DNA from: a virus
DNA length: 36,146 bases
Reading direction: 5' to 3' (one strand)
Virus record (IMG/VR): IMGVR_UViG_3300002461_000279
Coordinates: 1 to 36,146 of that record
In this document: in pieces, positions 1 to 36,146 of the stretch
How positions within the stretch are numbered: the first letter of the stretch is position 1
How the letters are laid out: every line of letters starts with the position of its first letter
Program-made: the position numbers and the translations under genes
The notes under the pieces: model-generated
What the model saw: the letters and a program-made list of their open reading frames with translations, nothing else
Told to the model about the DNA's origin: nothing
Databases searched by the model: none

Positions 1-94
1 CCGGCACATCGAACTCACCCGACCAGGTCAGAAGATCGCCCACCTGGGGATACTTCTCCGCCGTGCCGCCGCTTGCCGTCAGCCCGGTCGTCAC
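1..94. repeat. Terminal overlap, left copy, identical to 36053-36146
   Basis: Compared by eye base by base: ccggcacatcgaactcacccgaccaggtcag...cagcccggtcgtcac occurs at both ends. Confidence 0.95.
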
Positions 95-781
95 CGCGGC
101 GATCGTCCAGGTGTAGGGACCCGCGCCGCTCTTGCCGGTGATCTCGTGTGATGCGCCGTTCAGCGTGGCCGCTGCGGTGCCTGTGATGCCCGAGAGGTAC
201 ACGCGGCTGCCGATGATCAGCCCGGTGATGTCGGAAGCCGTCGTGAACACGTGTGAGGCGCCTGGCGTATGGCCGCTGATCGCCCGGGAAACATCCGCCA
301 CGAAAGTGATGATGCCGGTCGCCGTGGCGATCGAGATCTGCCCTGCTCCAGCGCCCACGGTTACCGGCGAGGCATTGCGGTACACGACTACACTGCCGGA
401 GACCGGCTTGCTGATATCTCGATCGTGGACCAGCGCCCCAGCCGTGTAGCGCTTCTTCAGCTGATAGGTCGGCACACCGCTGCCGAATCCCGCGCCGAGC
501 ACGCCTTCACTGGCCGTGGCATCGAAGTCGGACACATCACGGAACCGAAAGCCGTTCGCGCGCCCCTCACCTACGGCGTAGAAGAACGCATAGAGCTCCT
601 CGATCTCCTCACGCAGCTTGGCTGCATGCGTGACGTCGTAGCGCCGCCGCGCCTGCGACCACTTTTTGTTGCGGTACTCGCGGCCGCTTTGTGTCGGGAT
701 CACGGTCGTGCGGAACCCAGGCCCGCCGACCGTGCGGTATCCGATGCCATCAGGGAAACGCGGCGATTCGACGAAGCTCAT
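1..781 (-). CDS. Distal tail protein, DUF2460 / RcGTA g12-like, N-terminal 260 codons; continues at 36052..35961
   Basis: ATG at 781-779 overlaps the tape-measure stop (ATGA). My hand translation MSFVESPRFPDGIGYRTVGGPGFRTTVIPTQSGREYRNKKWSQARRRYDV... has no stop down to base 1. Joined to 35961-36052 it totals 873 nt, or 290 aa. This ORF is absent from the supplied track. Confidence 0.85.
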   Translation of the reverse strand, partial: MSFVESPRFPDGIGYRTVGGPGFRTTVIPTQSGREYRNKKWSQARRRYDVTHAAKLREEIEELYAFFYAVGEGRANGFRFRDVSDFDATASEGVLGAGFGSGVPTYQLKKRYTAGALVHDRDISKPVSGSVVVYRNASPVTVGAGAGQISIATATGIITFVADVSRAISGHTPGASHVFTTASDITGLIIGSRVYLSGITGTAAATLNGASHEITGKSGAGPYTWTIAAVTTGLTASGGTAEKYPQVGDLLTWSGEFDVP

Positions 782-2931
782 CCGTTACGCCTCATTGCCG
801 TTTGCACAGCGCGGCCGGCCTGCAACGCGGCCTGCATTACCGTCTCGCGTGATGTGCCTTGCGCAAAGTGTTGATTGATCACCACCGAAGGCGCTCCCCG
901 ACCCAGCCTGTTATTCGGGACCACCGAGCCGCTTGCGCCAGGCACGAAGAGCTCAGGACCACTTTCACCAACGAGGTACGGCATACCCGCGCCGACTGCC
1001 CCGCCCATAGCCCGCGCGCCGATGAACTTTAGGAAGCCATCCACTATCCCGCCCCCGCTACCACCGCCCTTGAACAATCCGCCGAGCGCATTCGTCAACG
1101 GCTCTGTGAGCAGCTTGCGCGTGCCGATGCGAATCAAATCCTGCTCGAGGCCCTTGAAGAAGTTGCCAAACCCTTCCCACTTGACCAGCGCATCCTCGGC
1201 AGCGCTGGCGAATGTCAGCCCAAGCTCCTCGGCCGCAGACTTTGTATCGCCAGTCGCCTTCTGCGTGCTCTGCAGCCGTTCGCGAGCCTGGTCGACTGCC
1301 CGCCCGTAGGTGTCCCAGTCCAGGGAACCAGACTGCAGCAGCTCGCCGAGTCGCTCGAACTCGGTCTTGAACCGCTCCACCGGCGTGCGCGTCTCTTCGA
1401 AGATCTTGGCCGCCGCATTGACGTTGACCGAGCGCGTGATCGTCTCGGATGCCGCCGCGAAGGCCGCGCTGCTGCGCTCCACACCGGCCGCTTCCAGCCG
1501 CAGGAGCTGGATCTGAATCAAGCGCTCCTCGTTCGAGAGGCGCATAAGCCGCGTCTCTTGATCGAGCTCTTGAACATAGTCGGCCACTCCGAGCACCAGC
1601 CCACGACGACGCTCGATCTCGGCCAGGCCGGCTTGCTCATCGCGCTGCCGCGCCTCCGCCAGTTCCTTGCGGAATTCCGTTTCGGTCTGCAGCTGCCGGA
1701 TCAATGGCTCCGCCGAAGCGGCGACCTTCTTCTGCGCCGCCTCCAGCCGCAGCACCGCGAACTCGTCTTGCTCGATCGCCGTCAGCCGCTTGCGTAGAGT
1801 CTCGAGAAAGGCCTGGCCCTGGTCGGCCCCGCCGGCGCCCGCTGTAGGCTTGGAAGGCGGCTGCACACCAGGCGGCCGCGCCGAGCCAGCCGCAGCCGCC
1901 TGCGCTTCTCCATCGAGCTGCTTGCGGAACGTGAGCGTCGTTTGAATCTCTGCCTGCAGCCTCTTAAGCTCGACGACCTCCAGCTGATATCTCCGCTGCA
2001 TCAAAGAGCGAGCCTGCTGGTTCGGCCGCTCCGCATTTGCTCTTGCTTCAGCGACGATTCGCTCTTGCTTCAGCAAGTCATCCGTAAGGCCCACTAGCCG
2101 TCGATCGGAGATCTGTTGATCCGTGCCAACCGTACCGACCTGGATTGCGCGCTGAAGCGCGCCTGGCAATCCTTCCCCTTCACGCTTCGCTTTGATAAAA
2201 GCGTCCACCACCTTATTCAACTGCGGGAGAAGACGCTCGGCCAAAGCAATGCCGGCAGCCCCGCTCAGTGTCGCCAGGCGATCCAGGTTGTCATTGAACT
2301 CAGCTGCACGCGCCGCGAACTCCGGCCCGATCAGCGCGCCGTACTCCTCAAGCTCCTTGCGCTGATCGGCTAGCCCCCGACTACCGATCGCGAGCAGCTG
2401 CGCCATCTTCTCGTTGCGAGAGCCGAAAATGTCGGACGCCAATGCGGATCGGCCTGCACCCTCGGCGTACTTCTCGAACTGGTCGAAGACCTTTCGCAGC
2501 AGCCCTTCGCTGTCGCTCAGCCCGGCTTGCACATCTTGCTGGCTCAGCCCGAGCCGCTCGAACGAAGAAAGCGCCTCTTTGTTGCCGCCCGCCGCATCCG
2601 CCACGCGCGAGTTGTAGAACCGCAAGGATGTCTGCAGCTCGTCGAAACTGACGCCGGCGAACTGGGCAGCGAACCGCAACACCGACAGGCTATCGACCGC
2701 GATACCGGTACGCTGCGCCAGATCGTCCAGCTGGTCGGCCAGGTCGATCGCACCCTTCGCCTGTGCCGAGAAGATTGCCGCAGAGGCACCAACGCCCAGA
2801 GTAGCAAGCGCACCACGGAAGGCCACTACCGAACGCGAGGCACGATCTATATCGTCACGCACCGCACCGATTGCCGCACTGGCGCGGTTCTGAGCAGTGA
2901 GGAGGAACCTGGTTTCGACGGTCTCAGCCAC
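778..2931 (-). CDS. Tail tape measure protein
   Basis: 717 aa, long helical Ala/Gln/Glu/Arg-rich protein with a Gly-rich C-terminus. It sits between the chaperones and the distal tail genes. GTG start at 2931. Confidence 0.85.
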   Translation of the reverse strand: MAETVETRFLLTAQNRASAAIGAVRDDIDRASRSVVAFRGALATLGVGASAAIFSAQAKGAIDLADQLDDLAQRTGIAVDSLSVLRFAAQFAGVSFDELQTSLRFYNSRVADAAGGNKEALSSFERLGLSQQDVQAGLSDSEGLLRKVFDQFEKYAEGAGRSALASDIFGSRNEKMAQLLAIGSRGLADQRKELEEYGALIGPEFAARAAEFNDNLDRLATLSGAAGIALAERLLPQLNKVVDAFIKAKREGEGLPGALQRAIQVGTVGTDQQISDRRLVGLTDDLLKQERIVAEARANAERPNQQARSLMQRRYQLEVVELKRLQAEIQTTLTFRKQLDGEAQAAAAGSARPPGVQPPSKPTAGAGGADQGQAFLETLRKRLTAIEQDEFAVLRLEAAQKKVAASAEPLIRQLQTETEFRKELAEARQRDEQAGLAEIERRRGLVLGVADYVQELDQETRLMRLSNEERLIQIQLLRLEAAGVERSSAAFAAASETITRSVNVNAAAKIFEETRTPVERFKTEFERLGELLQSGSLDWDTYGRAVDQARERLQSTQKATGDTKSAAEELGLTFASAAEDALVKWEGFGNFFKGLEQDLIRIGTRKLLTEPLTNALGGLFKGGGSGGGIVDGFLKFIGARAMGGAVGAGMPYLVGESGPELFVPGASGSVVPNNRLGRGAPSVVINQHFAQGTSRETVMQAALQAGRAVQTAMRRNG

Positions 2932-3514
2932 CCGATGATCTCCCTGCGCGGAATCTCAACTCGCGCGCCAGCTCTTCGTTGAACCGCCGAGCAGCCACTC
3001 GGCGCAAGATCTCGCTTATCTTGCGGTTGACCAGCCCGCTAGGGATAGACACGGAGAACAGCTCTTTCATGGTCGGCCGGCCATAGGGACGATTTGCCGA
3101 CGTCCTTTGAAATATGCCGACATGCCCTGTGCGCAGCTCCGCGACGAACGGCTTTCCCGGCAGATTCGGGTTTCCCTTCACCTGCCTGCGCGCCCCGCCT
3201 CGCAACACCTTTACCGTCACATTTCCCTTCTTGCCCTTGTTCGCCCCGAACGCAGACAGAGCCAAGCGGCGATCCTTGGCGTACACGAGCGCCTCGAGCC
3301 TGCCTGACGAGGCCTGCCGTATCTGGATGATCTTGTTCACGCGCGACGCCGCGACATTCCAGCGCTTTCGGATCTCCTTGCGAGCATCCGCGCGCACCGT
3401 CGTCGCCGCGCGATTGAGCGCCCTTGCAGTCGCTCGACCCTTCACCGCCGCGTCCAGGCTGTCGACGGCGCGCAGAGCTACGCTCAAGTCACCGCGGAGG
3501 TCGACCGTGATCAC
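2924..3514 (-). CDS. Minor tail protein, lambda gpZ-like family
   Basis: GTG at 3514 overlaps the upstream stop (GTGA). VITVDLRGDLSVALRAVDSL...RKEIRKRWNV... resembles prophage minor tail protein Z. The track ORF 2924-3646 is an N-terminal over-extension. Confidence 0.55.
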   Translation of the reverse strand: MITVDLRGDLSVALRAVDSLDAAVKGRATARALNRAATTVRADARKEIRKRWNVAASRVNKIIQIRQASSGRLEALVYAKDRRLALSAFGANKGKKGNVTVKVLRGGARRQVKGNPNLPGKPFVAELRTGHVGIFQRTSANRPYGRPTMKELFSVSIPSGLVNRKISEILRRVAARRFNEELARELRFRAGRSSGG

Positions 3515-3738
3515 TGCTGCGATCTCCTGATCTCGTATTCGTGCCGGGCCAGTAGGGCATCGAGCAAGCGCTCGACATCGGTGACACCATGAAACTCGAC
3601 GAGCAGCGGAAGCGCTGTCCAATCGATACCGCCTGTGACACCCCATATCCTCATCGCGAGCTCATTGGACGCATTGAGCGTGGCTGGCTTGAGATTCTTG
3701 GCGCGCGCTCGCAACGCACTGCGCTCAAGCCAGACCAT
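3511..3738 (-). CDS. Tail assembly chaperone, gpT-like segment in the -1 frame, expressed as a G-T fusion
   Basis: This ORF is in the -1 frame relative to 3738-4088 and begins immediately after the AAAAAAC slip site. Confidence 0.7.
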   Translation of the reverse strand: MVWLERSALRARAKNLKPATLNASNELAMRIWGVTGGIDWTALPLLVEFHGVTDVERLLDALLARHEYEIRRSQQ

Positions 3739-4088
3739 CAGTTTTTTCGGTCGGTCTTCTGCCGATCAGCGTGCTCGAGATAGGCTTCCATGATCTTGTC
3801 GCCGATCGCCTTGTAGACGTCCGGCTGATCGACCACCCACTCCTCCCACACTGCGCGATCGAACTCGACGGGCGTCTCGTCTTCGCCGCCGACCAGGTCG
3901 AGCATGCGAAGGCCTTCCCATCCCGAGACGAATCGAATCGCCATTGCGCCGGACGTGGCGCGCTCGCGATACAGCTCTCCCGCCTCGATGTCGGTCGGCC
4001 GGCGGGCGTGAAACATCCACCGACCCACCGGCACTTTGATCGAGCGCTGCTGACGGATGCGCTCGACCAGGCTGCTCGCGTCGCTCAC
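3738..4088 (-). CDS. Tail assembly chaperone, gpG-like
   Basis: 116 aa, acidic, directly between the major tail and tape measure genes. GTG at 4088 overlaps the major tail stop (GTGA). It ends at the slippery site. Confidence 0.75.
   Translation of the reverse strand: MSDASSLVERIRQQRSIKVPVGRWMFHARRPTDIEAGELYRERATSGAMAIRFVSGWEGLRMLDLVGGEDETPVEFDRAVWEEWVVDQPDVYKAIGDKIMEAYLEHADRQKTDRKN
3741..3747 (-). promoter_or_regulatory. Programmed -1 ribosomal frameshift heptamer A_AAA_AAC
   Basis: Minus strand reads CGA AAA AAC TGA in the G frame. A -1 slip gives AAA AAA CTG ATG GTC..., which is the frame of ORF 3511-3738. Confidence 0.75.
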
Positions 4089-4720
4089 AGGTACTGCTCT
4101 TCGGCTGCCAAGGTGAGGTTCACCTGGCCGGTGGCAATCGCGCCCACCTGGCCATCGAGGCCCCGACCGCCAGCGACGTAGCAGTTCATCAACAGGATCG
4201 TGTCATCCTGCAGCGTGATTCGGAATCCGCGCGTCGCCTTGGCCTTGGATGCCGCACGCACGTTGACGATCGCGACATCTTTCGGATCGGACTGCACATT
4301 GAGTGTGGCTACCAGCGCGTCGTCGAGGCCGAAGATTTCCTTTTTGAACGTGAGATTGACCGTGGTCGCGTCCTTGCGATTCGGCTGCGGCTCAGGGATC
4401 GAGATCCCGGTCACGTTGGCGAACGTATCGAACGCCGTAATCGGCGTGAATGTGCCCGAAACGAATGTGGTGAAGTTCGTGGTGTCGATGCCCTCGAGCG
4501 CGAACGTATTGGTGGCCACGGATGCGATTCGTACCATCCGCTGGTTGAGCTCGATCATCCCCGTCACGGACAGAATGCCGACGGCGCCGTTGCTCAAGCC
4601 GTGGGCTGTTGCCGTGGCAACACCGGGAGACGCCTTCGTGATCCCGGTAATGGTGATCGCGCTTCCCAGCGTTTTTTGAATCTCGACAGTCGTGTCGAGC
4701 ATGAGAATCGGTGCGGGCAT
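4085..4720 (-). CDS. Major tail (tube) protein with an inserted FCCH-like beta-barrel domain
   Basis: 211 aa, located upstream of the chaperones. ITGITKASPGVATATAHGLSNGAVGILSVTGMIELNQRMVRIASV..TFALEGIDTT matches the module often annotated E1 FCCH-like in phage tail proteins. Confidence 0.75.
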   Translation of the reverse strand: MPAPILMLDTTVEIQKTLGSAITITGITKASPGVATATAHGLSNGAVGILSVTGMIELNQRMVRIASVATNTFALEGIDTTNFTTFVSGTFTPITAFDTFANVTGISIPEPQPNRKDATTVNLTFKKEIFGLDDALVATLNVQSDPKDVAIVNVRAASKAKATRGFRITLQDDTILLMNCYVAGGRGLDGQVGAIATGQVNLTLAAEEQYL

Positions 4721-4732
4721 GATCAGATCTCC

Positions 4733-5185
4733 TTAAGCGAGCGGCACATCGACCGCGTTATTCATTACGTAAACATCGGCCGACAGGCCGAGCGTGGCCC
4801 GCACAATCGGCTGCTCCGCGTCCGCGACACGCTCCCAGCTGACTTCGGTCAGGCGCAGGTTTCTCGCCTTGCCGCCGGCCGTCGGGATTGCGGCGATGAC
4901 GTGCTCGACTTGTTGCAGCAGCAGATAGGCATTGGTGTCGTAGGCATCCAGCGCTTTCACGTGCACGGCGACGTCTATTTGGATGACGCGATGCTGCTGA
5001 TGCGGCGCTCGAGCGGTGAGCTGCTCGATCTGCTCATCCCCGCCGTTGACAGTGACCGCGGGCAGATCCGCTTGCGGCACGGGTGTGATCCGACCCACGT
5101 ACACACGAGATCCCGCTGCCGTCGCTCCGGCCACGATCGCAGCCCCGATCGCGTCGATGACCTGCTTTGCGATATGCGCGGCCAT
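4733..5185 (-). CDS. Tail terminator or tail completion protein (position-based call)
   Basis: 150 aa from ATG 5185, immediately upstream of the major tail gene. The track ORF to 5230 is over-extended. Confidence 0.5.
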   Translation of the reverse strand: MAAHIAKQVIDAIGAAIVAGATAAGSRVYVGRITPVPQADLPAVTVNGGDEQIEQLTARAPHQQHRVIQIDVAVHVKALDAYDTNAYLLLQQVEHVIAAIPTAGGKARNLRLTEVSWERVADAEQPIVRATLGLSADVYVMNNAVDVPLA

Positions 5186-5189
5186 GGCA

Positions 5190-5465
5190 TCAAGTCCGGT
5201 GCAGCCGCAGCACAGTAACGCCGCTGCCATCGGGCTCGATCGCTGCTACCCGGTATGTCACCGAGTTGATGAGCATCGTCGAGGTCAACGTGGCAGTCGC
5301 GACGTCTGCACTGCGACAAGTCGCCGACGGCAATACACTCGCCACCCCCAAAGAATCCGCGAACGGCGCATCGAACAGCACCGGGAAGGGCGTGCCGCCG
5401 TTGAGGGACGCTTCAACGGTGAAGTCGTCGGCGGAGTTGAAGAAGGCGGTGAGGTCGTTTGGCAT
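5190..5465 (-). CDS. Head-tail joining / head completion protein
   Basis: 91 aa, MPNDLTAFFNSADDFTVEASLNG...PDGSGVTVLRL. Size, position and pattern fit small head-tail attachment proteins. Confidence 0.5.
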   Translation of the reverse strand: MPNDLTAFFNSADDFTVEASLNGGTPFPVLFDAPFADSLGVASVLPSATCRSADVATATLTSTMLINSVTYRVAAIEPDGSGVTVLRLHRT

Positions 5466-7057
5466 TAGGTCGTCGTGCTTTTTACTTGCGTGGTGCCGAC
5501 GCCTGCCATCGTGATGTTGCCGTGATCGTGGTCAGGCGTGAATGACAAAAACATTCCGCCGCAGTTGTCGATAAAGTTGCCCCCGACAATAGCGCCGTAT
5601 ACGTTTCCAGCGATGCCAGCACCGTCGATGAAGTAGGTGTACTCCGCTTGCGTAGGGTCGCTCCAACTACCTCGCCCAATGTTTCCCTGGATCACCAAGC
5701 CACGTATGGACGCACCAGCCGCCACATCAATGTCAATGTACGGGTAGGTGTCATCGGGCACAGAGTCGTTCTGAAAGCCGATATTCCCGACAATGTTCAG
5801 TCCGCGTAGAATCGACGTGCCGGTCACTGCCACTCGAATGTGCGGCCCATAACTCACGTCCATTTTGTTTCCGATAACCGCTACAGAGCCCGCAACCGCA
5901 GCCAAAGATTGCGAAATCAATATGGCACCACCTAGCATGGTGGACGCGGTGGCGTCCTTCCATATGTGGTTGCCCATAATGAGCGTGTCATCGCTACTGT
6001 TTGTTCTCACACCAAAGAACCCGTTTCCGGCTCCTGTCACGATGTTTGAAATAAACCGAACGTCACCCTCCAGTTCGCACACATGATTCTGGTTTGATCC
6101 GATGAAACAGTTGTTTTGTGCCACCCCGGTTGGCCCGGATTGATACACTACCCCCTGTCCACGAATTATGGTGCAGTTATAGACGTGGTTTGTACGCGAA
6201 CCACCGGGTAGGCCGGAAGCGTCAAGGTTCCTGTTTGATAGGTTCATACAGTCAAGAACCATGCTTCTTAGCGTTGCGCCTTGTGGGTTGGTGAAGCTGG
6301 TGTCACCCATAGTCCACATCGAGGATGGCGTTTGCGCTGTGATGTTCCGCATCAACACCAAGCAACTTCCGCGGTGCCGAAAATCTTTTGCCTTACCGCC
6401 AGAAGGATAGTGCGCTGACCCCTCGACAGTCGTTCCGGTTGGCTGTCGATGTGAAGTCGTCGTGCAAGTAATTCCTACGGGGAATCGTACGGTGCCATTC
6501 GCGACTTTTGCCGCCGCTAGCGCTGCAGTGATCGCCGCAGAGTCGTCAGTCCCATACACGAAGGTCGCGCCTGTAATTGCGCCAGGCGTGCCACTCAAAG
6601 AGGTTGTGCATACGGTTGCGCTCGTAACGTTGGTGATCGTGCCCCATCGAGACGTCATGCCCGTGTCGTTGTACGGCACTATTGCGCACGATTTTCCAAT
6701 GTCCGAAGCTCGGAACGATGCGCTTGCAGATGTGATCGTCGAAGTGGCCGAGTCGGTAGCCGTCGCGTCATACACGGCCAGACCATCACATTTAGCGCCG
6801 AACGCGCGAACATCGAAAGCGCCCGCAAGCATGATCGGTCGCCCGTTCGATCCGATCATGCCTATGATGTTGCCCGCAGCATCTAGCGCATACTCTGCGC
6901 GCCCAATCGGGAGCGCAGAGAACGCCTCATATGAAAGCGATTCCGCTATGCCGTACGAGACCCATTCCGCCTCGATGCCTGCGGATCTGGTGAGAACGGT
7001 TCCGGCCGCCTGCTCTACCCCATCGACGAGAACAGCTTTTAGTAGTCGCACAGTCAT
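5465..7057 (-). CDS. Right-handed beta-helix protein, pectate-lyase-3 / tailspike-depolymerase-like
   Basis: 530 aa from ATG 7057 (SD AGGGG). It carries FGAKCDG...DDSAAITAALAAA..NGTVRFPVG, then Asn/Gly/Ile-rich repeats (IVGNIGF, VIQGNIGRG, IVGGNFIDN). The DNA is visibly AT-richer than its neighbours. Confidence 0.7.
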   Translation of the reverse strand: MTVRLLKAVLVDGVEQAAGTVLTRSAGIEAEWVSYGIAESLSYEAFSALPIGRAEYALDAAGNIIGMIGSNGRPIMLAGAFDVRAFGAKCDGLAVYDATATDSATSTITSASASFRASDIGKSCAIVPYNDTGMTSRWGTITNVTSATVCTTSLSGTPGAITGATFVYGTDDSAAITAALAAAKVANGTVRFPVGITCTTTSHRQPTGTTVEGSAHYPSGGKAKDFRHRGSCLVLMRNITAQTPSSMWTMGDTSFTNPQGATLRSMVLDCMNLSNRNLDASGLPGGSRTNHVYNCTIIRGQGVVYQSGPTGVAQNNCFIGSNQNHVCELEGDVRFISNIVTGAGNGFFGVRTNSSDDTLIMGNHIWKDATASTMLGGAILISQSLAAVAGSVAVIGNKMDVSYGPHIRVAVTGTSILRGLNIVGNIGFQNDSVPDDTYPYIDIDVAAGASIRGLVIQGNIGRGSWSDPTQAEYTYFIDGAGIAGNVYGAIVGGNFIDNCGGMFLSFTPDHDHGNITMAGVGTTQVKSTTT

Positions 7058-7071
7058 AGCGGAGCCCCTGC

Positions 7072-7458
7072 TTACACGTACTTCGGATGAGCCAGCATCG
7101 ACACAGCCACGAGCGCAGCGCCGGTGACGACAGTGCCGACAACGCGAACGAAGCCCCGCACCGCGCTGGCCGGGATCACGCATTTCTGCACGAGCGGATC
7201 ATTCGAGGTCGTCACCGCCGTAAGCGCGCCGCCGGTCGGCACGATGGCCTCGCCGCCTGTGCCCGAGTTGTCGGTGGCGTGCTCGAACGTCCACGTGATC
7301 GAGCCCGCCGCGACAGCGCCGGTGTAGACGGTGAAGCACAGATCGCCTTCGTACTTGCGGCAATCGATCCATGCACTGGTAGCCGCGGCCGTGTTGGCTG
7401 CAGACTGCGGCGCAAGGAAAGCCACTACCTCGCACGCCTGCCCTTGATTTCCCAGCAT
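7072..7458 (-). CDS. Hypothetical head-associated protein
   Basis: 128 aa, same strand, in the head module downstream of the capsid gene. No family recognised. Confidence 0.55.
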   Translation of the reverse strand: MLGNQGQACEVVAFLAPQSAANTAAATSAWIDCRKYEGDLCFTVYTGAVAAGSITWTFEHATDNSGTGGEAIVPTGGALTAVTTSNDPLVQKCVIPASAVRGFVRVVGTVVTGAALVAVSMLAHPKYV

Positions 7459-7502
7459 TTCAGTCCCCTTTACGTTTGCGTTAGCGAACCCGGCGCCGCC
7501 GG

Positions 7503-7862
7503 TTACTTCCTACCGGCGAGCAGCGCTTCGAGCGCTTTGCTTTGCGTCTGCACTGCGGCCTGCAGCGCCACCACGGCATCCGTCAGCGCCGCCACCTGTG
7601 CTGCTTGAGGGTTCGCCTGCGGGTGTTTCTTCCGCTCCGGAATCCACGGGCCTGCAGCACGCTTCTTTTCCGTGCTCGGCTCGACCATCACGGCCTTCTG
7701 TCCGTAGCGGAGCGTCATTGCCAGCTCGCGCGAGACGTCCACGATATCGCCGGGAGCAACCACGCCCCACTGGCCATCCACCTGTCCGCGAAACCCTTTC
7801 AACGCGCGCATCCGGATGATCTCCGGCAGCGCGTTGCCCTGCATGTTTTGTACGCCATTCAT
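7503..7862 (-). CDS. Hypothetical head-associated protein
   Basis: 119 aa, directly downstream of the capsid gene. The C-terminus is coiled-coil-like (AAQVAALTDAVVALQAAVQTQSKALEALL). Confidence 0.55.
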   Translation of the reverse strand: MNGVQNMQGNALPEIIRMRALKGFRGQVDGQWGVVAPGDIVDVSRELAMTLRYGQKAVMVEPSTEKKRAAGPWIPERKKHPQANPQAAQVAALTDAVVALQAAVQTQSKALEALLAGRK

Positions 7863-7888
7863 CTGACTGCTCCTGTTGGTTTACCAGC

Positions 7889-7909
7889 CGCCGGCCACTT
7901 GGGCCGGCG
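7889..7909 (-). other. GC-rich stem-loop just after the capsid gene stop
   Basis: cgccggcc-acttg-ggccggcg forms an 8-bp perfect stem. No U-tract follows, so it is not a canonical terminator. It may be an mRNA stabiliser or attenuator. Confidence 0.35.
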
Positions 7910-7931
7910 AGGGTGATGCGCCGCCGCCGGC

Positions 7932-9860
7932 TTAGGTGATCGAAGAGGCCGCCGAGAACGCGGTCGGGTAGCGGACGATGATGTCGATCGCCGCAATCGC
8001 GCGCACGCCGATGATGCCGGCCTGAAAGTTCGCGAAGGGATTGACCTCGACCTCGAGCACACCCCACTCGCAAACCACGACCTGGCCGAAGTCGCCGAAG
8101 ATCATCGTGGCCGCAGGCATCTGATTCGATGCCATGCCGCGATGGCCGTCGACGTTGGCCATGTCGAGGCGACCATCCCAGATCGGGGACGCTGTCGAGG
8201 AGAACTTGACCCGGGTCTTGAGCAGGCCAGCAACAGCACCGGTTGTCACATAGCCGCTATCTGCGTTCAGGGCGTTGCCGGCAAATACGTCGGTCTGAAA
8301 CTCGACGATATCGGCGTAGTCGATCGACGTACCGGTCACGGCACCAATGCCGGACGTGTTCAAAATGCCAGTCGGCTGGCCACCAGATCCCGACCCGTTC
8401 AGTCCAGCCAGGTCGATCGCGAGCGAGACGACGGTGGCGAGATCCTGGTTGACCAGGCCCTCGACCGCGGGCGAGCTCTGCAGCAGCAGCTGGCGCGAGA
8501 TCTCGGTGTAGCCGCCGACGTGCTTCGGCGTTGCCGCGATCTGCGTGAAGGTCTGGTTCGACTCGGTAATCGTCGAGCCTTCGTTCGCCAGCCAGATCGC
8601 CGTGCCCGCGCCGGTCTGCTTCGGGATGGTGATGCTGTCGCGCAGGCCGGACAAGCGCATCGCGCCCATGTTGAACATCACCGAGCGATTGCGCAGCAAC
8701 TCGATGAAGCCCATGTTCGCGGTGTTCACCAGGTAGCCCGCCGAGGCCGCGCTGGCTACCGTCAGATCGCGCTTGCCGAGCTGGTAGGGGATCTGGTCGG
8801 CCGGCGTCGGCAGCGCGCGCTGCTGAACTTCGTAGGGCACGAAGAACTTGCGCTGGTCGGGCGTGCGGCCCAGCCGGTTCGCGATCTCGCGCGAGCACTC
8901 CGCTTCGAAGCCGGCCGCATTCCAGTTGCCGTCGTGCACGGCGAGGATCGCGCGGGTAAGGCTGTAGCGATCCGCCTCGCGGGCCGACAGACCCAGCTTG
9001 GCCTCGGACTGCGGATTGCTCTTGCCCCGCTCCTGGAGAATCTTGAGCATGTCGTCGGACACCTGCGCCATGCTGGCGCCGGACGAGATCCAGACGCTGC
9101 GCATGTTTTCGTCGATGTTGTTCATGCGGCACAGATTCTCGATGCCGCGCCGGCGCTCGGCGTCCAGAGCGAGGATCCGCTCGGTCGTTGCCGCGGCGCC
9201 CGCTGCATTCAGTTGAGCAGCTGCAGCGGCATGGGCCGGGTTGTTGTCGGTGACGACGGCGGCAGTCCCCGCCGGTTGATTGCCTTGATCCATCTTCAAC
9301 TCCTTCACATTGTTGGCTTTCGCCGGGGGGATATTCGCAGAACGCCCCACGCCGACGCTGGCGTCAGCGGGGATCGTCACAAACGAGATTTCGAATGGTT
9401 GCCAGCGCGTGACGGTGTACTCGTCACCATCCTCTTCCGAGGAGCGCGTGAGCTTGGCTTCTTGCGCGCGATAGCCGACCGAGATCGAGGGAAGGATGCC
9501 ATCGACGGCATCGCGGTAGATCTGCTTCGCACGATCGGAGCTGCCGAACCGCAACAGCGCGCGGCCGCGGCGATCTTTGTCGATCCGCGCGGTTTCGATG
9601 ATGCCGAGGTAATCGTCTCGATTGTGGTTGAAGAGGACATTCGCGCGACCAGACGACAGCCGCGAAAGATCGACGGCGTCACGAGCATGGGAAAGGATCT
9701 CCATCCCATACCAGCGCTCGACCGGCTCCTCGGACGAAAACGCGACCTCGATCGTGCGCTGCTCTTCGTTTGCGCTGGCACGGTCGAATTGCGCGTCGCG
9801 GTGCTGCACGGTGGCGAGGAGCTCGTTGATGTCTTCCAAGCGTCTTGTTGGCATGGTCAC
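7932..9860 (-). CDS. Prohead protease (HK97/S78-type) fused in frame to a scaffold-like linker and an HK97-fold major capsid protein
   Basis: 642 aa. The N-terminal ~180 aa are protease-like (EQRTIEVAFSSEEPVERWYGMEILSH...NVLFNHNRDDYLG). The C-terminal ~340 aa are typical HK97 capsid (GYLV..FIELLRNRSV...TIPKQTG...TPKHVGGYTEISRQLL...). An internal SD plus ATG lies at codon 190. Confidence 0.85.
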   Translation of the reverse strand: MTMPTRRLEDINELLATVQHRDAQFDRASANEEQRTIEVAFSSEEPVERWYGMEILSHARDAVDLSRLSSGRANVLFNHNRDDYLGIIETARIDKDRRGRALLRFGSSDRAKQIYRDAVDGILPSISVGYRAQEAKLTRSSEEDGDEYTVTRWQPFEISFVTIPADASVGVGRSANIPPAKANNVKELKMDQGNQPAGTAAVVTDNNPAHAAAAAQLNAAGAAATTERILALDAERRRGIENLCRMNNIDENMRSVWISSGASMAQVSDDMLKILQERGKSNPQSEAKLGLSAREADRYSLTRAILAVHDGNWNAAGFEAECSREIANRLGRTPDQRKFFVPYEVQQRALPTPADQIPYQLGKRDLTVASAASAGYLVNTANMGFIELLRNRSVMFNMGAMRLSGLRDSITIPKQTGAGTAIWLANEGSTITESNQTFTQIAATPKHVGGYTEISRQLLLQSSPAVEGLVNQDLATVVSLAIDLAGLNGSGSGGQPTGILNTSGIGAVTGTSIDYADIVEFQTDVFAGNALNADSGYVTTGAVAGLLKTRVKFSSTASPIWDGRLDMANVDGHRGMASNQMPAATMIFGDFGQVVVCEWGVLEVEVNPFANFQAGIIGVRAIAAIDIIVRYPTAFSAASSIT

Positions 9861-11554
9861 CTTCTGTTCAGAGATACGACGCGAGTGCCGCGATCGGCTT
9901 CGTCGTCGTTTTCGTTCTGCTCGGCGTTTTCGTCCGGCTCTTTGTCCTCGTCATCGGGCTTCCCAGGGGAGGCGGCAGCAGGTTGAGATTTGGCGACCGC
10001 GCCCGGATCTGTGTCCGTCGTGATGCCGGCGTCCTTGAGCATGTCGAGCTCGCGCTTGCGGGTTTGGACGATGTCCTCGATGTCCAGGCCGCCCGCCGTC
10101 GCCGCGATCGTGTCGGTGACCGTCGTGAAGCCGCTGCGGACCGCCTCTTTGTAGGCTGCGACCTCTTTCGCAGGATCCACCCAGGACCAGCCGCGCGTTT
10201 TGAATCGCGCGTGCTCGAACTTCTCCGGATTCGATGCATACTCGGTCACCGATACCCCGCTGACCGCGCCGGCGAGAACCGCTTGCTGCAGCCACATCCG
10301 ATGCACGCGCGCCCTAAAGTTGCGCAGGAACCATGTCTGGAGCATGCGCCAGAGGTCGCGGTCATCGAGCAGTGCCAGGCGCGAGCTACTGTAGTTGCTT
10401 TGCGAGTAGTCCCTGGACAGGGACTCGTAGGACAGATCGACACCGGCGGCGATCTCGCGCAGCATGAAGCGCATGAACGCCTCAATGCCGGTGTTCGGAC
10501 GGTTCGGCGACCAGGGATTGAATTTCTCACCCGGGCTCAAATGCTCGACCAGGCCGGGCTGGATCTCGATCTGCCGCTGGCCATCCTCTTCGTGGTCTCC
10601 CACTGGCGGCTCAGCGGACTCGATAAAACCCATGTAGCAAGCAGCGGCGCGCGCGGCGATGACCTCGGCCTCGGTGTACCCGCCCATGTCACGCAGCCGC
10701 TGAATGATCGCGTGCATCCACGGCATCGAGCGCGTGCTCGGCCAGCGATTGATGATGCGTAGGTGAATGATCTCGTCGGCAGGGACGCGCTCGAGCATGG
10801 CCGTCGATGCGTACGCCGGCCGGATGTCGCCGGGATGGCCGTTGCGGATCCAGTAGGCGATCGGCCGCTGGTAGGCATCGACCTCAACGCCGAGGCGGAC
10901 CATCGCACCGCCGCGCGGGGAGATGTCAGGCTGGTACTCGTGCGGGACTCGCTCGGCCTCGATCAGCTCCAGCGCATAGGGCACACGAGAGCGGCCGAAC
11001 CGGCGAAAGTGTTGGCGAAAGAAAACCTCACCAGCCTCAAACACCTGACCCATGCCCTGGATCTCGAGGTCTGCGAAGTGCAGGCTGCCGCCGGTGTGAC
11101 AGAACTCCGCCTCGGACCATTGCCGAAAGGCGCTCTCGATACCGTCGTTCGCCGCCGCATAAAGATTGCCGCGCGACGACATAACCTGCCCTTGCAAGCC
11201 AATGCCAGAGCCGATGACGTTGTTCACGATCACCCGGCGAGCTCGTCGGCCATAGGGATTGTCGCGAACCAGTGAGCGCGACATGTTCCGAATCGCGGTC
11301 AGACTGGCGGCGACCTCGGCATCCTCGGACGATGTGGACGGATTCCAATCCGAGTTCAAACGAGACATGCGCGCGTTTGCGTACATGCGTTGCGCCAGGC
11401 GCGAGGGTGACGGCGTCGGCACCGATCTCTGCGCTTCTATGACCGGCGCTACCGGCGCCGCAGCAGCCGGCGCCTGGGCACGTTGCTGCCTCGGCTCCCA
11501 GCGCCCGACGCTGGCATTCCAGCGAGCATCGGCGCGGATCGTCGAGTTAGGCAC
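9857..11554 (-). CDS. Portal protein, lambda gpB family
   Basis: 565 aa between terminase and protease, with an acidic C-terminal tail. GTG start at 11554. ATGA overlap with the protease gene. Confidence 0.8.
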   Translation of the reverse strand: MPNSTIRADARWNASVGRWEPRQQRAQAPAAAAPVAPVIEAQRSVPTPSPSRLAQRMYANARMSRLNSDWNPSTSSEDAEVAASLTAIRNMSRSLVRDNPYGRRARRVIVNNVIGSGIGLQGQVMSSRGNLYAAANDGIESAFRQWSEAEFCHTGGSLHFADLEIQGMGQVFEAGEVFFRQHFRRFGRSRVPYALELIEAERVPHEYQPDISPRGGAMVRLGVEVDAYQRPIAYWIRNGHPGDIRPAYASTAMLERVPADEIIHLRIINRWPSTRSMPWMHAIIQRLRDMGGYTEAEVIAARAAACYMGFIESAEPPVGDHEEDGQRQIEIQPGLVEHLSPGEKFNPWSPNRPNTGIEAFMRFMLREIAAGVDLSYESLSRDYSQSNYSSSRLALLDDRDLWRMLQTWFLRNFRARVHRMWLQQAVLAGAVSGVSVTEYASNPEKFEHARFKTRGWSWVDPAKEVAAYKEAVRSGFTTVTDTIAATAGGLDIEDIVQTRKRELDMLKDAGITTDTDPGAVAKSQPAAASPGKPDDEDKEPDENAEQNENDDEADRGTRVVSLNRR

Positions 11555-12128
11555 GCCCGAACCTCACGAACAGCTTGCGCGGGTTGCCCTTGCCTGCAGC
11601 GATGGATGCAGCCTGATCTTCGCGCGCCACCTCGGCGCGGACGTGCTCGTACTCGATGCGCACCTCGGCCAGCGTCGAGAACGTGCGCGTGCGTGAACCG
11701 TTGCCAGTCTGGATCGAGTAGGAAGCCAGCGTCGGATCTCGCGCCAGCATGGCTGCTTCGAGCTTCTCGAGGATCTTGCGCGCCGGACTGCGGAGGTCGA
11801 GCGCCGCCGTTGCAGAGACGCCTCGAAGATCGGGCTCGACTTTGATGCGGCCGCTTCCGATCGTGTATTCCTCGCCGGAGTAGGCGACCCAGGCGACGTA
11901 GTCGTACGTGCCGGCGACATAGGTTGCCGTAGTGGATGCGGCGACAGTTATCGCATGATTGACTCCATCAGCAGAAGCGGTGACCTCGAAGCCACCTTGC
12001 GCATTCTTGAATCGATACTTGAGTACCCACGTCGGCGCCGGGTAGGCGGCCAGATCCTCGCGCCGCCATTTCCAGGTATCACCGGCGCGGAGGGTTTGCG
12101 GCTCTGATGTGGGGATCGAGGTGCTCAC
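11547..12128 (-). CDS. Hypothetical protein between terminase and portal
   Basis: 193 aa, GTG start, overlaps the portal start by 8 nt. No family recognised. It occupies the slot where lambda has gpW. Confidence 0.55.
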   Translation of the reverse strand: MSTSIPTSEPQTLRAGDTWKWRREDLAAYPAPTWVLKYRFKNAQGGFEVTASADGVNHAITVAASTTATYVAGTYDYVAWVAYSGEEYTIGSGRIKVEPDLRGVSATAALDLRSPARKILEKLEAAMLARDPTLASYSIQTGNGSRTRTFSTLAEVRIEYEHVRAEVAREDQAASIAAGKGNPRKLFVRFGRA

Positions 12129-12177
12129 GACCAGGATACTGGCCGCGAGCGCGTCTCAAGTTAAGGCAAAACTGAGA

Positions 12178-12420
12178 CTATTTTTTCCGGCTCCGGCGGT
12201 ATGCCGATGCCCTGCTCATGCCGAGCTCCATGAGATCTCGAACGCTTGACAGCCGACCGATCTCGAACGGCGCACGCTTCGGCACATAGACCCGCTCGCC
12301 GCCGAAGTGTTGAATGACCCGCTGCTGCACCTGGACGCGCTGCTCGTCGGTCATCTTGACGCCGAGCACTTCCTCGCAGGCAATCGTCAGCTCTCTGATC
12401 ATTTCCTCGACCTCGCTCAT
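12178..12420 (-). CDS. Small HTH protein, Mor-like C-terminus
   Basis: 80 aa. GGERVYVPK followed by an HTH-like VRDLMELGMSRASAYRRSRKK resembles the Mor family core. ATGA overlap with the large terminase stop. Confidence 0.45.
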   Translation of the reverse strand: MSEVEEMIRELTIACEEVLGVKMTDEQRVQVQQRVIQHFGGERVYVPKRAPFEIGRLSSVRDLMELGMSRASAYRRSRKK

Positions 12421-14498
12421 CGCCAGTTGCCAATCGAATACGAGCCGCGTCGAGGCATCTGGACACGGCGCTTAGGTTGCACGGGAAGTGGGCCGGGTGC
12501 AGGCGTCTGCACTGCTTGAGCTGGATCGGGCTCGGCTGCGGTCGTCGCGGCCTCGGCGTCCTCGGTCGCATCCTCTGCAGGCGCATCCTCGCTCGGCTGT
12601 TCGGGCTCGATGAACAAGCTCGCCTGCAGCAGCTGCCGCTCGATGCTTGCCCACTTGGATTCGGAGTAGATGTCGATCCGCAGCGATCTCGCACCATGCA
12701 GCGCGTAGACCTCGCAATCGAGCGCTTCGTTGCGCTTGCCGGCCTTTTTCTGCCAGATCTTGACGCCTTTGCGCGCGCCTGGCGCAGGCGCTTTGACCTC
12801 GGCGAGCAGCTGCTCGAAGTAGTCCGGCCTCACGTCCTTGTACCAGTGAATCCGACCAGGCCCAGAGCCGGTCAGCTTGATCCGGCCGCCGCCCTCGCCG
12901 CCCAAGATCAGATCTTTCGCGCGGGCCGTGCCGACGATGTAGATCGGCAGACCGTACTTCGCCGCCTTGTGTCGCGTGGTGACCTCGATCACACGCGGCT
13001 TCGTGAATATGTCCCGGCCATCCGTGGCGACGCCCTTGACCGCCATGCAGCGCCGAGCCCGCAGCCGGCGGTTGAACTCGCGCACGTTCTTGTAAACCGC
13101 ATCGTCCGTCTGGCCGTCCGATGCATCAAACGATGCCGCATGGATGCCCAGCTCGGCACCGCTGGCGTGCCGGAACGTGCGGCCAAACATCGTCGCCCAG
13201 GCCTGCTCCCAGACCTCGCCCTCGAGCACGTTGCCGTAGAGCTCCCCCCACCACACCAGCCAAGACTCCTCGCCGCGGCCCCATGCTCGGATGATGATCG
13301 CAAGGCGATCGTGCTGCACGTCGATACCAGCAGTCAGCAGCAGCCCGCCGGCCGGCACGGTGAACTCGGCGTAGACCTTGCCGCGCTGCTTGAGATCGTC
13401 TTCTTCCGGGACGTCGTTCTTGAACTCCCAGGGCAGCCCGAGCGAGCCATTCCAGAACGCGATCAACGGACCGATGTTGCCGGTGTTGGCCTCGTGCACG
13501 GCCTCGAGGTAGCGGGCTGCCAGGCGATCGAGCATTGACGCGGAGAACGGGCTCATCAACTCGTTGAAGTAGTAGCCCCTGATACCGCGGAACGGCGACG
13601 TCGGCCGCCACTCGCCGCGCGCACAGTTCGCGTTTTTCTCTTGGCTCGACCACTCCACGCCGCACGCCGGACAGGCATAGCGCGCCGTCTCCGGCAGCGC
13701 GTGCCCGTAGACCGGATGCATCTGCGCGGGATCGGACGACCAGCGCACATGCTCCCACGCCAGCGGCGCATGTTCGCCGCAGTGATGGCACGGCACGTAC
13801 CAGTAGCGCTGGTCGCTCTTCATCATCTCGGCCTCGATCGACGAGATCCCCTTGATCGTCGGCGTGCCACCGACGAGCATCTTCGCATCCGGGTACGTCT
13901 TGCCGCGATCGCGTAGCAGTTCGATCGAGTCGCCCTGCCCCTTGAGGTTGACGTTGCAGTCATCCGGCTCTTCGACGATCAGCCGCTTCGCACTGGTGGA
14001 CTTCACGCCGCCGGTGCTGTTCGATCCGACGAACTTGATGAACCCGCCCGGAAACGTCTTGTGATCCTGCCGATAGTCCTTCGATCGGGTCTTGACCTCG
14101 ATCTTGTCCGAGAGCGCGGGCGAGGCCTCGACGACGGGCTCAAACTTCTCCAGGTTGAAGTCGCGCCAGGTCTTGTCCCTGGGGAACATCACGATCATCG
14201 ATGCCGGATCTTGGTCGATCGTGTAGCCTTGCCAGCCCATCACCAAGCCCATCGTCCACCCGATCTGGCTTGACTTCATCCCGCAGACCTCAATCACAGC
14301 CGGATCGTTGAGCGCATCGAGCGGCTCGCGCAAGTACGGCGTCACGCTGAGCGAGTAGCGACCGGAGATCGCCGAGGTCTCGGGCAAGCGCATACTCGCC
14401 TCGATCCACTGTGCAGGCGACATTAGCTCCGGTGGCGCGACGAGCGGCAGAAGCCATGCCCAGAGGGATTCAAGCTGAAGCGAGAACTTTTGGTTCAT
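12417..14498 (-). CDS. Terminase large subunit, lambda gpA family
   Basis: 693 aa. Contains the VPCHHCGEHAPLAWEHVRW...YACPACG zinc-ribbon typical of gpA-type terminases and an acidic C-terminal tail. Follows a Nu1-like gene. Confidence 0.85.
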   Translation of the reverse strand: MNQKFSLQLESLWAWLLPLVAPPELMSPAQWIEASMRLPETSAISGRYSLSVTPYLREPLDALNDPAVIEVCGMKSSQIGWTMGLVMGWQGYTIDQDPASMIVMFPRDKTWRDFNLEKFEPVVEASPALSDKIEVKTRSKDYRQDHKTFPGGFIKFVGSNSTGGVKSTSAKRLIVEEPDDCNVNLKGQGDSIELLRDRGKTYPDAKMLVGGTPTIKGISSIEAEMMKSDQRYWYVPCHHCGEHAPLAWEHVRWSSDPAQMHPVYGHALPETARYACPACGVEWSSQEKNANCARGEWRPTSPFRGIRGYYFNELMSPFSASMLDRLAARYLEAVHEANTGNIGPLIAFWNGSLGLPWEFKNDVPEEDDLKQRGKVYAEFTVPAGGLLLTAGIDVQHDRLAIIIRAWGRGEESWLVWWGELYGNVLEGEVWEQAWATMFGRTFRHASGAELGIHAASFDASDGQTDDAVYKNVREFNRRLRARRCMAVKGVATDGRDIFTKPRVIEVTTRHKAAKYGLPIYIVGTARAKDLILGGEGGGRIKLTGSGPGRIHWYKDVRPDYFEQLLAEVKAPAPGARKGVKIWQKKAGKRNEALDCEVYALHGARSLRIDIYSESKWASIERQLLQASLFIEPEQPSEDAPAEDATEDAEAATTAAEPDPAQAVQTPAPGPLPVQPKRRVQMPRRGSYSIGNWR

Positions 14499-14922
14499 AC
14501 TCGCTGATCTCCATCAACGCCGACCGAATACCCTCGTCGACCGCTGCCCGCGCGCTTTCCGGGATCTCCGGAGCCTTGCTGACCGTTAGCAGCCTCGACC
14601 GGAGTTCGATGAGCAAGCGGCCAAGCGAACGGCGTACGCCGGCCGTCTCAACCAGCAGTCCTTGACGCCGGTACAGCTCTAACTCCCGCAGATCGGCGGT
14701 AATTCGATCAAGCCTGTCCTTTGCCGACTCTCTCATAGCGCGCCGCATCGCTCGGTCGATCATCCAGTCGATCACCGCCTCAGTGTCATACTCGCCAGCC
14801 ACCCCCGGGCCGCCGCGCCGAACGACGGGCATCGGCGGATCTTCGTTCTGCCACTCGGTCAGAGCCGTATCTGACTTGCCGACAATTTCACCGAGCACAC
14901 GCTTGTTGACGATTTGGCCCAT
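14470..14922 (-). CDS. Terminase small subunit, Nu1-like
   Basis: 150 aa. The N-terminal winged HTH VNKRVLGEIVGKSDTALTEWQNEDPPMPV..G..G..YDTEAVIDW matches the Nu1 pattern. Confidence 0.75.
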   Translation of the reverse strand: MGQIVNKRVLGEIVGKSDTALTEWQNEDPPMPVVRRGGPGVAGEYDTEAVIDWMIDRAMRRAMRESAKDRLDRITADLRELELYRRQGLLVETAGVRRSLGRLLIELRSRLLTVSKAPEIPESARAAVDEGIRSALMEISEYEPKVLASA

Positions 14923-14934
14923 TGCAAACCCAAC

Positions 14935-15150
14935 CTATAGACGTTTCACATCTGGAGAGATTTCGCGGTCGTTAGCCTCGCATGCAGAGGCGCCAGGAGG
15001 GACCCGTGAATTCTTCAGCGCCTCCGCCTCTGCCACCGTGACCAACACGAGCCCTCGAGCTTTGCACCAGATCACCGCAGCATCTAGCTGGTGCTCGAAC
15101 AAGCGTCGATCCTCAAAGTCACGCAGAACAGCCTCGGCTGCTGGCGACAT
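14935..15150 (-). CDS. Hypothetical small protein upstream of Nu1; coding status uncertain
   Basis: 71 aa from ATG 15150, stop 12 nt before the Nu1 start. The longer track ORF to 15279 would run through the iteron field. Confidence 0.35.
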   Translation of the reverse strand: MSPAAEAVLRDFEDRRLFEHQLDAAVIWCKARGLVLVTVAEAEALKNSRVPPGASACEANDREISPDVKRL

Positions 15151-15176
15151 GTGATGCGAGACATCGTTGATGCTTA

Positions 15177-15445
15177 CCCTGTTCACCCTGATCACCCCCT
15201 GTTCATCCATAAGCGGTTGATTCCTCTTTCCTTGATCAGGGTGAACAGAGGTAACAGGGGTAAAAGAGAGAGCTGGCACGGCAAGCCCTCACGCGTGTCC
15301 GCGCACGCAGGCAGGCACGCATGCGCGCACCCGCTCATGTGCGTGGCAGCCCTGTCAGCCCTGTTCACCCTGATCTGGCCTTTGATTCGTCGAGCGTTTC
15401 GGCTGAACATGGCAGTTATCCACAGCCCTGTTCACCCTGTTCAAC
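15177..15445. repeat. Iteron field, candidate replication origin; cos may also lie nearby
   Basis: Perfect TGTTCACC at 15180-15187, 15362-15369 and 15429-15436, and inverted at 15240-15247. One-mismatch copies at 15200, 15438 and ~15352. A 17-bp direct repeat CCCTGTTCACCCTGATC lies at 15177 and 15359. A 16-bp inverted repeat lies at 15179-15194 / 15233-15248. Confidence 0.7.
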
Positions 15446-15521
15446 ACACGCCATGACCCGCACGCGAGCGAGTCTCTACCGGTGCCGCGCCGCACCGATG
15501 GCCACGTGGATCGAGTCGAGA

Positions 15522-18062
15522 TCACGAGCCCGACTCCTTGCAATAGGCGTCCGCCGCTCGGGCGAACTCGATGACGCTGCGACGCACCCATGCGTCGACG
15601 TCCTCACCGTCTTTCGGATCACCCATCAGCAGCACCTGCCGATACTGGCGCTCCTCACGGCCCAGGTACTCACCGCCCATGCGCTCGATGACAGGAACGT
15701 GCATGCGCTTTCGCCTCACGCCATTGAGCGTCATGAAGTCGGGAATGAAGCGGTTGATCCTTGCCGGCATCTTCTCGCCGTTACGGCGACACCACGAGAG
15801 GAACACTCGATACACGTGCTCGGTGAGCGCAGGGCAATAGGGAAGATTGATCTCCCCCTCGTGTATGTCACGCCACAGCAGCTGGGGCGCGTTCATGCCC
15901 AGGTCAATCAGATCGCGCTTTGCGACCGTGTCGATCGGCTTCGTGTGCGGCGAGAAGTCATCGAGGTCGAGCTCGAGCAGGTAGTGCAGCAGAGCCTGCG
16001 CTCCGCCAGCAGCGATCTCATCGCGCACAGCCGCGTAATACTCCGGCGCTTCGGGTGGCGGCGTCTTGATGACCATGTACCGGCGATCGTCGGCGTTGAT
16101 CTGTAGCGGCTGTAGCTCGTTGGAGAAGAACACGATGTTGCAGTGATTCGCCTCACATCGTTCGTCCTTGTTCTTGCGGTTGATCCAGATCTCCTCTTCG
16201 GTGATCAGGTTGCGCAGGAACCCGACGTGATGCCGCATTTCGGCGCGACTTACGACTTCGTTCGCGATGATGAAAAGCTTGGCCGACAGCCAGCCCATGA
16301 AGTCGGACTCGAGCTGGCGTTGTGTGATCACGCCACCATGCTGGCCGTAGATCTGTCGGAGCACACCGAAGAACAAATTCTTGCCCGCGCCCTCTTTGCC
16401 GCTCATCACGACGGCAGTCTGCATCTTTGCGCCCAGGTGCTGCAGCGGATACGCACACCACTTGAGCACCCAGTCGAAAACCTTGTCATCCTCGTTGCAC
16501 AGGAAGTACAGCAAGCCGAGGAGCTTCTCGCATCCACCCTCGGCCGGCTCGACACCGAGACTGCGAAACAGGTTCAGCTTGCCCTTGACCTCCGGTACAC
16601 CAGGCTCGAATACGACATCCTGCAGATTGACTGCTCGGCGCTTCTCGCTGCCTAGCCACATCTGCACGTACTTCGAGCCGAACATCAGCCGCATGTGCTC
16701 GATCTTCACGATGTCACCCAGCTCATGATCGTAGGCTGTGTCCGTCGGATAGATGAACGTGAAGCGATTCACCAGCAGCCAGAACCGGTCCCAGTCGACA
16801 CCATCACCACCTGGTGGCGCGCCCTCGCCGCCCTTTGCGTCCTTCGGCGCAGCCGCCTTTGTTGGGGTGAACTCCAATCCGTTTAGCCAGCCGGTGATCT
16901 GCCGCTCGACGGCGTCGAGCCCCTCGATCGCGTGCAGATCGTTGAAGTCGGTGAACTTCGATCCTTCCGGATCGCAATGCAACTCGCGATCCTTGAAGAT
17001 CGGCCAGCACACGCGCGCATTGCCTACCTCGCGCGCTGCCGCACACGCCTTGGTTCGCCCAGCGTTGAGCATGGCAAAGGGAATCAGGCGATCGCCGCTG
17101 GTGACCGCTCCGGTGATCAGCTGAATCGCATCGGCATCGAACTCGAACTGCGCGCGAAGCACGACCTTGCCTCGCTTCGTATCGAGCTCCAGATCGCCGG
17201 CCGGTACCGCGACGAGCTGCTCGACGTCAAACTGCTTGCGCAGCATCTTGTTCATCTGCGCCTCGACGTAGGCATCGTCGTCTGCGCAAAACACGATCGG
17301 TGACTTCGGATACAGCGCCCGCAAGATCTTGGCCACGGGCAGCAAGTTGCCGGCATCGAATGCGACGAACACAGTATGCGACTTGCCGGTAGCCATTCGG
17401 ATCGACAGCGCCGTCGCAACACCCTCGGTCAGCAGGATCGGCTGGCCATCTTTCGGCGCCTTGCCCAGGCGGCACGCCGCGCCGAGCTTCTCCATGCCCT
17501 TGTTGAAGAGCTTTGAACCGTCGGGCTGGATCTTCTGCAGGCCGACGAGACGGCGCTGCATCGCCCCCGGATCAGTCGACTCCGGTTGCTCCGGCGCGTC
17601 GTAGCGGATCATCGGAACGAGCAGCACACCCTCGGACGTGAACCTCAAACCCTTCTCGGCCTGGACGCCTTTTCGAGTCAGGTAAGGCGATTCGCCAACG
17701 GCTCGACCAGCCTTCCACTGCATCATCGCCCGGTTCGCAGCGAATCCCGCGCGCTCGATCCTGCGCGCCTCCTCCTGCGCTTCCGCTTCGGCATGCCGCT
17801 TTCGAATCGCCTCGAGCTCGCCGTGGTCGATGTCGTCTCGGTTGAACTCGATCTTAATTGTGCCCTGGTCGTTGCCGCGCCACTCTCCGAAGCTACCAGC
17901 GTAGAGACGGACGCCGGTCTTCGTCGAGTACTCTCTCAGCTTGTACCAAGCCTGCTTCTTCGGGCCGAAGCGAATGAACTTGCCCAGCCGCGGGAAGTCT
18001 GGCGGCAGCGGCGGCATGCCGGCCGCCAGCATCTGGTTGATGACGTCGTCGAGGGTCGCCAT
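15522..18062 (-). CDS. Bifunctional primase-helicase, Toprim primase plus SF3 / P4-alpha-type helicase
   Basis: 846 aa. Toprim motifs LLTEGVATA...FDAGN...FCADDD. Walker A MSGKEGAGKN and Walker B-like FIIANEV in the C-terminal half. Confidence 0.8.
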   Translation of the reverse strand: MATLDDVINQMLAAGMPPLPPDFPRLGKFIRFGPKKQAWYKLREYSTKTGVRLYAGSFGEWRGNDQGTIKIEFNRDDIDHGELEAIRKRHAEAEAQEEARRIERAGFAANRAMMQWKAGRAVGESPYLTRKGVQAEKGLRFTSEGVLLVPMIRYDAPEQPESTDPGAMQRRLVGLQKIQPDGSKLFNKGMEKLGAACRLGKAPKDGQPILLTEGVATALSIRMATGKSHTVFVAFDAGNLLPVAKILRALYPKSPIVFCADDDAYVEAQMNKMLRKQFDVEQLVAVPAGDLELDTKRGKVVLRAQFEFDADAIQLITGAVTSGDRLIPFAMLNAGRTKACAAAREVGNARVCWPIFKDRELHCDPEGSKFTDFNDLHAIEGLDAVERQITGWLNGLEFTPTKAAAPKDAKGGEGAPPGGDGVDWDRFWLLVNRFTFIYPTDTAYDHELGDIVKIEHMRLMFGSKYVQMWLGSEKRRAVNLQDVVFEPGVPEVKGKLNLFRSLGVEPAEGGCEKLLGLLYFLCNEDDKVFDWVLKWCAYPLQHLGAKMQTAVVMSGKEGAGKNLFFGVLRQIYGQHGGVITQRQLESDFMGWLSAKLFIIANEVVSRAEMRHHVGFLRNLITEEEIWINRKNKDERCEANHCNIVFFSNELQPLQINADDRRYMVIKTPPPEAPEYYAAVRDEIAAGGAQALLHYLLELDLDDFSPHTKPIDTVAKRDLIDLGMNAPQLLWRDIHEGEINLPYCPALTEHVYRVFLSWCRRNGEKMPARINRFIPDFMTLNGVRRKRMHVPVIERMGGEYLGREERQYRQVLLMGDPKDGEDVDAWVRRSVIEFARAADAYCKESGS

Positions 18063-18277
18063 TACGCGCGAGACTCCGGCGGCGGATGCTGCTTCACGTG
18101 CTTTGCCCAGCGCGCATGATCGTCAGGCGTGAGCCGAGCGCAAAACTGGTCCTCGACCCGGCGCCAGATCTCGTCGAGGCTCGATGCATCGCACTCGAGC
18201 CCGATGACCTGTCCGTTCTTACGGAGCGTAACCCCAAAGGTTCCGCCCGGCGGCGATGTGCTGCTATTCGCGCTCAA
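18062..18277 (-). CDS. Hypothetical early protein
   Basis: 71 aa. Its stop overlaps the primase ATG (TAATG). Confidence 0.5.
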   Translation of the reverse strand: MSANSSTSPPGGTFGVTLRKNGQVIGLECDASSLDEIWRRVEDQFCARLTPDDHARWAKHVKQHPPPESRA

Positions 18278-18455
18278 GCTGGATTCGCCCCTCGACTTGG
18301 TTTAGCTCGTAACGCAGCAGCGCCGCGCGTGACGGCCGACTTGCTTCGGCCAATGCCTTTCGCAGAAACGCGATCTGCCGGTCGCGATTGGCATCAACGT
18401 CGTTGACAACATTCGGATCGAGCGGCGGGAACGCCGGGAGAGATTCAGCGCTCAT
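18264..18455 (-). CDS. Hypothetical early protein
   Basis: 63 aa, overlaps both neighbours. Same-strand coupled chain. Confidence 0.45.
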   Translation of the reverse strand: MSAESLPAFPPLDPNVVNDVDANRDRQIAFLRKALAEASRPSRAALLRYELNQVEGRIQLERE

Positions 18456-18841
18456 TCGCCAAGCTCCAAGGACTCGATCCGCTTGCTAATGCGCTCCATC
18501 ACGCGCACGTGCTTGATGAACTCCTCCTGTAGCGAGGCTTTCTCCTGCACACGATTTCGCGGCCTCGGTCGGTCGTAACCGCACTCGTCGGCCAGGTAGT
18601 GAATCAGGGCATGACATCCCGCCTCACGCCCCTTGCGAGCAATAAACATCAATTCGGATGGCGCCAACTTTTCCGGGCGCTCGTGATTGAGGCATGCGTC
18701 AAGCCGGTTATGTGCATCTCGCGCCGGTTTGGCTGGCCACAGCTCGACGGCCAGGCGCTTGCGATCCCCGCATGCGCGGATCACTTCGTCGATCGCATCC
18801 TCGATACGTTCGTAGAACAGCGAATCTTGGCGGGATTCCAT
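18452..18841 (-). CDS. Hypothetical early protein, first gene of the replication cluster
   Basis: 129 aa from ATG 18841 (MESRQDSLFYERIEDAIDEV...). The upstream part of track ORF 18452-18910 runs through palindromes and an A-tract, so it was rejected. Confidence 0.55.
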   Translation of the reverse strand: MESRQDSLFYERIEDAIDEVIRACGDRKRLAVELWPAKPARDAHNRLDACLNHERPEKLAPSELMFIARKGREAGCHALIHYLADECGYDRPRPRNRVQEKASLQEEFIKHVRVMERISKRIESLELGE

Positions 18842-18845
18842 AGCG

Positions 18846-18882
18846 TTACCTAAAGTAGGTAAGGGTAGGTAAAGACCTACCC
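18846..18882. promoter_or_regulatory. Two adjacent perfect palindromes sharing the TAGGTA/TACCTA half-site
   Basis: TTACCTA-aag-TAGGTAA at 18846-18862 and GGGTAGGT-aaag-ACCTACCC at 18863-18882. They lie between the terminator and ATG 18841. Confidence 0.6.
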
Positions 18883-18887
18883 GGGGC

Positions 18888-18931
18888 AAAAAAAAGAGAA
18901 TGGCCACCATGCACCGAAGCGCATGGCGGCC
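18888..18931 (-). terminator. Rho-independent terminator between the cro-like gene and the replication genes
   Basis: Minus strand: GGCCGCCAUGCGC-UUCG-GUGCAUGGUGGCC, a 13-bp stem (11 Watson-Crick plus 2 G.U) with a UUCG tetraloop, followed by AUUCUCUUUUUUUU. Confidence 0.75.
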
Positions 18932-19039
18932 GAAGTCCCGACTGGGAGGAGGTCAGCCGGGTGGAGGTGAATGGGTGGAGGCTCGCGATCATGCTAATTT
19001 GTTACTCCCCAGCAACGAACCAACACGAAGGGAGCCTCC

Positions 19040-19273
19040 ATGGAAAAGCTCTTACCGCCGAGCGCGGAGTACGTGCAGGGCCAGATCGACGCGCTCAGAG
19101 CACTCATCCTCGGCCTCGCGCAATCAATCTCTCGCGAAGACTTTCGCGATATGTCGCTGCAACGCCTCGAGATGGCACGCACTGCTCTACTCGCCACGAC
19201 CGCCGCAGACGACCGAATACAGGCCATCGACGATATGGAGACCTGGGTGCGGCAGGTGACGGACAACACCTAA
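19040..19273 (+). CDS. Hypothetical 77-aa helical protein encoded opposite to the flanking early genes
   Basis: SD GGGAG lies 5 nt before the ATG. There is a strong G/C preference at third codon positions in this frame. The overlapping minus ORF 18994-19269 has Ser/Arg/Cys-rich antisense-type composition. Confidence 0.6.
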   Translation: MEKLLPPSAEYVQGQIDALRALILGLAQSISREDFRDMSLQRLEMARTALLATTAADDRIQAIDDMETWVRQVTDNT

Positions 19274-19336
19274 CAAGCCCGCGCTTGATGCTTTCCTGGT
19301 GCGCGGCAAGTTCCTTCGCCTCGTCAATCCAGGCCA

Positions 19337-19675
19337 TCACGCAGCCCCCTGTCCAGTCGCCTCAGGTTCCGGCAGCGGCTGCAGCCGCGGTGAACATCCC
19401 GTCGCTTGAGCCGCCTCGGCTTCCGGCATTCCGCCTACAGAGGCGGTGGGTTCAAGCGGGTACAGGTCCGGGCGTAACTCATGGCGTGTCACCCGGCCGC
19501 CGGTGGCACGCTCGACAGGTATCGCCATATCTGGTGGCACACGACCTGCGCGGATCCACTTCCATACGTGGCCCTGTCGGATAGGCCGACTCGTGAGCTG
19601 CGCAATCCTGCGAGCGAGTTCCGACTGGCTCGTCGCCTCACTCACCGCCGTCTCGAGGGCTTCCTTCATGCTCAC
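19337..19675 (-). CDS. Cro / YdaS-family HTH regulator
   Basis: SQSELARRIAQ...VWKWIRAGRVPPDMAIPVERATGGRVTRHELRPDLY matches the YdaS/Cro pattern. GTG 19675 lies 6 nt after AAGGAG; an alternative ATG is at 19669. It is divergent from the repressor. Confidence 0.75.
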   Translation of the reverse strand: MSMKEALETAVSEATSQSELARRIAQLTSRPIRQGHVWKWIRAGRVPPDMAIPVERATGGRVTRHELRPDLYPLEPTASVGGMPEAEAAQATGCSPRLQPLPEPEATGQGAA

Positions 19676-19680
19676 AGAAA

Positions 19681-19733
19681 ACTCCTTTAGTAGTATTTCA
19701 TCGTACCGCCGAAGTAGTTTCCAAGTCAACTAC
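19681..19733. promoter_or_regulatory. Operator-like sites in the repressor/cro intergenic region
   Basis: ACTCCTTTAGTAGT at 19681-19694 matches 12 of 14 positions of the palindrome at 22172 and 22194. The inverted repeat GTAGTT-N8-AACTAC at 19714-19733 overlaps the -35 of the PR-like promoter. Confidence 0.55.
19700..19729 (-). promoter_or_regulatory. PR-like sigma70 promoter for the cro-like gene
   Basis: Minus strand TTGACT (19729-19724), 18 nt spacer, TACGAT (19705-19700), then AAGGAG and GTG. Confidence 0.6.
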
Positions 19734-19742
19734 GATAGGAGT

Positions 19743-20390
19743 ATGAAAACTTTTGGCGATCGGCTGCGCGAGGCTCGAAAAAGAAAAGGGCTGACCCAGG
19801 CTCAACTAGCGGGCGCAGCCGGCATGTCTCAGAAGACCATTTCTAAAATCGAACGCGGAGACCAAGCCGCCTCGACGTCCGTAGCCCAACTGGCCCGCGC
19901 CGTTGGGGTGACAGCGCTTTGGCTGACCGAAGGCAGGGACTCACCCGCACCAACGGTAGCGGAAGACCGCCTTCCGTACGATATCGGGCAAGTACCCGTA
20001 GTTGGAACAGTGCAGGCGGGCGACGAAGGATACTGGGAGGAATTGCAGTACCCCACTGGACACGGGGACGGATTTATTCGCTACCCAAGCCGCGACCCGA
20101 ACGCCTACGCCCTACGCGTAAAGGGTGATTCCATGCGCCCCCGAATCAAGCCGGGCGAGTTCCTGCTCGTAGAGCCGAATTCGGCCGTAATCCCTGGCGA
20201 GGAAGTTATCGTGACAACGGTCGACGGACGCTCGATGGTGAAGATCCTCGGGCCGCGCCGAGACGGCATGATCGAACTACAGAGCATCAACGAGGATCAC
20301 CGTCCGATCACCATTGACGAAAGCCAGGTTCGAGCCATGCACTACGTCGCCGGGATCGTCAAAGCGAGTCGCTACTACCGCGACAACTAG
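19743..20390 (+). CDS. CI/LexA-type repressor, XRE HTH plus S24 peptidase
   Basis: MKTFGDRLREARKRKGLTQAQLA...QKTISKIERG is an XRE HTH. It has an Ala-Gly candidate cleavage site (VQAGDEG), GDSM serine and a downstream Lys (MVKIL). SD AGGAG precedes ATG 19743. The track ORF from 19446 is over-extended. Confidence 0.9.
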   Translation: MKTFGDRLREARKRKGLTQAQLAGAAGMSQKTISKIERGDQAASTSVAQLARAVGVTALWLTEGRDSPAPTVAEDRLPYDIGQVPVVGTVQAGDEGYWEELQYPTGHGDGFIRYPSRDPNAYALRVKGDSMRPRIKPGEFLLVEPNSAVIPGEEVIVTTVDGRSMVKILGPRRDGMIELQSINEDHRPITIDESQVRAMHYVAGIVKASRYYRDN

Positions 20391-20416
20391 CGTACCCATT
20401 GCTGGGGGAGATCGAC

Positions 20417-20902
20417 GTGTCGCTGGAAGGTCTGACCGACGAAAAAATTATCGAGTTGATCGCCTGCACGAAGCGGGTGAAGAACCCATCCGCGCGGGAA
20501 AAAACCGAGGGGAAGCACGTCCGGCGTGATTACCAGGTTTTGAGCGACGACGGTCGGCATGAGTTTGTGCTATTTACTCGCCAAAGCACGATCATCCCCG
20601 GCAGCTATACCGCCGGCCTGCGCTGGAAATCTCGCTCGGGAGAGGATGTCATTCTTCTCCGGTGCAACGGTAACGACCATGAGCACGCCAATCCCCTAGA
20701 AAAGCACCGGTTCGCGGGCACGCCGCATGTGCACCAAGCCACGGAGCGCTACATTTCGGCGGGTAAGAAGGTCGAGACGTTTGCCGAGCCGTCCAGCGAG
20801 TACCGCACCCTGAGCGGGGCCTTGCATCACGTGATGAAGCTGGCCAATATCAGCGGACTCGAGAGCGAACCAGACCAGCGGGATCTTTGGGAAAGTGCGT
20901 GA
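20417..20902 (+). CDS. Orphan 161-aa His-rich protein, cassette gene A
   Basis: GTG 20417 lies 6 nt after GGGGAG, 26 nt after the repressor stop; an alternative TTG is at 20399. Contains RCNGNDHEHANPLEKHRFAGTPHVHQATERY. No family confidently recognised. The DNA is AT-richer. Confidence 0.7.
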   Translation: MSLEGLTDEKIIELIACTKRVKNPSAREKTEGKHVRRDYQVLSDDGRHEFVLFTRQSTIIPGSYTAGLRWKSRSGEDVILLRCNGNDHEHANPLEKHRFAGTPHVHQATERYISAGKKVETFAEPSSEYRTLSGALHHVMKLANISGLESEPDQRDLWESA

Positions 20903-21675
20903 TGCAGGCAGAAGAAATTAAGCAGCTCGTCTGCCGAGCACTGTGCGGCGAAGCGTCGCTCAGTGAGGTGCAGCCGGATCTATGGCAAGTGCGAACGCCG
21001 TTCCGCTTCCCCGACGGCGACGCCTACACCGTCTATCTCCGCCCTCTCCCGGCGGGCGGGTTTCGCATCACAGATGCCGGCTCGACGCTGATGCACCTGA
21101 GCTACGAAAACGATATCGACAAGCTGCGCGAAGGCTCCCGCGGGCGCCTCCTTCACCAGGTGATCGCCGACTCCGACGTGCGAGAAGACGACGGCGAGTT
21201 CTTTGTCGACACATCGGTAGACGGCATCGGGCGCGCTCTGTTCGAGTTCGGCCAGGCGATGACCCGCGTGCACGATCTTACGTTCCTGAACCGGCTTCGC
21301 GTGGAAAGTACGTTTTACGAGGACCTCCGGGAAACCCTGCGCGACATTATTGGCCCAGAACGCATCCACGAGAACTATGTGGTGCCTGGAGTACCGAAGG
21401 CATCTGAGTATCCGGTGGATTACTTCATCGAGGGACGGACGAGCCCCGTCTATCTTTTTGGGGTCCCGAACCGGGATAAGGCGCGACTGGCGACGATCAT
21501 ACTTCTGCACCTCATTGCCGCCGGGCGCGACTTTAACTCCATGATCGTCTTTCAGAACATGGCCGATCTGCCGCGACCGGACGTCAGTCGACTCACCAAC
21601 GCAGCCAACGACCAGGTTGACTCCCTCGACGCACGCTCAGACTTGGAGCGAAAGCTCCTTCGGCGGGTGAAATGA
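20902..21675 (+). CDS. DUF1828 (N) plus DUF1829 (C)-like protein, cassette gene B
   Basis: ATG 20902 shares its A with the gene A stop (TGATG). RTPFRFPDGDAYTVYLRPL..GGFRITDAGSTLMHL...GRLLHQVI..., and then SEYPVDYFIEG..PVYLFGV, fit my memory of the DUF1828/DUF1829 architecture. Confidence 0.7.
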   Translation: MQAEEIKQLVCRALCGEASLSEVQPDLWQVRTPFRFPDGDAYTVYLRPLPAGGFRITDAGSTLMHLSYENDIDKLREGSRGRLLHQVIADSDVREDDGEFFVDTSVDGIGRALFEFGQAMTRVHDLTFLNRLRVESTFYEDLRETLRDIIGPERIHENYVVPGVPKASEYPVDYFIEGRTSPVYLFGVPNRDKARLATIILLHLIAAGRDFNSMIVFQNMADLPRPDVSRLTNAANDQVDSLDARSDLERKLLRRVK

Positions 21676-21767
21676 GCGTCGACACTGCCATCGCCATCGG
21701 CCTCCTGATCGCCATCGCTATGATTACGGCAGCCAGCACCCTTCGCGACCGACAGGATAGGAAGTGA
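21672..21767 (+). CDS. Unannotated 31-aa single-pass membrane peptide, cassette gene C
   Basis: ATG 21672 overlaps the gene B stop (ATGA) and TGA 21765-21767 overlaps the lipoprotein GTG (GTGA). Product is MSVDTAIAIGLLIAIAMITAASTLRDRQDRK. It is below the track length cut-off. Confidence 0.55.
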   Translation: MSVDTAIAIGLLIAIAMITAASTLRDRQDRK

Positions 21768-22126
21768 AACTCACCACCAGCGGTCGTCTACCACGCATAG
21801 CCGTTTTGCTGTGCGCTGCGACGTTGTCCTCCTGCGCGACTTCCACGTACGCGCCTATCTCCGTGTGCACCGGACCCGTAGCCGAGGTTCGCGTATTGCG
21901 CTCACTCCCACCCGAAGGAACCTTCACGCGGTGCGGCACCATTCGCATAGAAGGAGGCGGGTTTACCACCGAACAGACAGTAATGCAGTCCGCGATTGAT
22001 GAGGCACGAAGACACGGCGCGAATGCCTTAGTGATCGTTGATCAGCCAGATCCACGATTCACTTGGGCCAAGAGCTACACGCGCAGCGGGACTGCAATTG
22101 CAATAAGGCTACGATCTAGCCAATAG
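21764..22126 (+). CDS. Lipoprotein, DUF4156-like, cassette gene D
   Basis: The signal peptide has lipobox LSS|C (MKLTTSGRLPRIAVLLCAATLSSCAT). VRVL...PPEG..C..G.I......T....M.SAIDEARRHGANALVIV resembles DUF4156 lipoproteins. Confidence 0.75.
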   Translation: MKLTTSGRLPRIAVLLCAATLSSCATSTYAPISVCTGPVAEVRVLRSLPPEGTFTRCGTIRIEGGGFTTEQTVMQSAIDEARRHGANALVIVDQPDPRFTWAKSYTRSGTAIAIRLRSSQ

Positions 22127-22171
22127 CGGCCGTCATTTCTAGGCGCGCCGCGATATGAGCGTGCCCCGTAT

Positions 22172-22212
22172 ACTCCTTTCGGAGTTGACAATAACTCCTT
22201 TCGGAGTATTCT
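22172..22212 (+). promoter_or_regulatory. Sigma70-type promoter bracketed by two identical 14-bp palindromes
   Basis: ACTCCTTTCGGAGT at 22172-22185 and at 22194-22207. TTGACA at 22185-22190, 16 nt spacer, TATTCT at 22207-22212. GGAGG then ATG 22241 follow downstream. Confidence 0.7.
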
Positions 22213-22240
22213 AGCCTTCGTCACCCCCGACGGAGGCCCC

Positions 22241-22462
22241 ATGTTACGAGCCCGCTTCAAACAGTCTGTATACGCAATTCAGCACTGCAGCACTGGTTTT
22301 TGCCTGCAGCTGTCCGCACCGCCCGATGACGGTAGCGCCCGCCCTGACACCACACTGACGCTGCCCGGCCTGGCGACGCACTTCCCCACTCGCGCCGAGG
22401 CCGAGCTCGCCTATGCCAGTCTTGGCCCGTCTCTGTGCGAGATCGTGAGGTTCGACGCATGA
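22241..22462 (+). CDS. Hypothetical protein, 73 aa
   Basis: GGAGG SD. First gene after the operator-flanked promoter. Confidence 0.6.
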   Translation: MLRARFKQSVYAIQHCSTGFCLQLSAPPDDGSARPDTTLTLPGLATHFPTRAEAELAYASLGPSLCEIVRFDA

Positions 22463-22716
22463 AGCGCTCGATCACCATCGCGGTCCACGGCGATACCATC
22501 GACCAGATCCGCCAGGCCATGCAGGCCGCCGGCCTTAAACCGATGACCGAGCACGAGATCGCCTGCATGGCGACGAACCTCGGCCTGCGCGACATCCTCG
22601 GCTCTTACACCAAACTAGCCGATATCGAGCGGGCCTACGCGGCTCGCCAATCACCCGAGCCCATGGTCACCGGCACGGCATGGGAGGGCGCGCTCGAGGA
22701 AAGGCAGGCGTCATGA
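22459..22716 (+). CDS. Hypothetical protein, 85 aa
   Basis: ATG 22459 overlaps the upstream stop (ATGA). MKRSITIAVHGDTIDQIRQAM... Confidence 0.6.
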   Translation: MKRSITIAVHGDTIDQIRQAMQAAGLKPMTEHEIACMATNLGLRDILGSYTKLADIERAYAARQSPEPMVTGTAWEGALEERQAS

Positions 22717-23495
22717 AAGTTCATCTTGACGAAGTGATCGCTGGTGTCCGCGCGAAAACGTCGATGATCGAAAAGGAGATCAACGACCACGAGGAACGCT
22801 TACTGGTCGGTTTGTTTTTGCGGGCATCTGAACATGCCATTTGCTTTCACGCCGGCGACATCAACGACATAAAGGACTTGCGCCCCATCGGCGAACTTCT
22901 TCGCCTGCCCTACCCCACTTGCTGGATCGAAGGCTCGATCTACAACGAGAAGATTAGCCGTATGGGGCACATGGGCGCCATGCTTCAGCAGATGGACGGC
23001 AAGGTTGCGTCGCTCATATTTAGCTGGAATGACCACCGGCCTATCGTTCTTCACGGGCTCGTGACTTGGAGCATGGAAGATGGTGGCTCTACGCGACTAC
23101 GCCAGGAAATATTTCCGCCAAGTGCTGCCGACACGTTGAGAGAAGGCGTGCGATGGATCACGCGCTTCCTTACAGCGCTGAACTGCTGCAACGTCACCCG
23201 AGTTGAGCACTCACCACCACCCAAAGTAAACCAAGCTCGCGCGAAAAAGGGAAAGCAGCCGCTATTCTCTTTTTGGACCCTCGATTTGGCGCCGGCCGAC
23301 GGCACCAATGCTTATTCGATGGGGGGCACTCATGCAGCTCCCAGAGTTCACTTGCGCCGCGGCCACATAAAACGACGACAAGGATCAGACAAGTGGTGGT
23401 GGGTGCAGCCGCACATGGTTGGGCGCAATAGTCCCAGTGCGGGCATCGTCCATAAGAACTACGACGCAAGCGCGTTGGTGGGCGAACCGTCATGA
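22713..23495 (+). CDS. Hypothetical protein, 260 aa, with a basic C-terminal HLRRGHIKRR...WWWVQPHMVG motif
   Basis: ATG 22713 overlaps the upstream stop (ATGA). AT-richer DNA. No family recognised. Confidence 0.65.
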   Translation: MKVHLDEVIAGVRAKTSMIEKEINDHEERLLVGLFLRASEHAICFHAGDINDIKDLRPIGELLRLPYPTCWIEGSIYNEKISRMGHMGAMLQQMDGKVASLIFSWNDHRPIVLHGLVTWSMEDGGSTRLRQEIFPPSAADTLREGVRWITRFLTALNCCNVTRVEHSPPPKVNQARAKKGKQPLFSFWTLDLAPADGTNAYSMGGTHAAPRVHLRRGHIKRRQGSDKWWWVQPHMVGRNSPSAGIVHKNYDASALVGEPS

Positions 23496-23752
23496 GAGAC
23501 ACCCCCTGCCTCATCCTTACTCCTGACGAAGCCATCGAGGCCGAGCAGCTGATCGACATGCTCGAGCACAGCCTAACGCAGCGCCGGCAGATCGCGGCTG
23601 AACTTGCCTACATGCGCGGCGTGTTCAGCGCGGCCAAGCGCGATCGCCATCGGCTGCCTGTCAACACCCAGCGCCAGGTCGATCGCTGGCCCCGGTATGC
23701 ACGGCACGTCGTCTTCGATCGCCCCCGCCCTCCTCTGGAGCTCATGCCATGA
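23492..23752 (+). CDS. Hypothetical protein, 86 aa
   Basis: ATGA overlap at 23492-23495. Confidence 0.55.
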   Translation: MRDTPCLILTPDEAIEAEQLIDMLEHSLTQRRQIAAELAYMRGVFSAAKRDRHRLPVNTQRQVDRWPRYARHVVFDRPRPPLELMP

Positions 23753-24102
23753 CTGACTGGAAACACGCACGACCCTACCCCCTCGAACTGGCGAGGGCCG
23801 AGCACGACAAGCGTTCCGAAGCAGCGGATCTGCTCGCACTTCTGTTGGCCGTGTGCGTACTTTCGTTCTGGGCAGGCTATGAACTGGCCTCAGAGCATCG
23901 CACCGACCAGGCCGCCGCAATCAGTGGCGCACCGACACTCTCGACGATCCAGCCTTGCCCGGAGAGCGATGCCGGTCAAGACATTATCGAGCACAGCTGG
24001 AGCCACCGCGGCGAGCTGTTCTACCGCGAGTGCCATGTCGTCGCCAGGCCCATCGACGCGCAACCCAACTACGCACGCGCCCAACCTCGCACAAGGATGT
24101 AA
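23749..24102 (+). CDS. Hypothetical membrane protein, 117 aa, one TM segment
   Basis: ATGA overlap at 23749-23752. Hydrophobic segment LLALLLAVCVLSFWAGY. Confidence 0.55.
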   Translation: MTDWKHARPYPLELARAEHDKRSEAADLLALLLAVCVLSFWAGYELASEHRTDQAAAISGAPTLSTIQPCPESDAGQDIIEHSWSHRGELFYRECHVVARPIDAQPNYARAQPRTRM

Positions 24103-24107
24103 TCGCC

Positions 24108-24647
24108 ATGACTTCCGCAAACCCTCAACCGCTTTCATTGCTCGATCACGTGCTTGTGCTGATTAACGCGAAGCACGTCGCCGGCGAACCGCTGTCGCAA
24201 ACTGCCATGGCCGAAAAGCTTGGCAAATCGACGGGCGCGATCAATATCAGCTTCTGGACGCTGCGCCAGAAAGGCCTGCTCACGCCGGAGAACCAGCTTA
24301 CCGATGAAGGCCGCGCGCATCTGGCGACGCTGATCCCCGATAGCGAAGTTCAGGCCCAGGTATCGCCCCCCCCCAAGCAAGCGGAGAAGAAGCCCCGAGG
24401 CCGGCCGGCGACCAAAGCCACTTCGACGGCTGTCGCTATCCACATGCCATCACCTGCTCCGACTTCTCGCGCCGACGCCGTGCACAAGGTCGGCGACGGC
24501 ATCGTCGCCAACTCGCACGCCACGTTCAAGGCACTGCGCGAGTACTTGGCCGAGTCGGTGGAAGCAAGTTCGCTGCTTACCGCCTTGCTCGATGCGCATG
24601 CCGGCGCGCTGCAGCTGGCCGATGACACTTACCGCGCTGCGCGCTGA
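24108..24647 (+). CDS. Winged-helix DNA-binding protein with an AT-hook-like PRGRPA motif
   Basis: 179 aa from ATG 24108. LSQTAMAEKLGKSTGAINISFWTLRQKGLL is MarR/wHTH-like. KKPRGRPATK is an AT-hook. Contains a C9 homopolymer. The track ORF from 23955 is over-extended. Confidence 0.6.
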   Translation: MTSANPQPLSLLDHVLVLINAKHVAGEPLSQTAMAEKLGKSTGAINISFWTLRQKGLLTPENQLTDEGRAHLATLIPDSEVQAQVSPPPKQAEKKPRGRPATKATSTAVAIHMPSPAPTSRADAVHKVGDGIVANSHATFKALREYLAESVEASSLLTALLDAHAGALQLADDTYRAAR

Positions 24648-24654
24648 GGAACCC

Positions 24655-26379
24655 ATGAACGCACCAACCGACATCGTCCCCCGTTTCTTTCTCATTCCTA
24701 CCGACGAACTGATCCCGTCGAGCACGCAGGTCCAGGCCGCTCGCCGGCGCCGATTTAACCAGCAGGCCCTTGATGAACTGGCCGCCTCGATCAAGCAGTC
24801 CGGCGTCCTACAGCCGATCCTTGTTCGGCCGTTCCACGAGGCGAACATTGTCAACACGGCGAAGGGAACGAGCCCCGGCTACGAGATCGTCGCTGGCGAA
24901 CGTCGTTTCGTGGCTAGCCGCCTCGCAGGCCTCCCGCAGATCCCCGCGATCGTGCGCGAACTGAGCGACGCCGAGGTCCTCGAGGCGCAACTGGTCGAGA
25001 ACATCCAGCGCGAAGATCTCGATCCGCTGTCCGAGGCCGCTGGCTACCGGGAGCTGATGACGCTCAAGAAAATCACTGCGGACGAACTGGCCGAGCTCGT
25101 GGGCAAGTCACGCAGCGCGATATTTGCCAGGCTCAAGCTGCTACAGCTGGGGCCAGCCGGTCGTGAAGCCGTGGAAAACGGCCAGCTCGACGCCTCCCGC
25201 GCGCTGTTGGTAGCGCGCATACCAGACGAGAAGCACCAGGCGATCGCGCTCAAGCTGGCCCTCGAGCGGGACTGGCGCGGCAACCCGCAGTACTCGTACC
25301 GCGACCTGCTGGCCGAGATCGGCAAGAAGGGCGCGACCGTGTCGCTCGCCGGCGCGCCTTTTAAGCTCACCGACCCGACGCTTCTGCACGGCACTGCGCC
25401 GGCCTGCATGGAGTGCCCGCACCTGACGGCCAACGCGATGACCGACATCCCGTCGGACAGTGCAGACGTGTGCACGCAGCCGCTGTGCTATCGGAACAAG
25501 CTCAAGGCCTACACGAAACGCCGGACGCAGGAAGCCGAGGACCAGGGCATCGAGATCGTGAAGGGCGAGGAAGCGAAGAAGATCGTGCCGCAGAAGGGCG
25601 TGATCGTTGGCTACATCGACATCGACACGCCCTGCCCGATGGACGAGTTCCCCGACGACGAGCCGCCGTACGCCGACACTGAGGCTTACAAAATCGAGCT
25701 GGCAGCATGGCAAACGAAGGCCGACGCGTGGAAGCCTCGCACCTACCGCGAGCTAATCGGCTCCGCCCGCCTACCGACTATCCTGCTCGAAGACCCGAAG
25801 ACCAAGCTGATTCGCGAGCTGATGTCGATCGAAAACGCACGCGACGCCCTGAAGGCGATCGGCATTAGCCTGCCGGACTACGCGGTAGTCATTAAGGCAC
25901 CGCCGCAGCCCGTGTCGCCGCAGGAACGTGAAGCGCAACACCGAGAACATATTGCCAAAGCTGGGCAGGAGATCGCGTTTCGCAAGCAGTTGCTGAAGGC
26001 GATTTTTCCGAAGGCACTCGGGAAGATTACGCCGGAGGAGGTGACAGCAATCGCCATCGAGCGCGCCGAAGAGTGGCAGGTCAGAGCGGTGCTGGAACCG
26101 CTCTACGGCGCTAAGTACCACGCTATCAAACGGTGGGCGCCCGACGAGCTTGGCCGGCTGCTGCGTTTGAGCTACGTGGCCGAGGAAGCCGACAGTTCGT
26201 ACGGCAATCCCGAAGTCCTGCTCGCGCTGGCCAAGCGCTACAAGATCGACGTCGACGCGATCCGCAAGGGCGACATCGAGGAGCAAAAGCCGACGCCGGC
26301 GAAAAATGGTACGAGAGCGAAAACCAAGCCCAAAGCCGCAGCGACGAAGGCCCCGGCGAAGAAGGCGAAAGCGAAATGA
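24655..26379 (+). CDS. ParB/Srx-fold N-terminal domain protein with a Cys4 cluster and a Lys/Ala/Pro-rich tail
   Basis: 574 aa from ATG 24655 (SD GAGGA). GVLQPILVRP...YEIVAGERRFVASRLAGL..IPAIVREL...LVENIQREDL are the ParB boxes. CMEC...CTQPLC lies at 25405-25487. The C-terminus is KPTPAKNGTRAKTKPKAAATKAPAKKAKAK. Confidence 0.8.
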   Translation: MNAPTDIVPRFFLIPTDELIPSSTQVQAARRRRFNQQALDELAASIKQSGVLQPILVRPFHEANIVNTAKGTSPGYEIVAGERRFVASRLAGLPQIPAIVRELSDAEVLEAQLVENIQREDLDPLSEAAGYRELMTLKKITADELAELVGKSRSAIFARLKLLQLGPAGREAVENGQLDASRALLVARIPDEKHQAIALKLALERDWRGNPQYSYRDLLAEIGKKGATVSLAGAPFKLTDPTLLHGTAPACMECPHLTANAMTDIPSDSADVCTQPLCYRNKLKAYTKRRTQEAEDQGIEIVKGEEAKKIVPQKGVIVGYIDIDTPCPMDEFPDDEPPYADTEAYKIELAAWQTKADAWKPRTYRELIGSARLPTILLEDPKTKLIRELMSIENARDALKAIGISLPDYAVVIKAPPQPVSPQEREAQHREHIAKAGQEIAFRKQLLKAIFPKALGKITPEEVTAIAIERAEEWQVRAVLEPLYGAKYHAIKRWAPDELGRLLRLSYVAEEADSSYGNPEVLLALAKRYKIDVDAIRKGDIEEQKPTPAKNGTRAKTKPKAAATKAPAKKAKAK

Positions 26380-26612
26380 GCTTGCCGTTCGCGACCACCG
26401 ATTGGGAGAAGGTCGCTGCCCTGCTTCTATGGAGATCCACGCGCGGCCGGCGACCGCTCACCATCCGCAAGCCAGACGTCGAGCAGTTCGCGGCGGCCCG
26501 CTGGACGATGCTTGTGACGAGCGACGTTGACTCCCTGCAATTTCACTTGCTTACCCCGGACGAATTGGCCGCGCTGAAAGAGCATCAGCACAAGCTAGGA
26601 GGCGAGTCATGA
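26376..26612 (+). CDS. Hypothetical protein, 78 aa
   Basis: ATG 26376 overlaps the ParB-like stop (ATGA). The track ORF from 26133 is over-extended. Confidence 0.55.
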   Translation: MSLPFATTDWEKVAALLLWRSTRGRRPLTIRKPDVEQFAAARWTMLVTSDVDSLQFHLLTPDELAALKEHQHKLGGES

Positions 26613-27019
26613 CGTTCGCACGCGGCAAGAATCCAAACTCGCAAGCGATCCTGCTGAAGGGACGCCAGGCAGCGAAGCAGCGCTACTCGTACAAGGTTTT
26701 GGCGCGCATGATCCACCGTATGCAGGTCGGCAAGTTCACAATATCCGCTTTGGCGAAATACGCCGGCGTGTCGCGGAACAGCGCGACCCGATGGACACAC
26801 GCGAACTACGCAGCAGGCAACGTGCATATCGCTGAGTATCTTCGCACGCTCAACTATCGGATCGGCGCCAGGGTGTACCAATGGGGCAGCGGAGACGATG
26901 CGGCCAAGCCCAAGCCCATGACGCGAGCCGAGATCCAGCGGCGGCACAGAGCAAAGGGACGGAGCCTGGACGGGTGGCGTGGGGTACGCGTGGCGACCGA
27001 AGAGCAGAGAACGACATGA
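26609..27019 (+). CDS. Hypothetical HTH protein, 136 aa
   Basis: AGGAGG SD and ATGA overlap. ISALAKYAGVSRNSATRW is HTH-like. Confidence 0.55.
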   Translation: MTFARGKNPNSQAILLKGRQAAKQRYSYKVLARMIHRMQVGKFTISALAKYAGVSRNSATRWTHANYAAGNVHIAEYLRTLNYRIGARVYQWGSGDDAAKPKPMTRAEIQRRHRAKGRSLDGWRGVRVATEEQRTT

Positions 27020-27360
27020 GCGATCGCGTGACCGCCAAGCTGATCACCGTCGCCGAGTTCGCCGAAGCGGCGAGCGTTCACCCGGAAACGATTCGCCGCT
27101 GGTGCCGAGAAGGGAAGGTTGCCTACGTTAGACACGGCCGCGACTACCGTTTTCACCCCGATGTATTATCCGCGGGAGCCTGCGCTGCGGATCAGGAGGA
27201 TCAAAGATGTCAATCCGCAGAAGAAATGGCCGCTTGTACGTTGATTTCTATACGCCAAGCGGACGTCGAATTAGAGAAGTTGTTGCAACACACGATCGGC
27301 GTGAGGCCCAGGAGTACCACGACAAACTCAAAGCCGAATATTGGAAGGCGGAACGACTAG
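27016..27360 (+). CDS. xis: Excisionase-family (MerR-like) HTH protein
   Basis: ATG 27016 overlaps the upstream stop (ATGA). LITVAEFAEAASVHPETIRRWCREGKVAYVRHGRDYRF is the excisionase-type HTH. The frame stays open to 27360, overlapping int by 154 nt. Confidence 0.7.
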   Translation: MSDRVTAKLITVAEFAEAASVHPETIRRWCREGKVAYVRHGRDYRFHPDVLSAGACAADQEDQRCQSAEEMAACTLISIRQADVELEKLLQHTIGVRPRSTTTNSKPNIGRRND

Positions 27361-28328
27361 GCCACAAGCCGCGCGTTCCATTCGCTGCCGCTGCCGCACG
27401 ATGGCTGCGCGAGGCGACGCAGAAAGCCAGCCTGAGAAACGACGCCCTGCACATCGCATTTTGGCGACAGCATTTCGCTTACCTCGATGACGTCACACGC
27501 GAGAAGGCGGATCTGGCTGTTGCGCACCTAGGCGACAGCAACGCAAACCGCTACATGGCCACCCTGCGAACGATCATGAACCGAGCTGCTGGAGAGTGGA
27601 GCATGATCGACAAGGCCCCGACCTTCCGGATGCGTGAAGAAGCAGATCGGCGCATACGCTTCCTGACTCGCCAGGAAGCGCAGACGCTGATCGGCGCGAT
27701 CGCAGTTCGGCATCGACCGCTGGTGAAGCTTTTGTTCGCCACCGGGCTGCGTTTGGGCTCTGCCCTGGCGCTCACCTGGCCGCAGGTCGACCTGGCTCGA
27801 CGGGTCGCCTGGATCCACCCGGATCAATCGAAGAACCGGAAGGCGATCGCCGTCCCGCTGAACGAAGACGCGGTACAAGCGCTGCTCGAGGCCAAGGGGC
27901 GGCACAGGGTGTCGGTGTTCAACCAGGCCAGGCCCACGCATGCGGTATGGAAGAAGGCGCTCGAGCGCGCTGGGCTGGTTGACTTCCGGATCCACGACTG
28001 CCGGCACACGTGGGCAAGCTGGCACGTCCAAGCCGGTACGCCGCTGTACGCGTTGCAGGAAATGGGAGGCTGGAAGACGGTCGAGATGGTGAGGAAGTAT
28101 GCTCACCTAGCGGCCGAGCACCTGGCGGAACACGCCGACCGCATCGGAGGTTTGGGCTCTGGGAAGGCACAACCATCCGACTTGGTGGGCGCATCCGACA
28201 AGGCACAGCAAGAAAGTGCAGCAGAATCAACAGGTGGCGGAGAGGGTGGGATTCGAACCCACGTGCCAGATTACTCTGACCATCCGATTTCGAGTCGTAT
28301 TTTCGAAGCACCGCAGCATTTTCATTAA
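27207..28328 (+). CDS. int: Tyrosine integrase
   Basis: AGGAGGA SD. The N-terminus is arm-binding type (SIRRRNGRLYVDFYTPSGRRIRE). Catalytic R (GLRLGSAL), HDCRHTWASW and VRKYAHL Tyr are present. The 3' end runs through the attP tRNA-like segment. Confidence 0.9.
   Translation: MSIRRRNGRLYVDFYTPSGRRIREVVATHDRREAQEYHDKLKAEYWKAERLGHKPRVPFAAAAARWLREATQKASLRNDALHIAFWRQHFAYLDDVTREKADLAVAHLGDSNANRYMATLRTIMNRAAGEWSMIDKAPTFRMREEADRRIRFLTRQEAQTLIGAIAVRHRPLVKLLFATGLRLGSALALTWPQVDLARRVAWIHPDQSKNRKAIAVPLNEDAVQALLEAKGRHRVSVFNQARPTHAVWKKALERAGLVDFRIHDCRHTWASWHVQAGTPLYALQEMGGWKTVEMVRKYAHLAAEHLAEHADRIGGLGSGKAQPSDLVGASDKAQQESAAESTGGGEGGIRTHVPDYSDHPISSRIFEAPQHFH
28235..28300 (-). other. attP core: copy of the 3' part of a tRNA-Ser(CGA)-like gene
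   Basis: Minus strand reads ...ACGACTCGAAATCGGA-TGGTCAGAGTAATCTGGCA-CGTGGGTTCGAATCCCAC-CCTCTCC-G-CCA. It shows an anticodon loop CUCGAAA, a 6-bp long variable arm, a T-arm with GGTTCGAATCC and a 3' acceptor strand. No D-arm or 5' acceptor strand is present. Confidence 0.8.
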
Positions 28329-28431
28329 TTCAGTAACTTAAGCATGATTTGTGGCGCAGGCTCAGTGCTACTTATCGCAATGCAACCTCCTACGGCAGCG
28401 ATCTGGTTTGGGCAGGATCTGGGCACACAGC

Positions 28432-28605
28432 TTACCGACCCCGCCACGCCCTCGTAATCTCCCGGTCGATCACGTCGAGCCGGTCAAGCCCTGACAGCAA
28501 CCGCGTCACCAGCCGCAGCGCATGATCCGCCATCATCGACGCGCCGATCACAGCCCCGATGCAAAGCCCAACCATGAACGCCAGCGCGACTAGAGTCCAG
28601 TGCAT
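28432..28605 (-). CDS. Unannotated 57-aa membrane protein at the end of the lysis operon
   Basis: ATG 28605 to TAA 28432. MHWTLVALAFMVGLCIGAVIGASMMADHALRLVTRLLSGLDRLDVIDREITRAWRGR. Overlaps the upstream gene by 16 nt. Below the track cut-off. Confidence 0.45.
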   Translation of the reverse strand: MHWTLVALAFMVGLCIGAVIGASMMADHALRLVTRLLSGLDRLDVIDREITRAWRGR

Positions 28606-28883
28606 CCGGCGATTGCCGCTTCGAGCTGCGCCTCATACGCCTGCCTGAGCCGCCGATCGCGCGCCAGGCCGAGCACCAGGCCGTAGTCGTCGAGTGCCAG
28701 CAAGTCCTGGTCCGAGAGCAGCGCCGGCCGGACGGGCGCCTGGCTGATGCACGGGACCGGGATCGGCACCCGGACCTCGCGCGGGATCTGCGGGCTGGAC
28801 GCGCAACCGGCGAGGATCGCCAACATGCCAATCAGGCCAGTTTGGCAAACTGAACGGAATGCGTGACCGGCCCGATTGCTCAC
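28590..28883 (-). CDS. Pro-rich lipoprotein, candidate o-spanin (Rz1-like)
   Basis: GTG 28883, just after the upstream stop. MSNRAGHAFRSVCQTGLIGMLAILAG|CASSPQIPREVRVPIPVPC has lipobox LAGC and a Pro-rich mature N-terminus. The track ORF to 29045 is over-extended. Confidence 0.55.
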   Translation of the reverse strand: MSNRAGHAFRSVCQTGLIGMLAILAGCASSPQIPREVRVPIPVPCISQAPVRPALLSDQDLLALDDYGLVLGLARDRRLRQAYEAQLEAAIAGCTGL

Positions 28884-28884
28884 G

Positions 28885-29208
28885 TTACGCCGCAATCTTG
28901 CCGACAGAACGTTGATACAGCCGCTCGGCGAGCAGGTAGCCCTCCAGCAGCCACAGATTGTCGAACGCCTGCTTGTACGCGAGGCTTTTGCCGATCTCAA
29001 AATTGAAGTTCCGAGGGTCCACACAGGCCGACTCGCCGCGAACACTGAACCCGTTCACCAGCGTGATGTTGCAGATCGTCACCTTCTCCCACGCGACCAC
29101 GTAGTCGACCTTCGCGATGCGCTGCTCGATCGACGCCTTTGTCACCTTGTCGTGCTGCAGGACTTCGATTGCCTTTTCCAGCTGTTCACCCTTCAAGCTT
29201 GGTTCCAT
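28885..29208 (-). CDS. N4 gp49 / Sf6 gp66 family protein
   Basis: 107 aa. VTICNITLVNGFSVRGESACVDPRNFNFEIGKSLAYKQAFDNLWLLEGYLL matches that family's conserved core. GGAG SD. Confidence 0.7.
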   Translation of the reverse strand: MEPSLKGEQLEKAIEVLQHDKVTKASIEQRIAKVDYVVAWEKVTICNITLVNGFSVRGESACVDPRNFNFEIGKSLAYKQAFDNLWLLEGYLLAERLYQRSVGKIAA

Positions 29209-29239
29209 CTTTGCGCTCCATCTGATTGCCGTGATTCCG

Positions 29240-29614
29240 TCACGGCGCGGCTGAACTCAAATCCTCGCGCACCACCCTCGCCGCCTCAGCGGTCGGGCAC
29301 TCCCCGCCCGGCCTCGCGCCCGCCATCACGCGCGAGAGCGCCTCCGCCGACCGCTTGGCTACGTCGACCGCGCCCTGCGCCTCGCGACGCGCCACAGCGC
29401 CACGGCGGGCCGCTTCCTGCGCCTTGGCTTCGAGATCTGCAACCGCTGCCGCCTGGCGATCGTGCGCGGCCAGCAGCACGGCGTAGGATGCCTGGCATCG
29501 CTCGAGTGCCGCTTGTGCTGCGGTCGCTTGAGTTCGCAGGTACGCGCCGCTGACCACCATGACGATGAACGCGCCCATGGCCAGCCATTGCCCGAGAGAG
29601 GGACGCAGGATCAT
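29240..29614 (-). CDS. i-spanin (Rz-like)
   Basis: 124 aa from ATG 29614. N-terminal TM segment (WLAMGAFIVMVVSGAYL), then an Ala/Arg/Glu/Gln coiled coil. ATGA overlap with the upstream gene. Confidence 0.65.
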   Translation of the reverse strand: MILRPSLGQWLAMGAFIVMVVSGAYLRTQATAAQAALERCQASYAVLLAAHDRQAAAVADLEAKAQEAARRGAVARREAQGAVDVAKRSAEALSRVMAGARPGGECPTAEAARVVREDLSSAAP

Positions 29615-29790
29615 GGCCGACCCCAGCGAATGATCTGCAGCGACGCGGCGATCACCAGATCGTTCGCGACCTGGATCAGCATGTAGACGCACCAGCCGAA
29701 GATGATCAGCGCGTAGATCACAGTCAGGATTTCAGCGCACACCAAAGCGCGCAGACGGCGCAGGCGCTCGGCGTAGGTCAGGCGAGGCAC
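29611..29790 (-). CDS. Small membrane protein in the lysis cassette, possibly an antiholin or second holin
   Basis: GTG 29790 (start uncertain). TM segment ILTVIYALIIFGWCVYMLI. Its stop overlaps the i-spanin ATG. Confidence 0.4.
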   Translation of the reverse strand: MPRLTYAERLRRLRALVCAEILTVIYALIIFGWCVYMLIQVANDLVIAASLQIIRWGRP

Positions 29791-30359
29791 GCGAACACCG
29801 CTTTGGCGCGCTCGTGGTAGCGGACCCGATCCGCCCAGCCGTTCGAGTCGCCGATACGCGCGGTCTTGCGGCCGCGGTTGATCTTGTCGCACACGCCGTC
29901 GAAGTCACCGGCATCGGCAAACGCATTGATGCCGTTCACGTGCCAGAACCACCCGGCCGAGAGACACCCATAGTGCGGCTGGCAGAGAAGCTGCGGGTAT
30001 TGCACCAGGTCGATGCCGAGGTACTCGCCGCACGCCTTGTGATTCCAGTAGCCGGTGATCTGGATCGGCCCGTGCCCTTTGTAGAACCGGCCTGGCGTCG
30101 TGCCCTGCAGCCGCGCGATGCGGATCGCCTCCGGATGCGTGTTGCCGAGATCTGCCCGGTGATCGTAGGCCGAGCCGTCGGCGAGCTCCTCCATGTACCG
30201 AAACTCGCCCGACTCATGCGCCAGGTTCGCGATGAACGGCGCCATCCGCGCCGGCATGTTGATCTCGAACCGATGCATCGTCTCGTCGAGCGGGTCGACG
30301 AAGTAGGCCAGGTTCCTTGCGTGCGGCATGATGGTGCGCAGCTGCTGGTGCGTGATCAT
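29778..30359 (-). CDS. Endolysin, glycoside hydrolase family 19 (chitinase-like)
   Basis: 193 aa from ATG 30359, with an ATGA overlap with the holin stop. FIANLAHESGEFRYMEE...YKGHGPIQITGYWNH are GH19 signatures. The track ORF to 30662 is over-extended. Confidence 0.8.
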   Translation of the reverse strand: MITHQQLRTIMPHARNLAYFVDPLDETMHRFEINMPARMAPFIANLAHESGEFRYMEELADGSAYDHRADLGNTHPEAIRIARLQGTTPGRFYKGHGPIQITGYWNHKACGEYLGIDLVQYPQLLCQPHYGCLSAGWFWHVNGINAFADAGDFDGVCDKINRGRKTARIGDSNGWADRVRYHERAKAVFACLA

Positions 30360-30730
30360 TGGTCGGGATCCTTTACGCCGAACTTCGCGGCCAGGTGCCG
30401 CTCGAGCATCTTTTCCATGAAGAAGACGAACCTCGTTCCCATGTGGCCAGCGATGCCAATGAACACCGCCGAGAGCAGCGGATCGATGTTTCCCCACTCG
30501 CAGATGTAGAACGTCGTGATGCCAGCGAACGCCGAGGTGGCGATCTCCCCGAACAGCTCGGCCAAGTTGAACGGGCGCGATACTCCTGCTTTGATCTTGC
30601 CGTACCAGCTCACCATGCCGCCGAGCACCGACCAGACGATCACCCAGGTGTACGTCAACCATGAATAGCTGGTCGGGTCACGGGCCCGGTCGATCGCGGC
30701 TGTGATGGATGCCCTAGCCTCTTCGATCAT
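30356..30730 (-). CDS. Holin, multi-TM
   Basis: 124 aa from ATG 30730 (SD GAGGGG). Three hydrophobic segments. Immediately upstream of the endolysin. Confidence 0.65.
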   Translation of the reverse strand: MIEEARASITAAIDRARDPTSYSWLTYTWVIVWSVLGGMVSWYGKIKAGVSRPFNLAELFGEIATSAFAGITTFYICEWGNIDPLLSAVFIGIAGHMGTRFVFFMEKMLERHLAAKFGVKDPDQ

Positions 30731-30740
30731 CGCCCCCCTC

Positions 30741-31391
30741 TTAGACGTCTGCAGTGACACGAACCACGTTCGTGCCGTCGGCATACACGATCGCCCGCTT
30801 GCCGTCGGCGATCGTGACTCCGGTACCGGTCGCACCGATAACCTGGACGCCGAAGCCGCCCGTGACATTGGCGAACACGGTCCACTGCTGTGCACCGAGC
30901 GGCACGACTAGGTTTCGCAGCGCCGTGAGCGCACCTGTGCACTCGAGAATCTGGTTACGCGCCTCCGCGGCCGTCAGCGTTTGATTGGCGTCGGACATTG
31001 CCTTGACCAGGCGGCCACTCATCACGGGCGACCAGGGCAAGCGCTGATCCGTGTAGCTGGTGACTGTCGAGGCTCCCGTGACGACCGTGTAGAGCGGAAT
31101 CCGGCCGGCGGTGAATCCGGTCGTATTCGCGCTGACGACGCCAGCCCGTGTCGCCTCGACGTAGTTCGTCGTCGAGCCGGTCAGCGCGACGGTGCCATTG
31201 GCGATCGCCGTGATGACACCATCGACGGAGAGCTTCCCGCCGTAGAAGCCCCAGGTCAGCGCGCTGGTCGTCGAGGCCCTGCGCCCGAACAAGCTGGCTG
31301 GGCTTAATGCGTCGAACATCGCGTTCGCTGTCACTTCCTTGCTGGCCTGGCTCGAGCTGATCGTATCCAGGTTCGTGGTGCTGTCGGCCAT
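30741..31391 (-). CDS. DUF2793-like tail fibre / receptor-binding candidate
   Basis: 216 aa. The N-terminus NLDTISSSQASKEVTANAMFDAL resembles the DUF2793 start. It is the last gene of the tail block. Confidence 0.55.
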   Translation of the reverse strand: MADSTTNLDTISSSQASKEVTANAMFDALSPASLFGRRASTTSALTWGFYGGKLSVDGVITAIANGTVALTGSTTNYVEATRAGVVSANTTGFTAGRIPLYTVVTGASTVTSYTDQRLPWSPVMSGRLVKAMSDANQTLTAAEARNQILECTGALTALRNLVVPLGAQQWTVFANVTGGFGVQVIGATGTGVTIADGKRAIVYADGTNVVRVTADV

Positions 31392-34300
31392 CAGATGCTC
31401 CCTTGCAAGGCGAACCCTCGGCCGATCGCCGCGCTGACCTGGTAGATGCGCGCGTACACGGTCGCCTGCGGGCTGCCGAAGTCGGTGGTTTGGTTTGCAG
31501 CGCTGTAGGTCGTCGTCGGCGACGTCAACCCGGTGATCGTGCGCTTGGGCGGTTCCGTAAAGGCGGCATCGTAAATATCGACCTCGTAGGACTCGGCCGT
31601 CTCACCCAGCGGCGTGTCGACGTAGTCTCGCCACTCTGCCGAGACACGGGAGCGCCTCACCCAGGTGATGGTCAGGTTGCCCGATGCATCACGGCCGCCA
31701 CCGAAGCGCACCGGAGACAAGGGCTTGAGGCCAACGCCGGCCAGGCTGAACTCCTGCGCGGGCGTTTCGGCGAGCGTCTGCCCAAACGTCACGCCCTTGT
31801 AAAGCCGCGCCACCCCGATCAAAGCAGACGTTACAGCCACCCGCCGAGCGCTATCCGCGCCGAGCACGACGAACAGATCACCGATGGCATGCGTGCCCAT
31901 GAACTGCTCGGTGCCCTTGCGCCCTCGCAGCAACCCGCTCAAGCGATACTTTCCCGCTGCGATCAGCGTGGCGGTCCGGAACTGGATCAGCTCACCACCC
32001 AGGTAGGCCGCATTCGCACCAGCAAGCAGCAAGTCATTCGTCGTGCTGTTGAGCTCATCGCCGAACACATAGACCTCGACGGTGCTGTGCTCGTCAATGA
32101 CGTTACCGCCGGAGAAATTCGGCAACACGGTGAGCGCTGCGCCCACCGGCGCGGCGAGCAGGAAGGATGTCTCGGTGCGCTCGTAGGTCGTGCCACCATC
32201 GCTGCTGCGCCACAGCTCGGCACCTCGCCAGCCGGCATAGTAGCCCGCGGCGACAGCGTAGAACCCGGGCGAGTCGTCTGCATCTTGAAGGATTGGAATG
32301 TCCAGCAGATGCATCACCGTCGGCCCGGCCGGCCCAGACAGTGCGGGCGGTGCAGGCACCGAGGCACCCACGCCGGGCGCCGTGTATGCCGCAGCATCTT
32401 CCGCAACCGTCTCGAGCGTGATCAATCCATCGTCTTCGGTCTTGTCAACGACGAGCAGCGTGTACGTGGTGCCATCGACGGGGACGGAGATCACGTCGGC
32501 CGGCTCGATGCGCGAATACTTGGGCGGAAGGCTCAGCGTGTGCGACATGCGCCGAGTCCACTGCTCATAGAGCAACACGTCCGCCAGCTGCTGCGCCTCA
32601 TTGGCCGAGAGCACGACCGGAACCGAGATCGTCGTCGGATCGCGGCTCGCACCCGACAACCGCCGCGCGTACTGCGCCCCAGGCTCGTACTCCGCGTCCG
32701 GATCGGGATATTGCACGACGATCTCGAGCGGCAACTCCGTCTCGAGCAAGCGCCGCGATGAAAATGCCACGGCAGGCGAATCCCCGTGCATGTAGGCACC
32801 GAGATCGTCTTCCTCGATCGTCGCCACGACCGTACCGGTGCGCTTGACCGCCTTGATCAGATCGTCGCTCTCGACCAGGTCGAATCGATACGCCGGCTGC
32901 AACGCATCGATCGCGCTGCGGCCCGTCATGCGGCGGCCGATCGCATAGCCACGCACGGTGTCGGTAAGACCGCCCAGCGACAGATCTGCTGGATCGTAGC
33001 CGACCCGATCACAGATCTCCTCGACGACCTCCTCGAGCGTGGTCGAGCTGACGCTTACCCTGGGCAGGCGCTCGATCTCCTTAAGCGTGTACTGCCCGCC
33101 GACGTTGTCCCAGATGACGGAGCGGCCATCCTCGGTGAAGCCCAGCATCGAACCGATGAACGTCTCGCTGCGAGCGAGGACCTGCCCGGTCGTCGGATGG
33201 ATCTGATACGCGCGGCGGTTGCTCCCAGAGACGATGCCCACCGCCCACACGAACCCGCCTGGATCTTCAAACGGCGACCAGCCGGTCGTCAGCGCCTCGG
33301 TGTTGTCGATATCCACGGTCATCAGCAGCGAACCGTCGGCGCTGTACTTGCGCAACGTCTTGCGCTCGGCCACGCTGTCGGCCGGCCCCATCCACACGCT
33401 GCCATCTGTCGCGACCAGAATCCCACCCGTCGTGCTCTGCGCGACCAGCAACACAAGCGACGACGATCCCGTAGCCACATACGCCAGGTGCTTCTGCCCC
33501 GCGCCGCTCGTCGCCGCGTGCATGTAGCAGCGCCCAGCGATCCCGCACGCATTCCGTGCCAGCGCAAAGCAGAAAACAGCCGTCAGCTGCGTGGTCGTCA
33601 ACGAGCTCGCGCCGACCACAGCCCGGAAGAATGAGCTGCTGCTGCCAGAATCCCCACGGCACCACCAGACGTCGGAGCGCTCGGCGACGATGCCGGGCGC
33701 GTAGAACGTGGAGAGCAGCCCGCTGCCCATGTTGCCGAACCCGCCTGTGTAGCGAGTCGTCGAGCCATCCTCGTGCAGCACAGCGAGCACGCCGGAAAAG
33801 CTGCCCGTCGCGATGGCCTCGCCCGCGGTCGTTACACCGACAGGCAGGTAGGAAAACGAAGGCGGGACATAGCTGCCGAGCTTGGCCCCAGCGTAGAATC
33901 CCCAGCGATTGGCCGCGCCACCGCTGGTCATGGCCCCCGCGTATATGTTCCCACCGCGTCCGAGCACGACAGCCGTCGATCCGTCGGCAGCACCGAGCGT
34001 ATGCACCGTCGCCGCAGCCAGATCGGCGGTCGCGCCTGCTTTGACGACTTCCGTCTCGATTTGCTGCGGAGGACGGCCGCCGTAGGGCGTCACATCCATC
34101 CCCTCGATCACCATGATCGCGTACCCGCGATACGCTGGCGCATCGGCACCCTCGACCGCAGCGATCAATGGATCGATCTCCTGCGTCTCGCTCCCCGTGT
34201 AGATCCGAACCGAGGCGGCAGCCAATGCGGATGCAGCGATTGCCGCCGCACTGGCCCCTGAACTGACGTCGTACTTGATCTCGCCGTTGATCTTGATCTT

Positions 34301-34705
34301 GCGGATGCCGGCGATCTCGCCTTCGCACAGCAGAACGGCGAAATCGGCGAAGTAGCTGTACGTGGTCTGCGTGGCCGTGCTACCCCCGCCACCTTTGCCG
34401 CCGACGCGCTGGCTCGTGGTCGTCGCCACCTCGCGCACCGGCCGCGCCCAAATGATGTTTCCGGCTACCGGGTACGTGCCCCAGATAATCGGCACCACCT
34501 GGCCGTAAGCGCTCGAGGTGATCCGCGTATCCTGGATCCGTGGGCCTTCCCGCACCTGGTCGGGCATCTTCTGCGGGAACAGCGCATTGCCGACGATGCC
34601 GCCTAGCGTCCATCCGATCGCGGCACCGCTCATGCCGAGTATCGTGCCGGTGATGGCCGTGGACCCGATTGCAGCACCCGCAGCGGAGAAAAGCAGTACA
34701 GCCAC
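31391..34705 (-). CDS. Host specificity / central tail protein, RcGTA g15-like
   Basis: 1104 aa, GTG start. The N-terminus is hydrophobic and Gly-rich, then ...RITSSAYGQVVPIIWGTYPVAGNIIWA... Position is after the NlpC/P60 gene. Confidence 0.75.
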   Translation of the reverse strand: MAVLLFSAAGAAIGSTAITGTILGMSGAAIGWTLGGIVGNALFPQKMPDQVREGPRIQDTRITSSAYGQVVPIIWGTYPVAGNIIWARPVREVATTTSQRVGGKGGGGSTATQTTYSYFADFAVLLCEGEIAGIRKIKINGEIKYDVSSGASAAAIAASALAAASVRIYTGSETQEIDPLIAAVEGADAPAYRGYAIMVIEGMDVTPYGGRPPQQIETEVVKAGATADLAAATVHTLGAADGSTAVVLGRGGNIYAGAMTSGGAANRWGFYAGAKLGSYVPPSFSYLPVGVTTAGEAIATGSFSGVLAVLHEDGSTTRYTGGFGNMGSGLLSTFYAPGIVAERSDVWWCRGDSGSSSSFFRAVVGASSLTTTQLTAVFCFALARNACGIAGRCYMHAATSGAGQKHLAYVATGSSSLVLLVAQSTTGGILVATDGSVWMGPADSVAERKTLRKYSADGSLLMTVDIDNTEALTTGWSPFEDPGGFVWAVGIVSGSNRRAYQIHPTTGQVLARSETFIGSMLGFTEDGRSVIWDNVGGQYTLKEIERLPRVSVSSTTLEEVVEEICDRVGYDPADLSLGGLTDTVRGYAIGRRMTGRSAIDALQPAYRFDLVESDDLIKAVKRTGTVVATIEEDDLGAYMHGDSPAVAFSSRRLLETELPLEIVVQYPDPDAEYEPGAQYARRLSGASRDPTTISVPVVLSANEAQQLADVLLYEQWTRRMSHTLSLPPKYSRIEPADVISVPVDGTTYTLLVVDKTEDDGLITLETVAEDAAAYTAPGVGASVPAPPALSGPAGPTVMHLLDIPILQDADDSPGFYAVAAGYYAGWRGAELWRSSDGGTTYERTETSFLLAAPVGAALTVLPNFSGGNVIDEHSTVEVYVFGDELNSTTNDLLLAGANAAYLGGELIQFRTATLIAAGKYRLSGLLRGRKGTEQFMGTHAIGDLFVVLGADSARRVAVTSALIGVARLYKGVTFGQTLAETPAQEFSLAGVGLKPLSPVRFGGGRDASGNLTITWVRRSRVSAEWRDYVDTPLGETAESYEVDIYDAAFTEPPKRTITGLTSPTTTYSAANQTTDFGSPQATVYARIYQVSAAIGRGFALQGSI

Positions 34706-34708
34706 GGA

Positions 34709-35122
34709 TCAGACCTCCGGGAAGCGGTAACAACCGCGCAGGCGATTGAGCCAGGTGCGATCGAGCGGCTGCTCGACGCAGCGACCGGCCGCTTCGTAGG
34801 CGTGCACGATGCTCATCGGCTCGCGCTCTGACACGATCGCCAGGTGCTGCTCACGGATGAAGGCGAACGTGAGCACATCCCCGACCTCGACCTGGTCCCA
34901 GCCGATCGGCGTCATGTACTGGCGCAACAGCCGACGAAACTGCTCCTCGTCTGGCTCACGCCCGTAGCCGGTGATCTCTACACTGCGGATCTCGAGCTCG
35001 CGCGCCACCTCGATCACTAGGCCGGCGCAATCGATCCCGACGTCACGCACGCGCCCCTGATGCACGAACGGCGTTCCCAAGTAGCTGCGAGCCGCCTCGA
35101 CGATACGTGCTCGGCTGATCAT
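34709..35122 (-). CDS. NlpC/P60-family tail-associated peptidase, RcGTA g14-like
   Basis: 137 aa from ATG 35122 (ATGA overlap). ARSYLGTPFVHQGR...GIDCAGLV carries the catalytic Cys context, with a downstream His (HLAIV). Confidence 0.75.
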   Translation of the reverse strand: MISRARIVEAARSYLGTPFVHQGRVRDVGIDCAGLVIEVARELEIRSVEITGYGREPDEEQFRRLLRQYMTPIGWDQVEVGDVLTFAFIREQHLAIVSEREPMSIVHAYEAAGRCVEQPLDRTWLNRLRGCYRFPEV

Positions 35123-35964
35123 GTGCCGCTCGACATGCGGTTGAGCCCCGGGACGTGCGGAAAGCCACGGAAGTTGATGACGTTCGCGAATTTGTCTCGG
35201 CACGTGCTGAGCCGCTTGTCGCAGCCGGCCGTCATGGTGTAGCCATCACCGATGCTCACGGTGTAGGGCATCGGCAGCACAAGCGAGATCTGCCCGCCAG
35301 ACTGGAACTCACGCACCTCCATGCGCAGGCCCTCATTCGGTCCGCTTGTCCAGGTGACCACGCCCCCGGTAAACCAACCGGTCGCCTGCCCAAGGGAACT
35401 GTCCACAAACACACGATTGCTGGTCACGCTGGTGAGCGTGCCGGAGACGGTGCCATTGCTGAACGATCCGAGATTGACCTTGCATCGAGTGTCGCCAAGG
35501 TCAGCGTCGCACGCTGGCGAGACGACCCTGCCAATGTTCTGCTGTAGCAGCTGCATCATGCCGCGGAGCTCGACGGTGAAGGCGCCATCCGCCGTGCGCA
35601 CTTCGCCGAGCCATCCGCGCCGCAGTTTGTTGGTGCCCTGCGTGAGATCCTCGTAGTTCACCTGGAAGATCCGCACCTCTGCGAAGTCCCACTTGCCAGC
35701 GAGCAGATCGGCCTCAGTGATCGCCGAGGCATCAAGGCCGCCGCTGACCTCGAGGTTGTCGACGTTCATACCCGCCGTGCTTTTGATCGCGCTGGCGGTG
35801 TAGCCGCTGGCCGCCTGGTACGTCACCCCATCGACAACCAAGGCCTCGAGGTGATCGGTAAAGCCGAAAACCTGGCCGTCGCGGCGCTCGATGCGCCAGC
35901 ACGTGGCCAGCGTGGTGACCTCCTGCGCGATGTGCGCTGCCAGCCTCACCGAAAGGCTTTTCAT
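35119..35964 (-). CDS. DUF2163 / BR0599-type tail hub protein, RcGTA g13-like
   Basis: 281 aa. TTLATCWRIERRDGQVFGFTDH...VDGVTYQAASG and a C-terminal CDKRLSTCRDKFANVINFRGFPHVPG are typical of this family. Confidence 0.8.
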   Translation of the reverse strand: MKSLSVRLAAHIAQEVTTLATCWRIERRDGQVFGFTDHLEALVVDGVTYQAASGYTASAIKSTAGMNVDNLEVSGGLDASAITEADLLAGKWDFAEVRIFQVNYEDLTQGTNKLRRGWLGEVRTADGAFTVELRGMMQLLQQNIGRVVSPACDADLGDTRCKVNLGSFSNGTVSGTLTSVTSNRVFVDSSLGQATGWFTGGVVTWTSGPNEGLRMEVREFQSGGQISLVLPMPYTVSIGDGYTMTAGCDKRLSTCRDKFANVINFRGFPHVPGLNRMSSGT

Positions 35965-36146
35965 ACCCGCAGCTCGATCATGGGAAGCGTCTCGAGGCCG
36001 AATACATCCCGATCCTCGAGCACGACGGGGAACTCATCGACATCGAAGCGCACCGGCACATCGAACTCACCCGACCAGGTCAGAAGATCGCCCACCTGGG
36101 GATACTTCTCCGCCGTGCCGCCGCTTGCCGTCAGCCCGGTCGTCAC
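35961..36146 (-). CDS. C-terminal part of the DUF2460 distal tail protein, the same gene as 1-781
   Basis: TTGLTASGGTAEKYPQVGDLLTWSGEFDVPVRFDVDEFP... The first 94 nt duplicate 1-94. The stop overlaps the next ATG (ATGA). Confidence 0.85.
   Translation of the reverse strand: MTTGLTASGGTAEKYPQVGDLLTWSGEFDVPVRFDVDEFPVVLEDRDVFGLETLPMIELRV
36053..36146. repeat. Terminal overlap, right copy, identical to 1-94
   Basis: Same 94-bp string as the window start. The reading frame of the junction-spanning tail gene is preserved when the ends are joined. Confidence 0.95.

Follow-up and report, generated by a model that had tools for sequence, protein, structure and literature searches.

A repressor-linked gene pair of a temperate phage is a candidate prophage defence module

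What is the role of the genes that follow the CI-type repressor of a temperate phage, and do they act as a single system? This question is raised by a locus in IMG/VR record IMGVR_UViG_3300002461_000279, positions 1 to 36,146 of which are referred to here as the window. Matches to terminase, portal, capsid, tail, endolysin and integrase identify the window as a temperate phage, and no DNA similarity to sequenced phages was found for positions 19300-22700. A first-pass annotation, made from the sequence alone, had proposed that four genes directly 3' of the repressor (genes A and B, a short peptide ORF and a lipoprotein gene; Table 1) form an undescribed defence or exclusion system expressed in lysogens.

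The organisation of the region points to the immunity operon of a lambda-like temperate phage, comprising cI, accessory genes and a set of operators on either side. A 14-bp palindrome, ACTCCTTTCGGAGT, occurs in repressor-operator-like copies on both sides of the block that extends from cI to the lipoprotein gene. Between cro and cI, the second of the two imperfect copies abuts the ATG of cI, and a promoter-like sequence (TTGACT-18-TACGAT, 19729-19700, minus strand) lies by the cro-like gene. Beyond the lipoprotein gene, the two exact copies bracket a TTGACA-16-TATTCT sequence reading into the next plus-strand genes. The start of the repressor gene was corrected to the ATG at 19743 (formerly 19746), while its stop codon (TAG, 20388-20390) is as annotated. 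The proposal that the block occupies the slot equivalent to that of rexAB was borne out by its location 3' of a CI-type repressor and by the operator-like palindromes that flank the cI-to-lipoprotein block. Taken as a whole, it is on balance probable that this region is such an immunity operon with two independent accessory units, of which A-B would be read through in lysogens and would serve as an anti-phage defence.

Table 1. Features of the repressor region of the window
Feature	Position	Strand	Description
Cro-like HTH gene	19337..19669	-	Pfam YdaS_toxin (E 4e-15); phrog_35 'transcriptional repressor' (E 1e-18); divergent from repressor
OR-like region	19681..19742		Between cro and cI; two 2-mismatch copies of ACTCCTTTCGGAGT (19681-19694, 19729-19742)
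CI-type repressor, 215 aa	19743..20390	+	Pfam HTH_3 (E 2e-13) and Peptidase_S24 (E 2e-20); phrog_4 'transcriptional repressor' (E 2e-47)
Shine-Dalgarno-like GGGGAG	20405..20410	+	Followed, after 6 nt, by the GTG of gene A at 20417
Gene A, 161 aa	20417..20902	+	DUF6978; PADLOC PDC-M24A; mainly beta-strand model
Gene B, 257 aa	20902..21675	+	PADLOC PDC-M24B; N-terminal DUF1828 (Pfam E 1e-20), long helix, C-terminal alpha/beta domain
31-aa hydrophobic single-pass peptide ORF	21672..21767	+	Coding status uncertain; ATGA and GTGA overlaps; GC3 0.75
120-aa lipoprotein	21764..22126	+	Lipobox LSSC; GANA(I/L)V motif; rare bacterial family
G+C-rich hairpin, no T-tract	22126..22151	+	Directly 3' of lipoprotein stop; RNA fold of 22095-22215, z-score -2.6
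OL/PL-like region	22172..22212	+	Two exact copies of ACTCCTTTCGGAGT (22172-22185, 22194-22207), 22-nt spacing

The coordinates, gene order and start/stop overlaps of the block were all found to be as first annotated. The GTG start of gene A, with GGGGAG ahead of it, was read directly from the sequence and is supported by the fact that homologues start at the equivalent residue (MSxxTLTD). The gap between cI and A is 26 nt and contains this Shine-Dalgarno sequence; thereafter, each gene overlaps the next by 1 or 4 nt. The stop of A and the start of B share TGATG (20900-20904, a 1-nt overlap), B and the peptide ORF share ATGA (21672-21675), and the peptide ORF and the lipoprotein gene share GTGA (21764-21767). 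A consensus scan of the plus strand from cI to 22185 found no sigma-70-like promoter, and the hairpin that follows the lipoprotein gene was not called as an intrinsic terminator. From the spacing of the genes and the lack of promoter and terminator motifs, co-transcription of the block with cI is predicted.

Alternatively, the block may not be expressed together with cI in lysogens, being either silent cargo or transcribed from another promoter during lytic growth. This is considered quite unlikely. A promoter could lie within the final part of cI and escape a consensus scan, expression in lysogens is itself a prediction, and A-B must have its own promoter in some chromosomal loci (described below) because the upstream gene is divergent there. 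Set against these points are the 26-nt gap with its Shine-Dalgarno sequence, the location on the strand of cI, the operator-bounded position and the like arrangement seen in unrelated phages. The DNA of the cassette had also been described as visibly AT-richer than its surroundings, which proved a weak distinction: its GC content is 0.594, against a value of 0.624 in the window overall; 7.7% of equally long segments have a GC content as low as this, and the value for cI (0.597) is similar.

Comparison with other genomes showed that only A and B belong together. In approximately 95 of 102 other loci with a B homologue, gene A is found immediately 5' of B, mostly with an overlap of 4 nt or 1 nt, and these loci are distributed among Betaproteobacteria, Bacteroidota, Chlorobi, Acidobacteriota and phages. 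A and B are thus one conserved, translationally coupled mobile module. Homologues of the peptide or of the lipoprotein were identified in none of the 102 other A-B loci, and a hydrophobic small ORF follows B in only two of 97, so that the notion of a conserved cassette of four components did not hold.

These counts bear directly on the possibility that A, B, the peptide and the lipoprotein work together as a single defence or exclusion system that spans cytoplasm and envelope. Such a system would be consistent with the stop/start overlaps that link all four genes, their common strand and the fact that promoter and terminator motifs within the block do not exceed chance. The corresponding operon of Pseudomonas phage 5371 also codes for a small protein that contains two hydrophobic helices, but it is non-homologous and encoded 5' of A (order: cro, cI, an 84-aa gene, A, B). 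In that phage a hairpin with a T-run is located directly 3' of B. Furthermore, the relatives of the lipoprotein were found on short contigs that contain neither recognisable phage genes nor A-B, and none was found in IMG/VR. Given the absence of both envelope components from the other A-B loci, an integrated four-gene system is regarded as highly improbable. The lipoprotein, perhaps with the peptide ORF ahead of it, is read from these sequence comparisons as an accessory unit independent of A-B.

Gene A had been called an orphan, yet Pfam places it in DUF6978 (E 1e-10) and PHROGs in phrog_27326 (E 1e-44), and its homologues fall into 99 clusters. Its predicted structure is of high confidence (AF2 pLDDT 93.3), with Foldseek analysis against the PDB showing no fold match (best E 0.13) and that against BFVD returning a single match, an uncharacterised phage protein that is probably a distant homologue. 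A profile search against PDB sequences gave nothing meaningful, and in these PDB and BFVD searches no sequence or structural relative with a known activity was found. Among 84 distinct sequences, residues R55, Q56, R82, N84, H88, H90, N92, H104, H106 and Y112 are at least 95% conserved. They include a His/Asn cluster (H88, H90, N92, H104, H106) which is a probable metal site. Two more specific readings of the histidines were discarded, as the confident model matches neither a cupin structure (HxH...E...H) nor an HNH structure (His-Me finger).

Gene B had been described as DUF1828/DUF1829-like. The DUF1828 part of this description stands, while DUF1829 was reached by none of 73 family members at E <= 1, and no second Pfam domain of any kind was found across them. 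A distant B homologue in Streptococcus phage MissF does carry DUF1828 together with DUF1829. Two B-type queries retrieved 1276 and 828 protein clusters (90% identity) from Proteobacteria, Bacteroidota, Chlorobi and phages of Firmicutes. Conservation in B is at least 95% at D38-G-D40, D58, D173 and K193 and 85-95% at E135. A Toprim-like reading of the DGD motif was rejected, the order of motifs being unsuitable. The model of B (AF2 pLDDT 85) has a C-terminal secondary-structure order that fits an alpha-beta-beta-beta-alpha-beta core, with no acidic-x-Lys in strand 3. Its top Foldseek matches are enriched in PD-(D/E)xK nucleases (Cdn1, Can2, Card1, PspGI and EndoMS; E 0.02-0.5, TM <= 0.34), all of them non-significant, and a profile search against PDB sequences gave no match. 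B weakly resembles the CARF-nuclease CRISPR ancillary effectors (Can2, Card1, Cdn1) and the PD-(D/E)xK restriction enzymes (PspGI, EndoMS) in its two-domain build, its C-terminal core and its conserved acidic and Lys residues. It differs from them in the weakness of the structural matches, an rmsd above 10 A and the lack of a canonical (D/E)xK, and the secondary structure of the model suggests to us that DUF1828, at the N terminus of B, is no Rossmann-like CARF domain.

It had been stated that the genes could not be matched to any named defence family. However, HMM searches against PADLOC-DB assigned A and B to the models PDC-M24A and PDC-M24B, so that the pair is not, strictly, an undescribed system but a listed candidate. 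Both genes match, and they are adjacent, in the same orientation and in the same order as in PDC-M24. Its occurrence in prophages and beside RM-type genes is shared with other PDC entries. The matches are modest: A reaches PDC-M24A with 27.5 bits (E 8.2e-7; residues 6-145 on model positions 3-134 of 146), and B reaches two PDC-M24B models with E 1.1e-14 and 6.2e-14, its best match of 52.6 bits being confined to the first half of the model (approximately positions 18-146 of 255). PDC-M24 is a computational candidate without a published phenotype or mechanism (PMC11811056). PADLOC PDC candidates are neither published nor verified (PMC11811056, PMC12409345), and no defence was seen for two others of them that were tested in a native host (PMC12409345). 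In the literature searched, no mention of PDC-M24 and no experimental report on PDC-M24 or DUF6978 was found; DUF6978 appears only incidentally in S. aureus omics studies and DUF1828 only incidentally in an S. aureus typing table. The ORFs in the Fc02 paper on repressor-linked exclusion genes are unrelated to those described here.

Linkage to a repressor was found to be a property of the phage copies of the pair and not of the chromosomal ones. An S24-type repressor gene is present on the same strand within 3 kb upstream in 20 of 21 phage or prophage loci (the window and Pseudomonas phages are counted among these, Streptococcus phage MissF is not), and in seven of the 21 the repressor is at most 150 nt from A-B. 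Linkage to S24 or XRE repressors was also seen in Streptococcus and Staphylococcus elements. The arrangement in phage MissF is HTH gene, DUF6978 gene, DUF1828+DUF1829 gene, 198-aa gene and integrase. By contrast, no S24-type repressor was found in the 3 kb upstream of A-B at any of 73 chromosomal loci. There, Pfam analysis of 61 immediate upstream neighbours gave MmeI_Mtase six times, N6_N4_Mtase four times and Eco57I three times (raw counts); if these do not overlap, RM methylases are directly upstream in about one-fifth of chromosomal loci. PADLOC models for type IIG RM, type III RM, DrmMI/DrmD, BrxH and mad2 recur in the three upstream genes. Many other chromosomal copies are located among housekeeping genes, and in several genomes the pair is inserted singly.

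This distribution is relevant to a role in the lysis-lysogeny decision, in which A-B would sense or modulate the repressor, as does the ImmA protease, the partner of ImmR. The frequency of S24/XRE repressors beside the phage, Streptococcus and Staphylococcus copies would suit such a role, and the conserved His cluster of A could be the site of a metalloenzyme. However, the chromosomal loci have no S24-type repressor, the A-B pair of the window is most similar to precisely these repressor-free copies, and A has no HEXXH motif or ImmA/COG2856-type match; control of lysogeny is therefore seen as very unlikely. In a neighbour-joining tree, B of the window falls inside a chromosomal betaproteobacterial clade, off the phage clade, and it is 67% identical to chromosomal betaproteobacterial copies (L032/L004). 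This grouping suggests that the A-B pair of the window was captured separately into the slot after cI.

The recurrent linkage to repressors in phages, together with RM, DISARM and BREX-type neighbours in chromosomes, is the usual association evidence for a role in defence, and from it we infer that A-B is a candidate prophage defence pair. The original interpretation is thereby retained in part: the rexAB slot, the repressor linkage in phages and the defence-gene neighbours all agree with it, while the four-part system and the undescribed status do not. The pair is a good lead rather than a new four-gene system, and a sound but unsurprising one, because accessory genes adjacent to prophage repressors are expected to include defence genes.

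A compact, overlapping pair with a patchy mobile distribution across phyla and single insertions among housekeeping genes could also be a selfish toxin-antitoxin or addiction module which stabilizes its carrier, be it prophage or island, and has no anti-phage role. Moreover, the DUF1829 partner protein of HipAD has been proposed to be antitoxin-like (PMC13092281), and the distant B homologue of phage MissF contains this domain. No DNA-binding autoregulator domain is apparent in A or B, and no toxin or antitoxin domain of Pfam or NCBIfam was detected in either protein itself or among 67 and 73 family members. In addition, repeated placement after cI and beside RM, DISARM and BREX-type genes is more typical of defence genes, and a purely selfish module is judged unlikely. 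Toxin-antitoxin function and abortive-infection defence are compatible with each other.

The candidate defence pair may operate as follows. Transcription from the repressor promoter would read through A-B in the lysogen, and the products would guard the cell from within against other phages. One protein would be a metal-dependent effector, either A by means of its His/Asn cluster or B by means of a restriction-endonuclease-like C-terminal domain, and its partner would sense infection or restrain the effector, as in abortive-infection pairs that resemble toxin-antitoxin systems. The role of the lipoprotein would be a separate one at the envelope, for example in exclusion or host fitness. A more far-reaching version can be offered only tentatively: A-B may be mechanistically new, with A a metal-dependent enzyme of novel fold and B, with a divergent restriction-endonuclease-like domain beside DUF1828, a sensor or co-effector, and, lacking a fixed promoter, may join the 3' ends of constitutive operons, which would be the cI immunity operon of a phage or an RM operon of a chromosome. 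Such insertion would explain independent capture after cI in unrelated phages. If A-B is active, a widespread computational candidate would join the validated defence systems, a function would be provided for three domains that have none assigned (DUF6978, DUF1828 and the C-terminus resembling DUF1829), and, next to rexAB, another clear example of a defence pair within a repressor operon would be known. As cultured phages encode homologues (Pseudomonas aeruginosa phages 5371, 5399 and phita81A and Streptococcus phage MissF), the hypothesis is cheap to test.

In phage lambda, rexA and rexB are abortive infection genes of the PRM immunity operon, and RexB is a multi-pass membrane protein. The block described here is similar in that two conserved genes are located directly 3' of cI, on the same strand and bounded by operators, with a PL-like operator/promoter next to the block. 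The proteins themselves differ: across Pfam, PADLOC, NCBIfam and PHROGs, A and B match only DUF6978, DUF1828, PDC-M24 and PHROGs without an assigned function, and sequences and models reveal no long hydrophobic helix in either. The sole hydrophobic ORF is that of the non-conserved single-pass peptide, and, unlike RexAB, A-B is widespread outside phages. A second comparison is with HipAD (DS-6), a HipA-like kinase with a DUF3037-DUF1829 partner that was validated by DefensePredictor (PMC13092281). It too is a two-gene defence system, its second protein sharing DUF1829 with the B homologue of phage MissF. However, the window encodes neither a HipA-like kinase nor DUF3037, B and 72 relatives remain below the DUF1829 threshold, and the partner of B is a DUF6978 protein.

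The lipoprotein belongs to a small family, for which a search of 1.84 billion representatives gave 38 clusters (E <= 1e-3) and which occurs mainly outside phages. It has no match in Pfam or PHROGs, and a weak DUF1471/YdgH-BhsA-like signal, as of periplasmic-type proteins, is the only similarity. In these respects it differs from exclusion and moron lipoproteins such as T5 Llp, phi80/N15 Cor, TP-J34 Ltp and lambda Bor. It resembles them in the location of its gene in a region of a temperate phage predicted to be expressed in lysogens and, as first annotated, in possessing a signal peptide followed by a lipobox cysteine (LLCAATLSSC), with Cys24 nearly invariant in 20 aligned members.

The region that starts with the CI-type repressor gene (cI) is best interpreted as a lambda-like immunity operon that would carry two independent accessory units: the gene pair A-B, a member of the catalogued candidate PDC-M24, and a lipoprotein gene, with or without the preceding peptide ORF, which would be unconnected with A-B and particular to this phage. 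PHROG matches in the window included terminase, portal, major head, tail, tape-measure, endolysin, integrase, primase and ParB-like proteins and, judged by these, it is a temperate phage. All ORFs across 19300-22700 were listed. The ribosome-binding-like GGGGAG, the GTG start of A and the three gene overlaps were read in the sequence as the first-pass annotation had described them, and the product of A can be aligned with its homologues from residue 1. A consensus scan from cI to 22185 found no promoter-like sites on the + strand, and terminator-like sites were not in excess of shuffled sequence. The cassette had also been called AT-richer than its surroundings; its GC content is indeed below that of the window (0.594 vs 0.624), but values this low occur in 7.7% of equal-sized windows and cI does not differ in composition, making this a weak feature. 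These earlier observations were largely accurate. A stable G+C-rich hairpin (GCGGCCGUC...GGCG-CGCCGC) follows the lipoprotein gene, its first base being the final one of the stop codon; no T-run comes after it, and it may act as a non-canonical terminator or stabilise the 3' end of the mRNA.

Features of the window and of the homologous locus of Pseudomonas phage 5371 (L001)
Feature	Position	Strand	Remarks
572-aa ORF	5465-7183	-	
ACTCCTTTCGGAGT copy	19681-19694		2 mismatches; divergent cro/cI region
ACTCCTTTCGGAGT copy	19729-19742		2 mismatches; divergent cro/cI region; adjoins cI ATG
cI	19743-20390	+	ATG to TAG; HTH_3 + Peptidase_S24
GGGGAG	20405-20410		6 nt before A
A	20417-20902	+	GTG start; 161 aa
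TGATG	20900-20904		A/B overlap
B	20902-21675	+	257 aa
ATGA	21672-21675		B/peptide overlap
Peptide ORF	21672-21767	+	31 aa, hydrophobic
GTGA	21764-21767		peptide/lipoprotein overlap
Lipoprotein gene	21764-22126	+	120 aa
Hairpin	22126-22151		
ACTCCTTTCGGAGT copies	22172-22185, 22194-22207		exact, 14 bp; 22 nt apart
L001 AACAGCACTGCTGTT	3309-3323		cro/cI region
L001 membrane protein gene	4179-4433		84 aa; two hydrophobic helices
L001 hairpin	~5786-5809		GCCCCGC-ACCC-GCGGGGC, then TTTTCG; directly 3' of B stop
L001 AACAGCACTGCTGTT	~6139-6174		around a TTGACC 3' of B

The exact copies of the palindrome ACTCCTTTCGGAGT flank the -35 element of a promoter (TTGACA-16-TATTCT) pointing into the next + strand genes. 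Five matches with up to three mismatches occur in the window, a number reached by 5 of 100 shuffles, so that the count alone is within chance; what matters is that four of them, two exact, are placed in both regulatory regions. These sites resemble the paired OR and OL/PL regions of lambda, delimiting the immunity region, and, since copies occur at both ends, the block from cI to the lipoprotein gene would lie between OR-like and OL/PL-like operator sets. In lambda, rexAB occupies this operator-bounded position, and the proposed rexAB-equivalent slot is thus borne out with respect to the predicted operators. It is quite unlikely that the block goes without expression in lysogens. The OR-like copy abutting the ATG hints that the cI mRNA is leaderless or near-leaderless.

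A had been regarded as an orphan and the cassette as matching no named family; neither holds. A matched Pfam DUF6978 (E 1e-10), phrog_27326 (E 1e-44) and PADLOC PDC-M24A (E 8e-7), while B matched DUF1828 (E 1e-20), phrog_5059 (E 2e-43) and PDC-M24B (E 1e-14). By these matches, the pair is a new member of the known candidate family PDC-M24. The description of B as DUF1828/DUF1829-like is correct for the former domain, but the Pfam DUF1829 model was not reached. PDC entries of PADLOC are unpublished candidates without experimental verification (PMC11811056, PMC12409345); in the literature searched, PDC-M24 was not found and DUF6978 was mentioned in passing only. A recent study implicates DUF1829 in defence, within the antitoxin-like partner of HipAD (PMC13092281); the distant B homologue of Streptococcus phage MissF contains this domain, and B of the window does not reach its Pfam model. 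The possibility that A-B is purely an addiction module is considered unlikely.

The comparison covered 102 loci encoding a homologue of B (80 from GTDB species genomes, 19 from IMG/VR and three from sequenced phages). At approximately 95 of these, A lies directly 5' of B (HMM built from A homologues), mostly with an overlap of 4 nt or 1 nt. Homologues of the peptide or the lipoprotein were found at none of the 102, and any small hydrophobic ORF followed B at only two of 97 loci. The earlier reading as one integrated four-gene system is therefore most improbable, with both envelope genes missing from every other A-B locus: the slot and the likely function class of A-B stand, while the unit is reduced to two genes. 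At L102 (IMG/VR 2778260925_000002), a 78-aa ORF starts 18 nt past the B stop; its product has a His/Cys-rich tail (YEHHHAVCHKVKVHHHWEKRCH) and, internally, a stretch resembling a signal peptide (MKKVVLAIAASAVALLSVTPAFA).

Neither the peptide nor the lipoprotein matched Pfam, PHROGs, PADLOC or NCBIfam. When 1.84 billion representatives were searched exhaustively with HMMER, 38 lipoprotein clusters were recovered (E <= 1e-3); in an alignment of 20, the lipobox Cys is almost invariant and a GANA(I/L)V motif is present, by which the lipoprotein is a real gene. It has weak similarity to DUF1471/YdgH-BhsA-type periplasmic proteins. Its relatives occur on short metagenomic contigs, at times beside other lipoproteins; these contigs carry no recognisable phage genes, no relative was found in IMG/VR, and none has a membrane peptide upstream. 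In the peptide ORF, GC3 (0.75) is as expected for a coding frame; its shortness and isolation preclude a confident gene call.

Linkage to repressors in other prophages, suggested previously as a check, was confirmed: an S24-type repressor lies upstream of A (same strand, within 3 kb) at 20 of the 21 phage and prophage loci counted, the window included, and within 150 nt at seven. Phage 5371 has the order cro, cI, 84-aa two-helix membrane protein gene, A, B. The 84-aa protein, encoded in the same operon, is not homologous to the peptide of the window and lies on the opposite side of A-B. The placement of the operator-like palindrome AACAGCACTGCTGTT and the hairpin after B indicate that A-B ends an operator-bounded cI operon there too. 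Phage MissF encodes, in order, an HTH protein, a DUF6978 protein (E 6e-34), a DUF1828+DUF1829 protein, another protein of 198 aa and an integrase. A 41.6-kb circular element of Staphylococcus epidermidis (L114, NZ_CP121492) bears the annotation 'plasmid'; its XRE regulator gene precedes those for a DUF1828 protein and integrase, the order of a phage lysogeny module, which makes it probably a circularised prophage or phage-plasmid.

By the same definition, none of 73 chromosomal A-B loci has an S24-type repressor upstream, which argues against a role in lysogeny control, a reading regarded as highly unlikely. The upstream gene is co-oriented at 50 of 70 chromosomal loci, with a gap of at most 150 nt at 38. 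Pfam domains among 61 immediate upstream neighbours included MmeI-type methylase (six), N6_N4_Mtase (four) and Eco57I (three), and PADLOC models recurring in the three upstream genes were type IIG RM, type III RM, DISARM DrmMI/DrmD, BrxH and mad2. It is as though RM operons carried the module along; other chromosomal copies lie among housekeeping genes. A-B is located 10-115 nt 3' of a co-oriented gene of 550-1200 aa at GTDB loci L006, L007, L012, L014, L020, L027, L037, L046, L051, L069, L079 and L083; MmeI-type (type IIG) RM domains occur in at most six of the 61 neighbours scanned, a count not tied to individual loci. Together, the repressor linkage in phages and the RM-type linkage in chromosomes are reasonable indirect evidence that A-B would be expressed in lysogens and act against phages, and the pair is a reasonable lead for experiment. 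In a neighbour-joining tree, B of the window falls within a chromosomal betaproteobacterial clade (67% identity to L032 and L004), apart from the clade with nearly all phage copies, suggesting repeated entry of the module into the slot 3' of cI.

The AF2 model of A (pLDDT 93.3, pTM 0.87) shows a domain built mostly of beta-strands, plus three short helices. Foldseek found no match among solved structures (best E 0.13, TM 0.2) and a single one in BFVD, an uncharacterised phage protein. Residues R55, Q56, R82, N84, G85, H88, H90, N92, H104, H106 and Y112 are at least 95% conserved in 84 distinct sequences, with N84, H90, N92, H104, H106 and Y112 retained in the Streptococcus homologue; they probably form a metal or catalytic site. 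In the model of B (pLDDT 85, pTM 0.58), a 45-residue helix lies between the DUF1828 domain at the N-terminus and an alpha-beta-beta-beta-alpha-beta domain at the C-terminus. Its best PDB matches, all non-significant (E 0.025-0.5), were Cdn1, Can2 and Card1 (CARF + PD-(D/E)xK nucleases), PspGI, EndoMS and AF2093. Conserved residues are D38-G-D40, D58, (E135), D141, D173 and K193, and a canonical (D/E)xK is absent; the C-terminal domain may plausibly be nuclease-like.

Elsewhere in the window, the 572-aa ORF has no relative among PDB sequences. Its GC content (0.56) is the lowest among the window genes measured and its GC3 is flat (0.60 vs ~0.8 in neighbouring structural genes); its acquisition may be recent.
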